Made by a program: the position numbers and the translations under genes. From IMG/VR virus record IMGVR_UViG_3300045972_000138, positions 62,001-126,000 of that record: DNA of 64,000 bases; one strand, given 5' to 3'. The notes under the pieces were generated by a model. That model was not told the origin of the DNA, did no database searches, and was given only the letters and a program-made list of their open reading frames with translations. Shown in pieces: positions 1-64,000 of this stretch. How positions within the stretch are numbered: position 1 is the stretch's first letter; the number at the start of each line of letters is the position of its first letter.

Positions 1-1
1 C

Positions 2-364
2 AAAGGCCTATGTAATGTAAGTGAAGTATGGGGTACAGAAGTTATGTTGTACTCTAAAGAACTATATGCAGGAACAACTGACTTAGTCGGACTACATAAC
101 GGTGTACCTGCGATTATGGACTTTAAAAATAGCCTAAAAGAGAAGAAAAAAGAGTGGATCGAGGACTATTTTATGCAGCTGGCAGCATACGCATTATCAC
201 ACAACGAAATGTATGGCACACATATACAGAAGGGTGTAATTATGATGGCCTGCCGTACTGGTAAATATCTTGAATTTGTTATCGAAGGTGATGAGTTTAC
301 TCATTACGAAACTATGTGGGCAAATAAGGTCTGCGAATATTATAATAAATTTGGCCTAGAATAA
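2..364 (+). CDS. PD-(D/E)xK (Cas4/RecB-like) exonuclease, 5'-truncated by window edge
   Basis: Frame is open from base 2; YAGTTDLVG...IMDFK...YFMQLAAYA matches the PD-(D/E)xK nuclease core. Confidence 0.7.
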   Translation, partial: KGLCNVSEVWGTEVMLYSKELYAGTTDLVGLHNGVPAIMDFKNSLKEKKKEWIEDYFMQLAAYALSHNEMYGTHIQKGVIMMACRTGKYLEFVIEGDEFTHYETMWANKVCEYYNKFGLE

Positions 365-378
365 TTAGAGAGGTAATT

Positions 379-816
379 ATGAGTTGGAACAACACACCCG
401 ACCACGAGCGTCTTGCTATGTGGAAAAAATTAAGAAAAGACATATCTGACTTGCCGCTAAATGAGAAATTAGAAACAGTGGCAAAGTTTTTCTCAGTCAT
501 GCCATTTGGTTCTCGTACACTCGATTACTATACACCCGAAAATTGGCCAACACCCTGGGAAATTATATTCCACGGCCATCTATGCAAGAGTTCTATTAGC
601 CTATTAATTTTCCAAACATTCAGTCTGTTGCATACCGACGATGTGCTTGAATTAATACTCATTGACGACGGCGAAGATGAATATTTATTACCGGTGGTTT
701 CTAATACGTTTGTACTAAACTATGAACTAGGCAAGGTAAATAACTTGCAAGACATAACAGCTGAATTGCAGATTTTAAACACGTACACACAGAAAGATAT
801 AAAGGCAATCTCGTAA
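379..816 (+). CDS. Hypothetical protein, possibly a degenerate transglutaminase-like (BTLCP/LapG) fold
   Basis: RBS GAGG; WPTPWEII..G.LCK resembles YW.TP.E.L..G.GDC, but the catalytic His is not evident. Confidence 0.55.
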   Translation: MSWNNTPDHERLAMWKKLRKDISDLPLNEKLETVAKFFSVMPFGSRTLDYYTPENWPTPWEIIFHGHLCKSSISLLIFQTFSLLHTDDVLELILIDDGEDEYLLPVVSNTFVLNYELGKVNNLQDITAELQILNTYTQKDIKAIS

Positions 817-909
817 TTTACACCACGTTATGAAAACTACAACCACCTTCAAAATATTTGACATTCGTTAAATATCCCATTCAACTACTATTAGGTAAAC
901 TATACACAT

Positions 910-2808
910 ATGAATAATAACATCTATGAAACATTTATAGCCAAATCGCGCTATGCTCGATACATTGATTCCGAGAAAAGGCGCGAAAATTGGGGCGAAA
1001 CTGTTTCGCGCTATTTTGATTTTATGGCAAAACACCTGCAGACAAAGCAAAATTACACACTATCTGCTGATTTACGTAAAGAATTGCAAGATGCAATAAC
1101 AAATTTTGAAGTAATGCCATCGATGCGTGCGTTAATGACTGCAGGCAAGGCATTAGATCGCGATAATACAGCAGGTTACAACTGTTCATATCTTCCAGTT
1201 GATGATCCTAAGTGTTTCGATGAAGCAATGTTCATTTTACTTAATGGTACAGGTGTTGGATTTTCTGTTGAGCGTCAATATATTGTTAAATTACCAGATG
1301 TGCCTGAAAAGATTTTTGACAGTGAGTCAACAATTGTAGTATCTGATAGCAAGGAAGGATGGTCCAAGGCTGTTAGACAGGTTATCGCAATGTTATATTC
1401 TGGTGAAGCACCTAAGTGGGATGTAAGCAAGGTTCGTCCAGCTGGCGCACGCCTTAAAGTATTTGGCGGCCGAGCATCTGGACCAGCACCGCTTGTTGAT
1501 TTGTTTAAGTTTCTTGTTAAGTTATTCAAGAATGCTCAAGGTCGCAAATTAAACAGTATCGAATGTCACGATATTATGTGTAAAATTGGTGAAGTTGTAG
1601 TTGTTGGTGGTGTTCGCCGTTCTGCTATGATCTCCTTGTCAAACCTGTCTGATGATCGTATGCGTCACGCTAAATCCGGTGCTTGGTGGGAAACACAAGG
1701 ACAACGTGCATTAGCAAATAATAGCGCCTGCTATACAGAGCGTCCAGACGTTGGTATCTTTATGCAAGAATGGCAATCGCTATACGAATCTAAATCTGGC
1801 GAACGCGGCATCTTTAATCGTGAAGCAGCGAAGAACATTGTTAAGCTAAACGGTCGTCGTAATCCAGAATTCGAATTTGGTACTAATCCTTGCTCCGAAA
1901 TTATTCTAAGACCGTTCCAGTTCTGTAATTTGACAGAAATTATTGTCCGTGCAGAAGATACAATTGAAGATATTCAGCGTAAGGCTCGTATTGCATCTAT
2001 TTTAGGTACTATGCAGTCAACGTTGACACATTTTCCATACTTGCGTAAGATTTGGAAGGACAATACAGAAGCAGAACGCCTATTAGGTGTGTCAATGACT
2101 GGTGTATTGGACCACGCATTATTGAATAATGCAGATGATCCTGAATTAGCAGGTAGATTAGAATCTATTAAGAAGGTAGCAGTCGATGTAAATGCAGAGT
2201 TTGCAGAAGCTTTTGGAATCCCAGCGTCTACTGCCATTACATGTAATAAACCATCTGGTACAGTATCTCAACTAACAGATACAGCATCGGGTATTCATCC
2301 TCGTCACGCTGCATATTACTATCGCCGTGTCCGTAGCGATTTGAAAGATCCTCTAACACACGCAATGATTGCAGCAGGTGTTCCTAACGAACCCGATGTT
2401 ACAAAACCAGGTAGTACAGTTGTGTTTACATTCCCGAAGAAGGCCCCTGAAGGTGCGCTTTTACGTGCTAATTTAGACGCAATTTCGCACTTAAAATTAT
2501 GGTTAGCTTATCAGCGCCATTACTGCGAGCACAAGCCATCTGTTACTATCTCTGTAGAAGAAAAAGAGTGGCCAGCAGTAGGTGCATTTGTTTGGGACCA
2601 CTTTGACGAGATGTCTGGTGTGTCATTCCTACCATACGATGGTGGTTCATACAAGCAAGCACCATATGAAGATTGTACAAAGGCACAATACGACGAATTA
2701 TTGGCAAGTATGCCTTTAGAAATTAATTGGGATGCCATTGTAGAGATGGAAGATAATGTAGAAGGTGCTCAAATGTTGGCCTGCACCGCCGGTAACTGTG
2801 AAATTTAA
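910..2808 (+). CDS. nrdJ: Class II (adenosylcobalamin-dependent) ribonucleotide reductase
   Basis: MPSMRALMTAG, YNCS, GTGVGFS, GTNPCSEI, CNLTE, TCNKPSGT motifs; no ATP cone. Confidence 0.9.
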   Translation: MNNNIYETFIAKSRYARYIDSEKRRENWGETVSRYFDFMAKHLQTKQNYTLSADLRKELQDAITNFEVMPSMRALMTAGKALDRDNTAGYNCSYLPVDDPKCFDEAMFILLNGTGVGFSVERQYIVKLPDVPEKIFDSESTIVVSDSKEGWSKAVRQVIAMLYSGEAPKWDVSKVRPAGARLKVFGGRASGPAPLVDLFKFLVKLFKNAQGRKLNSIECHDIMCKIGEVVVVGGVRRSAMISLSNLSDDRMRHAKSGAWWETQGQRALANNSACYTERPDVGIFMQEWQSLYESKSGERGIFNREAAKNIVKLNGRRNPEFEFGTNPCSEIILRPFQFCNLTEIIVRAEDTIEDIQRKARIASILGTMQSTLTHFPYLRKIWKDNTEAERLLGVSMTGVLDHALLNNADDPELAGRLESIKKVAVDVNAEFAEAFGIPASTAITCNKPSGTVSQLTDTASGIHPRHAAYYYRRVRSDLKDPLTHAMIAAGVPNEPDVTKPGSTVVFTFPKKAPEGALLRANLDAISHLKLWLAYQRHYCEHKPSVTISVEEKEWPAVGAFVWDHFDEMSGVSFLPYDGGSYKQAPYEDCTKAQYDELLASMPLEINWDAIVEMEDNVEGAQMLACTAGNCEI

Positions 2809-2816
2809 GGAAATAT

Positions 2817-3080
2817 ATGATAACAATTTATTCGAAACCGAGTTGCACATTTTGCGACCAAGCGAAGGCGCTATTAGATTCAAGAGGTGTTGAATTTAAA
2901 GAATTAATACTCGATGTTGGTCAAGAGCAAGATCCTGCTAAGACATATGTGTCTGTTGCATCGCTAAAAGAAAAAGTACCGACAGCAAGAACAGTGCCGC
3001 AAATATTCAAAGGCGATTATCACATTGGCGGATATACCGAATTAAGACAATTTTTAGAATCACAACTACTAAACGCATAG
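2817..3080 (+). CDS. Glutaredoxin
   Basis: CTFC active site, TVPQIF and IGGY motifs; adjacent to RNR. Confidence 0.88.
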   Translation: MITIYSKPSCTFCDQAKALLDSRGVEFKELILDVGQEQDPAKTYVSVASLKEKVPTARTVPQIFKGDYHIGGYTELRQFLESQLLNA

Positions 3081-3087
3081 GAAAATA

Positions 3088-3393
3088 ATGCTATTACAAA
3101 AACAAGACACAGTACCGTACATTGGTATATTTAAATTAAATAGCGGCGAGGAATTTATTGGTAAAGTTGTGTTAGAATCTGACACAATGTATACTATCTC
3201 TAAGCCGTTATGTATGGTGGGCACAGATAAGGGCTTCCAGTTCGCACCATTTATTATGATGGGAGATATGGATGCCGATGTTAAATTGCCTAAACCTGTA
3301 ATACAGACAAAACCAAATGGTAAGATTTTAGAACAATATGAAGCAGCAACATCGCCTATCGCGATGCCTAAGAAAAGTTCAATCATCGTATAG
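3088..3393 (+). CDS. Hypothetical protein, Sm-like beta fold
   Basis: RBS AGGA; FKLNSGEEFIGKV motif typical of small phage Sm-like proteins. Confidence 0.55.
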   Translation: MLLQKQDTVPYIGIFKLNSGEEFIGKVVLESDTMYTISKPLCMVGTDKGFQFAPFIMMGDMDADVKLPKPVIQTKPNGKILEQYEAATSPIAMPKKSSIIV

Positions 3394-3417
3394 CACAAAT
3401 TACACAAAGGAAATTTA

Positions 3418-3609
3418 ATGAAACCTACAAATAAGACCCCATACGAAATTAGACTAGAATTGCTTCAGCTCTCTCAGACAATTTTGCAGAATAAGCATTT
3501 AGCAGAGTCTGGCGGAAACCGATTAATGTCGGCACCTACATCGGAAGAAATCATTGCAGAGGCTGAAAAGCTTAATGCATTTGTATCTAAGGCTAATCCT
3601 AGCCACTAA
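3418..3609 (+). CDS. Small conserved phage protein (KTPYEIRLELL type)
   Basis: RBS AAGGA; two amphipathic helices, KTPYEIRLELL and PTSEEIIAEAEKLNAFVS. Confidence 0.65.
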   Translation: MKPTNKTPYEIRLELLQLSQTILQNKHLAESGGNRLMSAPTSEEIIAEAEKLNAFVSKANPSH

Positions 3610-3621
3610 TTGTTCGAATAC

Positions 3622-3650
3622 TTGACTCTACATGATACGTAATGTAAACT
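3622..3650 (+). promoter_or_regulatory. sigma70-type promoter inside an 11-bp inverted repeat
   Basis: TTGACT-17-TAAACT; ACTTGACTCTA (3620-3630) / TAGAGTCAAGT (3650-3660). Confidence 0.6.
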
Positions 3651-3699
3651 AGAGTCAAGTTGCAAGAATAAACCTGTAACTTTTCAAATAGGATCTATT

Positions 3700-3939
3700 A
3701 TGGCACAAGCAGCAGTTAAAATCAGTAGTTCGGTAAAGTTTACTCCAGTAAAGAGTACAATGGTTGAATCTTATGCTCGCGCAGCAGGCGATTTGGCCGT
3801 TAAGTATAACAGTGGTAGCACTTATATCTATAAGAATGTTGACGAAGCAACATTCCAGGACTTTTTGAAGGCCCCATCCGTTGGTAAGTTTATTTCCAGC
3901 AAAATCAAGCCTAAGTTCGACGCAGAATTAGCTGAGTAA
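3700..3939 (+). CDS. KTSC-domain protein
   Basis: VKSTMVES...LAVKYNSGSTYIYKNV....F..FLKAPSVGKFI...IK fits KTSC. Confidence 0.8.
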   Translation: MAQAAVKISSSVKFTPVKSTMVESYARAAGDLAVKYNSGSTYIYKNVDEATFQDFLKAPSVGKFISSKIKPKFDAELAE

Positions 3940-3961
3940 TCCGCGAATCCGCTTCATCTAG

Positions 3962-3989
3962 TTGACCTTTAGGTATTTGGTGTTATAAT
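3962..3989 (+). promoter_or_regulatory. sigma70-type promoter, extended -10
   Basis: TTGACC-16-TATAAT with TGn upstream of -10. Confidence 0.65.
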
Positions 3990-4017
3990 AGCATCATATA
4001 ACTTAAAGGTGAACAAA

Positions 4018-4656
4018 ATGAAGCGGATTCTTTTTACATTAGTTGTTGCAGCTTTTGCAGGATGTTCTTCAACACCGTCTGCTCCAGAAAAAACCAGCAA
4101 CGCAACCCAGGACCAGGTCCTTATTTCTACATTTGCTCGTAACAGCATTAAGCTAGAATGGAGTTGCAAATTTTTAACAGGATTTAGTGATGCAACATGC
4201 ATCAAGGGCAATATTGTTGCTATCGAAGCAACAGGCTATGCACCATCCTACGGAAATACAGAAGCATTGCGTGAGACAGCATTTAGTGTCGCACACGATG
4301 TAGCAGTTGATAAAATTGTACGCTTCATTAAGCAAGACCTTACATCCTCTCGTGTAACACATACTCTCACAAAGAATGTCGAAAAGGCAAACGACCTTAT
4401 CGCACATAATAGTAAGTCGACTGCTACCGAATCCGAAGAAGCAGCAAACGAAGATAGCTCAGACACCAATCGATCAAATGTTAACGAAACTGTAAGAACA
4501 GTTGTCGAAAATATTAGAACACAGGCATCCGGTATTGTGCGTGGTGCTCAAATCACCGACGAAAAGGTTGTCGACGCAAAAACAGTTGCAGTTACAGTAC
4601 GCTGGTCTGTAAAAAATACAGAGCAATCAACCAATCTCCAAAACTACTTTAAGTAA
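4018..4656 (+). CDS. Lipoprotein, LPP20-like domain
   Basis: MKRILFTLVVAAFAG-C lipobox; GYAP...ALRETAF..A...A..KIV.FI...L.S and TVAVTVRW fit LPP20-like fold. Confidence 0.65.
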   Translation: MKRILFTLVVAAFAGCSSTPSAPEKTSNATQDQVLISTFARNSIKLEWSCKFLTGFSDATCIKGNIVAIEATGYAPSYGNTEALRETAFSVAHDVAVDKIVRFIKQDLTSSRVTHTLTKNVEKANDLIAHNSKSTATESEEAANEDSSDTNRSNVNETVRTVVENIRTQASGIVRGAQITDEKVVDAKTVAVTVRWSVKNTEQSTNLQNYFK

Positions 4657-4659
4657 TAT

Positions 4660-5604
4660 ATGTTCTCGAAACTATGGTTAGTGGTATTATTACTAATATC
4701 ACCGATAGTTTATGCTGAAGATTTTATCCGCACAGACGCCTGGGGTAAGACTGAAGCAGAAGCACGTCACGCAGCATTCATTAAGGCAATTGAACTTAAG
4801 GTTGGTGTGCTTATGCTTAGTGATAGAGACACAAAAAATTATGAACAGGTAAAGAATGATATCTATGCTTACAGCAGTGGATATGTTACTGATTATAAGA
4901 CTATTTCCGTAGACACCGAAGGCGACGGTGTGCGTGTTATTGTGGATTCTAAGGTTTCTACAAGCAAAATTAAAAATAGAATATTAATTGGAAATAGTTC
5001 ATCATCTATAAATGGTGAATTAGCATCAGCAAGCTACAATACATATAAGCATACGAAAGATACGGCAGATGACCTCCTGCGTAAGGCATTATCTAGCTAT
5101 CCGACAAATGCGTATACTGTCTTGCTACGAACTTCGAATGTAAAATCTAGTAATAACAGAGAACTTGAACTTGATATCGACTTCTCTATTGAACTAAAGA
5201 CTGAGTTTATACAGAACTTAGTGGAAACATTGAATGTTATCGAAAATCCCAATATAAAAGAGTACGCAAGTAAAATTATTATTGACAACACTGAATTAAT
5301 ACAGTTGTTCAACCACCAAAATAAGTTTTATCTAGATGATAATATAACACAGCAGGTCCTTTATAAATATTTGGTACCAAGTAATGCACGGCTAAAAATA
5401 AGTTTAGAAGGCGATAATGGTGTGTTATATGCAACCTGTAGACCAGTAGCGACATTAGTGAAACTGAGTGGGGTGAATGTAACATTCTATGTTGGGCAGA
5501 AAAAGTATTACGGTACGCAAATACGGGATATACGTGAAATAATGCAAGATGTTACTGATATCAAATTATCAGTAGTTAATGTAAAGGATTGCCAAAATGA
5601 ATGA
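4660..5604 (+). CDS. Exported protein with LPP20/FlgT-N-like N-terminal domain
   Basis: Signal peptide ending VYA; WGKTEAEARHAAFIKAIELKVG...SSGYVTDYKTIS. Confidence 0.55.
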   Translation: MFSKLWLVVLLLISPIVYAEDFIRTDAWGKTEAEARHAAFIKAIELKVGVLMLSDRDTKNYEQVKNDIYAYSSGYVTDYKTISVDTEGDGVRVIVDSKVSTSKIKNRILIGNSSSSINGELASASYNTYKHTKDTADDLLRKALSSYPTNAYTVLLRTSNVKSSNNRELELDIDFSIELKTEFIQNLVETLNVIENPNIKEYASKIIIDNTELIQLFNHQNKFYLDDNITQQVLYKYLVPSNARLKISLEGDNGVLYATCRPVATLVKLSGVNVTFYVGQKKYYGTQIRDIREIMQDVTDIKLSVVNVKDCQNE

Positions 5605-5686
5605 TACACCCACTCAAGTACCGGCAGATTGGACTGAAGAGGAAGAAGAAGCCTGGCACGATTTGGAGGATAAGAAAAAAGGTTGA
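5597..5686 (+). CDS. Small acidic peptide (29 aa), not in supplied ORF track
   Basis: RBS AAGGA; MNDTPTQVPADWTEEEEEAWHDLEDKKKG; overlaps upstream stop. Confidence 0.5.
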   Translation: MNDTPTQVPADWTEEEEEAWHDLEDKKKG

Positions 5687-5711
5687 CCGATTTTAGCCTT
5701 TACATTAAAAT
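5683..5711 (+). promoter_or_regulatory. sigma70-type promoter with 11-bp inverted repeat flanking -10
   Basis: TTGACC-17-TAAAAT; TTTAGCCTTTA (5692-5702) / TAAAGGCTAAA (5711-5721). Confidence 0.65.
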
Positions 5712-5730
5712 AAAGGCTAAATACTTTTAC

Positions 5731-5753
5731 GCAATAGAGATAGACTCAGTTGC
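5731..5753 (+). promoter_or_regulatory. 5'UTR hairpin with AUAGA loop (copy 1)
   Basis: GCAAU-A-GAG-AUAGA-CUC-A-GUUGC; shares TAGAGATAGACT with 8088-8099. Confidence 0.5.
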
Positions 5754-5778
5754 ACTTAACTTTACATAGGATTTATGT

Positions 5779-6150
5779 ATGACAACAAAAACTAAGCAAT
5801 CTGCTCTCGAGCAGTACCGTAACACTTACTCTGGTAAGGCTCTGTTACAAAAACATTCCCTTACAGAAACTGGCCTTTGGCGCATTCGCGGAGAAGATCC
5901 GAATTGCGATTTTGGTGGCCATCACTACCAGCCAGATCTTGGCGTAGTTGAAGGCACATTAAAAGACATTATCGATTACGCTGTGGGCCTCAAGAACTTT
6001 TGGACTTGGGGAGGCGGTGGCGATATTTCGTTGGTTGAAGTCAAGAAGATTGATCCACAAGCCAACAAGCGTATTGCAGAACTTCGCAAGGAATCGGAAG
6101 ATCTGCAAGCTCGTCTCAAAGAAATCAACACTGAATTGAAGGGAGCATAA
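5779..6150 (+). CDS. Hypothetical protein with C-terminal coiled coil
   Basis: RBS AGGA downstream of promoter; ORF track. Confidence 0.7.
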   Translation: MTTKTKQSALEQYRNTYSGKALLQKHSLTETGLWRIRGEDPNCDFGGHHYQPDLGVVEGTLKDIIDYAVGLKNFWTWGGGGDISLVEVKKIDPQANKRIAELRKESEDLQARLKEINTELKGA

Positions 6151-6151
6151 T

Positions 6152-6490
6152 ATGCCTTGCAGAGACTACTACGACGATCATCCCGAAGCATACTTCAAAG
6201 ATATCAAAGAACCCGCGTTGAAGAAGCAAATTGCATTTGCAGAATCCGCACTGTGCCAAACACTTGCTGCATTGGAAATTGCACATACAGATATGGCAAG
6301 TCCCGCAGAATTTTACGACCTAATTAACTTTAAAGAAGCAGGTATTACAAAGGTGGAACTAAAGAAATGGCATAAGGAACATAAGGTACTTGATGCTAAA
6401 CACCGCAAAGAAGAATCTGAAAAGAATCTACGTGCAACTGCACTTGCAAAATTAACAGCCGAAGAACGTAAAGCATTGGGAGTAAAATAA
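6152..6490 (+). CDS. Hypothetical protein
   Basis: RBS GGAG; translationally coupled. Confidence 0.7.
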   Translation: MPCRDYYDDHPEAYFKDIKEPALKKQIAFAESALCQTLAALEIAHTDMASPAEFYDLINFKEAGITKVELKKWHKEHKVLDAKHRKEESEKNLRATALAKLTAEERKALGVK

Positions 6491-7518
6491 TGTCTGATAA
6501 GAAATATGATACACTGGTTTTGATTGGGCGTTTTCAACCATTCCATACTGCTCACTTGTTGTTAGTCCAACGTGCAACCGCACTTGCTAACAAGGTTGTA
6601 TTTATTGTGGGCTCGGCCAATCAGCCGCGCACCTACAAAAATCCATTTACGTTCGAAGAACGCAGAATTATGATTTACGAAGCTACTCGCGGTATGGCTG
6701 GCCCACTTAGCTTTTATATCGAGCCAAATCCGGATAGTTTATACAACGATCAGGCGTGGGCTGTGCGTGTGCAGGCACTTGTAGGAAAACACACTAAACC
6801 CGGCGATAAGGTTGGCATTATTGGGCATAAGAAAGATCCTTCCAGTTTTTACTTGGATATGTTCCCTCAGTGGGGATTCGAGTCTGTGGAACTTCTTGAA
6901 CCATTGGATGCATCTGAGATCCGTGATTTGTACTTCAAGCGCGACATTAATATGAAATTTATTAAGCATGTTGTACCACCAACTACATATGACTTTCTTG
7001 ATGCATTTGCAGACGGTCCAGCACACGAACAAATTATCAAAGAACGCGAATTTGTGGCAAACTACAAGAAGCAATATGCGTCATTGCCGTATCCGCCAAT
7101 CTTTAGCACCGCTGACGCTGTGGTTATTTGCAGTGGTCACGTGTTGATGGTGAAGCGCCGTGCAGAACCCGGCAAGGGGTTGTGGGCATTGCCCGGTGGA
7201 TATGTAAATGCAAACACTGATCGCACCGTAGAGGATGCAATGCTACGCGAACTGCGCGAAGAGACACTAATTAAGGTGCCTGCACCAGTATTACGTGGTA
7301 GCATTGTACGTAGCAAGGTGTTTGATGCAATTGATCGTAGCCCACGTGGTCGTATTATCACTCACGCATTCTTTATTAAGTTACCCGATGGTGAACTGCC
7401 AAAAGTAAAAGGTGCAGACGATGCCGAAAAAGCAAAGTGGGTACCTATTGCAAGCGTAAAGAGTGATGAATGCTTTGAAGATCACTTCGAAATTTTGCAA
7501 CACTTTTTAGGAGCATAA
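6490..7518 (+). CDS. nadM: Bifunctional NMN adenylyltransferase / ADP-ribose Nudix hydrolase (NadM-Nudix, NatV-like)
   Basis: IGRFQPFHTAH (HxxH), GSAN..RT.KNPF, Nudix box GG......AMLRELREET, DRSPRGR, FEDH. Confidence 0.92.
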   Translation: MSDKKYDTLVLIGRFQPFHTAHLLLVQRATALANKVVFIVGSANQPRTYKNPFTFEERRIMIYEATRGMAGPLSFYIEPNPDSLYNDQAWAVRVQALVGKHTKPGDKVGIIGHKKDPSSFYLDMFPQWGFESVELLEPLDASEIRDLYFKRDINMKFIKHVVPPTTYDFLDAFADGPAHEQIIKEREFVANYKKQYASLPYPPIFSTADAVVICSGHVLMVKRRAEPGKGLWALPGGYVNANTDRTVEDAMLRELREETLIKVPAPVLRGSIVRSKVFDAIDRSPRGRIITHAFFIKLPDGELPKVKGADDAEKAKWVPIASVKSDECFEDHFEILQHFLGA

Positions 7519-7519
7519 T

Positions 7520-7819
7520 ATGTTTATTGGACATGGTATTAGCAGGCTTAGCGACTTTGATAAGCATCCGCCAAAGTTTATTGTGGTGCAGGAATACACT
7601 GAAAGCCATATGGGTGCAAATTACGGTCCACCAGATCCACCGCCATCCATGGAAACATCCACTTACATGGGTATTCGTGGATTTAAGACTACGGACGAAG
7701 TTGCTGCGTGGATTAAGCAGGAACGAGAAAGTCCCTACAGCAAAAACAAATCATTCAAAGTATTTGCAATTGATGCAATGACTGTTAAGACTGATATTAC
7801 TGTGTCTTTAGGAGCATAA
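7520..7819 (+). CDS. Hypothetical protein
   Basis: RBS GGAG; operon packing. Confidence 0.6.
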   Translation: MFIGHGISRLSDFDKHPPKFIVVQEYTESHMGANYGPPDPPPSMETSTYMGIRGFKTTDEVAAWIKQERESPYSKNKSFKVFAIDAMTVKTDITVSLGA

Positions 7820-7820
7820 G

Positions 7821-8057
7821 GTGCATTACTATGTACATATCCAACGGTTAAATGGTAAGCACGACTATTGGGAATTGGCATATGATTTACATAACAAAGG
7901 ATTTGGAACTAGTGTGGATTATTTTCCGGGAGACGATATGCTAACGCCTATAGTCTATCCACACTTAAGATTTAACGACGAAGGAGATGCTGTTGCATTT
8001 TGTTTAGCACACGGATGCACCTACAGTACAAAAATACCGGAGAACGTTGACAAGTAA
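7821..8057 (+). CDS. Small protein of FxDxxDAxxF paralog family
   Basis: GTG start, RBS GGAG; C-terminal RFNDEGDAVAFCL. Confidence 0.6.
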   Translation: MHYYVHIQRLNGKHDYWELAYDLHNKGFGTSVDYFPGDDMLTPIVYPHLRFNDEGDAVAFCLAHGCTYSTKIPENVDK

Positions 8058-8075
8058 ATGGTTATTTGTTAAACT
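8047..8075 (+). promoter_or_regulatory. sigma70-type promoter of NAMPT
   Basis: TTGACA-17-TAAACT. Confidence 0.7.
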
Positions 8076-8085
8076 TAAAACAAGT

Positions 8086-8104
8086 CCTAGAGATAGACTT
8101 TAGG
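8086..8104 (+). promoter_or_regulatory. 5'UTR hairpin with AUAGA loop (copy 2)
   Basis: CCUAGAG-AUAGA-CUUUAGG; alternative pairing AAGUC (8082-86) / GACUU (8096-8100). Confidence 0.5.
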
Positions 8105-8129
8105 CAATTAAATTTAAAGGAACTTTAAA

Positions 8130-9560
8130 ATGAAAAACTCAATTATACTCGATACTGACAGCTACAAGGTCAGTATGTGGAAACAATACCCAGCAGGAAC
8201 TGAATATGTCTATTCTTACATCGAATCTCGTGGTGGAAAATACACTACAACAGAATTTCTCGGGGTACAGGCTCTTGCACGGTATCTTGCGACGCCGATC
8301 ACACAAGAACAAATTGATTATGCAGAAAAAATCTGGACTGCTCACGGAGAGCCTTTCAACCGCGAAGGTTGGCAATACATCCTTGATCAACATGAAGGCA
8401 AGCTTCCTCTCCGGATTTGCGCCGCCAAGGAAGGCCTTATTATTCCGACTAAAAACGTCCTCTGCACAATCGAAAATACAGATCCAAAATGCTTCTGGCT
8501 TACAACTTGGGTGGAAACAGCGGCGCTACGTGCAATCTGGTATCCTACCACTGTCGGAACTACTTCGTGGCACATTAAGCAAGAAATTCTGAACTACTTG
8601 GAGAAGAGCGGTGACCCCACTACTATTGGTTTTAAGCTTCACGATTTTGGTGCCCGCGGCGTTTCTAGCCTGGAGAGCGCTGGTATCGGGGGAGCAGCTC
8701 ACCTCGTCAATTTTATGGGTACTGACACTATGTCTGGTGTGCTCCATGTTATTGATGTATATGGCGGCGATGTTTGCGGATTCAGTATCCCAGCCGCAGA
8801 ACACAGCACCATCACAAGTTGGGGCCGAGACAACGAAGTAGACGCTTACCGCAATATGGTTAAGCAGTTTGGCGGCGATGGCAAGATTGTTGCTGTGGTC
8901 TCTGACTCGTACGACATTTACAAAGCCTGCGAAATGTGGGGAACGGAACTAAAAGATGATGTTATCAATTCTGGGGCTACTGTCGTCATCCGCCCTGACT
9001 CTGGCGACCCTGTGGTGGTTGTACCAAAAATGCTTCGCATACTGGCTGAACGTTTTGGGTTCACAGTCAATGCCAAGGGTTACAAGGTCCTTAATAATGT
9101 TCGCGTTATCTGGGGTGATGGTATTAATAGCGTTAGCCTGGGTAGCATTCTTCGGTGTGTTGTTGATGTTGCCGGCTTTTCTGCCGATAACATAGCATTT
9201 GGTATGGGTGGTGGACTGCTTCAACAATGCGATCGTGACACATTGAAGTTTGCTATGAAGTGTTCTTCGGTCGGTGTGCGCGAGATGGTATCAATTCCAG
9301 AATTGTCTACAGACAAGATGGAACTTGTATGGCGCGATGTGTTTAAAGATCCGGCAACTGATCCAGGCAAGGCTTCTAAGAAGGGCCGTGTTACATTGTG
9401 GGAAAGCGGTGGCGAGTATGAGACTGCGGTTTATCCTCTTACCCGTTGGACCGACAAAGGTACTGATGGTTGGAAGGAAGTATTGGAAACATACTTCTTG
9501 GATGGTGAAGTACAATTTACACAGACTTTTGACCAAGTACGAGCAAATAGTATGCTATAA
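8130..9560 (+). CDS. nadV: Nicotinamide phosphoribosyltransferase (NAMPT/NadV)
   Basis: TDSYK, LHDFGARG, NFMGTDT, PAAEHST, VSDSYD, VIRPDSG, FGMGGGLLQ, RDTLKFAMK. Confidence 0.93.
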   Translation: MKNSIILDTDSYKVSMWKQYPAGTEYVYSYIESRGGKYTTTEFLGVQALARYLATPITQEQIDYAEKIWTAHGEPFNREGWQYILDQHEGKLPLRICAAKEGLIIPTKNVLCTIENTDPKCFWLTTWVETAALRAIWYPTTVGTTSWHIKQEILNYLEKSGDPTTIGFKLHDFGARGVSSLESAGIGGAAHLVNFMGTDTMSGVLHVIDVYGGDVCGFSIPAAEHSTITSWGRDNEVDAYRNMVKQFGGDGKIVAVVSDSYDIYKACEMWGTELKDDVINSGATVVIRPDSGDPVVVVPKMLRILAERFGFTVNAKGYKVLNNVRVIWGDGINSVSLGSILRCVVDVAGFSADNIAFGMGGGLLQQCDRDTLKFAMKCSSVGVREMVSIPELSTDKMELVWRDVFKDPATDPGKASKKGRVTLWESGGEYETAVYPLTRWTDKGTDGWKEVLETYFLDGEVQFTQTFDQVRANSML

Positions 9561-9598
9561 AACTGGTATTTAAAAAGGTCGGTTATGTACTCCGTTTT

Positions 9599-9606
9599 GA
9601 TAAATA
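9599..9606 (+). promoter_or_regulatory. Late promoter box GATAAATA
   Basis: T4-late-like (TATAAATA) motif 35 nt upstream of prkA. Confidence 0.65.
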
Positions 9607-9641
9607 ACTGGGTATAGAATAAACAATTAGGAGCGAATTAC

Positions 9642-11582
9642 ATGGCTGACCTTTTTAAAATGCTTGCAGACGAGAAGAAGAATTTACGTCAAGAGACATA
9701 CTCGATTCAAGAGTATCTCGAGGCGTGTAAATCTGATCAACTACTATATGCCAGTTCGGCAGAGAGGATGTTAAAAGCAATTGGTGAGCCTGAGCTTGTC
9801 AATACGCACAAAGACGCACGTCTAAGCAGAATTTTCCACAACAGAACAATTAAGCGTTATCCGGCATTCCACGATTTTTACGGAATGGAAGATGCAGTTG
9901 AACGTATTGTAGGATACTTTACCCACGCTGCACAAGGCCTAGAAGAAAAGAAACAAATTCTTTATCTTTTGGGACCAGTTGGCGGCGGCAAGAGTTCTAT
10001 TGCAGAACGCCTTAAAGAATTAATCCAAAAGTTTCCAATTTATGTGCTTGCAGATAAAGACGGAAATCTTAGTCCTGTTTTTGAATCTCCATTAAACTTA
10101 TTCGGCAAAGACCAGTACGGCGCTGTACTTGAAAAAGAATATGGCATTCACAAACGTTATCTTTCCGATGTATTAAGCCCGTGGGCAATTAAGCGCCTAA
10201 AAGAATACGGTAACGATAAGACTAAATTTAAAGTTGTAAGAGTGTATCCAAGCAAGTTGGAACAAATTGGTGTTATCAAAACCGAACCAGGCGATGATAA
10301 TAATCAAGACATTAGCAACTTAGTTGGTAAAACCAATATTCGTATGTTGGAACACTTTGACCAAAACGATCCAGATAGCTACTCATTCTCCGGTGCTTTG
10401 TGCCGCGGCAATCAGGGTATTATGGAATTCGTGGAAATGTTCAAGGCTCCTATCAAAATGTTACACCCGTTGCTTACAGCAACACAGGAAGGTAACTACG
10501 TTGGTACAGAAGGTATTAGTGCTATTCCTTTCAACGGTACAGTACTTGCTCACAGCAATGAAAGCGAATGGCAGACATTTAAGAATAACAAGAATAATGA
10601 AGCTTTCATTGATCGCGTTTATGTTGTTAAGGTTCCATATTGCTTACGTATTACTGACGAGAAGAATATTTACTCTAAAATGCTAGAATCGTCTAGCTTA
10701 GGCAATGCACCGTGTGCAGCAGAGACATTGGATATTTTGTCCAAATTCTGCGTATTAACACGCCTACAAGAGCATGAGAACTCAAACGCCTTCAGCAAGA
10801 TGCGTGTGTACGATGGTGAAGCGATTAAAGATACAGATCCTAAAGCAAAGAGTCTGCAGGAATATCGTGATGCAGCAGGTGTAGATGAAGGTATGTCAGG
10901 TATTAGTACACGTTTTGCATTTAAGATTCTTTCTAAGACATTTAACTTTGATTCAGCAGAAATTGCAGCCGATCCAGTGCACCTAATGTTTGTATTGGAA
11001 GAAGCAATTAAGCAAGAACAGTTTGGCGAAGAAAAGCAAACAAAGTATATGAACTTTATCAAAGAATACTTAGCACCCAAGTATGCAGAACAGTTAAGTA
11101 ACGAAATTCAGAAAGCGTACTTAGAAAGCTACAGCGATTATGGTCAAAACTTGTTTGATCGTTATGTCGAATACGCCGATGCGTGGATACAGGAAATTGA
11201 TTACAAAGATCCAGATACTGGTAATTTATTTGATCGCGCAGTTCTTAATAAGGAACTTGAAAAGATCGAAAAGCCGGCAGGCATTGCCAATCCTAAGGAC
11301 TTCCGCAACGAAGTTGTTAACTTTGTATTGCGTGCCCGTGCTAAACATCCAGAGGGTGGTGTAAAATGGACATCTTACGAAAAACTACGCGAAGTAATTG
11401 AACGCAAGATGTTTGCAAGCACAGAAGAATTACTTCCTATTATTAGCTTTGGCGCTAAGAGCAAAGAAGATGATCAAAAGAAACACGACGAATTTGTTAA
11501 GAGGATGATGTCCAAAGGATATACTGCTATGCAAGTCAAGCGACTTGTTGAATGGCATATGAGAACTGCAAAGAGTTCCTAA
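9642..11582 (+). CDS. yeaG: PrkA/YeaG-family AAA+ serine kinase
   Basis: GPVGGGKS Walker A, EPGDDNNQDIS, GALCRGNQG..EFVEMFKAPIK, VKVPYCLR. Confidence 0.93.
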   Translation: MADLFKMLADEKKNLRQETYSIQEYLEACKSDQLLYASSAERMLKAIGEPELVNTHKDARLSRIFHNRTIKRYPAFHDFYGMEDAVERIVGYFTHAAQGLEEKKQILYLLGPVGGGKSSIAERLKELIQKFPIYVLADKDGNLSPVFESPLNLFGKDQYGAVLEKEYGIHKRYLSDVLSPWAIKRLKEYGNDKTKFKVVRVYPSKLEQIGVIKTEPGDDNNQDISNLVGKTNIRMLEHFDQNDPDSYSFSGALCRGNQGIMEFVEMFKAPIKMLHPLLTATQEGNYVGTEGISAIPFNGTVLAHSNESEWQTFKNNKNNEAFIDRVYVVKVPYCLRITDEKNIYSKMLESSSLGNAPCAAETLDILSKFCVLTRLQEHENSNAFSKMRVYDGEAIKDTDPKAKSLQEYRDAAGVDEGMSGISTRFAFKILSKTFNFDSAEIAADPVHLMFVLEEAIKQEQFGEEKQTKYMNFIKEYLAPKYAEQLSNEIQKAYLESYSDYGQNLFDRYVEYADAWIQEIDYKDPDTGNLFDRAVLNKELEKIEKPAGIANPKDFRNEVVNFVLRARAKHPEGGVKWTSYEKLREVIERKMFASTEELLPIISFGAKSKEDDQKKHDEFVKRMMSKGYTAMQVKRLVEWHMRTAKSS

Positions 11583-12856
11583 TGTCCGATTATACAATCA
11601 TCGACAGGAGAGTAAATCCTAAGGGTAAAAATCTCTCCAATAGACAACGATTCCTTGAACGTACAAAGCAGTGGGTAAAGCAAAAGGTACGTGAGAAAAG
11701 TGTGAATAGAGATATTACATCTACAGATGGTGAAAATATCTCTATTTCAAAAGATGATATTGCCGAACCACAATTTGACTACGATAGACAAAAGGGTGTA
11801 TGGGATCGTGTTTTACCTGGTAACAAGGAATTTGTCCCTGGCGACAAAATCAAGAGAGAACAGGGCGGCCAGGGTAAGGGTAAGGATGCAAGCGATCAGG
11901 GAGAAGGTACTGACGATTTTGTATTCACTATTTCAAAAGAAGAATATTTAGATATTCTATTTGAGAATTTAGAGTTACCCGATCTTATAAAGCAAAGTGA
12001 AGATGCAGCAGTCGCATTTGCTAGAAAGCGTACAGGTTTTTCAACATCCGGCAGTCCAAACAACCTAGATTTAGTAAGGAGTCTTAAGAACTCTTTAGGG
12101 CGCAGAATTGCATTAGGTCTTCCGTTAGATAAAAGAATAAAAGAAAACGAAGAATTGCTACTCACAGCAACAGAAGATGAAAAAGTTGTATTACTTGAAG
12201 AAATACAACGATTGCGTACACGCCGTGCAGCGGTAGCATATATTGATCAGGTTGATGTAAGATATAAGCGTCATTCGCAAACGCCACTTCCAAATAGTCA
12301 GGCGGTTGTATTCTGTCTCATGGATGTTTCCGGTAGTATGGGCAAAGACGAAAAAGATACAGCGAAACGATTCTTTTTATTATTGTACCTATTCCTACAA
12401 AGAAAATATTTAAAAGTAGATATTGTATTTGTACGACATACAACCGTTGCATCCGAATGTTCTGAACACGAGTTCTTTTATGGACAGGAAAGTGGTGGTA
12501 CAATTGTCAGTACCGGTGTAAAGGAAGTTAACAACATTGTTAGGGAAAGATATCCACTAGATTCCTGGAATGTTTATGTAGTGCAGGCATCTGATGGTGA
12601 TAATGTTGATAGCGATAGCAAGGCACTTACAGAAGAAGTAGAAAACTTATTACCAAAGTGCCAGTATTATGTCTATGATGAAGTATTACAGAAGAATACA
12701 TACCGCAGTGCAGGACATACAACAACTGTTTTAAGTGTTATGAAAGAGTTATCGGACCATAATGAAAATCTTGCAATAACATCAACCGACTCAGTAGAAA
12801 GCGTGCTTACAGCATTTAGAGAGATTTTTACAAAAAAGGCAAATAATGGCAAATAA
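11582..12856 (+). CDS. yeaH: YeaH/YhbH (DUF444) vWA-domain protein
   Basis: IIDRRVNPKGKNLSNRQRF, MDVSGSM MIDAS, ESGGTIVS, WNVYVVQASDGDN; start coupled to yeaG stop. Confidence 0.92.
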   Translation: MSDYTIIDRRVNPKGKNLSNRQRFLERTKQWVKQKVREKSVNRDITSTDGENISISKDDIAEPQFDYDRQKGVWDRVLPGNKEFVPGDKIKREQGGQGKGKDASDQGEGTDDFVFTISKEEYLDILFENLELPDLIKQSEDAAVAFARKRTGFSTSGSPNNLDLVRSLKNSLGRRIALGLPLDKRIKENEELLLTATEDEKVVLLEEIQRLRTRRAAVAYIDQVDVRYKRHSQTPLPNSQAVVFCLMDVSGSMGKDEKDTAKRFFLLLYLFLQRKYLKVDIVFVRHTTVASECSEHEFFYGQESGGTIVSTGVKEVNNIVRERYPLDSWNVYVVQASDGDNVDSDSKALTEEVENLLPKCQYYVYDEVLQKNTYRSAGHTTTVLSVMKELSDHNENLAITSTDSVESVLTAFREIFTKKANNGK

Positions 12857-14315
12857 GCACCTATTCGAAGGTTCGGAGTGGGATTTTAGTTTAGTAGATG
12901 CAGCAATGAAAGAATTTGATCTAATTGCACCAGAATTAAAACTAGACATATACCCTAATCAACTTGAAGTTATAACAAGCGAACAAATGCTTGATGCATA
13001 TGCAAGCGTTGGCCTACCTGTAATGTATAAGCATTGGAGTTTTGGTAAGCAATTCTCTAGAGAAAGCGATAATTACAAAAAGGGTAAATCGGGATTGGCA
13101 TACGAGATGGTGCTTAACACTAATCCTTGTATCAATTTCTTAATGGAAGAAAATACAGCAACTACGCAGGTACTTGTACTTGCACATGCTGCCTACGGAC
13201 ATAATCACGTATTCAAAAATAACTATATGTTCAAGCAATGGACAGATGCAGGTAGCATTGTAGATTATCTTATTTTTGCAAGAAACTTTATAACAGAGTG
13301 CGAAGAGAAGTATGGATTTAAGGAAGTTGAAAAGACTTTAGATGCTGCTCATGCTCTTATGAATTTTGGTGTGGATAGATATAATAGACCAGCCAAGCTT
13401 AGTTTTGCTAAGGAACACGAGAAGTCTGAAGAGCGTAAGAAATATTTGCAAGAGCAAGTAAATGAACTTTGGAGAACAGTTCCTGCAGGAAAGGCTAAAC
13501 CAGAAGAACCTAAGAAGTTTCTTAAAGAACCAGAAGAGAATATACTTTATTTCCTGGAAAAGAAATCTCCAAAGCTAGAAGTATGGCAGCGCGAAATATT
13601 ACGCATTGTCCGTAAGGTAGCACAATACTTCGAACCACAGCGTTGCACTAAAGTTCTTAACGAAGGTTGGGCAAGTTTTACACATTATTATATGATGAAT
13701 AGATTGCACGACAAAGGTTTGTTATCTGATGGCTCTATGTTAGAATTCTTTGCATTGCATAGCAATGTGCTATATCAACCGGAATTTGATAGTAAATACT
13801 ACAGCGGATTTAACCCTTATTACCTAGGATTTAACATCTTCTCTGAGATTAGACGTGTGTGCGAGAAGCCTACAGCAGAAGATGAAGAATATTTCCCGGA
13901 ATTGTGCGGAACTCCCTGGGTAGATGCGTGTATTGATGCTGTAGCTAATTACAGAGATGAAAGTTTTATTAGACAATTCTTGACACCTGCATTATGCAGA
14001 AAGATGGGATTATTCTTATTGAATGATGACAGCAAGAGTGATTACAATGTTGCTGCTATTCACGATGCATCAGGTTTCAAACGAATTAGAAAAGCATTAG
14101 CTGATCAATACCTAACTGAAAACTATATGCCTAAGATTGAAATTGTGGATGTTGATCAACACAATACTCGTAAGCTAACTTTAATGTATTACAAAAATGC
14201 TAACAAGGAACTAATGGGCAAATCTGCAAGTCGTGTATTAAGACACATCGAATATCTTTGGGGATTCACAACCGAAATGGTTGACCAAGACGGCAAACAC
14301 TACAACGTTCTGTAA
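12846..14315 (+). CDS. ycgB: SpoVR/YcgB-family protein
   Basis: GLPVMYKHWSFGKQF, LAYEMVLN, HAAYGHNHVFKNN, TKVLNEGWASFTH. Confidence 0.93.
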   Translation: MANKHLFEGSEWDFSLVDAAMKEFDLIAPELKLDIYPNQLEVITSEQMLDAYASVGLPVMYKHWSFGKQFSRESDNYKKGKSGLAYEMVLNTNPCINFLMEENTATTQVLVLAHAAYGHNHVFKNNYMFKQWTDAGSIVDYLIFARNFITECEEKYGFKEVEKTLDAAHALMNFGVDRYNRPAKLSFAKEHEKSEERKKYLQEQVNELWRTVPAGKAKPEEPKKFLKEPEENILYFLEKKSPKLEVWQREILRIVRKVAQYFEPQRCTKVLNEGWASFTHYYMMNRLHDKGLLSDGSMLEFFALHSNVLYQPEFDSKYYSGFNPYYLGFNIFSEIRRVCEKPTAEDEEYFPELCGTPWVDACIDAVANYRDESFIRQFLTPALCRKMGLFLLNDDSKSDYNVAAIHDASGFKRIRKALADQYLTENYMPKIEIVDVDQHNTRKLTLMYYKNANKELMGKSASRVLRHIEYLWGFTTEMVDQDGKHYNVL

Positions 14316-14316
14316 C

Positions 14317-15219
14317 TTATTTCTGTTTAAGTTTATCTAACATTTCTTGTGCCTTTTCAACACTAATTAGATATCTGCCTGTCCTGTTAGGATCGGCAGC
14401 TTTCTGCAAAAATTCTACACTAAGTCCCGACGTCTTTGGTCTTGACTCTGGTGCATCATTAGTTCCTGCAGGTATACCACCCGTTTCACCAGGCAAATAA
14501 TTATTTACGCCACCGCTTTGTTGCTTACGAGATTGTAATGCTGCCATTGCATCGTTTGCACTAATCATAGGCCTAGATACAGAACCATCAACTACACCTT
14601 GCAAATATTGGGTATTCATATTATCACCGGGTGCAGCTTGAGCCCCACCTGCACCTAAAGCACCTAGCCCAACCATTGCTGCACCTGCTAGGTTACTTTT
14701 CCAACCCTCTGCTACCATAGCTGCTAATCTTTCTTCATAACTTTCTGTTGTAGAATGCTTATGTGTTATCTTCATAGCCTTTTCTGCTCTACGATCGACT
14801 TTCTTTTGTGTATGTGGATTAGAATAATACTCGTCGGGCTTAACACCAGATCTATACTTATGCATTGCAGCCGCAACACTCTTTTCTGTACCAGGGCTTA
14901 ATTCGTTTAATTTCTGCTCTGAATGCTTATGTGTTATCTTCATAGCTTTTTCTGCTCTACGATCAACTTTCTTTTGCGTATGCGGATTTGAATAATACTC
15001 ATCTGGTTTAACACCGGATCTGTACTTGTGCATTGCGGCGGCAACATTCTTTTCTGTGCCTGCACTTAATTCGTTAACTTGAACTGTCTGTCCTTTCCAC
15101 TTATCGTGTACATCATTTAAAATATTTTCATAACTAACGTCTTGAGCAGGAGCGCAACGATTAAGTCCACCCATCATACCTTCGACAATTTGTTCTGCTA
15201 AGAGTTTAATGTGGTCCAT
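14317..15219 (-). CDS. Late, putative head-internal protein with internal tandem duplication
   Basis: Start reassigned to ATG 15219 (RBS AAGGA, late box 15243-15250); two ~52-aa repeats. Confidence 0.65.
   Translation of the reverse strand: MDHIKLLAEQIVEGMMGGLNRCAPAQDVSYENILNDVHDKWKGQTVQVNELSAGTEKNVAAAMHKYRSGVKPDEYYSNPHTQKKVDRRAEKAMKITHKHSEQKLNELSPGTEKSVAAAMHKYRSGVKPDEYYSNPHTQKKVDRRAEKAMKITHKHSTTESYEERLAAMVAEGWKSNLAGAAMVGLGALGAGGAQAAPGDNMNTQYLQGVVDGSVSRPMISANDAMAALQSRKQQSGGVNNYLPGETGGIPAGTNDAPESRPKTSGLSVEFLQKAADPNRTGRYLISVEKAQEMLDKLKQK
14753..15075. repeat. Two ~155-bp direct repeats (14753-14907, 14921-15075), period 168 bp
   Basis: Encode NELS(A/P)GTEK(N/S)VAAAMHKYRSGVKPDEYYSNPHTQKKVDRRAEKAMKITHKHS twice; mostly synonymous differences. 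Confidence 0.9.
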
Positions 15220-15242
15220 AATAAATCCTTTAATATTTCTAT

Positions 15243-15250
15243 TATTTATC
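15243..15250 (-). promoter_or_regulatory. Late promoter box GATAAATA
   Basis: TATTTATC on + strand, upstream of 15219 start. Confidence 0.6.
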
Positions 15251-15263
15251 AAAATATTATAGG

Positions 15264-15307
15264 TTGACTTCACAATGTAGTTTATGGTATAATAAAACGG
15301 ATAAATA
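15264..15307 (+). promoter_or_regulatory. Tandem sigma70-type promoter and late box for hydrolase gene
   Basis: TTGACT-18-TATAAT (15264-15293) then GATAAATA (15300-15307). Confidence 0.55.
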
Positions 15308-15350
15308 TATGTCCCGCTGTGAGTTTTAGGCGGGCTTTTAGGAGAGAAAG

Positions 15351-15875
15351 ATGATAACAGCAAAATTATTGCTTGTTTATCTTCTTACTTCAACCGACGT
15401 AAGTGGTTTATCCACAATTGACACATCACAAGTAGATCCGCAAGAAGCCTATTGCTTGGCGGAAAATATTTATTACGAAGCGAGAAGTGAAGATATTCAG
15501 GGACAATTTGCAGTTGCTTCTGTTACCCTTAATCGTGCGAGCAATCCACGATTTCCTAGTACTGTGTGCGGCGTAGTTAAACAGACAGCCAGGTCACGCA
15601 TTACCGACAAACTCGTATGTGCCTTTTCATGGTATTGTGACAACGAGAAGAAGGGGAGAGAAATACCTGTCAATAATAGAGACGGATCTATAAACCAACG
15701 TGTTTATGATCAGTTCCAAAGAGCCAGTATTGTAGCGATTACTATGCTTGCAGGAAACGTCAAAGATATAACCAAGGGTGCCACGCACTTTCATAATCCG
15801 TTTATAAGCGATCCTGCTTGGAAACACGAGATGGTTAAAACGATAAGTGTGGGACACCACGACTTCTATAGATAA
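15351..15875 (+). CDS. Cell wall hydrolase, SleB/Hydrolase_2 family
   Basis: CLAENIYYEARSE, GQFAVASVTLNR, FPSTVCGVV, FSWYCD, GATHFH, GHHDFY. Confidence 0.88.
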   Translation: MITAKLLLVYLLTSTDVSGLSTIDTSQVDPQEAYCLAENIYYEARSEDIQGQFAVASVTLNRASNPRFPSTVCGVVKQTARSRITDKLVCAFSWYCDNEKKGREIPVNNRDGSINQRVYDQFQRASIVAITMLAGNVKDITKGATHFHNPFISDPAWKHEMVKTISVGHHDFYR

Positions 15876-15883
15876 TCTATAGT

Positions 15884-15905
15884 ACGGGGCTTCGGCCCCG
15901 TTTTT
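15884..15905 (+). terminator. Intrinsic terminator
   Basis: ACGGGGC-TTCG-GCCCCGT followed by T tract. Confidence 0.85.
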
Positions 15906-15918
15906 GTTTCGAAGAGTT

Positions 15919-15947
15919 TTGACATTTCTAGAGTTTCGTAGTATACT
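15919..15947 (+). promoter_or_regulatory. sigma70-type promoter of thyX
   Basis: TTGACA-17-TATACT. Confidence 0.75.
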
Positions 15948-15970
15948 TAACAATTAAGTTAAGGAGAGCT

Positions 15971-16657
15971 ATGGAAAATAATTTTAGAAAAGTTTTAGAT
16001 CACGGTCACGTTCGTTTAGTTGAGAGTATGGGCAGTGACCTGTCAATTTCTCGTAATGCACGAGTATCTTATGATGCAGAATGGCGTGCAGGTGAAGATG
16101 AAGGTAAGGATGCAAAGTTACTTAACTATCTTCTTAAGAATAAGCACACAAGCCCATTTGAATCGTGTGTCTTTACATTCGATGTAAAAGCACCAATCTT
16201 TATTTTTAGACAGTGGCATCGTCACCGTACCTGGAGTTTCAACGAAATCTCTGCACGCTACGCCGAATTGCCGGAAGAATTCTATGTCCCCGAACTAGAT
16301 CAAATTACAACGCAATCAGCAACAAATAAGCAGATGCGCACTGATACAATTCACCCCGACGCTGCAAAGCACGCTGAGGCCATCTTTAGGGCAAATTCGG
16401 CATCTTTTGCAGTATATAAACAGATGATTTTAGACGGTGTACCACGCGAGCTTGCACGCTCTGTATTGCCAGTAGGAACATACAGTCATATGTTTGCTAC
16501 AGTAGATTTACACAATCTATTTCACTTCCTTAAGCTTCGTTTGCATTCGCACGCACAATATGAAATCCGTGTTTATGCAGAAGCCATGCTAGAATTAATC
16601 GAGCCTATTGTTCCTGTTTCTACGGCAGCATTTAGAGAACACATCTTAGGAGCGTAA
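15971..16657 (+). CDS. thyX: Flavin-dependent thymidylate synthase
   Basis: HTSPFES, RQWHRHRTWSFNEISARY (RHRx7S motif), HAQYEIR. Confidence 0.93.
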   Translation: MENNFRKVLDHGHVRLVESMGSDLSISRNARVSYDAEWRAGEDEGKDAKLLNYLLKNKHTSPFESCVFTFDVKAPIFIFRQWHRHRTWSFNEISARYAELPEEFYVPELDQITTQSATNKQMRTDTIHPDAAKHAEAIFRANSASFAVYKQMILDGVPRELARSVLPVGTYSHMFATVDLHNLFHFLKLRLHSHAQYEIRVYAEAMLELIEPIVPVSTAAFREHILGA

Positions 16658-16658
16658 T

Positions 16659-16982
16659 ATGCTTAATCTTGTTGACGATATAGAAAAAATTAAAATAATC
16701 GATAAGGCACTAAATGCGCTGACTGTTGATGATGTCAAAGATATGTTTGGCTCGGACATTATCGTCGACAAGCTCAAAGGAGTACAGGATAGAAAAGGTC
16801 CTGTACTCCAGATAGTGGAAGAAATGCAACGAATGGCAAACGAAGAAATGATGCTTCGTACAGAATGTCAAATGTTAAAAGCTGATATTCAGATACTTGT
16901 ACGTTGCCTTAACAAGGGGTTGGGAGACCCATCTATATCTGGCGACTTTAGTAGCCTAAAACAGCGGCATGGCATTTACTAA
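16659..16982 (+). CDS. Hypothetical protein
   Basis: RBS GGAG; ORF track. Confidence 0.6.
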   Translation: MLNLVDDIEKIKIIDKALNALTVDDVKDMFGSDIIVDKLKGVQDRKGPVLQIVEEMQRMANEEMMLRTECQMLKADIQILVRCLNKGLGDPSISGDFSSLKQRHGIY

Positions 16983-16996
16983 ATGCTAAATACTAC

Positions 16997-17047
16997 TGTT
17001 ACACAATGGTAACAAAAATCAAAAACAAACCATCACAAAGGAAGGTT
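16997..17047 (+). promoter_or_regulatory. Two-hairpin folE leader; second hairpin sequesters the RBS
   Basis: UGUUAC-ACAAUG-GUAACA and AACCAUC-ACAAAG-GAAGGUU. Confidence 0.45.
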
Positions 17048-17051
17048 ATCT

Positions 17052-17729
17052 ATGTCATATAATAAGACAAAATGCGACCCAGAATTGGGCAAACAAGTAC
17101 ACAAACATTTATTAGAAATGGGTGTTGAGACTCCAGTATACGAAAGCGGACAAGACCGTAAAGATAAAATCGATGTTATCGAAAAACACTTTGCAGTCAT
17201 TATGGAAACACTTGGATTAGATTTAACAGACGATAGCTTAATGGATACACCAAGACGTGTAGCTAAGATGTATGTCAATGAAATCTTCTGGGGGTTGGAC
17301 TACGAAGCATTTCCAAAATGCACAACAGTAGACAATAAAATGAAATACGACGAAATGGTCGTCGAGAGAGGTGTAAATGTACAATCTAACTGCGAACATC
17401 ACTTTGTTGTCATTGATGGTGTTGCAACGGTCGGTTATATTCCTAAGCAAAAGGTATTGGGCCTTAGTAAGATTAATCGCATCGTAGAATACTTTAGTAA
17501 GCGACCACAAATCCAAGAACGCCTTACAGAACAAATTTATCACGCATTACAATTTATTCTGGAAACAGATAATATTGGTGTTGTTATTCACGCACAGCAT
17601 TACTGTGTTAAGTCGCGTGGTGTTGAAGATACAGGTTCTAATACGGTAACAAGTAAGTTAGGTGGAGTATTTAAAATTGATCCTAATGTTAGAACGGAGT
17701 TTATGCGACTAGTATCTGTGAGTGCATAA
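17052..17729 (+). CDS. folE: GTP cyclohydrolase I
   Basis: TPRRVAKMY, SNCEHHFV, GLSKINRIV, RPQIQERLT, HYCVKSRGV. Confidence 0.95.
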   Translation: MSYNKTKCDPELGKQVHKHLLEMGVETPVYESGQDRKDKIDVIEKHFAVIMETLGLDLTDDSLMDTPRRVAKMYVNEIFWGLDYEAFPKCTTVDNKMKYDEMVVERGVNVQSNCEHHFVVIDGVATVGYIPKQKVLGLSKINRIVEYFSKRPQIQERLTEQIYHALQFILETDNIGVVIHAQHYCVKSRGVEDTGSNTVTSKLGGVFKIDPNVRTEFMRLVSVSA

Positions 17730-18025
17730 TGAGTCAATCAGGATTAACACCATACCAAGACGAATTGCTAGAAATATTAGCAGAAGAATGTGCAGAAGTT
17801 GTGCAAGAAAAATCTAAGATATTTAGATTTGGTTGCGACCAAGAAAGTTGGCACATTAGAGGAAAATCACACGCCGAATGCCTAGAACAGGAACTCGGTG
17901 ATGTCCTCGCAATGATAGACTTATTGTTGTATAGTGGCATAGGTATATCACATGCTGGCTTAGAAGCAGCAAAGGCAAAAAAGACAGAAAAAGTCCTTAA
18001 TTGGATGACACATAAAAAGGATTAA
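17729..18025 (+). CDS. MazG-like NTP pyrophosphohydrolase
   Basis: LAEECAEVVQE...LEQELGDVLAMI. Confidence 0.75.
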   Translation: MSQSGLTPYQDELLEILAEECAEVVQEKSKIFRFGCDQESWHIRGKSHAECLEQELGDVLAMIDLLLYSGIGISHAGLEAAKAKKTEKVLNWMTHKKD

Positions 18026-18026
18026 T

Positions 18027-18524
18027 ATGACACCAGTATCTTATAAATTTACAAGCACAAAAGAGTACATTGACGCATTTCCATGTGCTTACAGACAATG
18101 GCGCAGCGATTCGCATTGTAACCTAATTCACGGTTATTCATTTAGTATGAAGTTTTATTTTGGTACAAATGATTTGGATGTACGTAATTGGGCGGCAGAT
18201 TACGGCGGACTTAAAGAATTGAAGAAGATTTTAGAATCGCAGTTTGATCATTCGTTAATTGTGGCGCAAGATGATCCTGAAATGGAAACGTTCAACTTGC
18301 TAAGTGAAAAGGGCATGGCAAAGATTGTTGTCCTGCCGCGCTTAGGTTGCGAATCACTTGCTGATATGCTATACAAGTATGTTAACGGTGTTTATATTCC
18401 AGAAATGTGGGGCAAAGGCGAAGCAGAGCGTCTGTGGTGCTACAAGGTTGAAGTTCGCGAAACACAAGCAAATATGGCGTATCGTGAAGGTCACCGTGAA
18501 TGGAATGAAGATTTGCTTGCATAA
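18027..18524 (+). CDS. queD: 6-carboxy/pyruvoyl-tetrahydropterin synthase (QueD/PTPS)
   Basis: HCNLIHGYS, DYGGLK, FDHSLIVAQDDP, VEVRET. Confidence 0.85.
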   Translation: MTPVSYKFTSTKEYIDAFPCAYRQWRSDSHCNLIHGYSFSMKFYFGTNDLDVRNWAADYGGLKELKKILESQFDHSLIVAQDDPEMETFNLLSEKGMAKIVVLPRLGCESLADMLYKYVNGVYIPEMWGKGEAERLWCYKVEVRETQANMAYREGHREWNEDLLA

Positions 18525-18697
18525 TGGAACTTGATAATGTCTTAATGGAAAAAGTTCTTACTCCTAGCAAAGAAGAGCAAACTTTCCTTACTTTACAAGG
18601 CAAGTGCCCACACAATGGCGGTTGGCGCCATTTGGGGCACGGTCATAATGATGACTGTTACGAATGTATATTATGCAGAGAAACAAAGTGGTGGTAA
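18524..18697 (+). CDS. Small Cys/His-rich, putative Zn-binding protein (57 aa), not in ORF track
   Basis: TAATG coupling with queD; CPH...GHGHNDDCYECILC. Confidence 0.6.
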   Translation: MELDNVLMEKVLTPSKEEQTFLTLQGKCPHNGGWRHLGHGHNDDCYECILCRETKWW

Positions 18698-18698
18698 T

Positions 18699-18992
18699 AT
18701 GGCAAAACATATGACGGAAAAAGACTGGGCTGCAATTCGACTTAAACATTCAAAAATGACTAAAGAAGAGGCAAAGGCATTTTTGCGCGAAGTAATGGGG
18801 CCTCCTACTAAGGAATTAGAAGGCCAAGATAAGAAAGAGGCAATGCTTATATTATCTTTCTTAGAACCATTCGAGGAGTCGAATAATCAGCATTCTTGGA
18901 CAAGCTCTTATATGGTGGGTGAAACTCGGTATGATGTTACTTCCTGGCCAGGGAGCAATGATCCTACTATAGCTGAATATTTGCCGGAATAA
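18699..18992 (+). CDS. Hypothetical protein
   Basis: Start reassigned to ATG 18699 directly after previous stop. Confidence 0.6.
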   Translation: MAKHMTEKDWAAIRLKHSKMTKEEAKAFLREVMGPPTKELEGQDKKEAMLILSFLEPFEESNNQHSWTSSYMVGETRYDVTSWPGSNDPTIAEYLPE

Positions 18993-18997
18993 AACAC

Positions 18998-19005
18998 GAT
19001 AAATA
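18998..19005 (+). promoter_or_regulatory. Late promoter box GATAAATA
   Basis: 4 nt upstream of ATG 19010 (near-leaderless transcript). Confidence 0.55.
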
Positions 19006-19009
19006 CTAT

Positions 19010-20665
19010 ATGACATTTGCACTATTAACCCTATTGGCATCTCTGGGTGTTGCCGCTGTAACAGAATGGTTTTCTGTTGTTGGTATTATGACTATTTATG
19101 CAGGAGCAGCATATAACTCTGCCCTTATTATGGGTCTTGTATTGGGAGGAGCCAAACTAGTTGTAATTAGTTGGCTATATCGTAACTGGAAATACGCCGG
19201 GTGGACATTAAGATTGCCGCTTATATATTTTACGGTAGCATTAATGACGGCATCGAGTATAGGCGTATACGGATTCTTAACAAAGGCTCACTTAGAACAA
19301 GGTGCAGCAACAGTCGATAACAGTGCTAAGGTAGAAAGACTAGACCAGCAAATTGCTAGAGAAAAGTCTGTTATTGCAGATAATGAAAAGGTAATGGGTC
19401 AACTTGATACAGCTATTAATTCGTATTTAGGTAATGACAAAACAGATAGAGCACTTTCTGTACGTAAAGCACAGGCACCACAACGTAAACAACTTAAAGA
19501 CGAAATAGCGATAGCACAGAAAGCAATCGACGGATTTAGTGATGATAGATTAAAGTTAACATCCGAAGTTAGGGCTATGCAACTCGAAGTTGGACCAATA
19601 AAGTATATAGCCGATCTATTCTACGGGGATGATGTTAACGCAACAACGAAAGTCGAATCAGCGGTTAGGATATTCACGTTACTTATTGTGTCGACATTAG
19701 ATCCACTTGCTGTTATACTGTTAATAGCGGCTAATCATACCTTATTGAGAATTCAGAATGAGAAAAAGCAGAAAGCCGAAGAGAAGGTCGCCGATGGATA
19801 TATTGGAGTATCATCACCCGAAGTTAACGAGGAAGTTGTTGAGGCGGTGGCACAGCCCGGCGAGGTTATCGTTGATACGATCAATATCAAAGAAGATGCT
19901 CCCGACGAAAGCAGGGATGCAAGCAAGGGTAATGTCGTTGTTCAATTCACTAGCGACAGCACCAAGATGGATGAAGAGATACCTGAAGAGGAAATTATTT
20001 CATACGATATCATAGCAAATATAAAACCATCTGACTGGGATTTTAAGGACGAAATACCAGAAGTTCCTAAAGAAGTATTTGAGCCATCAAAATTAGAAGA
20101 ATTACTAACAGCGAAACTTAATTTAGATGAAATAGTAGCAGATTCGACATTACCGGAAATTACAATAAATGAGGAAGAAAGTATCTTTGTGGAAGAAGTC
20201 GTTGACGAGGAGTTCCCCGTCGTCGATACTGAGATTGTACAGGGAGTGGTTGACAACGTGCCACCCGAAGTCGAAGAGAATAGCACCTCCACCGAAGCCG
20301 TTACCGTACAAGAGGTACAAGAGGTTTTTCTAAAGAAACAACCTTGGGCTAATCAACCGGGTGTCTTAAATGAATTTATCGGAAATAGCGCACACTTTAT
20401 ACCACAGGCATTAGATGAAAAAGCGAAAAAAGCAGGATTGGCAAGCGGGCCCGAGAGAACCGAAAACGTTACACAAGGTTCCGAGATTGGGATCGCTGAT
20501 ACGCAAGAGACTACGGAAGAAATTGAAGCGGTGGAAGAAAGCGGACAGGACAGCATTCAAGAAGAAAATGGAACGGAACACGATTCTAAAGAAGAGACTA
20601 CGGCAGCAAGTAATGATAAATACCCAAAAGCCCTAAGCTGGTTAACCGAATTTAAAGGAATCTAA
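19010..20665 (+). CDS. Membrane protein with N-terminal TM helices, coiled coil and acidic low-complexity tail
   Basis: Hydrophobic 1-90, coiled coil 100-190, [15 protein letters not shown]-like TM, E/D-rich C-half. Confidence 0.7.
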
Positions 20666-20666
20666 T

Positions 20667-21890
20667 ATGGATAATAACATTAAGTGTTCGTTTTGTGCTA
20701 AAGATCGTAATCAGGTAGAAAATATGATCGAAGGTCCTGAACAGGACAATAGGTTGTTATACATATGCAATGAATGCGTAGATTTTAGTTTTAATGTATT
20801 ACACGAAGATGATAACAAGGTAATCCCGCTTAAGAAAAAGAAAGAAAAGATTCTTTTCCCAGAGCAAATTAAGGCTCACTTAGACGAATACGTTATTGAA
20901 CAGAATGATGCTAAGATTGCGCTGTCTGTTGCAATCTACAATCACTATAAGCGCATTCATCACAAATCAAAAGATGTTGAAATCGAAAAGTCTAATGTCT
21001 TAATGATAGGCCCTAGTGGATCCGGTAAAACATTAACTGTAAAAACAATAGCAAAGCTATTTGAATTACCATATATTATTGCAGATGCTACATCGTTGAC
21101 AGAAGCAGGATATGTAGGTGAAGATGCATCAAACCTTATAACTCGTCTTATTGATGCAGCAGAAGGTGATATTGATCGTGCTCAGCAAGGAATTGTGTTC
21201 ATCGACGAAATAGATAAGAAGAGTAAGAAGGGTGAATCATCGACCGTCTCACGCGATGTGTCTGGCGAAGGTGTACAGCAAGCATTGTTAAAATTAATCG
21301 AAGGTACAATTGTTAAGATACCAGATGAATATGGCGACGACGATGTTAGCTTTGACACAAAGGATGTATTGTTTATTGTAAGCGGTGCATTTGTTGGATT
21401 AGATGATTTAATTAGAAAGAACCGTGCAAAAACAAGCATAGGCATTGGTGCATCATTATCTACAACAAAGACTACATTCTCTGATACAATTAAATTGGTT
21501 GAGCCAGAAGATTTTGTAAGGTACGGATTAATTCCCGAATTTGTAGGCCGTTGCCCTATAACTGTTGTGTTCAACGATTTAGATGTTAACACAATGGTTC
21601 GTGTATTAAAAGAACCAAAAAACAGTATCGTTAGCCAGTTTAAAGCGTTATTTAAGTATGAAGGTGTTGTTTTAGAGTTTGATGATAAATACCTACAGAA
21701 TGTTGCAGAAACGTGTATTAAACAAAAAGTAGGTGCAAGAGGATTGCGTGCTACAATGGAGAAGAATCTTCAAGCTGTACAATATACATTACCGCGATTG
21801 GCTAAAGAAGGAGTAACCAAGATCATAATCGATGCCCTTGGTGCAGCTAAGTATATTTACAAACCTAAAAGAAAGAAGGCAAATGAATGA
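20667..21890 (+). CDS. clpX: ATP-dependent Clp protease ATPase ClpX
   Basis: CSFC...CNEC Zn finger, [50 protein letters not shown]. Confidence 0.95.
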
Positions 21891-22147
21891 GTAATCGTTT
21901 TAGAGATTCTAGAAAAACTAGAGGATTAACAGTAGAAGTACGTAATGACGACTTTGGTCGCGCACTACGTACATTTAGCAAGAAGATCCAAGACTTGGGT
22001 ACAATGCAAGAAGTTAAAGAACGAATGGGTTACGAAAAGCCTGCTGTAGCAAAACAACGCCTAAAGAAACAAGCCCGCAAACGCTGGGAAAGAAAAGTCG
22101 AAGAGATGATCTCTTTAGGCATGTGGCACAAAGACCACAAATACTAA
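21887..22147 (+). CDS. rpsU: Ribosomal protein bS21
   Basis: [18 protein letters not shown]...[23 protein letters not shown]. Confidence 0.85.
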
Positions 22148-22150
22148 TCT

Positions 22151-23731
22151 TTATTTCTTGTTCTGGGCAATAAATGTAATTAATGTGCTCATTGGTAATG
22201 ATTTAGAATATAACCATCCCTGAGCATATCTTACCTTGTGTGCCTTCAAGTATTCTGCCTGCAACCCTATTTCAACACCTTCAGCAATAAGAGCTAAATC
22301 TAAGGATTTAGCAATACCAATGATGTGGGTGATAACCTTGCTTGTAGCCGAGTCTGTACCAATTGAGTTAACGAATGATTTATCGATTTTTAAATAGTCG
22401 AGGTCAAAGTTTCCAAGATAGGACAAACTAGAATATCCTGTACCGAAGTCATCAATAGCAATTGTGCTACCACTTAGTCTTATATCCTTAAGATATTCAT
22501 TGACAACAATAGAATTAAGTAACTCGCGTTCAGTTGCTTCAATTATAAAATTATTTACATGTACGCCAAGTTTATCTGCAAGATTTCTTATCTTATCTGA
22601 TAATCTTGCAGATAAAATATCTGCAGAAGAAACATTGATAGCTATGTGAAAATCTGGATGATATTTAAATAACATTGGTGCGTCTGCTTCCACTAATTCA
22701 AAAACACGATCTGTTACCTTAGTGATTAATCCGGTTCTCTCTGCTTCCTCGATGAAAATATCAGGAGGTATAAATGTCCCATCTGATGTTCTCCAGCGTA
22801 TTAACGCCTCAGCACCTATGTATTCATGTGTAGTTAGATCTAGCACCGGTTGGTATTCTAAATAAAATTCATTGTTAATAAGTGCTCTTTTAATTCTACT
22901 TTCTAAAGATTTCTGTCTACGTGTATAATAAAATAGCACAGCAGCAAGAGCAACTCCGGTAATCCATCCTAGCGGAAAGAAGTAAGGTAATATTGCTTTT
23001 CTAGATGCAACAAGATATGTCTTAGGAATAGCAGCAACCATTATTGTTTCGAGTTGTTTAGTTTTACGTGTAGAAATTAAATATTCATCATCCTCAAAGT
23101 TATATGTGTCGCCTTGGTGCCTAAATGCCCATAATAACTTAGGATGATTCTTTTCTGATCTATATATGTTTATATCTGATGAAAACGAACCAAGAGCAGT
23201 ATCGCTAGGTATTGTAGAAATATCTACAACCTGATCTGCACTAACAGATATAGCGTATCCGTGTCTCTCTGTTATAATAGATGGTGTTTCTGAAATCTCA
23301 CTTATTACTGCACCTATACGCATTGAATAAGAATCGGTTCTTTTTATAATTGTCGTTTGTATAAGATATCCGTTACCGTGATTTCCTAGTGACGAACAAA
23401 TTAACCTATCATTTATTACATATCCTATTATAATAATCTTTGGATATTTTACTAACACAGATCCCATCTTAGCAATTTTTTCCGGGGAACATGGTGGGCC
23501 ACCTATTTCCTCGACCTCGTTACGAGCACCAGTACTTTGTAGTATATTGTCGTCCAGCCGTTCTTCGAGTATCTTGGTATATTCGGTTGTTTTTTCGTAG
23601 ATTGCTGATCGGGCAGTTTGGTCTGCAAGTTGATATGATGCAAACATGGGCACCACAGATACCAGTGCCATTGCAAGAAATAACTTAGGAGACCCCTTGA
23701 TAAATGCAAGTATTTGAGTAATGTGTTCCAT
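22151..23731 (-). CDS. CSS-motif membrane EAL-domain c-di-GMP phosphodiesterase (PdeC/YjcC-like)
   Basis: TM1, PPCS and LICSSLG, TM2, YQP, GAEALIRW, INVS, IEATE, DDFGTGYSSLSYL, KID, AEGVE, QGWLYS. Confidence 0.92.
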   Translation of the reverse strand: MEHITQILAFIKGSPKLFLAMALVSVVPMFASYQLADQTARSAIYEKTTEYTKILEERLDDNILQSTGARNEVEEIGGPPCSPEKIAKMGSVLVKYPKIIIIGYVINDRLICSSLGNHGNGYLIQTTIIKRTDSYSMRIGAVISEISETPSIITERHGYAISVSADQVVDISTIPSDTALGSFSSDINIYRSEKNHPKLLWAFRHQGDTYNFEDDEYLISTRKTKQLETIMVAAIPKTYLVASRKAILPYFFPLGWITGVALAAVLFYYTRRQKSLESRIKRALINNEFYLEYQPVLDLTTHEYIGAEALIRWRTSDGTFIPPDIFIEEAERTGLITKVTDRVFELVEADAPMLFKYHPDFHIAINVSSADILSARLSDKIRNLADKLGVHVNNFIIEATERELLNSIVVNEYLKDIRLSGSTIAIDDFGTGYSSLSYLGNFDLDYLKIDKSFVNSIGTDSATSKVITHIIGIAKSLDLALIAEGVEIGLQAEYLKAHKVRYAQGWLYSKSLPMSTLITFIAQNKK

Positions 23732-23773
23732 TCTGTATTTACCAATAAAGTACTAGTTTTTAAATGGTAGTAT

Positions 23774-23784
23774 TTGCATTGCAA
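23774..23784. promoter_or_regulatory. TTGC-N3-GCAA palindrome (PhaR-like, weak)
   Basis: TTGCATTGCAA between divergent EAL and hsp20 genes. Confidence 0.3.
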
Positions 23785-23824
23785 TAAATTCTATTATAAA
23801 ATATTATAATCACTATTTTACAGT

Positions 23825-23832
23825 GATAAATA
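23825..23832 (+). promoter_or_regulatory. Late promoter box GATAAATA
   Basis: Upstream of structured hsp20 leader. Confidence 0.6.
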
Positions 23833-23914
23833 AAATTGTAAGATGCTCATAGGGAGGTTTTACAACAGTATCCACTGGATACAAAATTTAGACTTGCTAT
23901 TAAAGGAGTTAATT

Positions 23915-24328
23915 ATGTCTATAAATCAAGAGTTTGATCGTTTATTCAACCACCTCAACCAGGTAGCTGTAGGATTTGGTCCCATTTTCCGTGACTTCCA
24001 ACACACAAGCAGCAACTATCCTCCACACAACATTGTTACTATTTCCGATAACGAGTTCAATCTAGAACTTGCTGTTGCCGGATTTAAGAAAAGTGAAGTT
24101 GTGATCCAGGAAGAAAATGGTATGTTGACCATCAAGGCAGATAAGGACACACAGAATGAATTACAACAATACCAGTACAAAGGTATTGCTAACCGTTCTT
24201 TCTCTAAATCTTTCCGCATTGCCGAATCCTTCGAGATTCAAGGTGCTAATTTAGAAGATGGAATCTTAACAATTAAGTTTGTTAAAAATGTTCCTGTGAC
24301 TAAACCTAAGTTGATTGCAATCAGCTAA
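23915..24328 (+). CDS. Small heat-shock protein Hsp20 (IbpA-like)
   Basis: NYPPHNIV, ELAVAGF, YKGIANRSF, ANLEDGILTI; start reassigned using AAGGAG. Confidence 0.92.
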   Translation: MSINQEFDRLFNHLNQVAVGFGPIFRDFQHTSSNYPPHNIVTISDNEFNLELAVAGFKKSEVVIQEENGMLTIKADKDTQNELQQYQYKGIANRSFSKSFRIAESFEIQGANLEDGILTIKFVKNVPVTKPKLIAIS

Positions 24329-24337
24329 CAACATAGG

Positions 24338-24366
24338 TTGACCTGCGCCCCGGGAATACGTATAAT
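24338..24366 (+). promoter_or_regulatory. sigma70-type promoter of clpS with inverted repeat around -10
   Basis: TTGACC-17-TATAAT; CCCCGGGAATAC / GTATTACCTGGGG. Confidence 0.75.
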
Positions 24367-24392
24367 AAGGTATTACCTGGGGTCTAACTATT

Positions 24393-24701
24393 ATGTCACA
24401 AGATATTGAAGTCATTGAAAAAATAGATGAGCAAATCAAGGTGCATATTCCAAATATGTACAAAGTGATTTTGCACAACGATGACACCACGACTGTGGAT
24501 TTTGTAATCCACGTGCTAACACGCATCTTTCACAAGCAAATGGAAGACGCACTGGTGTTGACACAAACAATTCACGAAGAAGGCCAAGGCATTGCAGGCG
24601 GCCCGTATACACGCGAAATAGCAGAAGAAAAAACACTCGAAACAATTGGATCAGCTAGGGCTAACAATTTCCCACTTGTCGCAACGTTCGAAGAAGTATA
24701 A
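24393..24701 (+). CDS. clpS: N-degron adaptor ClpS
   Basis: MYKVILHNDDTTTVDFVIHVL..IF, IHEEGQGI, YTREIAEEK, FPL. Confidence 0.9.
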   Translation: MSQDIEVIEKIDEQIKVHIPNMYKVILHNDDTTTVDFVIHVLTRIFHKQMEDALVLTQTIHEEGQGIAGGPYTREIAEEKTLETIGSARANNFPLVATFEEV

Positions 24702-24727
24702 ATATCTCGTAAGGATACGAGAAAATA

Positions 24728-25762
24728 ATGACACAAAATTTAATTCAAATTAAAGCATTCCTGGGAAAATATTATCAAGAGTTAGCATATTCTGTTCAGC
24801 AGGAAAAATATGCCAAAGCTAACCTGCTCAAGTTCTTTGAGCAACGGTTTGTTATTCAAAGTAATAAAGTGCAAATGATTGTAGACCCGTCCCTTAAGGG
24901 ATTGGTTGCAGTTGTAAACGGAAATGAGCTACTTGTAAGCCAAGAATTGCACGACCACGAATATATTAACATAACAAATTCTGCAGATTCTGGTAATTTA
25001 GGTAATAATCCTAAGAGTCTATATACACCTGAAATATTTTCGTCTATGGCATATTTGATTTGCCAAAATCATACAATGCTAACAATAGTAGGCGAAATCG
25101 AAGAACCAATCTACATACGTTATAAGTGTGAATTTGAAACATTTCAGAATTCTGTAGTTATAGTAAATGTGTCAGAAGGCATAGATGTAGAGATTGTTGA
25201 AGAATATGAAAGCTTTTGTGCTATAAATTCTGTAATAAACTACATTATCCAAGAAGGTGCTAGAGTAAACGTATCTACGTTCTACCAGAATCATTTATCT
25301 GCATTGTCATTCTGTCTACGGAATGTAATTGTGCAAGACAACGCAAAGTACAGTCATATATTGTTTGGTAAAGGTTCATCTAACGTATTAGATGAAACCA
25401 GAGTACAGCCAAACAATAGATCATCGGTTGAACTGCTAGGATGTATGAATCCGGGGCAGCAGGAATTCCACACAATTGTAGGTGTGCTTCCCGGTGCACA
25501 AGATTATAACTTTTTCTTAGATCATAGGCATATGGTGTCCGGTAAAGGAAGAACTACCTTCACTCCTCTTATCATAGGTCACTTACCGCCTACTGCACAT
25601 ACGAACGTAAGCTCGTTAGTGTTAGATCATTACGCAAGAGGCTTTTGGCCTGAAAAATCGGAGGAATTTTTATCACCTATATTAGACCGTGCTACATTAG
25701 AGAGGACTGTAGGTGTTACCCGTTTTTACAGTAACAAATCTAAGTTCTTGCAATTTCAATAA
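24728..25762 (+). CDS. SufD/SufB-like beta-helix protein, divergent
   Basis: IVNVSEGIDVEIVEEY, YIIQEGARVNV, VIVQDNAKYSH repeats resemble the SufBD beta-helix. Confidence 0.5.
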   Translation: MTQNLIQIKAFLGKYYQELAYSVQQEKYAKANLLKFFEQRFVIQSNKVQMIVDPSLKGLVAVVNGNELLVSQELHDHEYINITNSADSGNLGNNPKSLYTPEIFSSMAYLICQNHTMLTIVGEIEEPIYIRYKCEFETFQNSVVIVNVSEGIDVEIVEEYESFCAINSVINYIIQEGARVNVSTFYQNHLSALSFCLRNVIVQDNAKYSHILFGKGSSNVLDETRVQPNNRSSVELLGCMNPGQQEFHTIVGVLPGAQDYNFFLDHRHMVSGKGRTTFTPLIIGHLPPTAHTNVSSLVLDHYARGFWPEKSEEFLSPILDRATLERTVGVTRFYSNKSKFLQFQ

Positions 25763-25799
25763 ATAGCTTGTGTGTAAATTAATTTTTGAGGGTAAAAAT

Positions 25800-26129
25800 A
25801 TGTATAAAATAACAAATATAGAGACATTGGGTACAGACTATACAGTTGCAAACCAAGATGGTAAAATCATCAAGCACGTACAAATTATACCTCACACAGA
25901 GATTTTAAATGCTGCACTGGGTCCATATACAGACGCATTTGACAGCATTGAAGCTTATTTAGAAAAATCAGTATCAGTATTAGAGGGCAATGAAGATATT
26001 GATCCTAATAGGGTATATTGGTATGCAACAGAAGATAACGATGTGCCAATTGGCGATGTTATCGAGTATGCTGTTAAACACGGATACGACATTATCATTA
26101 TGGAACATATAGATCCAATGGCAATTTAA
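25800..26129 (+). CDS. Hypothetical protein
   Basis: Start reassigned to ATG 25800 (RBS GAGG). Confidence 0.6.
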   Translation: MYKITNIETLGTDYTVANQDGKIIKHVQIIPHTEILNAALGPYTDAFDSIEAYLEKSVSVLEGNEDIDPNRVYWYATEDNDVPIGDVIEYAVKHGYDIIIMEHIDPMAI

Positions 26130-26130
26130 T

Positions 26131-26328
26131 ATGACAGTGTTTAGAACAGTTGTATGCGAATGGATTGGGGACGATGAAGGTTGTCGACATCCTAAAATGT
26201 ATGGAAAATCATATTGCGAAACACATTATGATCGAATATACGAATCGTATTTGCCAGAAATGGCAGATTATATTATAAACAAAGAACTAAATGAAAACAG
26301 GTCAATGGCTCAACATAAATCGAAATAA
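26131..26328 (+). CDS. Small Cys/His protein resembling the GcrA C-terminal domain
   Basis: VCEWIGDDEGC...GKSYCETH versus GcrA CxWPxGDP...CG....GxPYCxxH. Confidence 0.45.
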   Translation: MTVFRTVVCEWIGDDEGCRHPKMYGKSYCETHYDRIYESYLPEMADYIINKELNENRSMAQHKSK

Positions 26329-26437
26329 CACATTAACCACAGAAATACTAGGATTAACCATAGTATGTGCGGTCGCTATTCCTATGCTGACACTAACGCT
26401 TACGGGCGCAATTATACATCAACTATTTAAAAATTAA
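26291..26437 (+). CDS. Putative 48-aa single-TM protein, not in ORF track
   Basis: ILGLTIVCAVAIPMLTLTLTGAII hydrophobic stretch; ends just before terminator. Confidence 0.4.
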   Translation: MKTGQWLNINRNNTLTTEILGLTIVCAVAIPMLTLTLTGAIIHQLFKN

Positions 26438-26456
26438 TAAAAACAATAACAAATTC

Positions 26457-26482
26457 AATAGCACGCCCAGCGTGCTATTTTT
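26457..26482 (+). terminator. Intrinsic terminator
   Basis: AATAGCACGC-CCA-GCGTGCTATT-TTT. Confidence 0.75.
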
Positions 26483-26506
26483 ATGGCCGAATTATCAGCA
26501 TACATT

Positions 26507-26514
26507 GATAAATA
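26507..26514 (+). promoter_or_regulatory. Late promoter box GATAAATA
   Basis: Upstream of 26547 with RBS AGGAG. Confidence 0.65.
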
Positions 26515-26546
26515 CAATATTATTAAAAACAGTGTAGGAGCCAGCA

Positions 26547-29381
26547 ATGGATCAAAAAAGCGAGTTTAGCAAATGGATGAAGACTATAGAATCTGCCTTA
26601 TCGGGAGAAACTAAAGTCGATGAAGAGATTCTTGAACAAGGGTCGTGCGGATGCGGAGCGTGGAATTGTCCAGATTGTTTCCCAGATGATAACAACGAAT
26701 TAGGTGGCCTAGAAGGTAAGCAGATCAAGGCTACTATTGTTATTCAGCCAGAAGAAGGTGAGTTCGGTGAAGAAATGTTGCAACAGCAAGGCGACGAAAT
26801 GCAGCAGCAGCAACAACAAGCACCGCAACAACAAGGTGTTGGTATGGCAGGAACACATCCTGTCGGTCAAGGCACATTCGATCATGACGAAGAAGATGAC
26901 TTAGATGTTTCTATGCCATTGTATGGCGAAGAAGGTATCGAGGAAGAAGGCGACGATACTGATGTAGAATTAACACAACAAAAATTACCACGTGCAGAAG
27001 GTGGCGGTGTTAAGTTAGGTGACATTGTTCAGAAGTATGTTCCGTTAGATAATGAAGACGGTGAAGAATCTACATTAAGCGATGGCAGCGAGCTAGACGA
27101 AGAAGGTGAAGAAGGCAACGAATTTGCACAAGATTCTAGCGATGATGCATCCGATGTAGCTACTATGCAAAATAATAACAGCACAGGCCCTGATTTTTCG
27201 CAGGAAGATAAAGATACTCAAATCCAGCAAATTATGAATATGCAGAGTATGGGTTTCAGTAATGCCAATGCAAGATACACACCAGAACAACTCGAGATGA
27301 TGGATGATACACAATTTAAATCTGTTCATCAACAAGTTTGCGGTGGTGTTCAAGAAGCTACAATGACAGCAGCCGATGACGAAGATAGACCAAAGCCTAC
27401 AAAAACAAGAACAAAGCGCCGTGATGACTTGGATGCATTCGATGATATATTAGGTGGGGGAAATGATCAGCCACTTGATCAATATAAAGAACCAGGTCAG
27501 CAACCAGGTGCCGATGCTCCAGCAGCAGGCCGTTTACCTAATATGCGTACAGCATCCGCACATGCAACACGTAGAGCAACAGGTAATATTGGTGTAGACC
27601 AAGAAATGATGGGATGGATGAATCGCATTAATCCAAATGCAGGCGCAGGCGAACAAGATATTCCGCAAGAACCAGTAGAACCAACACAAGATGTTACTGT
27701 TCGTAATGCACAAGATGTTCCTAGTATTATTAGCAATGCTATGCAGGCAGCAGGCACAGCATCGCCAGAATGGCACACAATAAACAACTTACCAGGTTAC
27801 AATCACCGCAATGTTCGTGGTATGGGTCGTAATGTGTTTGGTATGTTTACATCTACTCCGCTAGAACAAATTAAAACTATTGCCAATGTAAATGGACAAG
27901 GCCCGAATACGGATGCAGAAATTCGCGCTGTAGCTTCTTTCCTCATTAACAATGCAGACGACTTAGGTGAAGTACATTTAAGCCACGGTGAAGCTATTCC
28001 AGGCTATGAGCCAGATGTTAAAGAATATAGTATCGACGGTGTACGTTTCCACGTTGTTAGAGACCCAATGGGGCAGTACATCTACGCATATCCAGATGCA
28101 GATGCACGCATAAATACAAACAGAGCAAGATTAGGCGGGCAAGGTGGGGAACCACAGGCCCAAGGAAGATTACCGGGCGGTCGCCCACAAATACAACGCG
28201 AAGGATCGGAAATGAAATTTAAATTATCTATAACAGAAGCAATTAAACTTGACGACATTATAAGAGAAGGTTTAAGCGATATAGCGAGAAATGTTCTTAC
28301 TGAATCAGAAATTGACGAAGCAAAAACAGGTGCTGAATATCGTGCTCACCAAGGAGATAAAAAGAAAGCAGCAATGGCAGCACGCGGCGCCGGTATGCCA
28401 CAAGGTAATTATCCTCTATCACGCAGACTAGGCACTAAGCCAGGCGGCAAAGCATTGATTACTTGGATGCACAAAGGTCACAAGTTGTCAAATGAAGCAG
28501 AGTTAGAACCTGTACCATTTGATAAAGAAATTATGAATAAGCAATTTAAGTCACACCCTGATGACTTTGTAATTGTTTCTGCATCTAACGGTGTTGCAGG
28601 TATTAAGCCTTCTAAAGAACACTATGATCAGAAGAGAAAGACACAGCCAAGTTATAGCGGTGCAAACGACTCTACTTTGCCTTACCAAATTGTTGCGTTT
28701 AAAGACAACGGTGAGCAAGTTGATCCAACATTGTTACAGCCAAGACAGCGTGGCGAAGTTGAAAAGATTAAGCAACGTATGGGTAAACTACGTGGCGCAG
28801 ATATGCAAAACGAAGATAACATTTTCAAATTGCTACAAGATCAGATCGGTACATTGCAAACTGTATGGATTTCTGGTTTTGGCGGTTTCCGCGGTGATCC
28901 AGATTCGGTAAGAGAACCAACCGGTTCTGTTGAACGTGATAAAATGGCTAAACGTGCAGACATGAAGAAAGGTCCTGCAGACTTAGATCAGAACCAAGCA
29001 TTGAAAACTGTATTTAAACGTGTACGCCCTGTTATGAAGAAATTGGCTGCTGAAGCTATGTCTATGTTAACTCGTAGCGCACAACGCAGCATGAATGGCG
29101 GCGATATGGAAACAGCACAAAAGTTAATGACTCGTGCTACAAAACTAAAACAATTTGGTGCCATATTAGATACAACAGCTGATATTAATTTAGATGGTAA
29201 CTACGGTAGCAATACACGCGACTTTACAAATCAACTTCAAAATGCATTAGCAAAATCTGCAAATACTCGAGTAGGTACACCAGAGTACAAGGAATTCTTA
29301 AATGCAGCAGCCCAAGGTAACGCAATGGCCCTTAAGCCAGTACTTGATGCACTTAGAGATAATCTTGTAGAGTTGCAATAA
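26547..29381 (+). CDS. Large acidic late protein, putative head-internal polyprotein
   Basis: 944 aa, E/D/Q-rich, CGCGAWNCPDC motif, internal RBS+ATG at 28212. Confidence 0.75.
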   Translation: MDQKSEFSKWMKTIESALSGETKVDEEILEQGSCGCGAWNCPDCFPDDNNELGGLEGKQIKATIVIQPEEGEFGEEMLQQQGDEMQQQQQQAPQQQGVGMAGTHPVGQGTFDHDEEDDLDVSMPLYGEEGIEEEGDDTDVELTQQKLPRAEGGGVKLGDIVQKYVPLDNEDGEESTLSDGSELDEEGEEGNEFAQDSSDDASDVATMQNNNSTGPDFSQEDKDTQIQQIMNMQSMGFSNANARYTPEQLEMMDDTQFKSVHQQVCGGVQEATMTAADDEDRPKPTKTRTKRRDDLDAFDDILGGGNDQPLDQYKEPGQQPGADAPAAGRLPNMRTASAHATRRATGNIGVDQEMMGWMNRINPNAGAGEQDIPQEPVEPTQDVTVRNAQDVPSIISNAMQAAGTASPEWHTINNLPGYNHRNVRGMGRNVFGMFTSTPLEQIKTIANVNGQGPNTDAEIRAVASFLINNADDLGEVHLSHGEAIPGYEPDVKEYSIDGVRFHVVRDPMGQYIYAYPDADARINTNRARLGGQGGEPQAQGRLPGGRPQIQREGSEMKFKLSITEAIKLDDIIREGLSDIARNVLTESEIDEAKTGAEYRAHQGDKKKAAMAARGAGMPQGNYPLSRRLGTKPGGKALITWMHKGHKLSNEAELEPVPFDKEIMNKQFKSHPDDFVIVSASNGVAGIKPSKEHYDQKRKTQPSYSGANDSTLPYQIVAFKDNGEQVDPTLLQPRQRGEVEKIKQRMGKLRGADMQNEDNIFKLLQDQIGTLQTVWISGFGGFRGDPDSVREPTGSVERDKMAKRADMKKGPADLDQNQALKTVFKRVRPVMKKLAAEAMSMLTRSAQRSMNGGDMETAQKLMTRATKLKQFGAILDTTADINLDGNYGSNTRDFTNQLQNALAKSANTRVGTPEYKEFLNAAAQGNAMALKPVLDALRDNLVELQ

Positions 29382-31439
29382 ATGAATTTAGCAAGAAAAT
29401 TAATTGAAGCATTCTTAACGGAAGCTGCCTTAACAAAAGGTAGTCAACGTGTAATGGCTGATAAGAAATTAGTTGCAGAACTTGCTGCAACAATACGCGA
29501 CGATGTAATGACAAATCCATCGGCCTTCCCGCCCGGATCAAAGATGACATTTAAAAAGTCAACCGATCAGCAGTTAGCCGAGTGGTTCTTAGAAAGTATT
29601 GATAAAATCGAGGCCGAAGGTTACGAAGGCGTAAGATACTCACGCGATGGTGTAAACAACGACTGGATCGTTAGAAAATACATTGCCGGCGGCCATAGCT
29701 GGGAAGACATTACAGGTGTTATGAATATGAATCTTCGTGATTGGTATATTCTTAAAAATCGTAATATGCTGAATGCTAATCATACTAATGTTCCGGCATT
29801 TAAGGGTGTTAGAGATATTGGTTATTATATGACAGGCCACTACGGTGACAAATTAGAAGATTTGCGTAAGGCCGCTAAATTTGCTGCACAAGATAAAATG
29901 GCAAAGACAGTTAAACTTGTCGATAACGACGATTATAGAATTTTTACCGTATTAAATCGCTGGGGCGGTGTAGTTGTTGGTCGCGGAACACAATGGTGTA
30001 CAGCTAATTCAAACTACGATGGTAACTTCTTTCAATATGCTAATCGCGGAATGTTGTTTCAGATTTTTCCTTACAAGGAAGAGAAGAATGACGAATCGGG
30101 AGAAATGGAATTAGTTCGTAATAAGGCTGAAGCATATCAATTCGATGCCGGTGGTCCAAACATTAAGAACATAACAGACATTGATCCGAACAAAGAACAG
30201 TTCAAGAAAACATATCCGTATGTATACAGCGATGTGAAAGCAGCGTTAGAAGCTAACGCAGGCAAGATTGAAGAAGAAATAGCAAAAATGGCAGAAAATC
30301 CAATGTATGCCAATGATAAAGCTTTCGCACCAGTACCGTATGTAGTTTCGGATGAAGTTACAAAATTGCACAAATTAGTAGATCGTGGTTGGTTTACTGA
30401 AGATACACGTAAACGCCAACGTGCTCAGGCCGAAGAGCCAGCACAAGGCAACCCAACTATCGAACCAGCGCAAGGCGAGCAACCTGCACTACCGCCACCA
30501 CAGGAGCCACAAATGGAAAGTATTAAAGAACTAGCACAAAAGATGTTAGAAGATGTAACAATCGGACACATTACAAGACAATTCAAACCCGCTGGTACAG
30601 AGTTGTCTGATGCCGGTATGGATGCAGAGCAACCATATGATGAAGGCAAAATAAATCAATTAATGCAAACAAATGGCCTATCATGGGAAGAAGCATTCAG
30701 TACATTGTATGGCGAAGAATCTCAAGATTTAGAATTTGCTGAAGAAGTAGTAGACGAATGCCCACAGCTAGATGCAGCAAAAAGCAGATTAGCGCAGGCG
30801 TTAGGCGGAAATTCAGCAATGGAAGAAGATACACCACTACCTGCACCAGAAGCAGGATCAGTAGACGCTGGCGCAGTTCAGGCAGCAACAGGTGGCGGAC
30901 AAATGGCAGGTGGCGGAGGTGGCGGAGGTGGACAATATCCGCCCGGAACAGCACCATCAATGCCAGAATCAATACAACAAAAGGAAGTAGCAATGGAAAA
31001 AGTAGACAAAGACGTGGCAGCAATGCTTAACTCACTTAAAAAATATGACAAGCTAAACGAAAGCGTCTTAGGAATGGTAACATTGTCTATGGCTAAACCA
31101 AAGCTAGTCAGCGAAGAAAAAGATTTCTTCCACAACCCTAATGTGCCTGCAAATAAGCAGCTTAAGGCGCCACCAAAGGAAGTTAATCTTGATGAAGATA
31201 ACTTACCCGACGAGGAAGAGCTAGAAGAATCCGGTCCAGATAAGAGCAAGGTCCCTGCATTCTTACGCAAGGAAAAGGGCGGAGATTGGAAAACATCTAA
31301 GGATGATCTAGATAAAGAAGAAAATAAGAGCCCAACTACAAAGAAAGGCTTAGAAGATCTTAAGGCTAAGAAAGACATTAAGGAAGAAGCTGATCCAGAA
31401 GTAATGGAATGGATGAAGCGTTTTGCTAAGTTAGGTTAA
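29382..31439 (+). CDS. Late protein with GRGTQWCTA domain and acidic C-terminal modules
   Basis: 685 aa; internal RBS+ATG at 30513 and 30993. Confidence 0.75.
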   Translation: MNLARKLIEAFLTEAALTKGSQRVMADKKLVAELAATIRDDVMTNPSAFPPGSKMTFKKSTDQQLAEWFLESIDKIEAEGYEGVRYSRDGVNNDWIVRKYIAGGHSWEDITGVMNMNLRDWYILKNRNMLNANHTNVPAFKGVRDIGYYMTGHYGDKLEDLRKAAKFAAQDKMAKTVKLVDNDDYRIFTVLNRWGGVVVGRGTQWCTANSNYDGNFFQYANRGMLFQIFPYKEEKNDESGEMELVRNKAEAYQFDAGGPNIKNITDIDPNKEQFKKTYPYVYSDVKAALEANAGKIEEEIAKMAENPMYANDKAFAPVPYVVSDEVTKLHKLVDRGWFTEDTRKRQRAQAEEPAQGNPTIEPAQGEQPALPPPQEPQMESIKELAQKMLEDVTIGHITRQFKPAGTELSDAGMDAEQPYDEGKINQLMQTNGLSWEEAFSTLYGEESQDLEFAEEVVDECPQLDAAKSRLAQALGGNSAMEEDTPLPAPEAGSVDAGAVQAATGGGQMAGGGGGGGGQYPPGTAPSMPESIQQKEVAMEKVDKDVAAMLNSLKKYDKLNESVLGMVTLSMAKPKLVSEEKDFFHNPNVPANKQLKAPPKEVNLDEDNLPDEEELEESGPDKSKVPAFLRKEKGGDWKTSKDDLDKEENKSPTTKKGLEDLKAKKDIKEEADPEVMEWMKRFAKLG

Positions 31440-31443
31440 TACT

Positions 31444-31866
31444 ATGAAACTTGATGATATCAAAGAATCTGGTGATCCAAAAAAATCAAGCACAGGTGGT
31501 TCAGTAAAAAAGACTGATACCGGTACTGTTCATAAGGCCGGTGATAACTATTCTGGTAAATCTGCACCACGTAGCATATATAACGACGGAAAGCAAAGTT
31601 CTAAAATTTCCTTACCCGATGGCGGCAAAGGTAAGCACTTTAATGAAGCTACAGGTGATGCTAAGTTTGATGGAATGATGGGCAAAATTGCAGGTAATAC
31701 TGAGCCAGTCACACCACCAAGTGCAGCAGGCGATAGAGTACAAGATGCCGATCAAAATGGTCCAGATATGGAGACTATTAACGCACTAAATAAGATGATG
31801 TACGATATGCATACAACAATGCAGACTGCTAATCAATTAATGCAAAAGTTAATGAGAGGCAGATAA
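31444..31866 (+). CDS. Putative head-internal protein
   Basis: MKLDDIKES N-terminus; low complexity. Confidence 0.65.
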   Translation: MKLDDIKESGDPKKSSTGGSVKKTDTGTVHKAGDNYSGKSAPRSIYNDGKQSSKISLPDGGKGKHFNEATGDAKFDGMMGKIAGNTEPVTPPSAAGDRVQDADQNGPDMETINALNKMMYDMHTTMQTANQLMQKLMRGR

Positions 31867-31887
31867 TACATAATTTGTATTAAAAAG

Positions 31888-31910
31888 AAAAGGCACTCCG
31901 GTGCTTTTTT
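31888..31910 (+). terminator. Intrinsic terminator
   Basis: AAAGGCAC-TCCG-GTGCTTTTTT. Confidence 0.75.
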
Positions 31911-31911
31911 C

Positions 31912-31940
31912 TTGACTTTCGTTAAATTTAACTTTATAAT
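31912..31940 (+). promoter_or_regulatory. sigma70-type promoter
   Basis: TTGACT-17-TATAAT; spacer contains palindrome GTTAAATTTAAC. Confidence 0.75.
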
Positions 31941-31958
31941 ATATCAACGGAGGACTAT

Positions 31959-32735
31959 ATGTCACATAAAGAAGATTTCCTACAAAGTTGCCTTATCCTA
32001 GATACAGAAACAACTGGTAAAGATTATAAGACAGCAGAAATTATTGAAGCAGGGTTTGTTATTCGTGAAAGCGGTAGCTGGACTATTTTTCAAGAGTTGC
32101 ACAAACCTACAACAGGTAGTGTGCCACCAATGGTGCAATCTATTTGTTACATTACAAATGCAATGGTAGATGACAAGCCTACATTCATTAGTGCTAAAGA
32201 TACATTCCAGGCGGTAGTAGATGGCTATAGCAACGGTTATTTACTTGCACATAATCATTTCTATGATATGCGTGTATTGCAAAATCACGGTGTTGATACA
32301 TCACATCACAATTGGATTTGCACATGGCGTATGGCTAAGAAGCTATTTAACGGTGTCGAATCAATTGAAAGTACAAGTCTGCCATATCTTAGATTTGCGC
32401 TAGAGTTAGATGTTCCTATTGAAATGTACTGCCACCGTGCAGGTAACGATTCGTATATGACTGCAAAATTGCTGGAAGTTATGGTTGATTTGATGGAAGA
32501 GTCTAATCTACTAGATTTAGACAAACCGTACGGTCCACAAATTGCGTCATGGTCCAATGAACCTATTATCTACGAACGTATGCCATTTGGTAAGCACAAA
32601 GGCGAGTTAATGACAGATGTTCCTAAGAGCTACTGGATGTGGTGTGTCAAGAATATGGACTCTCTAAATGAAGAAGCCGATAACTTTGATCCAGATTTGG
32701 CAGCAAGCATTGAGAAAGCACTAGGCATCGAATAA
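31959..32735 (+). CDS. DEDDh 3'-5' exonuclease (ExoX/DnaQ family) with C-terminal MPFGKHKG module
   Basis: LDTETTG, AHNHFYD, HRAGNDSY, MPFGKHKG. Confidence 0.85.
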   Translation: MSHKEDFLQSCLILDTETTGKDYKTAEIIEAGFVIRESGSWTIFQELHKPTTGSVPPMVQSICYITNAMVDDKPTFISAKDTFQAVVDGYSNGYLLAHNHFYDMRVLQNHGVDTSHHNWICTWRMAKKLFNGVESIESTSLPYLRFALELDVPIEMYCHRAGNDSYMTAKLLEVMVDLMEESNLLDLDKPYGPQIASWSNEPIIYERMPFGKHKGELMTDVPKSYWMWCVKNMDSLNEEADNFDPDLAASIEKALGIE

Positions 32736-32986
32736 TGTTTGCAATACAACGCGAAGATGGCAAATATCTTTGCTATCACGATCCAAGAAAAGGACCTAGC
32801 GGATTTAGGAAGCAGGAAGAATGTGTTAACCTTTGGATAAACATATATCCTGCTTATCTAAATCGTAAGCGTGACCAAATGCGTAAGATTTATAAAACAC
32901 GCAAGATAAAGGTAGTTGAGTTAACACCTACTCAACTAGAGTACTTTACTTTTGTAAAATTACGTGGAATTACTGGCCGTTGTTAG
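32735..32986 (+). CDS. Hypothetical protein
   Basis: TAATG coupling. Confidence 0.55.
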   Translation: MFAIQREDGKYLCYHDPRKGPSGFRKQEECVNLWINIYPAYLNRKRDQMRKIYKTRKIKVVELTPTQLEYFTFVKLRGITGRC

Positions 32987-33359
32987 CGCGGCAAGAATCC
33001 ATTGCAGCAGCAGCCACAATAGCTTGTGCGTTAGGTTTATACTTTTGCACGTTAGAATTATATGGTAATCCAGCAGCAGCTAATGCATATTGTAAACCAC
33101 GATAGCCAGGGCTTTGTATTTCTTCACCAGTTGGTTTAGATGTATATGGTTTTTGAGGCTTACCGATGGGTGTTGTAAATACAGGAACTATATCTTCGTT
33201 GAACCATTGCTTAAAATGCTCATCGTAATATTCTTTATTTTTATCTTTGTACTTGACATCTTCAAGATTATAAAATTTATCCGAATCCGCACTTGCTTCT
33301 TTGTAAAAACGTGCTACAATATCTGTTGCGCTCTCATTGAGTATATCTTTAATCTTCAT
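32970..33359 (-). CDS. Late putative head-internal protein
   Basis: Start reassigned to MKIKDILNES, 5 nt after late box at 33365-33372. Confidence 0.65.
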   Translation of the reverse strand: MKIKDILNESATDIVARFYKEASADSDKFYNLEDVKYKDKNKEYYDEHFKQWFNEDIVPVFTTPIGKPQKPYTSKPTGEEIQSPGYRGLQYALAAAGLPYNSNVQKYKPNAQAIVAAAAMDSCRANNGQ

Positions 33360-33364
33360 AATAC

Positions 33365-33372
33365 TATTTATC
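33365..33372 (-). promoter_or_regulatory. Late promoter box GATAAATA
   Basis: TATTTATC on + strand. Confidence 0.6.
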
Positions 33373-33388
33373 TTATAGGAAACACAAA

Positions 33389-33985
33389 ATGCAAAATAGT
33401 CTAATCCCAATGGTTGTAGAACAAACTTCGCGTGGCGAACGTTCATACGATCTTTATTCACGCTTAATGAAGGAGCGTATTGTTTTCTTCCACGGCGAAG
33501 TAGAAAGCAATATGTGTAACGTGATCGTAGCACAGTTGCTATTCCTTGAAGCTGAAAATTCAGAACTTCCTATCAGTATGTATGTAAACAGCCCTGGCGG
33601 ATCTGTTTATGACGGATTGGCCGTATATGACGTTATGCAATACATCAAATGTCCAGTGCACACCTATGTAACTGGTATGGCAGCAAGTATGGGGTCGTTT
33701 ATTGCACAAGCAGGCGAACCAGGTCACCGCTATCTTATGCCACGTGCCATTACAATGATTCACCAGCCATCAAGTGGTACACGTGGTAAAGTGTCAGATA
33801 TGGAAATTGATTTGTACGAAAGTCTACGTATCAAGAAAGAGATGACAGAGCTATATGTTCAACACAATTCTAAAGGTGTAACATACGAGCAATTCCAGCA
33901 ATATATGGACCGTGATAAGTGGTTGACAGCACCAATGGCCTTAGATTTAGGTCTTGCTGATCAGATTGTTTCCAAGCGCGTCTAA
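33389..33985 (+). CDS. clpP: Clp protease proteolytic subunit
   Basis: [28 protein letters not shown] (Ser), MIHQP (His), MDRDKW (Asp). Confidence 0.95.
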
Positions 33986-34005
33986 ACTTTAACAACCGCT
34001 AAAAT

Positions 34006-34036
34006 AAAAAGCTAGTGAGGAATCACTAGCTTTTTT
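34006..34036 (+). terminator. Intrinsic (bidirectional-type) terminator
   Basis: AAAAAGCTAGTGA-GGAA-TCACTAGCTTTTTT. Confidence 0.85.
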
Positions 34037-34037
34037 G

Positions 34038-34066
34038 TTGACTTTTTTGCTGCGTTGCAATATAAT
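34038..34066 (+). promoter_or_regulatory. sigma70-type promoter overlapped by PhaR-like box
   Basis: TTGACT-17-TATAAT; CTGC-GTT-GCAA at 34050-34060 in the spacer. Confidence 0.7.
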
Positions 34067-34118
34067 TTGCTAAATACATACTCAGTAGAAACACTGAGAG
34101 AAACCAAGGAAACACACA

Positions 34119-34289
34119 ATGTTACAAAAATTTATTGATCATCTTTTACAAAAAGATACAAAAGTACCAGAAGATTACGCACGTATGGTACGCGCAGAAT
34201 ATCGTAATGTCCCATTCGATTATGTTGAATACTTTTTAGAAACCAACAAACGCTTGCCAACACCATCGGAGTTACAAAATGCTTTATAA
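34119..34289 (+). CDS. Small hypothetical protein (56 aa), not in ORF track
   Basis: RBS AAGGA; MLQKFIDHLL...YARMVRAEYRNVP...PTPSELQNAL. Confidence 0.6.
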   Translation: MLQKFIDHLLQKDTKVPEDYARMVRAEYRNVPFDYVEYFLETNKRLPTPSELQNAL

Positions 34290-34464
34290 TATTATCGAAA
34301 AATTAAAACAGATATTTTCAGAGCCATCTGAGCAAAGTAAGTTAGATGCATTCATTGCACAGCAGCAGCCAACATCTGTAGGCGATGTAGAATATTGGAT
34401 TAATGTCTACGACCGTAGACAATATCTTGATCGCTCTTCTAGTTTTAGCTATCACATACGCTAA
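34279..34464 (+). CDS. Small protein, possibly DUF3563-like
   Basis: QSKLDAFIAQQQPTSVGDVEYWINVYDRR. Confidence 0.55.
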   Translation: MLYNIIEKLKQIFSEPSEQSKLDAFIAQQQPTSVGDVEYWINVYDRRQYLDRSSSFSYHIR

Positions 34465-34465
34465 T

Positions 34466-34585
34466 ATGAAGAATACATTATCTAAGGTAGTTCATACCAT
34501 AAAAGATATTAGCGGATTCCTACGCTATCTAAGCGTACAGAGATTACAAAACGCCAGGAAGAACAGCTTTCCTCGCTGGTTCTAA
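34466..34585 (+). CDS. Small basic peptide (39 aa)
   Basis: ATG immediately after previous stop. Confidence 0.4.
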   Translation: MKNTLSKVVHTIKDISGFLRYLSVQRLQNARKNSFPRWF

Positions 34586-34632
34586 TAAAACTACTGTTTA
34601 ATATAAATAGCATATAAAGCAAGGGAATAACT

Positions 34633-35361
34633 ATGACGCCACCATCTAAATTACTGTTAATAGCTGAAGCCATTAGATCACTAGTTGAATATGCTCAGAG
34701 TATTTTACTGAGTATTCCGCTTCAGTATATTTCAGCAAAAGGTGATGGCCATCCGGTTGTTATTTTTCCAGGGCTCGGAACATCCGATGGTTCAACACAT
34801 TATATTAGAAGCTTTCTAACAGGGTTAGGATATAACGTATATCCGTGGGGATTAGGTAGAAACTTAGGACCACGTGGGGGCATCAACAAACTAACATCTG
34901 TAGTTGTTGAGCGCATACGTGAAATATCTCTAGAAAACGGTGGGGCCAAAGTTAGTTTAATTGGTTGGTCGTTAGGTGGAATTTATGTTCGCGAAATTGC
35001 TAAGGCTGAGCCCGATTTGGTCAGACAGGTAATCACGCTAGGTACGCCATTTAAGGGTGCGCCAAATGCAACAAATGTTACAATGTTGTACGAACTATTA
35101 AGTAAAGATAAGAGTCATTTAGATCCAGATATTATTGAAGCTATTGCTAAAAAGCCCAATGTACCATTTACATCTATATACAGCAAAACAGACGGAGTGG
35201 TATCGTGGGAATGTTGCATAGAAGAACCATCTGATATCTCCGAAAATGTAGAAATACCGGGTGCAAGTCACTTAGGATTAGGACATAATACTATGTCTAT
35301 GCATATTATAGCCAACAGGCTAGCTCAACCACTCGGGAAGTGGCAGCACTATAACAAATAA
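34633..35361 (+). CDS. Alpha/beta hydrolase (esterase/lipase, PGAP1-like)
   Basis: FPGL oxyanion, GWSLGG nucleophile, TDGVV, SHLG; preceded by TATAAATA at 34602. Confidence 0.88.
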   Translation: MTPPSKLLLIAEAIRSLVEYAQSILLSIPLQYISAKGDGHPVVIFPGLGTSDGSTHYIRSFLTGLGYNVYPWGLGRNLGPRGGINKLTSVVVERIREISLENGGAKVSLIGWSLGGIYVREIAKAEPDLVRQVITLGTPFKGAPNATNVTMLYELLSKDKSHLDPDIIEAIAKKPNVPFTSIYSKTDGVVSWECCIEEPSDISENVEIPGASHLGLGHNTMSMHIIANRLAQPLGKWQHYNK

Positions 35362-35375
35362 TTGGTAATGCATAT

Positions 35376-35397
35376 AAAGGCGCAGTAATGCGCCTTT
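35376..35397 (+). terminator. Intrinsic terminator
   Basis: AAAGGCGCA-GTAA-TGCGCCTTT. Confidence 0.75.
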
Positions 35398-35417
35398 CGT
35401 TGTTTGTCAACCGAATT

Positions 35418-35446
35418 TTGACATATAAACAACATTATGTTAAACT
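35418..35446 (+). promoter_or_regulatory. sigma70-type promoter
   Basis: TTGACA-17-TAAACT. Confidence 0.65.
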
Positions 35447-35471
35447 GTAATATATAATATTTGGGAGAACT

Positions 35472-35708
35472 ATGGATAATAAAGACTTGTATGTACCTAT
35501 GAATGAATTAATAATGGATAAGGAGACACACTGGACTTTCACCACACTTCCTGCAACTTTTCCCAGGATAGCCCAACAGGGTATCATTATGTGGTGCGTA
35601 GATAATCTAGAAGGTCGTTGGACAATGCTTGGTGGTAACAAATTCGGATTCGAAGATGGCCAAGATGCGACAATTTTTAAAATGCAATTTGGTTACAATA
35701 ATGCTTAA
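35472..35708 (+). CDS. Small protein of FxDxxDAxxF paralog family
   Basis: WCVDNLEGRW...FGFEDGQDATIFKMQF. Confidence 0.7.
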   Translation: MDNKDLYVPMNELIMDKETHWTFTTLPATFPRIAQQGIIMWCVDNLEGRWTMLGGNKFGFEDGQDATIFKMQFGYNNA

Positions 35709-36861
35709 TATTTCAAAACAAATTCATGCAGGGTGGGATAATACAAAGGTAATACCAGAAGCTCAAGTTTTATACGAAGCGGAGATTATCCCGGAAGGTG
35801 CAACAGCATCAGAGTTAAAGAAATTTGTAAAGTTTTCAAGTAAACACAATACAATTCATACAATAGATAACGTACCGATGCCGGGATTTACATTGTATGA
35901 TGTCGATAAGAAAAATTATTCAGCAACCGATTCAACTTGGTTAGTTATTGATCCACGCGGATTTATAACAAGAATTACAAATAAGAATTTAATTAAGATT
36001 CTAAGGGTATCAGGAATTACAGAAGGATTGATACAGCAAAAATGTGTATGGGCCCGGGAAGATTCCGACACTACATTAACACTGGTACCACTATCGTCTA
36101 CTGAATATAATCTAGCTGTAGGAAACACAGAATTAATGGAAGCAAAAGTTTCTATGGATTCAGTAGATATTGGCGATACTGTGTTATTGCAGAATGGTCT
36201 CACTGGCAAGTATATGGGCGTATTATCGTTATACGGTAGAATGGATAGATCGTACAATAACGTATTAAAGGCTCCATCTTTCTTACGCAAACAAATCATA
36301 GAAGTATTCCCGGGTAAGTTTCATTACAATACAGATATTAAAATACTGAAGGTGCTAGGTAAGTCTCCATTACCGATGTCACGAGAAGATTCAATGACAT
36401 ATATAAATGGTGAAATTAATCATAATGTTAATTGTTATTTTTCGCAGGATACTAAATTTACTAACTCTTTTCAGCCAAGTTTTAGATATATCGGGTGTGT
36501 ATCTGTACACGCCGAACCTAAAGTAAAATATGTTCTAGAGGAAATAGAAAAAGAAGAAGCAGAAGAACTGTTTTACAAGTTTCGTGATACAACATATTAC
36601 GGCGGTCTTGTTTTAGAAAATTTACAAGATAAAAAAAGCATAATCGACTTTCCTTGGTGGGGAAGTCAGCAAACCGTAAATACCACATCATTTCCTATAC
36701 AGGATGTTGCTGCTATAGACGACTCAAAGATAACATTACATAAGCCGGTAGCTGGCGCAATGGCATATGTTACAGGAGCAAAACCGAAACTATACTCGCT
36801 TGACAATTTTAAGAAATTCTATAAAATAGTCAAACAAGTTAGAGCTATTAAATATATTTAA
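35701..36861 (+). CDS. Hypothetical protein
   Basis: Start reassigned to MLNISKQI overlapping upstream stop; WLVIDPRGF motif. Confidence 0.65.
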   Translation: MLNISKQIHAGWDNTKVIPEAQVLYEAEIIPEGATASELKKFVKFSSKHNTIHTIDNVPMPGFTLYDVDKKNYSATDSTWLVIDPRGFITRITNKNLIKILRVSGITEGLIQQKCVWAREDSDTTLTLVPLSSTEYNLAVGNTELMEAKVSMDSVDIGDTVLLQNGLTGKYMGVLSLYGRMDRSYNNVLKAPSFLRKQIIEVFPGKFHYNTDIKILKVLGKSPLPMSREDSMTYINGEINHNVNCYFSQDTKFTNSFQPSFRYIGCVSVHAEPKVKYVLEEIEKEEAEELFYKFRDTTYYGGLVLENLQDKKSIIDFPWWGSQQTVNTTSFPIQDVAAIDDSKITLHKPVAGAMAYVTGAKPKLYSLDNFKKFYKIVKQVRAIKYI

Positions 36862-36869
36862 GGAACAAA

Positions 36870-37241
36870 ATGGATAATACACAATATTTAGAATTAAGCG
36901 ACCGCACCTGCAAGCACATTGACGGACCTGATACAATCACGCCCGAGCGTTATGATTTACTGCACGCTACCCTCGGAATTGCCGGCGAATCAGGCGAAAT
37001 TGTAGATGCTGTTAAGAAGCACATAATCTACAACAAGCCGCTAGACATTGCAAATATGCGCGAAGAAATCGGCGATATTATGTGGTACATTGCGTTAGCT
37101 TGCCGCACACTTGATTTTGATCTTGGCGAAATCTTGGAAGAAAATATTGCCAAGTTGCAAAAGCGTTATCCGGACAAGTACAGCGATTTTCACGCAACAG
37201 CACGTCTAGATAAAGCAGAAGAAAACTATATTGAGCCGTAA
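36870..37241 (+). CDS. MazG-like NTP pyrophosphohydrolase
   Basis: LGIAGESGEIVDAVKKH, REEIGDIMWY, ENIAKLQKRYP. Confidence 0.88.
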   Translation: MDNTQYLELSDRTCKHIDGPDTITPERYDLLHATLGIAGESGEIVDAVKKHIIYNKPLDIANMREEIGDIMWYIALACRTLDFDLGEILEENIAKLQKRYPDKYSDFHATARLDKAEENYIEP

Positions 37242-37501
37242 TGAATGTAGTAGTGCATCATTGGAGATACGAGGACGGCCTTACATCTCCAAACCTTGGA
37301 TCAAAATTTCCACTTGATCCACCACCACGCGGATGGTATTGCTGGGCATATCCATCCGACGATAGGGATTTTGAAAAATGGATGAAAACAAATTGCCCTA
37401 AATCTGATTGCACGCATAGATTTAATAGTGGTGACCCTATGTATACTGTGCATATAAAAGACGACCAGGAAGCGGTATCATTTAAACTACAATGGATGTA
37501 A
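37241..37501 (+). CDS. Small protein of FxDxxDAxxF paralog family
   Basis: C-terminal IKDDQEAVSFKLQW. Confidence 0.7.
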   Translation: MNVVVHHWRYEDGLTSPNLGSKFPLDPPPRGWYCWAYPSDDRDFEKWMKTNCPKSDCTHRFNSGDPMYTVHIKDDQEAVSFKLQWM

Positions 37502-37502
37502 T

Positions 37503-37826
37503 ATGAAATTTATACGAAGATCAATTTTAAAATTAATAAAATGGGCGGCCGCTGTTGATCAGGTTACTGAACCAAATAAGTACGACGATAGAAAAGCGCA
37601 AGGTACTGCTATCGGACTTGCAAAATCTTCCATGTCTGAGATAAACGATATGGGTAATGGAATGAATTTTACAATGTACAATGCAACTGGTGGTAAAGTA
37701 GTTCAAATTCGATCATATAATCCTAGCACAGATCGTTCGAAATCAGCATTGTATGTTATTACAGATACAGAAGATTTGGGTACAGAGTTAGCTCAGATTA
37801 TTACAATGGAACGACTATCCTCCTAA
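37503..37826 (+). CDS. Hypothetical protein
   Basis: YNATGGKVVQ...LYVITDTEDLG. Confidence 0.7.
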   Translation: MKFIRRSILKLIKWAAAVDQVTEPNKYDDRKAQGTAIGLAKSSMSEINDMGNGMNFTMYNATGGKVVQIRSYNPSTDRSKSALYVITDTEDLGTELAQIITMERLSS

Positions 37827-37855
37827 TTGACGTATGCAGTAATATGCATTATAAT
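37827..37855 (+). promoter_or_regulatory. sigma70-type promoter
   Basis: TTGACG-17-TATAAT. Confidence 0.7.
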
Positions 37856-37875
37856 TTAATTTTAGAAAGCGTAAT

Positions 37876-38142
37876 ATGACTAAACAAACCGAAAAGGCAC
37901 AACCAGTTAACCTTAAGGAACAAAATGCAGTCCATACCTTCCGCGTTACGATCCGCGATCGTGAACATTTCTATAGGCTTGTAAAGTGGCTAAACGAAAA
38001 CGTAGGTAAGGGCGAAGATAAGTGGACCATGGAAGGCCGCGTTCTTAAGCGTTTGAAGCAAGGTACCACTATCAACCCAAACATCTATATTTTCCGTCAG
38101 GATTTTGATCCATCATCGGCACTGTATCTTAGCTTGATTTGA
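37876..38142 (+). CDS. Hypothetical protein
   Basis: ORF track; follows promoter. Confidence 0.7.
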   Translation: MTKQTEKAQPVNLKEQNAVHTFRVTIRDREHFYRLVKWLNENVGKGEDKWTMEGRVLKRLKQGTTINPNIYIFRQDFDPSSALYLSLI

Positions 38143-38143
38143 T

Positions 38144-38428
38144 ATGGCTAATGCCTTCCGACCCAATGCCTTAATTGCCAACGATGGTACAATTGTTGCA
38201 TTGGTTCACATTGAAAGCATAAGCCAGGTTAGTAAAGAAGAGGATGCTACAGTAGATAAACTAAGAGATGATTTAACGTTCATAGTTACTACTGTATCAG
38301 GTTTTAAACATACTATTTCTATTAAGCGACTCATAAAAGCACACAGGGCAGATTGTGTGTTTGATAATGATATGCACGAAACATATTTGTCGATATTAGA
38401 CAGATGGATACATTTACTAGGGGCATGA
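38144..38428 (+). CDS. Hypothetical protein
   Basis: Operon packing. Confidence 0.6.
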   Translation: MANAFRPNALIANDGTIVALVHIESISQVSKEEDATVDKLRDDLTFIVTTVSGFKHTISIKRLIKAHRADCVFDNDMHETYLSILDRWIHLLGA

Positions 38429-38429
38429 T

Positions 38430-38684
38430 ATGGTAACTTTACCTAAAGATTTTGTTGCTACAAAGCACGACGGCTATTTCTGGAATTTAAAAGAACAAAA
38501 ACTTTATTCAATTAAAGTTAGCGGATTCTTGCGACCACTTGCTGGCCCACGCAAGCCAAATCCGTTTAACCACTACATAGAAGGTTATCAGGTGTCAGTA
38601 AATGGCAGGAGAAGAATTCTTGCACTAGAAACACTTCAGAAACTTAAAGCAGCCAATTCTATTATTAAAGTGGAGAAATCATGA
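38430..38684 (+). CDS. Hypothetical protein
   Basis: GYFWNLKEQKLYSIKVSG. Confidence 0.65.
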   Translation: MVTLPKDFVATKHDGYFWNLKEQKLYSIKVSGFLRPLAGPRKPNPFNHYIEGYQVSVNGRRRILALETLQKLKAANSIIKVEKS

Positions 38685-38923
38685 TACAAAAAGGTAATGA
38701 ACTTACAGGCAATGATATTAGTGTTGATAGCTACACTACTCATTGGCCACAGATACGAGTACATCCTCTTGTATTCTATCGTCGTTATGATAAATTCGTT
38801 GAAGGATTTAAGCAGGTAAAAGGCTTGTTTGCCGAATTAGATCAGGGACAGTTTGTATCTATTAGATTTTCCAATAAAGATGATTTAACTACATTTCATC
38901 GTATCCACAACGAGTACATATGA
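38681..38923 (+). CDS. Small protein, weak FxDxxDAxxF family member
   Basis: SIRFSNKDDLTTF. Confidence 0.6.
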   Translation: MIQKGNELTGNDISVDSYTTHWPQIRVHPLVFYRRYDKFVEGFKQVKGLFAELDQGQFVSIRFSNKDDLTTFHRIHNEYI

Positions 38924-39309
38924 AACAGAAGTTGCACGTACTAACAAGGATGTTTTTAAAAGATCCCTATATCGTACGGATAACTCATACTGGCTGTCAA
39001 ATGCCTAATCTGGATTTAGCAGAATTTAGAAAATTGTTAAAGACTGCTAAATCCATGATTACCGAAACGTGGGGTTATTCAAATCCTGATTACTTTATAG
39101 TGCGAACAACTGAAGTAAATTTAATATCAATAAACGGTGTAGGTAGCTTTCCAACTACAGTTCCAGAATACGAATGTTACTCTTATTGGGCATTCACAAA
39201 TGATATGGATGCCACACAATTTAGATTGACTGTTGGAGATAGTGCAAGAAGAATGCAAATTTGGCCAACCAGAGTTAAATTCACTATAACAGAATATATC
39301 GAAGATTAA
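38920..39309 (+). CDS. Protein of FxDxxDAxxF paralog family
   Basis: YWAFTNDMDATQFRL. Confidence 0.65.
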   Translation: MKQKLHVLTRMFLKDPYIVRITHTGCQMPNLDLAEFRKLLKTAKSMITETWGYSNPDYFIVRTTEVNLISINGVGSFPTTVPEYECYSYWAFTNDMDATQFRLTVGDSARRMQIWPTRVKFTITEYIED

Positions 39310-39353
39310 TGATGCGCGTAAAATTGTTGCATAAATATAACAAGTGAGGGCCT

Positions 39354-39635
39354 ATGCATCCATTTTTAAACACATCAAAACTAACGCTAGAAGAAATTGT
39401 AGAAAAAATTAACAAAGCGAATCTTTATTTAAACCAGCAAGCTTCTTTGGGACACAATCCTACAGTATTAAGCATACAAGAAGTAATAAAATATTTGGAA
39501 GAAGAAAAAAACACACGTATGCAAAAATTGATAGATGATGAAATGAAGAAGAAGGCCCCCGATGCTCATGCACCGTTAGAGGTAGGCAGTGTTGATAAAG
39601 TCGACATTGAAAAGTTTATAAGGAACGCTCTATGA
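39354..39635 (+). CDS. Hypothetical protein
   Basis: CATAAATA late-like box at 39330; RBS GAGG. Confidence 0.65.
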   Translation: MHPFLNTSKLTLEEIVEKINKANLYLNQQASLGHNPTVLSIQEVIKYLEEEKNTRMQKLIDDEMKKKAPDAHAPLEVGSVDKVDIEKFIRNAL

Positions 39636-40351
39636 TGCAAATTGGTAGACACAAAATAAAAAATCATATGTCGTTAGAATATGATTTTGCCGGCATTAGA
39701 ATTTTAAACGGATGCTTGGTACCAGTTGATTGGCACATTTCGGCCGACTTGGTTGCTATGGATAAAAAAGGCAAACTATCGGTGGAAGAATTGGAATACA
39801 ATGCAACTGTTGCGTATCAAAAATTATTCTTTTGGCTAGATACAAATTTGCCAAACATAATAATAGTAGATGTCAACAATCCCGAAGATTTATATATTGC
39901 TAATTTATCTGCCAACATAATGATGTATTGCCCGGCTGCACCATATGATGATGTAATTGTGCAGTTGTTACATTCAAAATTAACTGTACTAGCAGATAAT
40001 TCGTTATATGTTGGCGATGTAAGAATAAAAGCAAGCGATATGACTGTCAAGTACACATACTCGTTGGCAGACACTGGTTATTCGATGCCAAAGTCAACAG
40101 AAGAATATTACCCCGAAGGTAAGACAAGAGATACAGTGCCGTGGTGGAGTCGCAATGATGGGTTTAGCTTCGAGTTTGTAAAACCTGATGAGACTGAGTT
40201 ATCGGATGAAGAATTGTACGGCGGCATTATTGATCCACTTACTGAATTCTATAAAATAATCGACGATGCTACTGCTGATAATACATTAGGTACTAAAGAA
40301 CCTGCAAGAATTGTTCAAGTAGAAAAATGGAAACCAAAAAAGGTTGAGTAA
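39632..40351 (+). CDS. Conserved phage hypothetical protein
   Basis: ATGA overlap; 239 aa. Confidence 0.65.
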   Translation: MMQIGRHKIKNHMSLEYDFAGIRILNGCLVPVDWHISADLVAMDKKGKLSVEELEYNATVAYQKLFFWLDTNLPNIIIVDVNNPEDLYIANLSANIMMYCPAAPYDDVIVQLLHSKLTVLADNSLYVGDVRIKASDMTVKYTYSLADTGYSMPKSTEEYYPEGKTRDTVPWWSRNDGFSFEFVKPDETELSDEELYGGIIDPLTEFYKIIDDATADNTLGTKEPARIVQVEKWKPKKVE

Positions 40352-40866
40352 TGAAAATAAATATGTATGGTCAAGCCATACTATCTAGTAGTAATGTAAG
40401 GGAATTAATACTTCAAGGTAAGAACATTGGTCACTTGACAGTAATAAAAGACGATGAGGTTGAGTTATTTGAAAAGTATCAAAATTCGTTATTAAACAAT
40501 AAAGTAGCGTTCGATGATATTCCGGAAGAAGTTTTATCTTTTGATGATTTTCATTTAAAGGCTGCTGATGAGTGGTTGTTCCCTAAAGAGTATCAACAAA
40601 TTGATGTGCATACATGGCTCATTAATAAATGTAACACACAAGTAGAAGTCGATAGAATAAACGAAGAATATGCATTATACGAAGAGCGTGATTTAATTAT
40701 GCTTCTTAGATTGTTTATATTCTTAGTCGATTATATGCGTAAGAATAAATTTATATGGGGTGTCGGGCGTGGATCATCTGTTTCATCGTATATCTTGTAT
40801 AAGATAGGCATACATCGCGTAGATAGTTTAAAGTTTGGATTTAGTATAAAGGATTATTTAAAATGA
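40351..40866 (+). CDS. Small DNA polymerase III alpha (DnaE) catalytic-domain-like protein
   Basis: WGVGRGSSVSSYILYKIGIHRVDSLKF matches DnaE GxGRGSxxGSLVxYxLGITxVDPLKY; only 171 aa. Confidence 0.7.
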   Translation: MKINMYGQAILSSSNVRELILQGKNIGHLTVIKDDEVELFEKYQNSLLNNKVAFDDIPEEVLSFDDFHLKAADEWLFPKEYQQIDVHTWLINKCNTQVEVDRINEEYALYEERDLIMLLRLFIFLVDYMRKNKFIWGVGRGSSVSSYILYKIGIHRVDSLKFGFSIKDYLK

Positions 40867-41189
40867 GCAGACATACAAGTTATAGAGGCGTAACCATTGA
40901 TATGGATACAATGCGTCGTGAAAATGAAAAGGTAACAGCGTTAGGCAACATGAAGGTTAACGCCAAAGGCGACGAACTTGGCCGAGGTGGTACAATTGTT
41001 AAGCAAGCGGATAAAATTGCAAGAGACAATCATCAATCGCAATCATCTGTAATTAAAACGGGTCTGAAAGGTGCAATGCCTGATTCCCCTGCAATTGTAG
41101 AACAAAAGAAAACAACACCTGTGAAGGCTACAGTAAAGAAAGTAGAAAAAGAATTGCCAAATGGTGATATCGAGGTACAAGATGAATAA
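40863..41189 (+). CDS. Hypothetical protein
   Basis: GNMKVNAKGDELGRGG. Confidence 0.65.
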   Translation: MSRHTSYRGVTIDMDTMRRENEKVTALGNMKVNAKGDELGRGGTIVKQADKIARDNHQSQSSVIKTGLKGAMPDSPAIVEQKKTTPVKATVKKVEKELPNGDIEVQDE

Positions 41190-41340
41190 GGCCGAGGGCG
41201 AAGTTGATGGCATCAAGTATTCGGTTGACGAAAGCATTGTAAAACGATTAAAAGAATCGCATAATATAGATGCTATTCAAGAGATACAGGATGCTCTTAA
41301 AAAATTTAAAGAAAGCGAAAGGCTTAAAAATGCAAGTTAA
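41182..41340 (+). CDS. Small hypothetical protein (52 aa), not in ORF track
   Basis: RBS GAGG; fills gap, overlaps both neighbours. Confidence 0.5.
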   Translation: MNKAEGEVDGIKYSVDESIVKRLKESHNIDAIQEIQDALKKFKESERLKNAS

Positions 41341-41674
41341 GGCAATGCCAAAGAAAGTGTTAGTTACAGACTTAGAGCGTGGGTCGCGTATTGTTAAGGG
41401 AATTATTATTCCGGATGACAATGGTAAGAGTGAAGGTATTCGCCCACGCTGGGGTCGCGTATTCTCCATTGGCGAAGGCGTAATGGATATTCAAGAAGGT
41501 CAATGGATTCTTATTGAGAATGGCCGTTGGACTCGTATGCTTAAAGTACGACAAGAAGACGGATCTTACATTCAGTTGTGGGGCGTGGAATATCCTCAAT
41601 CTGTTATGTTAGTATCCGATACAGATCCGGAAACAGAAATTTTCTCAGAACATACAACAACACACGCATTCTAA
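41330..41674 (+). CDS. GroES-like co-chaperonin (Cpn10)
   Basis: KVLVTD...GIIIPDD.GK..GIRPRWGRVFSIGEG..DIQEGQWIL. Confidence 0.75.
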   Translation: MQVKAMPKKVLVTDLERGSRIVKGIIIPDDNGKSEGIRPRWGRVFSIGEGVMDIQEGQWILIENGRWTRMLKVRQEDGSYIQLWGVEYPQSVMLVSDTDPETEIFSEHTTTHAF

Positions 41675-41686
41675 GAAAGAATTATA

Positions 41687-42628
41687 ATGAAGCAACTCTG
41701 GACTGAAAAGTACAGGCCTAAGGGCATTGACGGTTATGTATTTAAAGATACAAAACAACGTAAGCAAATTGATCAGTGGATTACCCAAAAGGCATTACCG
41801 CATATGTTGTTATCGGGTGCGCCTGGAACAGGAAAGTCAACACTAATTAAAGTCCTACTACACGAACTTGGTATTGATCCATTTGACGTGTTAGAAGTAA
41901 ATGCATCAAGGGATAACGGTGTCGACTTTATTCGCGACACTGTTACTAAGTTTTCGGAAACTATGGGTGTAGGCGATATGCGCTATATCTTCTTAGACGA
42001 AGCAGACGGGTTGTCCCCTGCAGCACAAGGAGTATTGCGCGGGACGATGGAAAAATACGCGAATTCCGTGCGATTTTTGCTCACTTGCAACTACCCGCAC
42101 AAAGTTATACCTGCTATTAAGTCACGCTGCGAAACCGGCAGAATGCACATCGAAAAGCTAGATACTAGCGAATTCTATATGCGTTTAATTGATATCTTAA
42201 CCAAAGAAAGTGTAGAGATTGATGCGGATGCATTAGAATCTATTGTTGGTTCAACATATCCGGATTTACGCAGAGGGATTAGCATGATCCAAGCTAATTC
42301 GTTTGGTGGCAAGTTATCATTGCCTGACGAAGGAAGTGAAGTAGTAGCAGACTATAAGATTGATATGGTCGCACTTTTTAGATCTAAAAAGTATACTGAG
42401 GCTAGAAAGCTAATTTGCACACAAGTACAACAAGACGAGTATGAAGACATATTCCGCTTTATGTATCAGAATTTAGAAATCTGGGCAGATGGTGATCAGA
42501 ATAAAGAAGACCAGGCAATTATTGTTATCAGGGACGGCCTTGTTAATGATAACCAATGCTCTGATAGAGAAATAAATCTCAGTGCGACATTTGTAGAATT
42601 AGAACAAGTAGCGAAAGGTATTAATTAA
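41687..42628 (+). CDS. Sliding clamp loader AAA+ subunit (RFC/T4 gp44-like)
   Basis: LWTEKYRP, GAPGTGKS, NASRDNG, LDEAD, LRGTME, SRC motif, DLRR. Confidence 0.92.
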   Translation: MKQLWTEKYRPKGIDGYVFKDTKQRKQIDQWITQKALPHMLLSGAPGTGKSTLIKVLLHELGIDPFDVLEVNASRDNGVDFIRDTVTKFSETMGVGDMRYIFLDEADGLSPAAQGVLRGTMEKYANSVRFLLTCNYPHKVIPAIKSRCETGRMHIEKLDTSEFYMRLIDILTKESVEIDADALESIVGSTYPDLRRGISMIQANSFGGKLSLPDEGSEVVADYKIDMVALFRSKKYTEARKLICTQVQQDEYEDIFRFMYQNLEIWADGDQNKEDQAIIVIRDGLVNDNQCSDREINLSATFVELEQVAKGIN

Positions 42629-43015
42629 ATGAAAAAAGAAACTGTATACATTGTCTTGACGCATAAACACGTTTTGAAGACTCCTGGCAAAAAAAATATT
42701 AAGCCAGTGTGGGATATTTCGGAAAAGGTTGAGTTTGTAAATCAACTACGTAATCGACATCTTACCGAATCTACAGCTATTGCGGATTATACCAATAGAA
42801 AGCTAATTAGTGGATCACGTATTAAAATGGAATCGTATGAGCAATTTGATTCGTATGTTCGTAAGAAATATGAAAAAGAAATGCGCGAATTGGATAGTGC
42901 ATACGTTGGATTACAAGTCACAGAACCTGTTGTCGTAAATGACACCGAAGTGTTTGCTGACCAATTTGGTAATGTGCGTGCAAGAACAGTATTTGATAAA
43001 CCAGAAACGGTATGA
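42629..43015 (+). CDS. Hypothetical protein
   Basis: Operon packing. Confidence 0.6.
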   Translation: MKKETVYIVLTHKHVLKTPGKKNIKPVWDISEKVEFVNQLRNRHLTESTAIADYTNRKLISGSRIKMESYEQFDSYVRKKYEKEMRELDSAYVGLQVTEPVVVNDTEVFADQFGNVRARTVFDKPETV

Positions 43016-43599
43016 AAAAATTAAAGAACATTATCCTATCAGACGCCGATGGCGTCTTGTTAGATTGGGAATGGGCATTTAGTGTATGGATGCAACAGCG
43101 CGGATTTACACACGCCGAAGGCCATAAGAAGACCTATATGTTGCATCATCACTACAACGACCTAACGCCAGGCGAAGCAAAACGCTCCATTAAACTATTC
43201 AACGAATCTGCTGCAATTGGTTTCTTACCTGCATTGCGCGATAGTATGTTTTATGTTAAGCGCCTGTACGAAGAACATGGATACAGAATTCGTGTTATCA
43301 CTAGTTTGTCGCTAGATGAAAATGCCGGTAAGTTACGCGAAATGAACTTACATAAGTTATTCGGCGATGCTATCGAAAAAGTTATCTGTCTTGAAACAGG
43401 TGCAGACAAAGATGAAGCACTAGCACCGTATAAAAACACAGGAATGTGGTGGATAGAAGACAAGCCAGAAAACGCCGATGCAGGACATAATATAGGGTTA
43501 AATAGTATATTAGTTGAGCACGGTCATAACATGGATCACGAAGCATCGTATCCAATTGTTAAGAACTGGAAAGAAATCTACGATATTATAACAAAATGA
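43012..43599 (+). CDS. HAD-superfamily 5'(3')-deoxyribonucleotidase-like
   Basis: DADGVLLDW, VITS, WIEDKPENA. Confidence 0.8.
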   Translation: MKKLKNIILSDADGVLLDWEWAFSVWMQQRGFTHAEGHKKTYMLHHHYNDLTPGEAKRSIKLFNESAAIGFLPALRDSMFYVKRLYEEHGYRIRVITSLSLDENAGKLREMNLHKLFGDAIEKVICLETGADKDEALAPYKNTGMWWIEDKPENADAGHNIGLNSILVEHGHNMDHEASYPIVKNWKEIYDIITK

Positions 43600-44222
43600 C
43601 AAAACGGATACTTGTATTAGGATTACCCGGGTCGGGCAAAACAACGTTCAGTCAAGAATTAGTCAAACGGCTAATGCTTAAACACACGATTGCGTGGTAT
43701 AATGCTGATGCTGTACGCAAAGAACACGATGATTGGGATTTCAGTCCCGAAGGTCGGATGCGTCAAGTTAAACGTATGCGCGATATGGCTGATTCTGCAG
43801 GTACCGATTTTGCTATATGCGACTTTGTATGCCCTACCGATGAATACAGAGCAGTGTTTGATGCAGATATAACAATCTGGATGAATACAATCGAAGAGGG
43901 TCGGTTTGCAGATACAAATAAAGCATTTGTACCACCTACTAAATTTGATTATGCTGTAACAAAGTGGGCGTATAACGATATTGTACTTACCGCGGTAATA
44001 AAAGATCACAGTTTCAGTAAAAAAGAATCGCATTTACGAAGCATCGTAAAAGCATTAAGCTGGCGTGTGTGTGGTACACTAGATACAATTGTTATAAGTT
44101 TCTTTATAACAGGTCAAATTCATACTGCTATCGCAATTGGTGGTTTAGAAGTTATTACCAAGATTGCGTGGTATTGGTTGCACGAGCGACTTTGGCAAAA
44201 AATTAAATGGGGCACTAAGTAG
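43596..44222 (+). CDS. APS-kinase-like P-loop kinase fused to DUF2061 membrane domain
   Basis: GLPGSGKTT, NADAVR, DWDFSPEGRMRQ, DFVCP; C-terminal RSIVKALSWRVCG...WLHERLW. Confidence 0.75.
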   Translation: MTKRILVLGLPGSGKTTFSQELVKRLMLKHTIAWYNADAVRKEHDDWDFSPEGRMRQVKRMRDMADSAGTDFAICDFVCPTDEYRAVFDADITIWMNTIEEGRFADTNKAFVPPTKFDYAVTKWAYNDIVLTAVIKDHSFSKKESHLRSIVKALSWRVCGTLDTIVISFFITGQIHTAIAIGGLEVITKIAWYWLHERLWQKIKWGTK

Positions 44223-44239
44223 TCCTACAATAAGAAGAT

Positions 44240-44690
44240 AAAGGTTGGTGCGCCAAGTTAATATTGCACTGAGACAAACTGCCTGATAGCAGTCAATACT
44301 CAAGCCGGCTAAAAAGTCGGTAATCCTGTGAGCTTCCATGGGGCCTGATGTTCCCGGTAGACATATTACCGATAAATCGTGCATTCTAGAATCTAGAAAA
44401 GACGTAGCATCATAAAAAATTATTAAGTTGCTGTCGGTAAGTGAATGTAAGGTATGCCCGACAGGCTGCGCTATAAGTGGTTGAAGACGAGTAGCATTAT
44501 GCAGTGACCGTAAAGAAGGCCCTACTATGACATCCGCAAGGATACAGTTGACATAATCAATCCGACACTGTTTAAAGTTATATTTCATCCTATATTGACG
44601 CTGTCAGTAAAAGTATGTGTTTAAATTCTGAGTCCCGAAACTCAGGTGTTAAACACATACCCTTTCTATATCTCTACCGTCAGTCTATGA
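44240..44690 (+). ncRNA. Candidate large structured non-coding RNA (family unknown)
   Basis: ORF-poor ~600-nt gap, ~44% GC over 44281-44520, at least 8 local hairpins including a GCAA tetraloop, long-range 8-bp helix, 12-bp terminal stem. Confidence 0.45.
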
Positions 44691-44761
44691 TTCTAGTCAA
44701 AAATATTATCTCAACTTATATCGCATATTCTGACACAATTTTACTATATTCTCTTAGATCA

Positions 44762-44796
44762 TAAAAAAAGCTTACTTACATCTCTGCAAGTAAGCT
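44762..44796 (-). terminator. Intrinsic terminator for phoH
   Basis: AGCTTACTT / AAGTAAGCT stem; A7 on + strand is the U tract on - strand. Confidence 0.6.
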
Positions 44797-44830
44797 CTAC
44801 AATATCTCTAAGAGATATTACATACTCTCT

Positions 44831-45577
44831 TTAATCTTCTTCTCCATAGATCTCTAAGACATCTGCAACTAATGGATCACGTTCGATATGTTCTCTGCCA
44901 AATTTGCATACTTGCATAGAATCTTTGCGATATCCCACTAATCTCTCTAAGAAGTCTTTAAGACCATTCTGCGAGAATCCACGATCATGTTGCTTTAAGT
45001 CTCCGGTTAAAACCATAGAGCTATTCTCGCCGATACGTGTCAATAACATCTTCATCTGATCAGGTGTAGCATTCTGCATTTCATCAGCAATGATGTAAGC
45101 ATTCTTGAATGTACGACCGCGCATGAAGCCTAACGGTGCAATTTCAATTGTACCATCTTCTAGCATTCGTGCGGTTTCTTGTAATCCATAATATTCTTCG
45201 AATACGTCAAATATAGGGCGAGTCCACGGCTCCATTTTTTCATTCAAAGTGCCTGGCAAAAATCCGTGTTTTTCGTCAACACTTACTGCCGGGCGGGTTA
45301 AAATAATCTTCGTAACCTCTTGCGAGCGAAGGGCTTGTATAGCTCTTAATACAGCTAAAAGTGTCTTACCGGTACCTGCAGGTCCGACTGCGAATACCAT
45401 GCGTTTTTCCAATAGTGCTTCTACATACGTCTCCTGGGCCGTATTACGTGGAAGTAATTCTACTTTTTTGTGATGTCTATTACCTAATCTAACTACAATG
45501 TCAGCTTTTGGTGCAGTTTGATTATGTGGTGTGGAACGGACTGGCGATACTTTGGCCATTTTACGATTTTTGCTCAA
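44831..45577 (-). CDS. phoH: PhoH-family ATPase
   Basis: GPAGTGKT, LTRPAV, GFLPG, EIAPLGFMRGRTF, DEMQN, TRIGE, TGDLKQ; TTG start 7 nt after AAGGAG. Confidence 0.93.
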   Translation of the reverse strand: MSKNRKMAKVSPVRSTPHNQTAPKADIVVRLGNRHHKKVELLPRNTAQETYVEALLEKRMVFAVGPAGTGKTLLAVLRAIQALRSQEVTKIILTRPAVSVDEKHGFLPGTLNEKMEPWTRPIFDVFEEYYGLQETARMLEDGTIEIAPLGFMRGRTFKNAYIIADEMQNATPDQMKMLLTRIGENSSMVLTGDLKQHDRGFSQNGLKDFLERLVGYRKDSMQVCKFGREHIERDPLVADVLEIYGEED

Positions 45578-45686
45578 GGTTGTGCTCCTTAGTGTGATTA
45601 AATTTTCTGACGAGGGGGTACTTAGTGGAGCGAGTCCACTAACAGGAACTTCGATTGTTTTATCGAATGTATTTTGCATACAAGGA

Positions 45687-45694
45687 TATTTATC
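45687..45694 (-). promoter_or_regulatory. Late promoter box GATAAATA
   Basis: ~110 nt upstream of phoH start; leader contains two hairpins. Confidence 0.55.
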
Positions 45695-45761
45695 GTATTA
45701 TCGGCCAATGTTCATATTTTAACACCTAAAATCCGAAACAAAGTAAATCTTCATTTACATT

Positions 45762-45769
45762 GATAAATA
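45762..45769 (+). promoter_or_regulatory. Late promoter box GATAAATA
   Basis: Heads the 45788-50435 operon. Confidence 0.65.
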
Positions 45770-45787
45770 CTAAAAACGAGGATAACA

Positions 45788-46396
45788 ATGTCGACAGATC
45801 TTGATAGTATTAAAAAGACTTTAGTGAGTATTTCTAAGGGTAACAATATCCTTGATACTTTGCTTGAGTTTGAGCGCACATTAGACAATGCAGAGATTTT
45901 TGCATACAAGAACTGGATTCTTGGCGAATTAGTGGAAGGTCCTATTATCAGTAGGTACTGGTATAAGACTGTATGGATGTATCCATATGCTATGATGCCC
46001 GATCCTGATGCAGGATTACGCCTAACTAAACTTGGTGCTAAAGTTAACTTTAGAAAAGGCACATTCAAGAAGCCTGTTAAAGTACACGGCCCCGAAGATT
46101 GGCAAAATCCAGAGTCTAAAAAAGCCAAAATGGCAGAACACGAAATATGGTTGGTTACTATTGACATGCCGTTAAAGTATATCAATCACGGTTTAGACGA
46201 ACTTGATGATATCATTGCACAAGACATTGAAGAAACTAATGCTGCACTTGCCGATGCGTATGAAGAAATGCCAGAGCAAGATATGGGCATGGACCAAACT
46301 GGTATGGATCAAGGCGGAATGGGCGGTGACATGGGTAGTATGGATATGTCTGGTGGAGCAGGTGGTCAAGATATGCAACAAGGTGGACCACAATGA
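45788..46396 (+). CDS. Conserved phage hypothetical protein
   Basis: LLEFERTLD...YAYKNW-like, GELVEGP, MPDPDAG; G/M/Q-rich tail. Confidence 0.75.
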   Translation: MSTDLDSIKKTLVSISKGNNILDTLLEFERTLDNAEIFAYKNWILGELVEGPIISRYWYKTVWMYPYAMMPDPDAGLRLTKLGAKVNFRKGTFKKPVKVHGPEDWQNPESKKAKMAEHEIWLVTIDMPLKYINHGLDELDDIIAQDIEETNAALADAYEEMPEQDMGMDQTGMDQGGMGGDMGSMDMSGGAGGQDMQQGGPQ

Positions 46397-47145
46397 GCCT
46401 AAAGAACGAAGATCTTAAAGGTACTATATTACCTGCTGTATCTATAGACGAATTCGAGCCAAAATCCGGCGACAATGACAGCATTATTGTTGTTGCATTT
46501 TACCTTACAGACAAAGACCCCGCAGATGATCTTAATACGTTTATTCAACGTGGCGTAGTAGATGTACTTGATACCGAAGTAAGTCCAAATACAGACGACG
46601 ATGGCAGATATCTTGTATTCGTTGAAATGTCAAGGGATGAGTCATTCCCGGAAAAATTCAAGGCCTTGTTACGTGATGTAAAAAATGTGGCAGGCAAGAC
46701 AGATTGGAAGGTAAGAACATATCTATCCGACGGTAATGAATTTTCTCCAGAAGATCCAGAATTATATAGTCACGTTATTGTTGACCCAGAAGAAAATATT
46801 ACCAAGGATGAGTTTATGAAAGAATCGTTAGAAGAAAATGTAAAATCATTCTTAAAAGATGCACATATTATGTACTGGAATTTTGAAGGCAATAATATGA
46901 CATTGGGTACAGGTTCGAGGAAGATTATTGCAGAAGTTATCGACGTCGGCGATTACGATACAGTTATTGGTCGTAACCTATTAGGCGAATCCGCATTCAA
47001 ATTGACAAACCGCCCAATAGAAGCTACAGTACTTACAGGCATGTTAGGTGTTTATGATGTTATGCCAATTGACAATTATCTATGCGTTGGTAAAGACGAT
47101 AAAGTTATGTTGTTAAAGAACACCGAAATTAAATACAGAGGATAA
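46393..47145 (+). CDS. Conserved phage hypothetical protein
   Basis: SIDEFEPKSG, ADDLNTFIQRG, YLVFVEM. Confidence 0.75.
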   Translation: MSLKNEDLKGTILPAVSIDEFEPKSGDNDSIIVVAFYLTDKDPADDLNTFIQRGVVDVLDTEVSPNTDDDGRYLVFVEMSRDESFPEKFKALLRDVKNVAGKTDWKVRTYLSDGNEFSPEDPELYSHVIVDPEENITKDEFMKESLEENVKSFLKDAHIMYWNFEGNNMTLGTGSRKIIAEVIDVGDYDTVIGRNLLGESAFKLTNRPIEATVLTGMLGVYDVMPIDNYLCVGKDDKVMLLKNTEIKYRG

Positions 47146-47148
47146 AAC

Positions 47149-47364
47149 TTGGCTAAAGATGATGTGATAGTTACAAGAGGACGCATTACTGATGCAAGTC
47201 CTGGTGCCCGATTCAAAGTTACACTAGATAATGGGCATATTATGAATGCAGTAGTAAGCGGCAAAATCCGCAAAAACAATATTCAAATCATTTTGGATGA
47301 CGTAGTAGAAATTGAAATGAGCCCATATGATATGAATCTGGGCCGAATTATTTACAGATTGTAA
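47149..47364 (+). CDS. infA: Translation initiation factor IF-1
   Basis: MAKDDVI...FKVTLDNGH...VSGKIRKNNIQI..DDVV.IEMSPYD...GRIIYR; TTG start. Confidence 0.92.
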   Translation: MAKDDVIVTRGRITDASPGARFKVTLDNGHIMNAVVSGKIRKNNIQIILDDVVEIEMSPYDMNLGRIIYRL

Positions 47365-47376
47365 AGAAAGCTTAAC

Positions 47377-48210
47377 ATGAGCAAACGGGATTACTACGAG
47401 ATTCTCGGCGTTGCTAAAGGTGCATCCGAAGATGACATCAAAAAAGCCTATCGTAAACTTGCGATGAAATTTCACCCAGACCGAGTTGCTGAAGGTGATA
47501 AGGCTGCTGCCGAGCTGCAATTCAAGGAAGCAAAAGAAGCATATGAGTGTTTAAGTGAACCTCAGAAACGTGCTGCATACGACCAACATGGTCACGCATC
47601 TACTGATCCAAACTTTGGTAGAGGTGGGTTTAATCCGGGCGGCGCAGGTGGTCAGTTCCATCATACAGTCGACATCAATGAAATATTTGGTAGTATGTTT
47701 GGCGGAAATCACCCGTTTGGTAATATGTTCAATCAAACACGGGCACAACAACAGCGCCACGCAATTAATATATCTTTAGAAGATGCATATATTGGCAAAC
47801 AATTAAAATTGCCAGGCGGTGCAACTATTAATATTCCAGCAGGTGTGCGCCATGGAACAAGATTTATTCACGATAATGCAATATACGATATAAATATTTT
47901 ACAGCACCCTAAATTTAAAAGATCAAATGACGATTTATTAGTTGATATCGAGATAACTGCAATTGAGGCAATGCTGAGTATTGATGTACAACTTGACCAT
48001 TTAGATAATGCTGTGTTACAATTTACTGTACCTGCCGGTATACAGACTGGTCAGGTTGTTAGATTGGGCAGCAAAGGTATGAAAAATCCCGAAACCGATA
48101 GGTCAGGTGATTTGATGATTAGAATTACCGTTACTACACCAAAAAATCTAACACCTGAACAAATTGCATTCTTAAAAACAATGCAGCCTCGTAGTATGTT
48201 GACAATTTAA
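47377..48210 (+). CDS. Class B J-domain chaperone (DnaJ/CbpA-like, no Zn finger)
   Basis: [18 protein letters not shown]-rich linker, C-terminal substrate domain; no CxxCxGxG. Confidence 0.9.
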
Positions 48211-48218
48211 GGAATAAA

Positions 48219-50435
48219 ATGAGTACCAAAAGAGTTGAGAAGATGATTGAACGTGCAGTTAGTATTGCAAATGATAACAATCACGAATATATAACACTAG
48301 AGCATATTCTGCTTTCGTTAATGCACGAAAAAGAAGTTAACGAACTTATTATCGGTATTGGTAGCACACCTGCTAAAGTAAAGACCGAAGTTATTACATT
48401 TCTAGGTGACCCTGCACTTAAGAAGCCCGACGCACTAAAAGATGTTCCCGCTAAACGCACTACAGTTCTTCAACGAACAATGCAGCGGGCGCTAACTCAG
48501 CTTGTGTTTAGTGGGCGCAATGAATTAACTTCCGAAGCCGTATTGCTTAGTATCCTTAGTGAAGAAACAAGTCACGCATATTACTTCCTTGCTAAGAATG
48601 GTATTAGCCGTGAAAAGATTATTGCATTCTTGCGTAAGAATGATGAAAAAGCAGCGTCTGCTGAAGAAAGTCCGCTTGATTTGTATGCAAGAAACCTAAA
48701 CAAAGAGGCAGCAGATGGTACTATTGATCCTGTTATTGGCCGTGTTAAAGAAGTAAGAGACACAATTGAAATCTTAGCACGTCGTAAGAAAAACAATGTA
48801 GTTTATGTAGGTGAACCGGGGGTTGGTAAAACAGCTCTTGCGGAAGGCCTAGCTCTAAAGATTGTTGAAAAAGATGTGCCAAAAGCATTGCAAGACAAAG
48901 TTGTTTACAGCTTGGACATTGGTGCACTAATTGCTGGTACTAAATTCCGCGGTGACTTTGAAGAGCGCCTTAAAGGTGTGCTTGACGAAGTTAAGAAGTT
49001 GGGTAACGTCATTATGTTTATTGACGAAATTCATATGGTACTTGGTGCTGGTTCATCGACCGGTAGTACAATGGATGCAGGTAACTTACTCAAGCCTATG
49101 TTGGCCAAAGGCCAGCTTATGTGCGTTGGCGCTACCACATACGATGAATTTCACGAACACTTCGAAAAAGACAAGGCATTGCTGCGTCGTTTCCAGAAGT
49201 ACGATATTGTGCAACCGACAGTTGCAGAAACAAAGCAAATACTTGCTGGCGTACAAAAATACTACGAAAAATTCCACGGTGTTACATACGAACCCGGAAC
49301 AACAGATCAATGTGTTGATTTGGCCGATCGTTATATGAAGAACAAATTCTTCCCAGACAAAGCACTGGACATTATGGATGCTGCTGGTGCAGTAGCTAAA
49401 CTAGAAGAAAAACTCACTGTTACAGTGCAACAGGTGCTTGAACAAGCATCTAAGATTGCTAAGATCCCAATGGATATGATGGACATTAAGGCAAATGATG
49501 CACTTGCTAACTTAGAACCACGTTTGAAGAACAAGGTATATGGTCAAGACGAAGCTATTGTATCGCTAGTAGAAGCAATCTATATGGCTAAGTCTGGATT
49601 GCGTAATCCTGTTAAACCAATTGGTAATTTCTTGTTTACAGGTACTACTGGTTCTGGTAAGACTTACACAGCCAAGAAGCTTGCAGAATTGCTTGGCGTA
49701 AAACTTGTACGTTTTGATATGTCCGAGTATATGGAAAAGCATTCTATCTCCAAACTTATTGGTGCTCCTCCGGGATATGTTGGACACGGCGAAGGTAAGA
49801 TGGGTGAAGGTCAACTTATTGCCGAAGTAGATGCTAATCCAAACTGTGTATTGTTGCTTGACGAAATTGAAAAAGCTGCACCAGAAGTGTTTACAGTTCT
49901 ATTGCAAGTTATGGATGATGGCCGCTTAACTTCCAGCAAGGGTAAGACTGTTGACTTCTCCAATATTATTCTTATTATGTCTGCCAATGCAGGTGCAGCA
50001 GATGCAGAACGTAAGCGCATTGGTTTTGGAAATCAAGATAATAGCAGCGCAGTTGATGCGGAATTAAAGCGTCTGTTTACTCCTGAATTCCGCAATCGTT
50101 TAGATGCTACTATTAAGTTCAACAAACTTGGCTTAGAAGAAATGCGTATGATTGTTAATGCAGAAATCGAAAAGACAGAACTAATGTTGGAACCAAAGAA
50201 CATTACATTGACTGTTACATCAGCTGCACGCGACTGGTTATCTACAAACGGATTAGATCCGCTTATGGGTGCAAGACCATTCGAACGCTTGTTTGAAACA
50301 AAGGTTAAGAAGCCATTGTCTAAGGAAATCCTATTTGGTACACTTAAAGATGGTGGCCGTATTGTAGTAGATCAAGGTGGTGACGAACTTCGCATCGAAA
50401 CGCACCCACATATGCCTACAGTAACAATAGTTTAA
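48219..50435 (+). CDS. clpA: ATP-dependent Clp protease ATPase ClpA
   Basis: HEYITLEHILL, GEPGVGKT, GTKFRGDFEERL, GTTGSGKT, RFDMSEYME, GAPPGYVG, IGF loop, GARP. Confidence 0.93.
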   Translation: MSTKRVEKMIERAVSIANDNNHEYITLEHILLSLMHEKEVNELIIGIGSTPAKVKTEVITFLGDPALKKPDALKDVPAKRTTVLQRTMQRALTQLVFSGRNELTSEAVLLSILSEETSHAYYFLAKNGISREKIIAFLRKNDEKAASAEESPLDLYARNLNKEAADGTIDPVIGRVKEVRDTIEILARRKKNNVVYVGEPGVGKTALAEGLALKIVEKDVPKALQDKVVYSLDIGALIAGTKFRGDFEERLKGVLDEVKKLGNVIMFIDEIHMVLGAGSSTGSTMDAGNLLKPMLAKGQLMCVGATTYDEFHEHFEKDKALLRRFQKYDIVQPTVAETKQILAGVQKYYEKFHGVTYEPGTTDQCVDLADRYMKNKFFPDKALDIMDAAGAVAKLEEKLTVTVQQVLEQASKIAKIPMDMMDIKANDALANLEPRLKNKVYGQDEAIVSLVEAIYMAKSGLRNPVKPIGNFLFTGTTGSGKTYTAKKLAELLGVKLVRFDMSEYMEKHSISKLIGAPPGYVGHGEGKMGEGQLIAEVDANPNCVLLLDEIEKAAPEVFTVLLQVMDDGRLTSSKGKTVDFSNIILIMSANAGAADAERKRIGFGNQDNSSAVDAELKRLFTPEFRNRLDATIKFNKLGLEEMRMIVNAEIEKTELMLEPKNITLTVTSAARDWLSTNGLDPLMGARPFERLFETKVKKPLSKEILFGTLKDGGRIVVDQGGDELRIETHPHMPTVTIV

Positions 50436-50452
50436 ATTAAAACCAGGTAGAT

Positions 50453-50478
50453 AAAAAAGCCCCGCAAGGGGCTTTTTT
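50453..50478 (+). terminator. Intrinsic terminator
   Basis: AAAAAAGCCCC-GCAA-GGGGCTTTTTT. Confidence 0.9.
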
Positions 50479-50504
50479 ACGGGCGTTAATTATTATCCTT
50501 TTCT

Positions 50505-50512
50505 GATAAATA
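50505..50512 (+). promoter_or_regulatory. Late promoter box GATAAATA
   Basis: Heads structural block. Confidence 0.7.
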
Positions 50513-50530
50513 ACAGTAAAGAGGAATACT

Positions 50531-50968
50531 ATGGCAATTAGAAAATCAGTTTATATGCTCACAAACACAGGAACCAAATGGAATGCGTTCGGTGAGCCTA
50601 TCAGAGCCGATGCTTACTATGGCTATACTGACGGTATTCACACCGTACAAGTAATATATCAGAATTTTGTAGGCGGATTTGGTTTACAAGGCACACTAGC
50701 ATTAGACCCTCAACCAGAAGATTGGTTTTATATTAAAATGAATCTTTGGGGCGATGTGAATACACCATTTATGACTTTCCCAGTTGATCCAATGGCACCT
50801 ACCGGTTCAAATGGCGGCGATACTGGCTCTATGGCAACAACGTTTATGGGTAACTTCGTTTACCTAAGAGCAGTATTGACACGAGATTATATAGCGCCTA
50901 TCACAGTAGATCAGGCGTGGCAAGATTGGCAATGGGGCCAAATTGATTCAGTATTATTGAGCTTATAA
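50531..50968 (+). CDS. Putative virion structural protein
   Basis: Late box; YYGYTDGIHTV...F.G..GLQGTLA..P...DWF, F.GNFVYLRA. Confidence 0.65.
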   Translation: MAIRKSVYMLTNTGTKWNAFGEPIRADAYYGYTDGIHTVQVIYQNFVGGFGLQGTLALDPQPEDWFYIKMNLWGDVNTPFMTFPVDPMAPTGSNGGDTGSMATTFMGNFVYLRAVLTRDYIAPITVDQAWQDWQWGQIDSVLLSL

Positions 50969-50978
50969 GGAATAGAAT

Positions 50979-53957
50979 ATGATAGTTGGTCAAAATGCTC
51001 TGTTAAATCAATATGTCCCAACATTTTATATTAAGAATATTGTTGACGGCCAAGGGCTTCGTTACGATGCTGTAAGAAAAGCATACGTTAACGCAGACGT
51101 TGGTGGGTCAGGCACGGCACAAAAATTAGGTGACTTATTAAATGTTACACCTACAGTAGATAGTCCTAATCCTACCCTTGCAGATGGGCAGGCATTAGTA
51201 TATAACGCATTAACTAGTCTATGGCAAAACCAGTTCGTAGACTATAATACTCTGCTAAACAAACCGGTCATTCCAACAAATAGCAGTTTTAGTTTCATTG
51301 GGTTAAGTGATACTGCCAAACCTTCGCTTCCGAGCGGTTATGTAAAATGGAATTCAGCTGGAACACAGCTGGTCTACTCTACCACTATACCAGCTTCGAA
51401 TATTTCAGGTCTTGCTACTGTGGCTACTACCGGTGATTATAATGACCTTATAAACAAGCCGACTACATTAGGTACGGTTACAACAGTTTCTGTTGTATCG
51501 GCTAATGGCGTTAGTGGCTCTGTTGCTAACCCAACATCCACACCGGCCATAACATTAACTTTAGGTAATATTACGCCAACCAGCGTAACAGCAACTGGCA
51601 CAATTTCGGGTAGCAATTTTAGTGGATCTAGCACTGGTACAAATACAGGTGATCAAACTATTACGTTAACCGGTGATGTAACTGGTTCAGGTAAAACAAG
51701 TTTCCCAACTACATTAGCGACGGTAAATAGCTCGCCAGTAACTAATTCCTTTCAAAAGGTAACAGTTAACGGTAAAGGTTTAGTAACTGCTACTTCTTTA
51801 GTATTAGCAGCAGATATTACAACTACTCTTGGTTATACTCCGTATAACTCTACAAATCCAGCAGGTTACACAAGTAACTTAGGTACAGTAACGAGCGTAG
51901 GTGCAACAGGTTCTGCAGCAATATTAGTTAGCGGTAGTCCAATTACTACATCAGGTTCATTTGCAATTGATTTAGCAAATACTACAGTAATTGCTGGTTC
52001 ATATACTAATGCAAACATAACAATCGATTCTAAAGGTCGTATTACTTCTGCAGTTAACGGAGTATCTGGTGGTGTAACATCGTTCAACACACGAACAGGT
52101 GCTATTACATTAACTAATAATGACGTTACAACAGCATTAGGTTATACTCCATATAATTCAACTAACCCTGCAGGTTATATTTCTAGCGCAGTTACTTCTG
52201 TAACTGGCCAAGGTAATGTAAGCGGATTAACATTATCGGGTACCGTTACTTCTACAGGTGCATTAACTCTTGGTGGTTCTTTAGTATTAACTAGCGCACA
52301 AATTACAACAGGATTAGGTTATGTCCCTTACAATTCTACTAATCCTGCTGGTTATACGAGTAATACTGGTACTGTCACGTCGGTAGGATTAACTGGCTCT
52401 GTTGATGTTACAGTCACAGGTACTTCACCTATAACTACTACGGGTTCCTTTGGTCTTGCACTTTCTAATACAACAGTTGCACCAGGTACATACGGATCTA
52501 GCGCAAGTGTTCCACAATTTACTGTTGACGTAAAAGGTCGTGTAACAAATGTTACAAACATCCCAATTAGCGGCGCAGCAGGTGGCACAGTTACAAGTGT
52601 TAGTGGTACTGGTACAGTAAGTGGCTTAACCTTATCAGGGACTGTAACAAGTTCGGGTAATTTAGTTCTTGGCGGTTCTTTAGTATTAACTAGCACACAG
52701 ATTACAACAGGTCTCGGATTTACGCCATATAACGCAACAAATCCAGCAGGATATACAAGCAACACAGGTACTGTTACATCCGTAACAGGATCAGGCGGAA
52801 CTACAGGCTTAACATTAGCCGGTGGCCCAATTACTACAGCAGGAACGCTAACACTTGGTGGAACGCTTTCTATTGCAAACGGTGGTACAGGTGCAACAAC
52901 AGCGGTAAATGCTATAAATGCGTTGTTACCTGCTCAAACAGGTAATGCAGGCAAATATTTAACAACAGACGGAACTACTGTTTCTTGGACAGCAGAAGCA
53001 GCAGAAGTGTTAAGCTTTAATGGTCGCACAGGAAATGTTACATTGGTAAGTTCGGATGTTACAACAGCGTTAGGATATACTCCTGGCACAGGTAGCGTAA
53101 CATCTGTAGGCGGTACAGGAACAGTAAGCGGTTTAACACTAACTGGATCAGTTACAACATCTGGTAATTTAACACTTGGCGGCACACTAGTATTAACAAG
53201 TGGCCAAGTAACAACAGCTTTAGGTTATACTCCTGGTACTGGTAATGGTTCGGTTACTTCTGTAACAGTAAATGGTACCGCAGGTAGAATAACAAGCACA
53301 GGTTCGCCAATCACAAATAGTGGATCTATTACGGTAGACTTAGCAACATCAGGCGCAACAGCAGGTACATATGGTAGTTCAACTACTGTACCACAAATTG
53401 TTGTCGATACATATGGTCGTATTACTTCTGTAAATAACATAGGTATTCCACTAACAACAGGTACTGTCACTTCTGTAGCGGCCGCAGGCGCACAAGGTGT
53501 AACAGTTTCCGGATCGCCTATTACAGGCGCAGGCACATTAAATATTGGATTAGGTGCAATTACTCCTACAAGCGTAGCAGCAACAGGCACAGTTACTGGT
53601 TCAAATTTAAGTGGAACAAACACAGGTGACCAAACAATTACAGCATCGGGTGATGCTACTGGTGTGTCTACAGGCACAGGAAATTCAACTGCATTACCGC
53701 TAACATTAGCAACAGTAAACGCCACACCAGGTACTTACGGAGATTCATCTAATATCTCCGTAGTAACGGTAAATAACAAAGGATTGGTAACTTCGGTAGT
53801 AACAACACCAGTTGATATAACAGTAAGTGATTTACTGCCAGCTGATGGTTCAACTACAGAAACATTTACCATAGCCACAAGGCATCAATATATTGTAACG
53901 GGAAGACTTGAAATAGTTGGTCACGTTATTAACAACGGGAGAATTGCAATTCTATGA
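50979..53957 (+). CDS. Repeat-rich tail fibre-like protein
   Basis: Thr/Gly/Ser-rich; repeated GTVTSV, YTxANITVDxxGRIT, LGYTPYN modules. Confidence 0.7.
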   Translation: MIVGQNALLNQYVPTFYIKNIVDGQGLRYDAVRKAYVNADVGGSGTAQKLGDLLNVTPTVDSPNPTLADGQALVYNALTSLWQNQFVDYNTLLNKPVIPTNSSFSFIGLSDTAKPSLPSGYVKWNSAGTQLVYSTTIPASNISGLATVATTGDYNDLINKPTTLGTVTTVSVVSANGVSGSVANPTSTPAITLTLGNITPTSVTATGTISGSNFSGSSTGTNTGDQTITLTGDVTGSGKTSFPTTLATVNSSPVTNSFQKVTVNGKGLVTATSLVLAADITTTLGYTPYNSTNPAGYTSNLGTVTSVGATGSAAILVSGSPITTSGSFAIDLANTTVIAGSYTNANITIDSKGRITSAVNGVSGGVTSFNTRTGAITLTNNDVTTALGYTPYNSTNPAGYISSAVTSVTGQGNVSGLTLSGTVTSTGALTLGGSLVLTSAQITTGLGYVPYNSTNPAGYTSNTGTVTSVGLTGSVDVTVTGTSPITTTGSFGLALSNTTVAPGTYGSSASVPQFTVDVKGRVTNVTNIPISGAAGGTVTSVSGTGTVSGLTLSGTVTSSGNLVLGGSLVLTSTQITTGLGFTPYNATNPAGYTSNTGTVTSVTGSGGTTGLTLAGGPITTAGTLTLGGTLSIANGGTGATTAVNAINALLPAQTGNAGKYLTTDGTTVSWTAEAAEVLSFNGRTGNVTLVSSDVTTALGYTPGTGSVTSVGGTGTVSGLTLTGSVTTSGNLTLGGTLVLTSGQVTTALGYTPGTGNGSVTSVTVNGTAGRITSTGSPITNSGSITVDLATSGATAGTYGSSTTVPQIVVDTYGRITSVNNIGIPLTTGTVTSVAAAGAQGVTVSGSPITGAGTLNIGLGAITPTSVAATGTVTGSNLSGTNTGDQTITASGDATGVSTGTGNSTALPLTLATVNATPGTYGDSSNISVVTVNNKGLVTSVVTTPVDITVSDLLPADGSTTETFTIATRHQYIVTGRLEIVGHVINNGRIAIL

Positions 53958-56900
53958 CATTTCCATCAGATCTTATGCTTGTTCAAGGTGATACAACACC
54001 TTATTCATTGCCAACAGCAGGCAAGATTTTACTATACGCAAAAACAGACGGTACTTTTTACTCACTAAACTCCGTAGGTGTTGAAACACCTATCGGTGGT
54101 GGAGGTGGTGGATCTGGTACAGTTACATCTGTTAGCGTCATTGCAAACCCTTCACGTATTACAGCAACAGGCAATCCAATTACATCGAGTGGTTCAATTA
54201 CACTTGATCTAGCAACAACAGCAGTAACAGCAGGTAGTTATACAAACGCAAATATCACTGTTGATGCATACGGGCGTATCACCGCCGCAGCAAATGGCAC
54301 AGCAGGCACTGGTACCGTTACTTCGGTGGCAGGTACAGGTACTGTTAGCGGCTTAACGCTTTCTGGCACAGTTACTACGAGTGGCAGTTTAACACTCGGT
54401 GGTGCATTGACACTTACAAGTGATCAAATTACTACTGGCTTAGGTTTTACTCCTTATAATGCAACTAACCCAAATAACTATCAATCAGGTACGGTTACAT
54501 CAGTTGGTTTAACTGGTACTACTGATGTCACAGTTACAGGTACTTCGCCAATTACAACATCCGGAACATATGCATTAGCATTATCTAACACAGCGGTAAC
54601 GGCAGGCACATACGGTAGTGCTACTCAAGTTCCTGTGTTTACTGTAGATGGCAAGGGACGTATTACTGGTGTAACAAACACAGCAATTACTGGTGGCGGC
54701 ACAGTTACTAGCGTTTCTGTTGCAGGTGGTACAACAGGCTTAACATTTACAGGTTCCCCTATTACAACATCCGGCACTATTACGATGGCCGGTACTCTTG
54801 CTGTAGCAAATGGTGGTACAGGTGCAACTACTCAGGCTGGTGCAGCAAACGCAATATTACCTGCACAAACTGGAAATACTGGTAAGTTCTTAACAACAGA
54901 CGGAACTAATGTTTCTTGGACTGCCAATGGTAATGGTTCTGTTACTTCTGTTGGATTAACTTCTACAACATTAACAGCAACAGGTGGCCCTGTTACTACA
55001 TCAGGTACATTAAATATTGAATTACCAACAACAGCGGTAACGGCTGGCACATATACAGCAGCAAATATCACTGTTGATGCATATGGTCGTATCACGGCAG
55101 CAGCAAACGGTTCAGGTGGCGGTGGCGGCACAGTTACTTCGGTAGCAGGTACAGGCACAGTTAGTGGTTTGACATTAACAGGTACGGTTACTACAGCTGG
55201 AAGCTTAACACTAGGTGGTGCATTGACACTTACAAGTGGTCAAATTACTACTGGCTTAGGTTTTACTCCATATAACGCAACTAACCCATCCGGTTATACA
55301 AGTAATACAGGTACAGTCACTTCGGTTGCAGCCCTTACATTGGGAACAACCGGTACTGACGTAAGTTCTTCTGTTGCTACAGGCACAACAACACCAGTTA
55401 TCACATTAAACATTCCTACTGCTTCTGCAACAAACCGCGGTGCATTAAGCGCAGCAGATTGGACAACTTTCAACAGCAAAGGTAGCGGTACAGTTACTTC
55501 AGTCGGTGGAACAGGCACAGTAAGTGGGTTGACACTAAGCGGAACTGTTACAAGCACAGGTAATTTGACACTAGGTGGTGCATTGACGCTTACAAGTGGC
55601 CAAATTACTACTGGTCTTGGATACACTCCGTATAACGGAACAACCAACCCAAATAACTACCAATCAGGTACAGTTACAAGCGTAACAGGTTCTGGTGGAA
55701 CAACAGGTTTAACACTTGCTGGTGGTCCAATAACCACTTCCGGTACATTAACTCTTGGTGGTACACTTGCGGTAGCAAACGGCGGCACCGGTGCAACAAC
55801 AGCGGCAGCAGCATTAACCGCGTTAGGCGCATATCCTGCTACTAACCCAAATAGCTATGCTTCCGGTACAGTTACATCAATTGCAGTTTCTACAACACCG
55901 GCGCGTATTACAGTGTCTGGATCTCCGGTTACAACAACAGGTACCATTGCACTTGATTTAGCAACAACAGCGGTAACAGCCGGAACATATACGGCAGCTA
56001 ATATTACAGTTGATGCATATGGTCGTATTACAGCAGCAGCAAATGGTTCAGGCGGCGGAAGTGGTACTGTTACATCTATTGTAGCAGGTACAGGATTAAG
56101 TGGTGGCACAATAACAACTACTGGTACAATTGCATTAGCAAATACAGCAGTAACAGCAGGTAGCTATACGTTGGCAAGCATCACTGTTGATGCACAGGGT
56201 CGTATTACAGCAGCAAGCAATGGCACCGCAGGTGCAGGCACAGTTACATCAGTTGGTTTAACAGGTACCTCCGATATTACGGTAACTGGTGCATCTCCTA
56301 TTACTTCATCTGGTACTTTTGCACTTGCTCTTGCACCTACAGCAGTAACAGCAGGTTCGTATACTAACGCAAATATTACTGTTGATGCAAACGGTAGAAT
56401 TACAAGCGCAGCAAATGGCTCAGGTGGCGGTGGATCAGGTACAGTTACATCAGTTGGTGTAACTACTACATCTTCACGCTTAACAGTTTCTGGTTCTCCA
56501 GTAACAACAAGTGGTAACATTGCACTTGATTTAGCAACCACAGCAGTAACACCTGCTACCTACGGTAGTGCTACACAAGTTCCTGTAATGACAGTTGATG
56601 CGTATGGTCGTGTTACAGGTGTTACTAATACAACAATCACTGGTGGCGGTGGATCTAGTTCGCCTGAAATTGTAATATGGCAATATGATACTGGTTCAGG
56701 CGGCGCTATGACTGGTGCTGGCGGTTCTTGTTTTGTTTCACAGACATCGGGTGTTACAGCAACTATTACAAGTGGTGCAGCATGTACAACAACATACGCA
56801 TTTACTGGTAAATCAAATCCACCTAAATCTATTATGACTTATGCACAAAATACTTCTTCTAATAATTTCTTCTCGAAGGATATTACAGCATATAGTACAA

Positions 56901-57055
56901 ATGCATTTGTAGGTGGCGGCACAGTAGCATCGCCTGCAATTTTAACAAGCTTTACAGCAACCAACGTGCTTACATTAATACTTACACAAGGTGCAACCGG
57001 CGCTGTCGGCGGCCTTGGCTTAAGAGCATACTTGATGGTAGTATTCGGATTCTAA
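53954..57055 (+). CDS. Repeat-rich tail fibre-like protein, paralog of upstream gene
   Basis: About 13 G(T/S)VTS(V/I) and 7 TVDxxGR(I/V)T modules. Confidence 0.7.
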   Translation: MTFPSDLMLVQGDTTPYSLPTAGKILLYAKTDGTFYSLNSVGVETPIGGGGGGSGTVTSVSVIANPSRITATGNPITSSGSITLDLATTAVTAGSYTNANITVDAYGRITAAANGTAGTGTVTSVAGTGTVSGLTLSGTVTTSGSLTLGGALTLTSDQITTGLGFTPYNATNPNNYQSGTVTSVGLTGTTDVTVTGTSPITTSGTYALALSNTAVTAGTYGSATQVPVFTVDGKGRITGVTNTAITGGGTVTSVSVAGGTTGLTFTGSPITTSGTITMAGTLAVANGGTGATTQAGAANAILPAQTGNTGKFLTTDGTNVSWTANGNGSVTSVGLTSTTLTATGGPVTTSGTLNIELPTTAVTAGTYTAANITVDAYGRITAAANGSGGGGGTVTSVAGTGTVSGLTLTGTVTTAGSLTLGGALTLTSGQITTGLGFTPYNATNPSGYTSNTGTVTSVAALTLGTTGTDVSSSVATGTTTPVITLNIPTASATNRGALSAADWTTFNSKGSGTVTSVGGTGTVSGLTLSGTVTSTGNLTLGGALTLTSGQITTGLGYTPYNGTTNPNNYQSGTVTSVTGSGGTTGLTLAGGPITTSGTLTLGGTLAVANGGTGATTAAAALTALGAYPATNPNSYASGTVTSIAVSTTPARITVSGSPVTTTGTIALDLATTAVTAGTYTAANITVDAYGRITAAANGSGGGSGTVTSIVAGTGLSGGTITTTGTIALANTAVTAGSYTLASITVDAQGRITAASNGTAGAGTVTSVGLTGTSDITVTGASPITSSGTFALALAPTAVTAGSYTNANITVDANGRITSAANGSGGGGSGTVTSVGVTTTSSRLTVSGSPVTTSGNIALDLATTAVTPATYGSATQVPVMTVDAYGRVTGVTNTTITGGGGSSSPEIVIWQYDTGSGGAMTGAGGSCFVSQTSGVTATITSGAACTTTYAFTGKSNPPKSIMTYAQNTSSNNFFSKDITAYSTNAFVGGGTVASPAILTSFTATNVLTLILTQGATGAVGGLGLRAYLMVVFGF

Positions 57056-57056
57056 T

Positions 57057-59090
57057 ATGTCGTTTTTAAATATTCCACTGAAGTCTATAGAACTTAGCAT
57101 CACGCTTATAACACCGGTGGCTAATATGCCGTGGTATAATCCTAGTTTATTCCCAGTACCGCCTGGGAATCCTACACCAGATCCACAACAAAACCCATAT
57201 AGATGGTCTGTTACCTGCGATGTATCGCAGCAATTACAGAGTTCATATCAAACAAGACAACCGGGTGCATATAACGGGCAAGATATTTCTGTTGGTCAAT
57301 GGATTGCTAATACAGCAACAGGCGGCGCATGGCAAATTATAAGTGTGACAGCTAAAACAACAAATAGTATAACATTTATAGTACAAGATATTTACAGATA
57401 TAACACATTTAGAGATGTTACTCAACAAGGTGACGGATCTCCTCCATTGGGATATTATGTTGCATTCAATGTAAGTGATTCCGGTGTACCTGAAATTGAC
57501 CCTGTACCACCATCAGGTGTTTCAGCTAATTTCTTTACTAACTTGTTAAGCAGATTTGAATATATTAATCTTCAGTACGATTTCCCATTATATCAAACTG
57601 GTAATTTATTCCAACTTAACGATGTAGTGGGCACCAGCGCCGCAACCCACAGTTTTGTATTAGCATCTAATTCGTCAACAATACCAATTGGTAGAATAAC
57701 ATCTATATCAGATACTATAGGCGGTTGGTTTACATTTAATCCTGTACAGAAAATTACCGACTTTTTAGATACATTACCCGGCGACATCGGTGATATAATC
57801 TATACTGATCCTGCAAACCCTGGTGGGTTAACAACTACACCGGGTGGATCGCAGATTTATCTAAAAATTAGAAACAATACTCACTCTGTATCGGTTAGCA
57901 CTGTACCAGATGGTACAACTACTCCCGGTAATGTAGTTCAAATTAATGAACAAAATGCAACAATAGGCGGAACTGGCTCGCTAGATGACCTTGTATCTGC
58001 GGCATCGGCGGTTAGTTCTTTATCTGGAGTAACTGCAACTAAAGTATTACAGCCATCATCGGTATCTACTAACATATCATTAATATCACCTACATATGGT
58101 GAACCAGTGCTGAATATTACTATGCCATATGCTACAGCATATATTAACGGTACACTGGTAACATTTAATATTGGCTCAACAGATGCGGGATATGCAGGAT
58201 ATGCTAGAACCGACAATATGGCAACATCTATCAATAATGCGGCTATACCCAATATTATTGCTACAAGTACATCGAGTGTACTAACGTTAACAAATAGTGC
58301 CGGTACAGCAATTACAATAGTTAACGGACAGGCCGATATTAATAGCGTATATTTTGCAGGCACTGCATCGGGCTCAGGCTTAGCAAATAGTACATCGGCA
58401 TCTACGCAGTATATAGCTAGATTCGAAGCAGTTGACTCACGTCCGATTGACTTCTTAGATGTAACAGGATCGCCGTCTGGTGATTATGGATTAATATCCG
58501 TTGAAAACGGAGTAAAAGCCTGCGGTATGTATATTGCCGAAGGTATAAGAACAACAACATCGGTTGTAGTAGCAAATCTTGCAGCGTTGGCAGGACTTAC
58601 ACCGTATGTTGGAGATCAGGCATATGTTATCGATAGCGCAGATGCTAACGGTAATAATGTCGGAGAATGGAGTATGTGGTTATATAATGGTTCTGTCTGG
58701 CAAGAAACAAGCAACCAAGATAGTGCAACTACAGACGCAAAGTCGTTGGAATATACCCTTACAACGGCCAGCTCAGCGTCGATAAATATTGGGCAGATAA
58801 GCACAGGACGTAGAGTAACATTGATAACAGTGGAAGTAACAGTACCATTTAATATGGCATCATTATTAGAAATTGGTTACCAAGTGTACAACCCGTCTAG
58901 TCCGCCACCGGTGTCCTCAGGTTTGATGACAACAGATCTTATTGATCTGACAGTAGCAGGAACTTACACAACAACGACAGACATACTATTTGGTACAGAT
59001 ACATTGCAAGGGGACGTAGAAATCACAGCGTCATTTACGAAGGCATCAGCATCGGTTGGGTCAGCGCAAATCATTGTATCTTATGTGTGA
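57057..59090 (+). CDS. Putative virion structural protein
   Basis: Late block; beta-rich, T/S/G-rich. Confidence 0.6.
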   Translation: MSFLNIPLKSIELSITLITPVANMPWYNPSLFPVPPGNPTPDPQQNPYRWSVTCDVSQQLQSSYQTRQPGAYNGQDISVGQWIANTATGGAWQIISVTAKTTNSITFIVQDIYRYNTFRDVTQQGDGSPPLGYYVAFNVSDSGVPEIDPVPPSGVSANFFTNLLSRFEYINLQYDFPLYQTGNLFQLNDVVGTSAATHSFVLASNSSTIPIGRITSISDTIGGWFTFNPVQKITDFLDTLPGDIGDIIYTDPANPGGLTTTPGGSQIYLKIRNNTHSVSVSTVPDGTTTPGNVVQINEQNATIGGTGSLDDLVSAASAVSSLSGVTATKVLQPSSVSTNISLISPTYGEPVLNITMPYATAYINGTLVTFNIGSTDAGYAGYARTDNMATSINNAAIPNIIATSTSSVLTLTNSAGTAITIVNGQADINSVYFAGTASGSGLANSTSASTQYIARFEAVDSRPIDFLDVTGSPSGDYGLISVENGVKACGMYIAEGIRTTTSVVVANLAALAGLTPYVGDQAYVIDSADANGNNVGEWSMWLYNGSVWQETSNQDSATTDAKSLEYTLTTASSASINIGQISTGRRVTLITVEVTVPFNMASLLEIGYQVYNPSSPPPVSSGLMTTDLIDLTVAGTYTTTTDILFGTDTLQGDVEITASFTKASASVGSAQIIVSYV

Positions 59091-59104
59091 TAAATGATAA
59101 GTTA

Positions 59105-59112
59105 GATAAATA
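59105..59112 (+). promoter_or_regulatory. Late promoter box GATAAATA
   Basis: Followed by AAGCC-ACAAU-GGCUU hairpin and AGGAG. Confidence 0.65.
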
Positions 59113-59158
59113 ACAGGTAAGAAAGCCACAATGGCTTCACAACTAGGAGATTCTTAAA

Positions 59159-62100
59159 ATGGCAGACGTAAAAAATTTCGGTCTTATTGGCGTAGGTAGT
59201 TCGCTACAGTTCAGTAAAGGCGGAGCAAAGCTTGTAAACAATGCAGGCACATTCAATTTCAAGGCAGCTAACGGTACAACAGATTCGGCGGCAACAGCTT
59301 CGGCTCTTACAGCTACAACTGGCGACCTTACAGCTACGCTTGGTAATTTAGCATTATCGGCAACTGGCGCTACAATTAGCGTTGCTGGCGATACAACATT
59401 AAGCCGTCAAGGCGCTGGTGTATTCCAGTTCGACGGTTCCGGTGCATTTATTGCTCCAGTAGGCGGTTCCGGTTCACGCCCAACAGGCGCAACAGGTATG
59501 GTCCGTGTTAATAACGACACACCAGCAACATCTATCGTTGAATACTTCAACGGTACAGTTTGGATGCCTTTAGCAACAGGCGGTTCTGCATCAACATTGC
59601 AAGCCGAAGTTGACGCTATCGAAGCATCGTTAGGTGCAGCGGTTAATGCTGATGGTACATACAACATGGCTGGTTTCACAAACGTTACTGGTGTATTAAT
59701 TGACCCAACAAGCTTTACAAACGCAATTCAACAAATTGCTGACGTTGTAAGCACAGATAACAACCTTAATGAAATTTTCCCTTCCACAGCAGCTGGAAAC
59801 GTAATCTTTTCAAATGGTTCTAACGTATGGGCACAGGCAGCACCTGGTGCAACTTCTGGCGTTCAAGCATATGATGCTGGTTTAACAGCTTTAGCAGCTA
59901 AGACATCAACAGGTTATATGGTTCAGACTGGTGCTGATACATATACTTCTGTAGAACTTGCAGTTTCCGGTGGTTTAACAGTTTCCGACCCGTTCGGTCT
60001 TGCTGGTACAACAACATTCGGTACAACAGGTAACCTTGCACAACTTAATGCATTCGCTGGTACAGGTATTGTTTCTCGCGCAACAGACGGTACATTAGCT
60101 GGTCGTACAATTACTTCCACGGCAACAGGTATTTCGTTTACAAATGGCGATGGCGTAGCTGGTGCTCCAACACTTAATGTTACTGGTAACATGCTACAAC
60201 TTGATGGCTTGTCCACAGTTGGTTTCGTAGTTCGCCACACAGATGGTACATTGTCTACAGAATCTATTACAGGTACAACAGGTAATATCGTTGTAACAAA
60301 TGGTGATGGCGACACAACATCGGCAACAATCGACCTTGCAGCAGTTACACAAGCAGCTACAGGTTCTTTTGTTAAGGTTACACTTGATGGTTTCGGTCGT
60401 GTTACAGGTAACACAGCAGTAACAACATCTGACATCACAACTCTTGTTGATGGTACATATGTAAACACAACTGGCGATACAATGTCCGGTAACTTGACAA
60501 TGTCCAGTGGTGCAACAGTAACTGGTCTTCCAGATCCAGTTAATGCTTCTGATGCGGCAAACAAGGCGTATGTTGACAATGCAGTTTCTGGCTTATCTTG
60601 GAAAGATGCAGTTGAAGTTTTATCTCCAACAAACGTTGTTCTTGCTGGTAACTCTAGCTTAGTCGATGGTGTAACACTTGTTACAGGTAATCGCGTATTG
60701 TTAACAGGTCAAACAAATCCAGCTGAAAACGGTATCTACGTTGCAACAGTATCTGGCGTAACAGCAACATTTGCTCGTTCAGCTGATGCATCAACACCTG
60801 CATCACTTTCTGGTGCAGCAGTATTCGTTACAGAAGGTACAGTAGCTAATACAGGTTGGACACAAACAGTTGATCCACTTACAAGCTTTGCTACACAGAC
60901 TTGGGCTCAGTTCTCTGGTTCTGGTGCTTATAGCGGTGCTGGTGCAGTTAGTGTTTCTGGTACAACAATTTCTGTCGTATCTGGCGATGGTTTATCACAA
61001 GCTGGTGGTACATTAGCCGTTACAACAACATCTGGTAATGCAGTTCAGTTACAAGGTACATCACCAAACAAGACAGTTGGTTTGTTACTTGATACAGGTT
61101 CTGGTTTAGCACAATCTGCTACAGGTCTTACAATTGCTCCAGCTGGTGTTACAAATGCAATGCTTGCAAACAGCACATTAACATTGGATGGCGATACAGG
61201 TACTGGTACAGCTACATTAGGTGGTACACTTGACGTTAAGGGTACATCCGGCCAAGGCATTATCACTTCTGTCACTGGTTCTTCGTACACAATTACTGCT
61301 GCCGACGCTTCTGCTAGCCAGAGGGGTGTTGCAACATTCAACGCTGCAAGTTTCGCAACTACAGCTGGTGATGTTACAATTAAGGCAGCTGGTGTTACAA
61401 ATACACAACTTGTAAACAGTACACTTACATTGGCTGCTAACAGCGGTACAGGTACAGTTGCACTTGGTTCGACATTAACAATCAGCAGCGCAGACAGCGC
61501 AATTACAGCTACAGCTTCCGCTGGTGCAGTTTCGTTACAACTTAACACAGTTGACGTAGCACACGGTGGAACTGGTGCTACAAGCTTTGTTGCTAACGAA
61601 TTGATTTTCGGTAACGGTACTGGTGCTCTTGCACAAGACTCGAACTTATCATATGCATTAGTTGGCGCTGGCCTTGTTCCTACATTAACAGTTGGTTCAA
61701 CAACAATTGGTAACTCCGATCCGTTCGGTAACTCCATGATTTCCGCTACAGCTACAAACGGCGATTTAGTGCTTATGCCTAACGGTACAGGTTCTGTTGT
61801 TGTTGGCCCAGTTGGTGCTGGCTTAATCCAGTCCGACGCAGGTACAGCGTTAACAGTTCGTGGTAACCTTGGTTTAACATTAAGCGGTGGTTCTACAGGC
61901 GGCGTTGGTCAATACGGTATTTCCGTAGTTATCCCAGCTGGTACAAGCTCGGCAACAAAGGTAAGCATCTCTGGCCCAACAGCTACTGATTATGCTACAA
62001 ACCTTGGTGCTAATGACTTAACCAACAAGCAATATGTTGATCAAGCTATTGCTTCTGGTGCTTCTGCTGGTGCTATCAAGGCGTTCCAGGTAGTAGTTCC

Positions 62101-62410
62101 GTTGAATGCTAACGGTACAACAAACATTCCTATGCCAACTGGTTCTATGCCAGCTGGTGCAACAGTTCTTTCTGTTAAGGTTAATGTTACAACAATTGAC
62201 TCGGGTGCTACAATGTCCGTTGGTAAGACAGGCGCAGTTGCAGCTTACATGACAACAACAGAAAACGATCCACAAACACAAGGTTTGTATGTTTCTGAAT
62301 GCTTCGTAACAGAAGCTACAGCTACACAGTTGACAGCCACAGTTGCTGCATCTTCTGGTATTGGTTCTGGTTCTGCAGTTGTTATTGTTCAGTATCAAGT
62401 AGCTCAGTAA
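59159..62410 (+). CDS. Putative virion structural/fibre protein
   Basis: 1083 aa; DAANKAYVD fibre motif, GLSWKDAVEV, RVLLTGQTNPAENGIYV; MADVKNFGL start. Confidence 0.7.
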   Translation: MADVKNFGLIGVGSSLQFSKGGAKLVNNAGTFNFKAANGTTDSAATASALTATTGDLTATLGNLALSATGATISVAGDTTLSRQGAGVFQFDGSGAFIAPVGGSGSRPTGATGMVRVNNDTPATSIVEYFNGTVWMPLATGGSASTLQAEVDAIEASLGAAVNADGTYNMAGFTNVTGVLIDPTSFTNAIQQIADVVSTDNNLNEIFPSTAAGNVIFSNGSNVWAQAAPGATSGVQAYDAGLTALAAKTSTGYMVQTGADTYTSVELAVSGGLTVSDPFGLAGTTTFGTTGNLAQLNAFAGTGIVSRATDGTLAGRTITSTATGISFTNGDGVAGAPTLNVTGNMLQLDGLSTVGFVVRHTDGTLSTESITGTTGNIVVTNGDGDTTSATIDLAAVTQAATGSFVKVTLDGFGRVTGNTAVTTSDITTLVDGTYVNTTGDTMSGNLTMSSGATVTGLPDPVNASDAANKAYVDNAVSGLSWKDAVEVLSPTNVVLAGNSSLVDGVTLVTGNRVLLTGQTNPAENGIYVATVSGVTATFARSADASTPASLSGAAVFVTEGTVANTGWTQTVDPLTSFATQTWAQFSGSGAYSGAGAVSVSGTTISVVSGDGLSQAGGTLAVTTTSGNAVQLQGTSPNKTVGLLLDTGSGLAQSATGLTIAPAGVTNAMLANSTLTLDGDTGTGTATLGGTLDVKGTSGQGIITSVTGSSYTITAADASASQRGVATFNAASFATTAGDVTIKAAGVTNTQLVNSTLTLAANSGTGTVALGSTLTISSADSAITATASAGAVSLQLNTVDVAHGGTGATSFVANELIFGNGTGALAQDSNLSYALVGAGLVPTLTVGSTTIGNSDPFGNSMISATATNGDLVLMPNGTGSVVVGPVGAGLIQSDAGTALTVRGNLGLTLSGGSTGGVGQYGISVVIPAGTSSATKVSISGPTATDYATNLGANDLTNKQYVDQAIASGASAGAIKAFQVVVPLNANGTTNIPMPTGSMPAGATVLSVKVNVTTIDSGATMSVGKTGAVAAYMTTTENDPQTQGLYVSECFVTEATATQLTATVAASSGIGSGSAVVIVQYQVAQ

Positions 62411-62451
62411 GCTAATTAACTAACTTAGAAATAAGTTAGTTTAAAATATGG

Positions 62452-62479
62452 GCCTCTATAGAAATGTAGGGGCTTTTTT
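62452..62479 (+). terminator. Intrinsic terminator
   Basis: GCCTCTATA-GAAA-TGTAGGGGC-TTTTTT. Confidence 0.75.
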
Positions 62480-62492
62480 AATGGCTATTTTT

Positions 62493-62500
62493 GATAAATA
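62493..62500 (+). promoter_or_regulatory. Late promoter box GATAAATA
   Basis: Upstream of AGGAG and ATG 62520. Confidence 0.65.
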
Positions 62501-62519
62501 TTGGAATAGGAGAAATATT

Positions 62520-62870
62520 ATGAATTTTATTAAAAGAGTGATGAATGATTGGTTTACTGGCCCAGATGGTGAAACACACGATCCAGCTAGATTTTTGTGG
62601 TTTCTTGGTGTTCTAGCATTATTGGTATATACTGGTTTTGACATAGCAAGACACGATAAACTTAATTTAGAAGAATTTGCATTTGCATATAGTAGTTTGT
62701 TAGCAGCAGGTGCGGCAGGTGTTAGAATCAAAGAAACATCTGAACCAAAAGGAGTCGTACCACCGATCCCGGTTGTTCCTGCAGTACCTACTAAACCAGC
62801 GTCGGCACCTGCAGTTCCCGTATCGGCAACAGATGACGACGATGATATGCCACGCCCACCAAAAGGTTAA
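62520..62870 (+). CDS. Small two-TM membrane protein, holin candidate
   Basis: Late; two hydrophobic segments and Pro-rich/acidic tail; start reassigned. Confidence 0.5.
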   Translation: MNFIKRVMNDWFTGPDGETHDPARFLWFLGVLALLVYTGFDIARHDKLNLEEFAFAYSSLLAAGAAGVRIKETSEPKGVVPPIPVVPAVPTKPASAPAVPVSATDDDDDMPRPPKG

Positions 62871-62893
62871 TTTTTACCGTATTTAACACGGTT

Positions 62894-62910
62894 ATGTTGC
62901 AATGCAGCAT
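62894..62910. promoter_or_regulatory. PhaR-like palindrome
   Basis: ATGTTGCAATGCAGCAT; 14/17 match to reverse complement of 34047-34063; abuts CATAAATA. Confidence 0.5.
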
Positions 62911-63000
62911 AAATAATATTACAATGCAATTAACACTGTGTTCATGGTGAAACAGTGTTAGCATTATAACAAGTGGCCACAATGGCACAAAGGAAATATT

Positions 63001-63363
63001 ATGACAACATTTACACAACCTATCGATTTTTACAACTACGCAGCAAGCTTCTACAAGTCCTTGCCAAAGACCGTAGCAGAAGGTAAAGAAGTACTTGAAA
63101 AAGTACAAGCAGTAATCACTACTGAATCCAACAACGTACAAGCCACAGTGAAGGCATACACTGCCGCAGCTAAGAGCTCTACTCCTCTTAAGGATTTTGA
63201 TACAGCAAATAAAAAGGCCGCAGAATTAGTTAAGACAGCAACATTTGCATCTATAGTTGCTATGCCTGGCGCTCTTTTTGTTCTTCCTCTTGTAGTTGAA
63301 AAAGCAAAAGAATTCAAAATTGATCTTGTTCCTGCATCTGTTGCAGCACAGTTCAGCATCTAA
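63001..63363 (+). CDS. Ala/Lys-rich helical protein, phasin-like candidate
   Basis: RBS AAGGA; amphipathic helices, hydrophobic IVAMPGALFVLPLVV; long structured leader. Confidence 0.6.
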   Translation: MTTFTQPIDFYNYAASFYKSLPKTVAEGKEVLEKVQAVITTESNNVQATVKAYTAAAKSSTPLKDFDTANKKAAELVKTATFASIVAMPGALFVLPLVVEKAKEFKIDLVPASVAAQFSI

Positions 63364-63402
63364 TTAGTGTGTTGATATAACACAATATTAGTGTGATAGT
63401 AT

Positions 63403-63423
63403 AAGGCCCTTCGGGGCCTTTCT
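63403..63423 (+). terminator. Intrinsic terminator
   Basis: AAGGCCC-TTCG-GGGCCTT-TT. Confidence 0.8.
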
Positions 63424-63426
63424 TGT

Positions 63427-63434
63427 GATAAATA
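63427..63434 (+). promoter_or_regulatory. Late promoter box GATAAATA
   Basis: 5 nt upstream of ATG 63440. Confidence 0.65.
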
Positions 63435-63439
63435 CTTGT

Positions 63440-64000
63440 ATGAAGATACTAGAACTACTATTACCAAAAAATCTTAAAGACAAAGATTTATCCCCGAAGA
63501 CTGTCAAGAAAATTGACAATCTTCAACAAAGAATGAACAAATATGTTGATAAGATTAGTGATCCTACTACATCTAAGCAAGGCAAAGATTTCCTTAAAGC
63601 TAAATTAAAATCTGACTACGAAGAGTTGAAAGGCATTATTGAAGACACCATTAATGAGCACGTAGTCAAGCACGGTAGCGGATATAGACTTGTATCGAAA
63701 AAGGGTAAGAATTTAGGTGATTTTAAATCAAAGAAAGCGGCAGGAAAACACGAAGGCGAAGTAGAATGGTTTAAGGCACATCCTAAGGAAAGTATAAATG
63801 AAGGTGATGTTATTCCGTTTAAGAAACCGACCGCACCAATCTCTGGACAAATTTTCTCCGGCTCTACATATTTTATGGACAAATATGCCATAAAAGCAAT
63901 TCAAAAGGCAGGACTTAAGATATTGAGCGCGGGTGGTCCAAACGACGGAGATACAACGGGTAAAGATATTACGGATTACGGACACGACGAAGATATACGC
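63440..64000 (+). CDS. Putative head-internal protein, runs off window end; not in ORF track
   Basis: Open for 187 codons; MKILELL start, INE motifs, HVVKHGSGYRLVSKKGKNLG module. Confidence 0.7.
   Translation, partial: MKILELLLPKNLKDKDLSPKTVKKIDNLQQRMNKYVDKISDPTTSKQGKDFLKAKLKSDYEELKGIIEDTINEHVVKHGSGYRLVSKKGKNLGDFKSKKAAGKHEGEVEWFKAHPKESINEGDVIPFKKPTAPISGQIFSGSTYFMDKYAIKAIQKAGLKILSAGGPNDGDTTGKDITDYGHDEDIR

What the first reader, a model, noticed from the sequence alone, without database searches (positions are those of the whole stretch)
34038..35361. PhaR-like operator heading a small-gene cluster upstream of an alpha/beta hydrolase: possible phage polyhydroxyalkanoate module
Seen: CTGC-GTT-GCAA (17-mer 34047-63, TTGCTGCGTTGCAATAT) lies in the -35/-10 spacer of a near-consensus promoter, a typical repressor position. 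It precedes three small genes and a Ser-Asp-His hydrolase (which also has its own late-like TATAAATA box at 34602). A 14/17 identical site occurs in reverse at 62894-910. Established: the PHA-granule regulator PhaR binds TGC-rich CTGC-N3-4-GCAG palindromes at phasin genes and is titrated away when PHB accumulates. Inference: the phage senses host carbon-storage status through PhaR, and the hydrolase may mobilise PHA or lipid granules for progeny production. This also points to a PHA-storing proteobacterial host.
Basis: partly seen in the sequence, partly recalled or inferred. Interest (0 to 1): 0.72.

Follow-up and report, generated by a model that had tools for sequence, protein, structure and literature searches.

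The report
PhaR-box promoter and storage-granule hydrolase in phage
A freshwater jumbo phage carries a small-gene cassette whose promoter holds a copy of the DNA site that bacteria use to sense their plastic-like carbon store (PHB), next to a hydrolase whose bacterial relatives sit in storage-granule gene clusters, so the phage may tune itself to its host's carbon reserves.

Summary
The sequence features are real: a terminator, a consensus sigma-70 promoter (34038-34066) with the 17-mer in its spacer, two conserved small genes, a TATAAATA box, a Ser-Asp-His hydrolase and a closing terminator. The third small ORF has no support.

The genome is a ~380 kb freshwater jumbo phage. The cassette and the hydrolase are separable units:
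- The hydrolase is a core gene of the clade with its own phage-type promoter. Most relatives have an IscA/ErpA gene, or nothing, where the cassette sits here.
- The two-gene cassette occurs in at least four other genomic contexts.

The PHA idea still gained support from new evidence:
- The 17-mer fits the published PhaR palindrome (TGCR-N-YGCA, with T/A at +/-7).
- The core is perfect in 6 of 13 homologous cassette promoters.
- The 61-aa gene is a probable DUF3563 relative. In Burkholderiales, DUF3563 genes carry this palindrome upstream in 14 of 24 loci, the same box that flanks phasin genes beside phaR.
- Bacterial homologues of the hydrolase (43-52% identity) lie next to phaC/phaE, phasin or wax-ester synthase genes in three lineages.

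PhaR binding, the host and the substrate are all untested. Verdict: partly supported, interesting and directly testable.

The parts
33389..33985 (+). ClpP protease gene, the conserved upstream neighbour
   Evidence: Pfam CLP_protease, E 6e-67. Syntenic in nearly all related phage loci.
34006..34035 (+). Intrinsic terminator closing the ClpP unit
   Evidence: 13-pair stem followed by a T run. Identical stem in L056, L058 and L063.
34038..34066 (+). Sigma-70-type promoter: TTGACT, 17 nt, TATAAT
   Evidence: 11 of 12 consensus matches. The -35 and -10 elements are kept in most of the 13 homologous cassette promoters; L065, L074 and L075 have variants.
34047..34063 (.). PhaR-box-like palindrome, core TGCGTTGCA at 34051-34059, with T at -7 and A at +7
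   Evidence: Fits the published PhaR consensus. The core is perfect in 6 of 13 cassette promoters. The same box lies upstream of bacterial DUF3563 and phasin genes.
34071..34076 (+). Phage-type TAAATA promoter box, 4 nt after the -10
   Evidence: ATAAATA is the most enriched upstream 7-mer in the genome, 44 observed against 4.2 expected. A TAAATA-type box lies just downstream of the promoter in 12 of the 13 cassette leaders; L075 has it upstream of a TATACT.
34081..34098 (+). Leader inverted repeat CTCAGT-AGAAAC-ACTGAG
   Evidence: One search reports it as a stem on the minus strand. The AGTAGAAAC core is conserved in the cassettes. In G001 the same element lies inside a sigma-70 spacer. Its role is unknown.
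34119..34289 (+). 56-aa gene, first of the cassette
   Evidence: 10 homologue clusters at 55-89% identity. Always followed by the 61-aa gene with an 11-nt overlap. No family match.
34279..34464 (+). 61-aa gene, a probable DUF3563 relative
   Evidence: 62 homologue clusters. PF12086 hits 8 of 38 members, best E 7.7e-4. hhalign against bacterial DUF3563 gives probability 89% and E 2e-6. The model has three helices.
34403..34585 (+). Doubtful ORF (60 aa, or 39 aa from 34466), in a lineage-specific ~170-nt stretch
   Evidence: No homologue in any related locus. Other cassettes carry an unrelated third gene here.
34602..34609 (+). TATAAATA box, the hydrolase's own phage-type promoter
   Evidence: A TAAATA-type box lies roughly 20-40 nt before the hydrolase ATG in most relatives.
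34633..35361 (+). Alpha/beta hydrolase, 242 aa, GWSLGG lipase box, a core gene of the phage clade
   Evidence: Bacterial homologues sit in PHA or storage-lipid loci.
35376..35397 (+). Intrinsic terminator closing the unit
   Evidence: 9-pair stem with 5 GC pairs.
62895..62909 (.). Second PhaR-box-like palindrome, TGTTGCAATGCAGCA, abutting an ATAAATA box upstream of gene 63001-63363
   Evidence: The orthologous site is kept in G001 and G003; an identical 15-mer in G002 lies upstream of a 61-aa-like gene.
23775..23783 (.). Further core copy, TGCATTGCA, in the intergenic region upstream of the Hsp20-ClpS genes
   Evidence: The flank at -7 does not fit. Hsp20 and ClpS are confirmed.

Best explanation
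Shown:
- Bases 34006-35397 form one terminator-bounded transcription unit in a ~380 kb freshwater jumbo phage.
- Its front part is a mobile two-gene cassette (a 56-aa protein plus a DUF3563-like 61-aa protein). The cassette is driven by a consensus sigma-70 promoter followed 4 nt later by a phage-type TAAATA promoter.
- The spacer of the sigma-70 promoter holds a palindrome, TGCG-T-TGCA with T/A at +/-7. It is indistinguishable from the operator of the PHB-granule regulator PhaR.
- The hydrolase is a separate, clade-wide core gene with its own TAAATA-type promoter. It derives from an alpha/beta-proteobacterial hydrolase family that lives beside phaC/phaE, phasin and wax-ester synthase genes.

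Inferred:
- In a host without nascent PHB, host PhaR occupies the spacer and blocks early transcription of the cassette and, in this lineage, read-through into the hydrolase.
- When PhaR is drawn onto granules, the promoter opens.
- The hydrolase most likely acts on storage inclusions: PHA, its oligomers, or neutral-lipid bodies.
For: Anatomy:
- Features and coordinates.
- Genome size and source: a 237.6 kb record rated 62% complete, with complete relatives of 360-385 kb bearing terminal repeats, from pond, wetland and lake samples.

Cassette:
- The gene pair is conserved and found in at least four other contexts.
- Promoter alignments.

Operator:
- Published PhaR sites and consensus: PMC12542648 and PMC12849132.
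- The core is perfect in 6 of 13 cassette promoters and has one mismatch in 3 more.
- The 15-mer T-N2-TGCRNYGCA-N2-A occurs 17 times in five phage genomes, against 2 for the reversed control. By my reading of the contexts, about half of the sites are intergenic.
- No PhaR DNA-binding domain is encoded by the phages.

Link to bacteria:
- 61-aa family against DUF3563: hhalign probability 89% and Pfam hits.
- DUF3563 genes of Burkholderiales have the core within 200 nt upstream in 14 of 24 loci. Each of the 63 control palindromes scores 0-2 sites.
- The same genomes have phaR beside a phasin gene that carries two such boxes.

Hydrolase:
- At least 582 bacterial homologues.
- phaC-GNAT-phasin-DUF445-hydrolase clusters in Hyphomicrobiales and phaC-GNAT-hydrolase in Sphingomonadales; 25 of 80 loci carry such genes.
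- RefSeq names PhaE, phasin and WS/DGAT as neighbours.
- PhaR cores upstream of the bacterial hydrolase in 12 of 80 loci, against 0-3 sites for each composition-matched palindrome.
Against: - No binding data exist, and the one in-silico PhaR-DNA job was not folded.
- The host is unknown. The phage is 39% G+C, while the bacteria carrying hydrolase homologues are mostly above 55%; the lowest Burkholderiales locus seen was 43%.
- Three to four cassette promoters have the half-sites one base further apart and one has none. A dimeric repressor should not tolerate that.
- Inside this phage genome the 9-mer core is not significantly intergenic: 5 of 26 sites, P 0.11.
- No related phage has the box in front of its hydrolase.
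- G003 and G004 have five 15-mers each but no detectable 61-aa homologue.
- The hydrolase matches no PHA depolymerase family. Its best solved relatives are family I lipases, B. subtilis LipA and monoacylglycerol lipases.
- The DUF3563 match is below Pfam's threshold.
Confidence: 0.5

Rival explanations
1. The palindrome is the operator of a phage-encoded regulator, possibly one of the cassette's own small proteins (an autoregulated moron or toxin-antitoxin-like pair). Its likeness to the PhaR box would then be convergence on a short palindrome.
For: - Phages usually bring their own repressors.
- The cassette has a self-contained architecture: two overlapping small genes behind a strong promoter with a palindrome.
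- The box accompanies 61-aa family genes in G000 and G002.
- 15-mers are over-represented in several phage genomes.
Against: - The 61-aa model is a plain three-helix protein with no recognised DNA-binding family, and neither small protein has a defence or TA match.
- G003 and G004 have five boxes each without a detectable 61-aa homologue.
- The same box stands upstream of bacterial DUF3563 genes and of phasin genes beside phaR. A host factor explains that more simply.
Confidence: 0.2
2. The spacer sequence is conserved only by common descent or recombination of a mobile promoter cassette, like the promoter-early stem-loop cassettes of T4-type phages. In that case it has no operator function.
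For: - All 13 promoters are homologous, so they are not independent observations.
- The spacing between half-sites varies.
- The core shows no significant intergenic bias in G000.
- The cassette sits behind different terminators in different contexts.
Against: - Within the spacer the variable positions avoid TGC and GCA, while the flanks drift from TTTTT to AAAAT to AATCA.
- The distantly related G002 gene (26% identity) keeps the box at a different place relative to its sigma-70 promoter.
- Independent bacterial DUF3563 genes carry the box.
Confidence: 0.15
3. The hydrolase is a general esterase or lipase used for something unrelated to storage polymers, such as membrane lipid turnover, lysis or detoxification. 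Its neighbours in bacteria would then be coincidental.
For: - Sequence and fold matches are generic: Hydrolase_4, PGAP1 and palmitoyl thioesterase at weak scores, with family I lipases, LipA and monoacylglycerol lipases as best structures.
- 55 of the 80 bacterial loci show no PHA gene within 3 kb.
- In phages it sits among ClpP, IscA and MazG genes, not PHA genes.
Against: - Association with phaC/phaE, phasin or WS/DGAT genes in three separate lineages: Hyphomicrobiales, Sphingomonadales and Burkholderiaceae.
- PhaR cores upstream in 12 of 80 loci, several of them paired.
Confidence: 0.3

Closest known systems
PhaR (AniA) operators at phasin and depolymerase promoters of C. necator, S. meliloti, B. 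diazoefficiens, P. denitrificans and R. sphaeroides
   Same: - The 9-bp palindrome TGCR-N-YGCA with conserved T/A at +/-7.
- A position overlapping core promoter elements.
- Verified single-site examples exist, SMa1961 and mmgR.
   Different: - It lies in a phage genome of 39% G+C.
- It is a single site, not the paired sites of phasin promoters.
- Some homologous promoters have the half-sites one base further apart.
- Binding is untested.
Phage morons and mobile promoter-early stem-loop cassettes of T4-type phages (from my own knowledge: Arbiol et al. 2010, not checked here)
   Same: - A terminator stem-loop, an early sigma-70 promoter and small ORFan genes, inserted between conserved genes.
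- The same cassette occurs in different contexts.
   Different: - Only one copy of this promoter type is in the 237 kb available, with one loosely similar promoter at G000:8772.
- The terminators differ between contexts, so the mobile unit seems to start at the -35.
DUF3563 (PF12086) small proteins of Burkholderiales
   Same: - Length of about 50-60 aa and a helical build.
- Profile-profile probability of 89% over 48 columns.
- The same palindrome upstream.
   Different: - Scores are below Pfam's gathering threshold.
- The phage version is paired with a second 56-aa gene.
- Function is unknown for both, and no paper in the library mentions the family.
Family I bacterial lipases (Burkholderia and Pseudomonas I.1/I.2, B. 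subtilis LipA) and monoacylglycerol lipases
   Same: - Alpha/beta fold with a G-x-S-x-G nucleophile elbow and a Ser-Asp-His triad.
- Profile E 4e-11 to 1qge and 1cvl over the N-terminal half; Foldseek E about 1e-8.
   Different: - Only 15-23% identity.
- An N-terminal 30-residue helix instead of a signal peptide.
- A different C-terminal half.
- Genomic context of storage-granule genes rather than secretion or foldase genes.
Jumbo phages related to Pseudomonas phage PA5oct and the Rak2-like group
   Same: - The DNA polymerase exonuclease subunit is 35-39% identical.
- Genome size class, and TATAAATA-like promoter boxes that resemble the T4 late promoter (the T4 comparison is from my own knowledge).
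   Different: - No nucleotide similarity to any cultured phage.
- The hydrolase is absent from cultured phages apart from a weak partial hit.

Membership tests
PhaR operator (PhaR box) | Palindromic core TGCR-N-YGCA with a single central base | tested here: met
   34051-34059 reads TGCGTTGCA and 62898-62906 reads TGCAATGCA, compared with the consensus.
PhaR operator (PhaR box) | Conserved T at -7 and A at +7 from the centre (C. necator logo) | tested here: met
   T at 34048 and A at 34062. Overall 15 of 17 positions fit YTKNTGCRNYGCANMAR.
PhaR operator (PhaR box) | Overlaps or abuts -35/-10 promoter elements | tested here: met
   It lies in the 17-nt spacer of TTGACT/TATAAT. The second site abuts an ATAAATA box.
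PhaR operator (PhaR box) | Conserved in orthologous promoters | tested here: inconclusive
   Of 13 promoters, 6 are perfect, 3 have one mismatch, 3 have altered spacing and 1 is lost.
PhaR operator (PhaR box) | Bound by PhaR and released by PHB | not testable with these tools
   The complex-prediction job with a Burkholderiales PhaR and the operator was not folded.
PhaR operator (PhaR box) | The host encodes PhaR | not testable with these tools
   The host is unknown. The phages themselves encode no PF07879 domain.
PHA depolymerases (intracellular PhaZ, Esterase_PHB PF10503, 3HB-oligomer hydrolase) | Sequence membership in a known depolymerase family | tested here: not met
   No such family appears among the Pfam, NCBIfam or PDB matches. 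There is no homologue on pSymA, where the depolymerase SMa1961 lies.
PHA depolymerases (intracellular PhaZ, Esterase_PHB PF10503, 3HB-oligomer hydrolase) | Serine hydrolase triad with a lipase box | tested here: met
   GWSLGG Ser113, Asp187 and His213/218 are invariant.
PHA depolymerases (intracellular PhaZ, Esterase_PHB PF10503, 3HB-oligomer hydrolase) | Activity on PHB or 3HB oligomers | not testable with these tools
   This needs an enzyme assay.
Storage-locus alpha/beta hydrolase family of alpha/beta-proteobacteria (unnamed; RefSeq 'alpha/beta hydrolase') | Full-length homology | tested here: met
   43-52% identity over residues 1-242 in the 80 listed of 582 matching loci. The phage proteins form one clade on a long branch.
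Storage-locus alpha/beta hydrolase family of alpha/beta-proteobacteria (unnamed; RefSeq 'alpha/beta hydrolase') | Neighbourhood of phaC/phaE, phasin or WS/DGAT genes | tested here: not met
   This holds for 25 of 80 bacterial loci and two plasmids. In the phages the neighbours are ClpP, IscA and MazG.
DUF3563 (PF12086) | Match above Pfam's gathering score | tested here: not met
   The window's protein gets no hit. 8 of 38 family members hit, best E 7.7e-4, below the cut-off.
DUF3563 (PF12086) | Profile-profile similarity over the full length | tested here: met
   hhalign probability 89%, E 2e-6, 48 columns. An Atlas feature hit scores 0.88.
Type II toxin-antitoxin or other defence module | Recognisable toxin, antitoxin or defence domains | tested here: not met
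   No PADLOC, Pfam, PHROG or NCBIfam match for either small protein.

The most novel reading that the evidence does not exclude
A whole clade of 360-390 kb freshwater jumbo phages has wired a subset of its promoters to the host's PHB-granule sensor PhaR. These are the DUF3563-like cassette, the conserved 120-aa gene at 63001 and perhaps the Hsp20-ClpS unit. The clade also keeps a storage-inclusion hydrolase as a core gene. If so, phage gene expression and resource mobilisation are gated by the host's carbon-storage state. As a corollary, DUF3563 would be an unrecognised small-protein member of the PhaR regulon in Burkholderiales.
Probability: 0.35. Interest if true: 0.85.

Novelty: new variant of a known kind. 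Interest (0 to 1): 0.76.

Why it matters
Phages are known to listen to host regulators such as LexA or quorum signals, and to carry metabolic genes. I found no report of a phage promoter carrying a PhaR box, or of a phage-borne enzyme from PHA or storage-lipid loci.

If the reading is true, it has three consequences:
- It links infection strategy to the host's carbon reserve in abundant freshwater proteobacteria.
- It points to a function for an uncharacterised bacterial hydrolase family that sits beside phaC, phasin and WS/DGAT genes.
- It adds DUF3563 to the PhaR regulon.

All three can be tested with standard EMSA, reporter and enzyme assays in Cupriavidus necator or a related PHB-accumulating model strain.

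Tried and rejected
Motif searches that proved uninformative:
- The 17-mer with up to 3 mismatches gives a chance-level second hit.
- CTGC-N3/4-GCAG with at most 1 mismatch is non-specific: 70 hits against 36 in shuffles.
- TGC-N3/4-GCA is not enriched between genes: 16 sites against 24 expected.
- The 9-mer core is not significantly intergenic in G000, P 0.11.
- TGC-N3/4-GCA directly before YATAAT occurs 3 times in G000 and 0-2 times in relatives, so it is not a general promoter class.

Protein leads that failed:
- A remembered likeness of the 56-aa protein to YbdD/YjiX: PF04328 gives no match.
- A phage-encoded PhaR: no PF07879 match in five genomes.
- The 120-aa protein behind the second site as a phasin: hhalign probability 0.1%.
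- SMa1961 as a homologue of the hydrolase: no pSymA hit.
- Paralogy of the 56-aa and 61-aa genes: not shown.
- PHA genes next to bacterial DUF3563 genes: none within 1.5 kb.

Searches and jobs that returned nothing:
- Rfam on the region.
- PADLOC.
- The terminator-promoter pattern in viral contigs.
- The 56-aa profile in metagenome contigs.
- A literature check for C. necator granule hydrolases A0671 and B1632, which I recalled from memory.
- The PhaR-plus-operator complex was not folded.
- The leader consensus fold gave no structure, and two of my coordinates there were wrong.

Considered by eye and dropped because spacing or key bases do not fit: a sigma-54 -24/-12 promoter, a T4 MotA box, an extended -10, and the LexA, CRP and FNR consensus sites.
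Full report
**What is there**

The window is bases 62001-126000 of a 237.6 kb viral record rated 62% complete. Complete relatives are 360-385 kb with terminal repeats. The DNA is found in pond, wetland and lake metagenomes. No cultured phage matches at the nucleotide level. The nearest cultured relatives by a DNA polymerase exonuclease subunit are PA5oct-like and Rak2-like jumbo phages, at 35-39% identity.

- ClpP gene, 33389-33985.
- Terminator, 34006-34035.
- TTGACT, 17 nt, TATAAT, at 34038-34066.
- The 17-mer at 34047-63.
- A TAAATA box at 34071-76.
- A leader inverted repeat at 34081-98.
- Two overlapping small genes of 56 aa and 61 aa.
- TATAAATA at 34602-09.
- A 242-aa hydrolase.
- Terminator, 35376-97.

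No terminator-like site lies in between. Here the sigma-70 promoter can therefore also transcribe the hydrolase.

**What chance explains**

- The 14/17 match at 62894-910 is at chance level as a 17-mer.
- The third small ORF has no homologue.

**Two separable units**

I compared 50 related viral loci. Exonuclease, ClpP, hydrolase, a 78-aa gene, a 410-aa gene and MazG are syntenic in most of them. The ClpP-hydrolase gap, however, holds an IscA/ErpA-type Fe-S carrier gene in most, and nothing in some. Only close relatives carry the cassette there: L056, L058 and L063, and by its gene calls the contig of P0003, for which no DNA was held.

In most of the related loci a TAAATA-type box precedes the hydrolase. 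ATAAATA is the most enriched upstream 7-mer in this genome, 44 observed against 4.2 expected.

The 56-aa and 61-aa pair always occurs together with an 11-nt overlap. Besides the ClpP-pair-hydrolase arrangement seen here, it appears in at least three other settings:
- After a radical-SAM gene.
- Divergent from minus-strand genes near a giant glycosyltransferase.
- After another ClpP, followed by an NT5C gene.

No related phage has the palindrome in front of its hydrolase. The 'module' is therefore a juxtaposition specific to this lineage.

**The operator**

Published work defines the PhaR site as a palindrome with one central base:
- YGCRNYGCR in S. meliloti, with EMSA-verified sites such as ATATTGTGCAGTGCAGCAACA (PMC12542648).
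- YTKNTGCRNYGCANMAR in C. necator, with positions 1-4 and 7 from the centre conserved (PMC12849132).

The window's 17-mer fits 15 of 17 positions, including all the conserved ones.

I compared 13 distinct homologous cassette promoters:
- 6 have a perfect core.
- 3 have one mismatch.
- 3 have the half-sites one base further apart. A fourth promoter, L077, has such a variant next to its perfect core.
- 1 has lost the core.

Within the spacer the variable positions avoid TGC and GCA.

The 15-mer T-N2-TGCRNYGCA-N2-A occurs 5, 1, 1, 5 and 5 times in five phage genomes, against 0, 0, 1, 1 and 0 for the reversed control. By my reading of the contexts, about half the sites are intergenic and next to promoter boxes. 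One of these is an orthologous site upstream of the 120-aa gene in G000 (window 62895), G001 and G003. An identical 15-mer in G002 precedes a distant 61-aa homologue.

Inside G000 alone, the 9-mer is not significantly intergenic. The phages encode no PhaR DNA-binding domain.

**The bacterial link for the cassette**

The 61-aa family is related to DUF3563: Pfam hits 8 of 38 members, and hhalign gives probability 89% and E 2e-6.

In 151 Burkholderiales genomes, 21 carry DUF3563. The PhaR core lies within 200 nt upstream in 14 of 24 loci, 18 sites in all. Each of the other 63 palindromes of the same form scores 0-2 sites. In five of those genomes a single phaR sits beside a phasin gene that has two such boxes 56-60 nt apart. 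The same protein therefore most probably binds both sets of sites. This is the strongest argument that the phage box is a PhaR box inherited or copied with the gene.

**The hydrolase**

It has only weak generic family matches. Its best solved relatives are family I lipases, LipA and monoacylglycerol lipases. The model is confident, with pLDDT 84.

At least 582 bacterial loci encode full-length homologues; the 80 best listed are 43-52% identical, nearly all from alpha- and beta-proteobacteria. The phage proteins form one clade whose bacterial sister group is unresolved.

Genomic context in bacteria:
- 25 of 80 loci carry phaC or phasin genes within 3 kb.
- phaC-GNAT-phasin-DUF445-hydrolase in Bradyrhizobium, Afipia and Xanthobacteraceae.
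- phaC-GNAT-hydrolase in Sphingomonas.
- RefSeq annotation names PhaE beside it in Novosphingobium pNL2.
- RefSeq annotation names a phasin plus a wax-ester/TAG synthase beside it in Caballeronia.

PhaR cores lie upstream of the hydrolase in 12 of 80 loci, several of them paired.

This is guilt by association for a role at storage inclusions. It is not proof of PHA depolymerase activity, and no known depolymerase family is matched.

**Weighing**

- Anatomy and separability are well established.
- The PhaR reading rests on motif identity, conservation and the bacterial parallel.
- It is weakened by the spacing variants, the unknown host, the low G+C of the phage and the lack of any binding test.

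I put it at about 0.5. A phage-encoded binder (0.2) and pure descent (0.15) are the rivals for the operator. For the hydrolase's role, a generic esterase (0.3) is the rival.

Noticed in passing
L008, L011, L013 and most of the other related loci listed, between ClpP and the hydrolase (for example L011:3651-3971): Most relatives carry an IscA/ErpA-type Fe-S cluster carrier gene exactly where this phage has the small-gene cassette (NCBIfam ErpA, E 3e-27). The window also has a SufBD-like gene at 24728-25762, so the clade appears to carry Fe-S assembly genes.
   Followed up: partly
window 23775-24701: An Hsp20-family small heat-shock gene (23843-24328) and a ClpS adaptor gene (24393-24701) follow an intergenic TGCATTGCA core. 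Together with ClpP at 33389, the phage carries a proteostasis set.
   Followed up: partly
window 62920-63000; L079 and L090 at the orthologous place: The leader of the 120-aa gene has a hairpin (cactgtgttcatggtgaaacagtg) that appears to keep its TCATGGTGA loop while the stem changes in G001 and G003. It is followed by the conserved stretch aagtggccacaatggcacaaa. It looks like a structured 5' UTR.
   Followed up: no
window 34081-34098, and G001 (L096 around 1440-1470): The element CTCAGTAGAAACACTGAG is in the transcribed leader here. In G001 the same element sits in the spacer of a sigma-70 promoter before a 61-aa-like gene. It may therefore be a DNA site rather than an RNA hairpin.
   Followed up: no
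window 37827-37855: Another consensus promoter (TTGACG, 17 nt, TATAAT) has a different palindrome in its spacer: ATGCA-GTAATA-TGCAT.
   Followed up: no
G000:C1:8750-9690 (outside the window): The promoter TTGACA-N17-TATAAT, with TGCTTTTGCA directly before the -10, is followed by about 900 nt without a convincing ORF. This could be a non-coding RNA.
   Followed up: no
G000:C1:13484-13784 (outside the window): A perfect 15-bp palindrome, TATTGCAGTGCAATA, sits between an ATAAATA box and an 82-aa gene whose product ends in a PEP-CTERM-like motif (Pfam E 3e-4).
   Followed up: partly
L155 (contig assigned to a Cytophagaceae MAG): This 73.6 kb contig is 39% G+C, and its hydrolase groups with the phage and viral sequences in the tree, although that join may be a long-branch artefact. 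It is probably a phage contig binned into a bacterial MAG.
   Followed up: no
G004:C1:380424-380477 (L089): Two PhaR-like 15-mers lie 39 nt apart in one intergenic region upstream of a 179-aa Cys-rich protein gene. The arrangement recalls the paired sites of phasin promoters.
   Followed up: no
L059-L062 and L077: In other phages the small-gene cassette lies near NT5C (5'-nucleotidase) and radical-SAM genes and a NUMOD3 homing-endonuclease-like gene. It also carries a third conserved small gene of about 61-67 aa that this window lacks.
   Followed up: partly

What the first reader, a model, noticed from the sequence alone, without database searches (positions are those of the whole stretch)
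44225..44760. Candidate large structured ncRNA between the kinase-DUF2061 gene and phoH
Seen: this is by far the largest gap in an otherwise gap-free window. It is ~44% GC over 44281-44520, while other intergenic DNA here is visibly AT-richer. The + strand carries these stems: TTGG-tgcg-CCAA (44245-56); ACTGC-ctgata-GCAGT (44278-93); CCGGCT-aaaa-AGTCGG (44305-20); CGGTA-gacatat-TACCG (44355-71); CTGTCGG/CCGACAG (44431-64); ATCC-GCAA-GGAT GNRA tetraloop (44532-43); ACAG-TTGA-cataa-TCAA...CTGT (44544-71); and a 12-bp stem capped by CTGAGT/ACTCAG (44613-60). Long-range helices TGGGGCCT/AGGCCCTA (44339-46/44517-24) and TGCAC/GTGCA (44265-69/44379-83) enclose multi-way junctions. Hallmarks of tmRNA, RNase P and group I introns are absent. 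Inference: an undescribed phage RNA (ribozyme, scaffold or protein sponge), or alternatively a structured replication origin.
Basis: partly seen in the sequence, partly recalled or inferred. Interest (0 to 1): 0.8.

Follow-up and report, generated by a model that had tools for sequence, protein, structure and literature searches.

The report
New large structured phage RNA gene
The 608-base gap holds a gene for a roughly 450-nucleotide, elaborately folded non-coding RNA of a previously undescribed family, carried only by relatives of a jumbo phage, which matters because large structured RNAs are rare and this one's function is unknown.

Summary
The finding is real and the main interpretation holds. 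Window 44240-44690 (+ strand) is a member of a conserved RNA family. I found about 100 copies in viral and metagenome contigs (59 distinct full-length, 49 below 96% identity) and none in 185,579 bacterial or archaeal genomes or in cultured phages. On a structure-blind alignment, 92% of cells in 94 predicted pairs form standard pairs. Compensatory changes occur at 59 pairs, and the covariation score is 0.418, against 0.175 when shuffled and at most 0.085 when slid. G-U pairs outnumber A-C pairs 534 to 91, which fixes the RNA strand as +. A closing helix joins the two ends, at least twelve helices radiate from it, and one loop-to-strand pseudoknot covaries. No ORF is conserved. Rfam 15 and ARAGORN give nothing, and there are no iterons. 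Two classes exist: class A (the window type, always beside phoH) and a shorter class B (beside an endolysin gene, with its own promoter-like block). Some contigs carry both, and many syntenic relatives carry neither, so it is an accessory gene. One local stem and both long-range helices are wrong. Function is unknown; the best guess is an autonomous, trans-acting folded RNA like ROOL or GOLLD. Expression is not shown.

The parts
44240..44665 (+). Core of the structured non-coding RNA (class A), from the 5' strand of closing helix P1 to its 3' strand
   Evidence: nhmmer homologs. Covariation on alignments A1 and A2. G-U 534 against A-C 91. MFE z -3.59. Nucleotide identity to relatives equals or exceeds that of flanking genes in two of three relatives.
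44666..44690 (+). Conserved 3' tail ending in the near-invariant motif CCGTCAG. It forms a small hairpin in class B but pairs poorly in the window.
   Evidence: Conserved columns 567-587 of A2. Helix 19 varies on one side only.
44240..44247 (+). P1 5' strand (AAAGG-U-UG). It pairs with 44658-44665 and closes the whole RNA.
   Evidence: Helix 1: 91% of cells paired, mostly invariant or one-sided changes (A-U to G-U), so probable rather than proven. The two P1b pairs compete with the bottom of P11 in the window.
44248..44269 (+). P2 hairpin (GUGCG / UGCAC)
   Evidence: All 5 pairs show changes on both sides (helix 2).
44271..44301 (+). P3 hairpin.
   Evidence: 8 of 10 pairs show compensatory changes (helix 3).
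44305..44320 (+). P3.1 hairpin (CCGGCU/AGUCGG), an insertion specific to class A
   Evidence: 12 of 13 class A members fold a hairpin here, each with a different stem sequence. Absent in class B.
44325..44342 (+). P4 hairpin (CCUGUG/CAUGGG)
   Evidence: Helices 5 and 6; class A consensus fold.
44346..44412 (+). P5 three-way-junction domain. It comprises P5 (44346-51/44407-12), P5.1 (44355-59/44367-71, conserved ACAUA-type loop) and P5.2 (44385-89/44393-97).
   Evidence: All 13 class A members fold the same three-way junction on their own with different sequences. The class B counterpart helix covaries at all 5 pairs.
44431..44464 (+). P6 hairpin (CUGUCGG/CCGACAG) with a near-invariant apical motif (GUAUGUGAA..GGUAUG)
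   Evidence: Helix 8: 97.6% of cells paired, 7 of 11 pairs compensatory, and the top mutual-information pairs.
44465..44505 (+). P7 and P7.1 stacked hairpin, whose loop (UUGAAG in the window, CUGAAA as consensus) forms the pseudoknot
   Evidence: Helices 10 and 11.
44482..44485 (+). 5' strand of the pseudoknot. The P7.1 loop pairs with 44584-44587 (consensus CUGAA with UUCAG).
   Evidence: Several different compensatory variants are seen: CUGAG/CUCAG, CUAUA/UAUAG, UUAUA/UAUAA, UUGAA/UUCAA, UUGGG/UUCCA. Mutual-information hits. 87.8% of cells paired, 0 of 500 shuffles reach the score.
44584..44587 (+). 3' strand of the pseudoknot, a single-stranded joiner after P9
44506..44520 (+). P8 short hairpin (G-CC / GG-C); class B has an extra hairpin inserted in its loop
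Evidence: Helix 12: 4 of 5 pairs compensatory, and the highest mutual information in the alignment.
44526..44582 (+). P9 three-way domain. It comprises P9 (44526-30/44578-82), P9.1 (44532-35/44540-43) and P9.2/P9.3 (44544-52/44556-71), which carry the invariant sequence GACAUAAUCAAUCC.
   Evidence: Helices 14 to 17. The 20-mer built on the invariant sequence retrieved nearly all family members.
44593..44606 (+). P10 small hairpin; weak in the window (alternative UGAC/GUCA, 44596-99/44603-06)
   Evidence: Helix 18 shows wobble-type one-sided changes only. Its 3' motif changes in concert with the 3' tail motif, which is unexplained.
44613..44660 (+). P11 long terminal hairpin (12-bp lower stem, internal loop, 6-bp upper stem). 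It is the expanded version of a 16-nt hairpin in class B.
   Evidence: All 13 class A members fold it with different sequences. It is not called a terminator on the + strand.
44226..44239 (+). Possible promoter remnant: a -10-like TACAAT (44226-31) and the class-A-conserved GAAGAT (44234-39) just before P1. This is inferred only.
   Evidence: Upstream alignment of 13 class A loci: only these roughly 15 nt are conserved. The simple promoter scan did not call it.
44691..44766 (.). AT-rich spacer (28% GC across 44691-44830), not part of the conserved RNA
44767..44798 (-). Intrinsic terminator of phoH: a 14-bp hairpin followed by a T-run on the minus strand
44145..44588 (-). Chance ORF of 147 aa; not a gene
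   Evidence: No Pfam hit. No ORF of 60 aa or more in the homologous region of L059 or L086. The longest stop-free stretch in 49 homologs ranges from 49 to 122 aa, with the window's at the top of that range. Indels are not multiples of three.

Best explanation
The gap encodes a stand-alone gene for a roughly 450-nt non-coding RNA on the + strand (about 44240-44690). It belongs to a previously undescribed family found only in contigs of phages related to Pseudomonas jumbo phage PA5oct, from fresh water, sediment, soil and wastewater.

The RNA is closed by a helix between its two ends (P1). From that helix radiate at least twelve helices arranged in hairpins and two three-way-junction domains. 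They are tied together by at least one loop-to-single-strand pseudoknot and carry several invariant loop and junction sequences.

I think it most likely works as an autonomous, stably folded, trans-acting RNA. It would be a scaffold, RNA-protein particle or RNA-only assembly, in the manner of the phage-borne 'ornate' RNAs ROOL and GOLLD. It behaves as an accessory gene that individual phages gain and lose.

Shown: conservation, covariation, strand, absence of coding, independence from any one neighbouring gene, and patchy presence.
Inferred: that it is expressed as a discrete stable RNA, its exact ends, that it acts in trans, and what it binds.
For: Homologs:
- 9 distinct class A loci were found via phoH flanks.
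- The invariant 20-mer retrieved 45 viral and 89 metagenome stretches, most of which nhmmer confirmed as homologs.
- These gave 59 distinct full-length copies, 49 of them below 96% identity.

Structure:
- On A1, 45 of 55 consensus pairs are compensatory.
- On A2, 94 pairs are 92.3% paired (79.3% shuffled, 33-45% slid). 59 pairs change on both sides. The covariation score is 0.418, against 0.175 shuffled and 0.056-0.085 slid, with 0 of 500 shuffles reaching it.
- The pseudoknot covaries.
- Every class A member folds P3.1, the P5 domain and P11 on its own with different sequences.
- MFE z is -3.59.

Strand: G-U 534 against A-C 91.

Selection: RNA nucleotide identity to three relatives is 80, 78 and 68%. 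Neighbouring genes range from 64 to 80%.

Autonomy:
- Class A sits after variable genes next to phoH. Class B sits after an endolysin gene, convergent with baseplate genes, and has its own TAAAAT promoter-like block and 5' hairpin.
- Some contigs hold both classes, one class, or neither.
- PA5oct has the same synteny but only an 82-bp gap.

Not a known family.
Against: - No direct evidence of a discrete transcript. The only RNA-library signal is one 202-nt contig of a relative in a fish-gut metatranscriptome. It spans the upstream gene's end and the first 90 nt of the RNA (only that run). That fits read-through or DNA carry-over as well as it fits an RNA gene.
- No clear promoter or terminator for the class A RNA was found.
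- P1 and the 3' hairpins show only one-sided changes.
- The alignment is MAFFT-based, and related sequences inflate the shuffle controls.
- Nothing tested here says what the RNA binds or does. The analogy with ROOL and GOLLD rests on size, ornateness and phage carriage only.
Confidence: 0.6

Rival explanations
1. The RNA is the partner (substrate, cofactor or regulator) of the adjacent phage PhoH ATPase, forming or feeding an RNA-protein machine. This overlaps with the best explanation but names the partner.
For: In loci retrieved by the RNA's own 20-mer, and so not selected for phoH, 21 of 28 class-A-like loci have phoH 50-620 nt from the RNA. The rest are cut at that side or misclassified. 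A preprint of October 2026 reports long structured candidate RNAs recurrently next to bacterial PhoH2 (PIN plus PhoH) genes, with lineage-specific architectures on either side of the gene (bioRxiv 10.64898/2026.10.21.760802). From established knowledge, PhoH-family proteins are RNA-helicase-like ATPases.
Against: - Class B is never near phoH: 0 of 73 loci. Its neighbours are an endolysin gene and a baseplate gene.
- Many close relatives keep phoH but lack the RNA, as does PA5oct.
- The RNA and phoH are convergent, with phoH's own terminator between them.
- In the NCBI MAG contig a 298-aa gene separates them.
- The class A linkage can be inherited synteny.
- The phage protein has no PIN domain.
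- Homology to the PhoH2-associated RNAs could not be tested.
Confidence: 0.2
2. It is a ribozyme: a self-processing RNA or one that catalyses another reaction.
For: It is large, and a pseudoknot ties together a compact multi-junction architecture. Invariant nucleotides concentrate in internal loops and joiners rather than in helices. Conserved sequence lies immediately 5' of P1 in each class, which could mark a processing site.
Against: There is no match to any ribozyme family in Rfam, even at E up to 10. It is not inside a gene, so it is not an intron. It is not linked to a mobile element or to reverse transcriptase or endonuclease genes. No assay was possible.
Confidence: 0.1
3. It is a cis-acting part of an mRNA. 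It could be a 3'-UTR stabiliser or insulator at the end of the clamp-loader operon, or a giant leader for the small genes that follow it in some relatives.
For: In the window it begins 18 nt after the stop codon of the upstream gene. A metatranscriptome contig crosses that boundary. In L071, L067 and L073, same-strand ORFs of about 108 and 69 aa follow it.
Against: The upstream gene differs between class A loci, and the downstream gene is present or absent. Class B lies in an unrelated context with its own promoter-like block. Relatives with the same genes do without it. About 450 nt with a pseudoknot and invariant loops is far more than stabilisers or terminators need.
Confidence: 0.07
4. It is a structured DNA element, such as a replication origin or packaging site, rather than an RNA.
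For: It is a large non-coding region next to replication genes, with many inverted repeats.
Against: The pairing is strand-specific. G-U pairs outnumber A-C pairs about six to one, which selection on duplex DNA or symmetric cruciforms would not give. There are no iterons or tandem repeats in 44150-44900. The region is not AT-rich. It is dispensable in close relatives.
Confidence: 0.02
5. The minus-strand ORF 44145-44588 (147 aa) is a real protein gene, and the conservation is coding conservation.
For: An ATG-initiated ORF of 147 aa exists.
Against: It is not conserved. Homologous regions in L059 and L086 have no ORF of 60 aa or more, and stop-free stretches range from 49 to 122 aa. Indels are of all lengths. 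There is no Pfam hit. It overlaps the kinase gene's 3' end by 78 nt. Substitutions follow base-pair partners, not codon positions.
Confidence: 0.01

Closest known systems
ROOL RNA (Rfam RF03087)
   Same: A large (hundreds of nt), ornate, pseudoknotted non-coding RNA of unknown function. It is carried by phages and prophages as an accessory gene, and no protein partner is known (PMC12286853).
   Different: No sequence or structure match in cmscan, even at E up to 10. ROOL is usually near tRNA islands, whereas the window has no tRNA in 64 kb. ROOL is about 580 nt and assembles into an RNA-only cage. Assembly was not testable here, and no conserved self-complementary loop was seen.
GOLLD RNA (Rfam RF01998)
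   Same: Phage-borne, very large and elaborately structured. It has a universally conserved part plus a variable or optional 5' part, which recalls the optional 5' module of class B. Function unknown.
   Different: No cmscan match. GOLLD often exceeds 800 nt, lies near tRNAs and forms a 14-mer cage. The present RNA is 375-475 nt (up to about 620 nt with the class B leader) and occurs in a different phage lineage.
PhoH2-associated structured RNA candidates (COMPASS cluster 1,412,455 and others; bioRxiv 10.64898/2026.10.21.760802)
   Same: Long (357-nt motif), multi-stem RNAs with covariation and no Rfam annotation, lying directly beside a PhoH-family gene. The architectures differ between PhoH lineages.
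   Different: Those RNAs are bacterial, and their partner carries a PIN nuclease domain, while the phage PhoH has none. Class B of the present family is not next to phoH.
PA5oct ncRNA001-004 (RNA-seq-defined 'lncRNAs' of the closest cultured relative; PMC7318152)
   Same: Non-coding transcripts of 236-619 nt in a jumbo phage of the same broad lineage. ncRNA002 is 451 nt and abundant.
   Different: They lie at other genome positions, and nhmmer with maximal sensitivity finds no similarity. PA5oct has only 82 bp at the syntenic site. No structure or conservation has been reported for them.
Bacterial RNase P RNA and tmRNA (large RNAs closed by a 5'-3' terminal helix)
   Same: Similar size, a closing helix between the two ends, and pseudoknots between hairpin loops and distant single strands.
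   Different: No Rfam match. ARAGORN finds no tmRNA or tRNA-like domain. By inspection, which is my own knowledge rather than a tool result, the universally conserved P4 sequences of RNase P and the acceptor/T-arm of tmRNA are absent.

Membership tests
Any Rfam 15 family (including GOLLD, ROOL, OLE, HEARO, raiA, group I and II introns, RNase P, tmRNA, 6S, riboswitches) | Covariance-model score at or above the family's gathering threshold | tested here: not met
   0 matches in the whole window and in 7 homolog loci. With permissive filters and E up to 10, only unrelated weak hits appeared (miRNA, snoRNA, CRISPR repeat), and they differ between homologs.
tmRNA / tRNA-like RNAs | tRNA-like acceptor/T-arm domain and tag reading frame | tested here: not met
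   ARAGORN finds 0 genes in 64 kb.
ROOL / GOLLD type 'ornate large phage RNAs' (a functional kind, not a homology family) | More than 350 nt, extensive covariation-supported multi-helix structure with pseudoknots, non-coding | tested here: met
ROOL / GOLLD type 'ornate large phage RNAs' | Carried by phages or prophages as an accessory element | tested here: met
   All homologs lie in viral or metagenome contigs with phage genes. None is in the 185,579-species genome set. Presence among syntenic relatives is patchy.
ROOL / GOLLD type 'ornate large phage RNAs' | Location near tRNA islands | tested here: not met
   No tRNA in the window. The neighbours are replication and nucleotide-metabolism genes and phoH, or an endolysin gene and baseplate genes.
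ROOL / GOLLD type 'ornate large phage RNAs' | RNA-only homo-oligomeric cage | not testable with these tools
   Needs native gels or cryo-EM.
PhoH2-associated structured RNAs (COMPASS preprint) | Recurrent adjacency to a PhoH-family gene | tested here: inconclusive
   Class A: 21 of 28 unbiased loci lie within 620 nt of phoH. Class B: 0 of 73. phoH-bearing relatives without the RNA are common.
PhoH2-associated structured RNAs (COMPASS preprint) | Shared sequence or secondary structure with the published clusters | not testable with these tools
   The cluster sequences are not in the text.
Protein-coding gene | ORF conserved in frame across relatives | tested here: not met
Replication origin | Iterons or repeated binding sites, an AT-rich unwinding element, and strand-symmetric conservation | tested here: not met
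   No direct or tandem repeats in the RNA. GC is above the intergenic mean. G-U 534 against A-C 91.
Intrinsic terminator (for hairpin 44613-44660) | GC-rich hairpin followed by a U-run on the transcribed strand | tested here: not met
   Not called on the + strand. The sequence that follows is CCCUUUCUAU, which is the conserved 3' strand of P1.

The most novel reading that the evidence does not exclude
The RNA is the long-missing functional partner of phage PhoH. On this reading, class A RNA and the adjacent PhoH ATPase form an RNA-protein machine that acts on host or phage RNA during infection. It would be the phage counterpart of the structured RNAs just reported beside bacterial PhoH2 genes. 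That would give a concrete, testable handle on phoH, a widespread phage 'signature' gene whose role has never been established. An equally novel reading that is not excluded is a new large ribozyme or a self-assembling RNA-only particle.
Probability: 0.2. Interest if true: 0.88.

Novelty: new variant of a known kind. Interest (0 to 1): 0.8.

Why it matters
Bacterial and phage RNAs longer than about 350 nt with dense, covariation-proven structure are very few. They include rRNAs, RNase P, tmRNA, group I and II introns, OLE, GOLLD, ROOL, HEARO and raiA. Each has turned out to be a ribozyme, a ribonucleoprotein core or an unexpected RNA-only assembly.

This is a further, unrelated family. It has about 100 natural variants, two structural classes, a covarying pseudoknot and invariant loops. 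That is enough comparative data to design probing, cryo-EM and binding experiments straight away.

It is confined to an environmental lineage of jumbo phages. Its presence or absence among otherwise syntenic genomes offers natural knock-outs. The tight linkage of class A to phoH, together with the new report of PhoH2-associated RNAs in bacteria, could make the long-standing question of what phage PhoH does directly testable.

Tried and rejected
- Rfam at gathering and permissive thresholds on the window and on nine homolog regions: nothing consistent.
- ARAGORN: nothing.
- blastn of class A and class B against 50,697 GenBank phage records: no match.
- The kinase-DUF2061 protein as a handle for relatives: only 47-58% identical hits in unrelated contexts, none with the RNA.
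- My first motif pattern was mis-registered and gave chance hits.
- Genome-contig scan: 27 chance hits in bacteria, none homologous.
- PA5oct: the syntenic site is empty, and its four RNA-seq ncRNAs are not related.
- RNA evidence: one read-laying run and two run searches gave only a boundary-crossing 202-nt contig of a relative, plus 67-nt fragments. This is inconclusive.
- I first noted that class B shared the HAD/phoH synteny because the ORF sizes were similar. Pfam showed the neighbours are an endolysin gene and a baseplate gene, so I withdrew that.
- PhoH protein search to reach PhoH2 loci: it returned only phage PhoH.
- Literature search for the invariant 14- and 16-mers and for phage large-RNA reports: no description of this RNA.
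- ViennaRNA hard constraints in my script did not take effect, so no constrained fold is reported.
- A second pseudoknot (CCU 44521-23 with AGG 44644-46) and a P2-loop to P4-loop contact were considered. They are invariant or weakly supported.
Full report
**What is in the window.**
- A + strand operon ends at 44222. It comprises a clamp-loader large subunit (41687-42628), a 128-aa ORF, an NT5C/HAD-like 195-aa gene, and a 208-aa fusion of a P-loop kinase with DUF2061.
- phoH (282 aa, PhoH domain only) runs on the minus strand from 45679 to 44831. Its own hairpin-plus-T-run terminator lies at 44798-44767.
- The 608-nt gap between them is the largest in the window; the next is 293 nt.
- GC of 44281-44520 is 44.2%, against 33% for the other intergenic DNA.
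- The window is part of IMG/VR contig 3300045972_000138 (238 kb, pond metagenome).
- The closest cultured relative by clamp loader is Pseudomonas jumbo phage PA5oct (Arenbergviridae), at 51% amino-acid identity.

**The gap is conserved without coding.**
- Loci fetched through the phoH protein showed nucleotide-level homologs of the gap in nine distinct contigs. One is 87% identical over 321 nt.
- None of these regions has a conserved ORF. L059 and L086 have no ORF of 60 aa or more there.
- Across 49 homologs the longest stop-free stretch ranges from 49 to 122 aa, with the window's minus-strand ORF at the top of that range.
- Indels are of all lengths, and the ORF has no Pfam hit.
- The RNA core is 80, 78 and 68% identical to three relatives. 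That matches or exceeds the flanking protein genes in two of them and falls within their range in the third; the genes span 64-80%.

**Size of the family.**
- An invariant 20-mer from the alignment retrieved 45 stretches from IMG/VR and 89 from JGI/ENA metagenomes. nhmmer confirmed most of them as homologs.
- The 27 exact matches in 185,579 bacterial and archaeal genomes are chance; none is a homolog.
- GenBank phages have no match.
- One NCBI MAG contig of 284 kb carries the RNA.
- After removing duplicates there are 59 distinct full-length copies, 49 of them below 96% identity.
- They fall into class A (435-475 nt, the window type) and class B (375-400 nt core). Class A has extra hairpins P3.1, P5.1 and P5.2 and an expanded P11. 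Class B has an extra hairpin inside P8.

**Structure.**
- RNAalifold on MAFFT alignments, which use no structural information, gives a consistent model.
- On the 49-sequence alignment A2, 94 pairs in 19 helices are 92.3% paired. Column shuffles give 79.3% and slid partners give 33-45%.
- 59 pairs change on both sides. The covariation score is 0.418, against 0.175 shuffled (0 of 500 reach it) and 0.056-0.085 slid.
- A mutual-information scan ranks the model's pairs at the top. It also exposed two additions.
- The first addition is the closing helix of the P5 domain.
- The second is a pseudoknot between the P7.1 loop and the joiner after P9, consensus CUGAA with UUCAG. It shows several different compensatory variants.
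- Modules specific to class A align poorly, so I checked them sequence by sequence. All 13 members fold the P5 three-way junction, P5.1 and P11 on their own, and 12 of 13 fold P3.1, each with different stem sequences.
- With the right ends (44238-44691) the window RNA folds at -122.4 kcal/mol, z -3.59.
- G-U pairs (534) far outnumber A-C pairs (91), so the + strand is the RNA.

- Six of the eight local stems are confirmed.
- In the seventh, the outer ACAG/CTGT helix covaries, but the inner TTGA/TCAA stem is invariant and so untestable.
- TTGG/CCAA conflicts with P1 and P2.
- The two long-range helices pair in only 55% and 38% of class A cells. They use segments whose covarying partners are local.

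**Context and autonomy.**
- Class A always lies in the variable spot between the clamp-loader cluster and phoH. In loci found by the RNA's own motif, 21 of 28 have phoH within 50-620 nt.
- Class B is never near phoH, in 0 of 73 loci.
- Class B follows a GH108 endolysin gene and is convergent with a 191-aa gene and a T4-baseplate-family gene.
- Class B is preceded by its own conserved block: a TAAAAT -10-like box (often with TG), a small covarying 5' hairpin and, in most members, a further module of about 130 nt.
- In class A, only about 15 nt upstream are conserved. These are a -10-like hexamer (TACAAT in the window) and GAAGAT.
- Two contigs of 369 and 385 kb hold one copy of each class. Others hold only A or only B.
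- Many close, syntenic relatives have neither; small ORFs fill the site. PA5oct has an 82-bp gap.
- The RNA is therefore an accessory, self-contained gene.

**What it is not.**
- It matches no Rfam family at any threshold tried.
- It is not a tmRNA or tRNA.
- It has no iterons or tandem repeats.
- P11 is not a + strand terminator.
- It is unrelated to the four PA5oct ncRNAs.
- Full-text searches found no description of it.

**Expression.** This is the weak point.
- Only one RNA library holds related sequence. It is a 202-nt contig covering 44133-44330 that crosses from the upstream gene into the RNA.
- That is compatible with read-through, processing from a longer transcript, or DNA carry-over.
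- The ends and the promoter of the class A RNA are unresolved.

**Mechanism.**
- The architecture is a P1-closed core with two three-way junctions, a pseudoknot, and invariant nucleotides concentrated in loops and joiners. That is typical of RNAs that act through a compact tertiary fold.
- Together with phage carriage, the accessory distribution and independence from any one neighbour, the closest analogues in kind are ROOL and GOLLD. I therefore favour an autonomous, trans-acting folded RNA (confidence 0.6 for the whole statement; about 0.95 that it is a genuine structured RNA family).
- The most interesting specific alternative is a partnership with PhoH. It is prompted by the strict linkage of class A to phoH and by a preprint of October 2026 on PhoH2-associated structured RNAs in bacteria.
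- Class B, the RNA-less phoH phages and the convergent arrangement argue against it as a general rule.
- A ribozyme, a cis-acting mRNA element, a DNA origin and a minus-strand protein are progressively less likely.

**Unexplained.**
- The YGUCA motif of P10 and the CCGUCA motif of the 3' tail change together to GGUG in one clade. This hints at two copies of one recognition site.

Noticed in passing
L201:3476-3700 (minus strand) and the other class B loci; not in the window: Class B RNAs are preceded by three conserved features. The first is a promoter-like block (TCAAGATT, a variable hairpin, then a TAAAAT box often with TG). The second is a small covarying hairpin. The third, in most members, is a module of about 130 nt whose stem CGGG/CCCG covaries and whose loop could pair downstream as an H-type pseudoknot. 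It has no Rfam match and may be a separate RNA domain or a second RNA.
   Followed up: partly
IMG/VR contigs 3300045971_000577 (L200 + L209) and 3300009709_000001 (L193 + L168): Two jumbo contigs (369 and 385 kb) each carry one class A and one class B copy at different loci. Contig 3300037466_002980 (363 kb) has class B plus a phoH locus without class A. I did not check whether these contigs are single genomes or chimeric assemblies.
   Followed up: partly
window 44604-44607 and 44680-44683 (A2 columns 497-500 and 583-586): The two 3'-proximal GUCA motifs change in concert to the same letters (GGUG) in L192, L278, L261, L241 and L299. This is identity covariation, not base-pair covariation. 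It may mark a duplicated binding site or alternative pairing with one shared partner.
   Followed up: no
window 44241-44307: Contigs from two wastewater runs (X23, X24) match only this 67-nt stretch (P1 5' strand, P2 and P3) with a single mismatch and then diverge on both sides. The 5' domain is therefore nearly identical in another phage whose remaining RNA and flanks differ.
   Followed up: no
window 43596-44222: The gene upstream of the RNA fuses an APS-kinase-like P-loop kinase (residues 1-130) to a DUF2061 membrane domain (150-201). The phage homologs in GenBank (Xylella, Stenotrophomonas and Xanthomonas phages) match only the kinase part. The full fusion recurs at 47-49% identity in several viral contigs.
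   Followed up: partly
window 44767-44798 and 44804-44862: phoH ends in a clean 14-bp hairpin terminator on the minus strand. A 13-nt near-palindromic motif ATCTCTAAGAGAT occurs twice, 46 nt apart, straddling the phoH stop codon (44804-16 and 44850-62).
   Followed up: no
L332 (NCBI GCA_050655915.1, contig JBMFGH010000751.1) 1-3800: In this 284-kb relative, the genes on the other side of phoH include a ClpA/ClpB-like AAA protein, a DnaJ-like protein and a 71-aa eIF-1A/IF1-fold protein (precomputed Pfam). PA5oct annotates similar chaperone genes there. I did not examine the window's ORFs beyond 47145.
   Followed up: no
class B loci, about 60-100 nt 3' of the RNA (A1 columns 700-745): A conserved motif (ACGAAGCGGAGTTTACGAAGCGAG) follows class B RNAs. 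It coincides with the 3' end of the convergent 191-aa gene, so it is probably C-terminal coding sequence on the other strand and not part of the RNA.
   Followed up: partly
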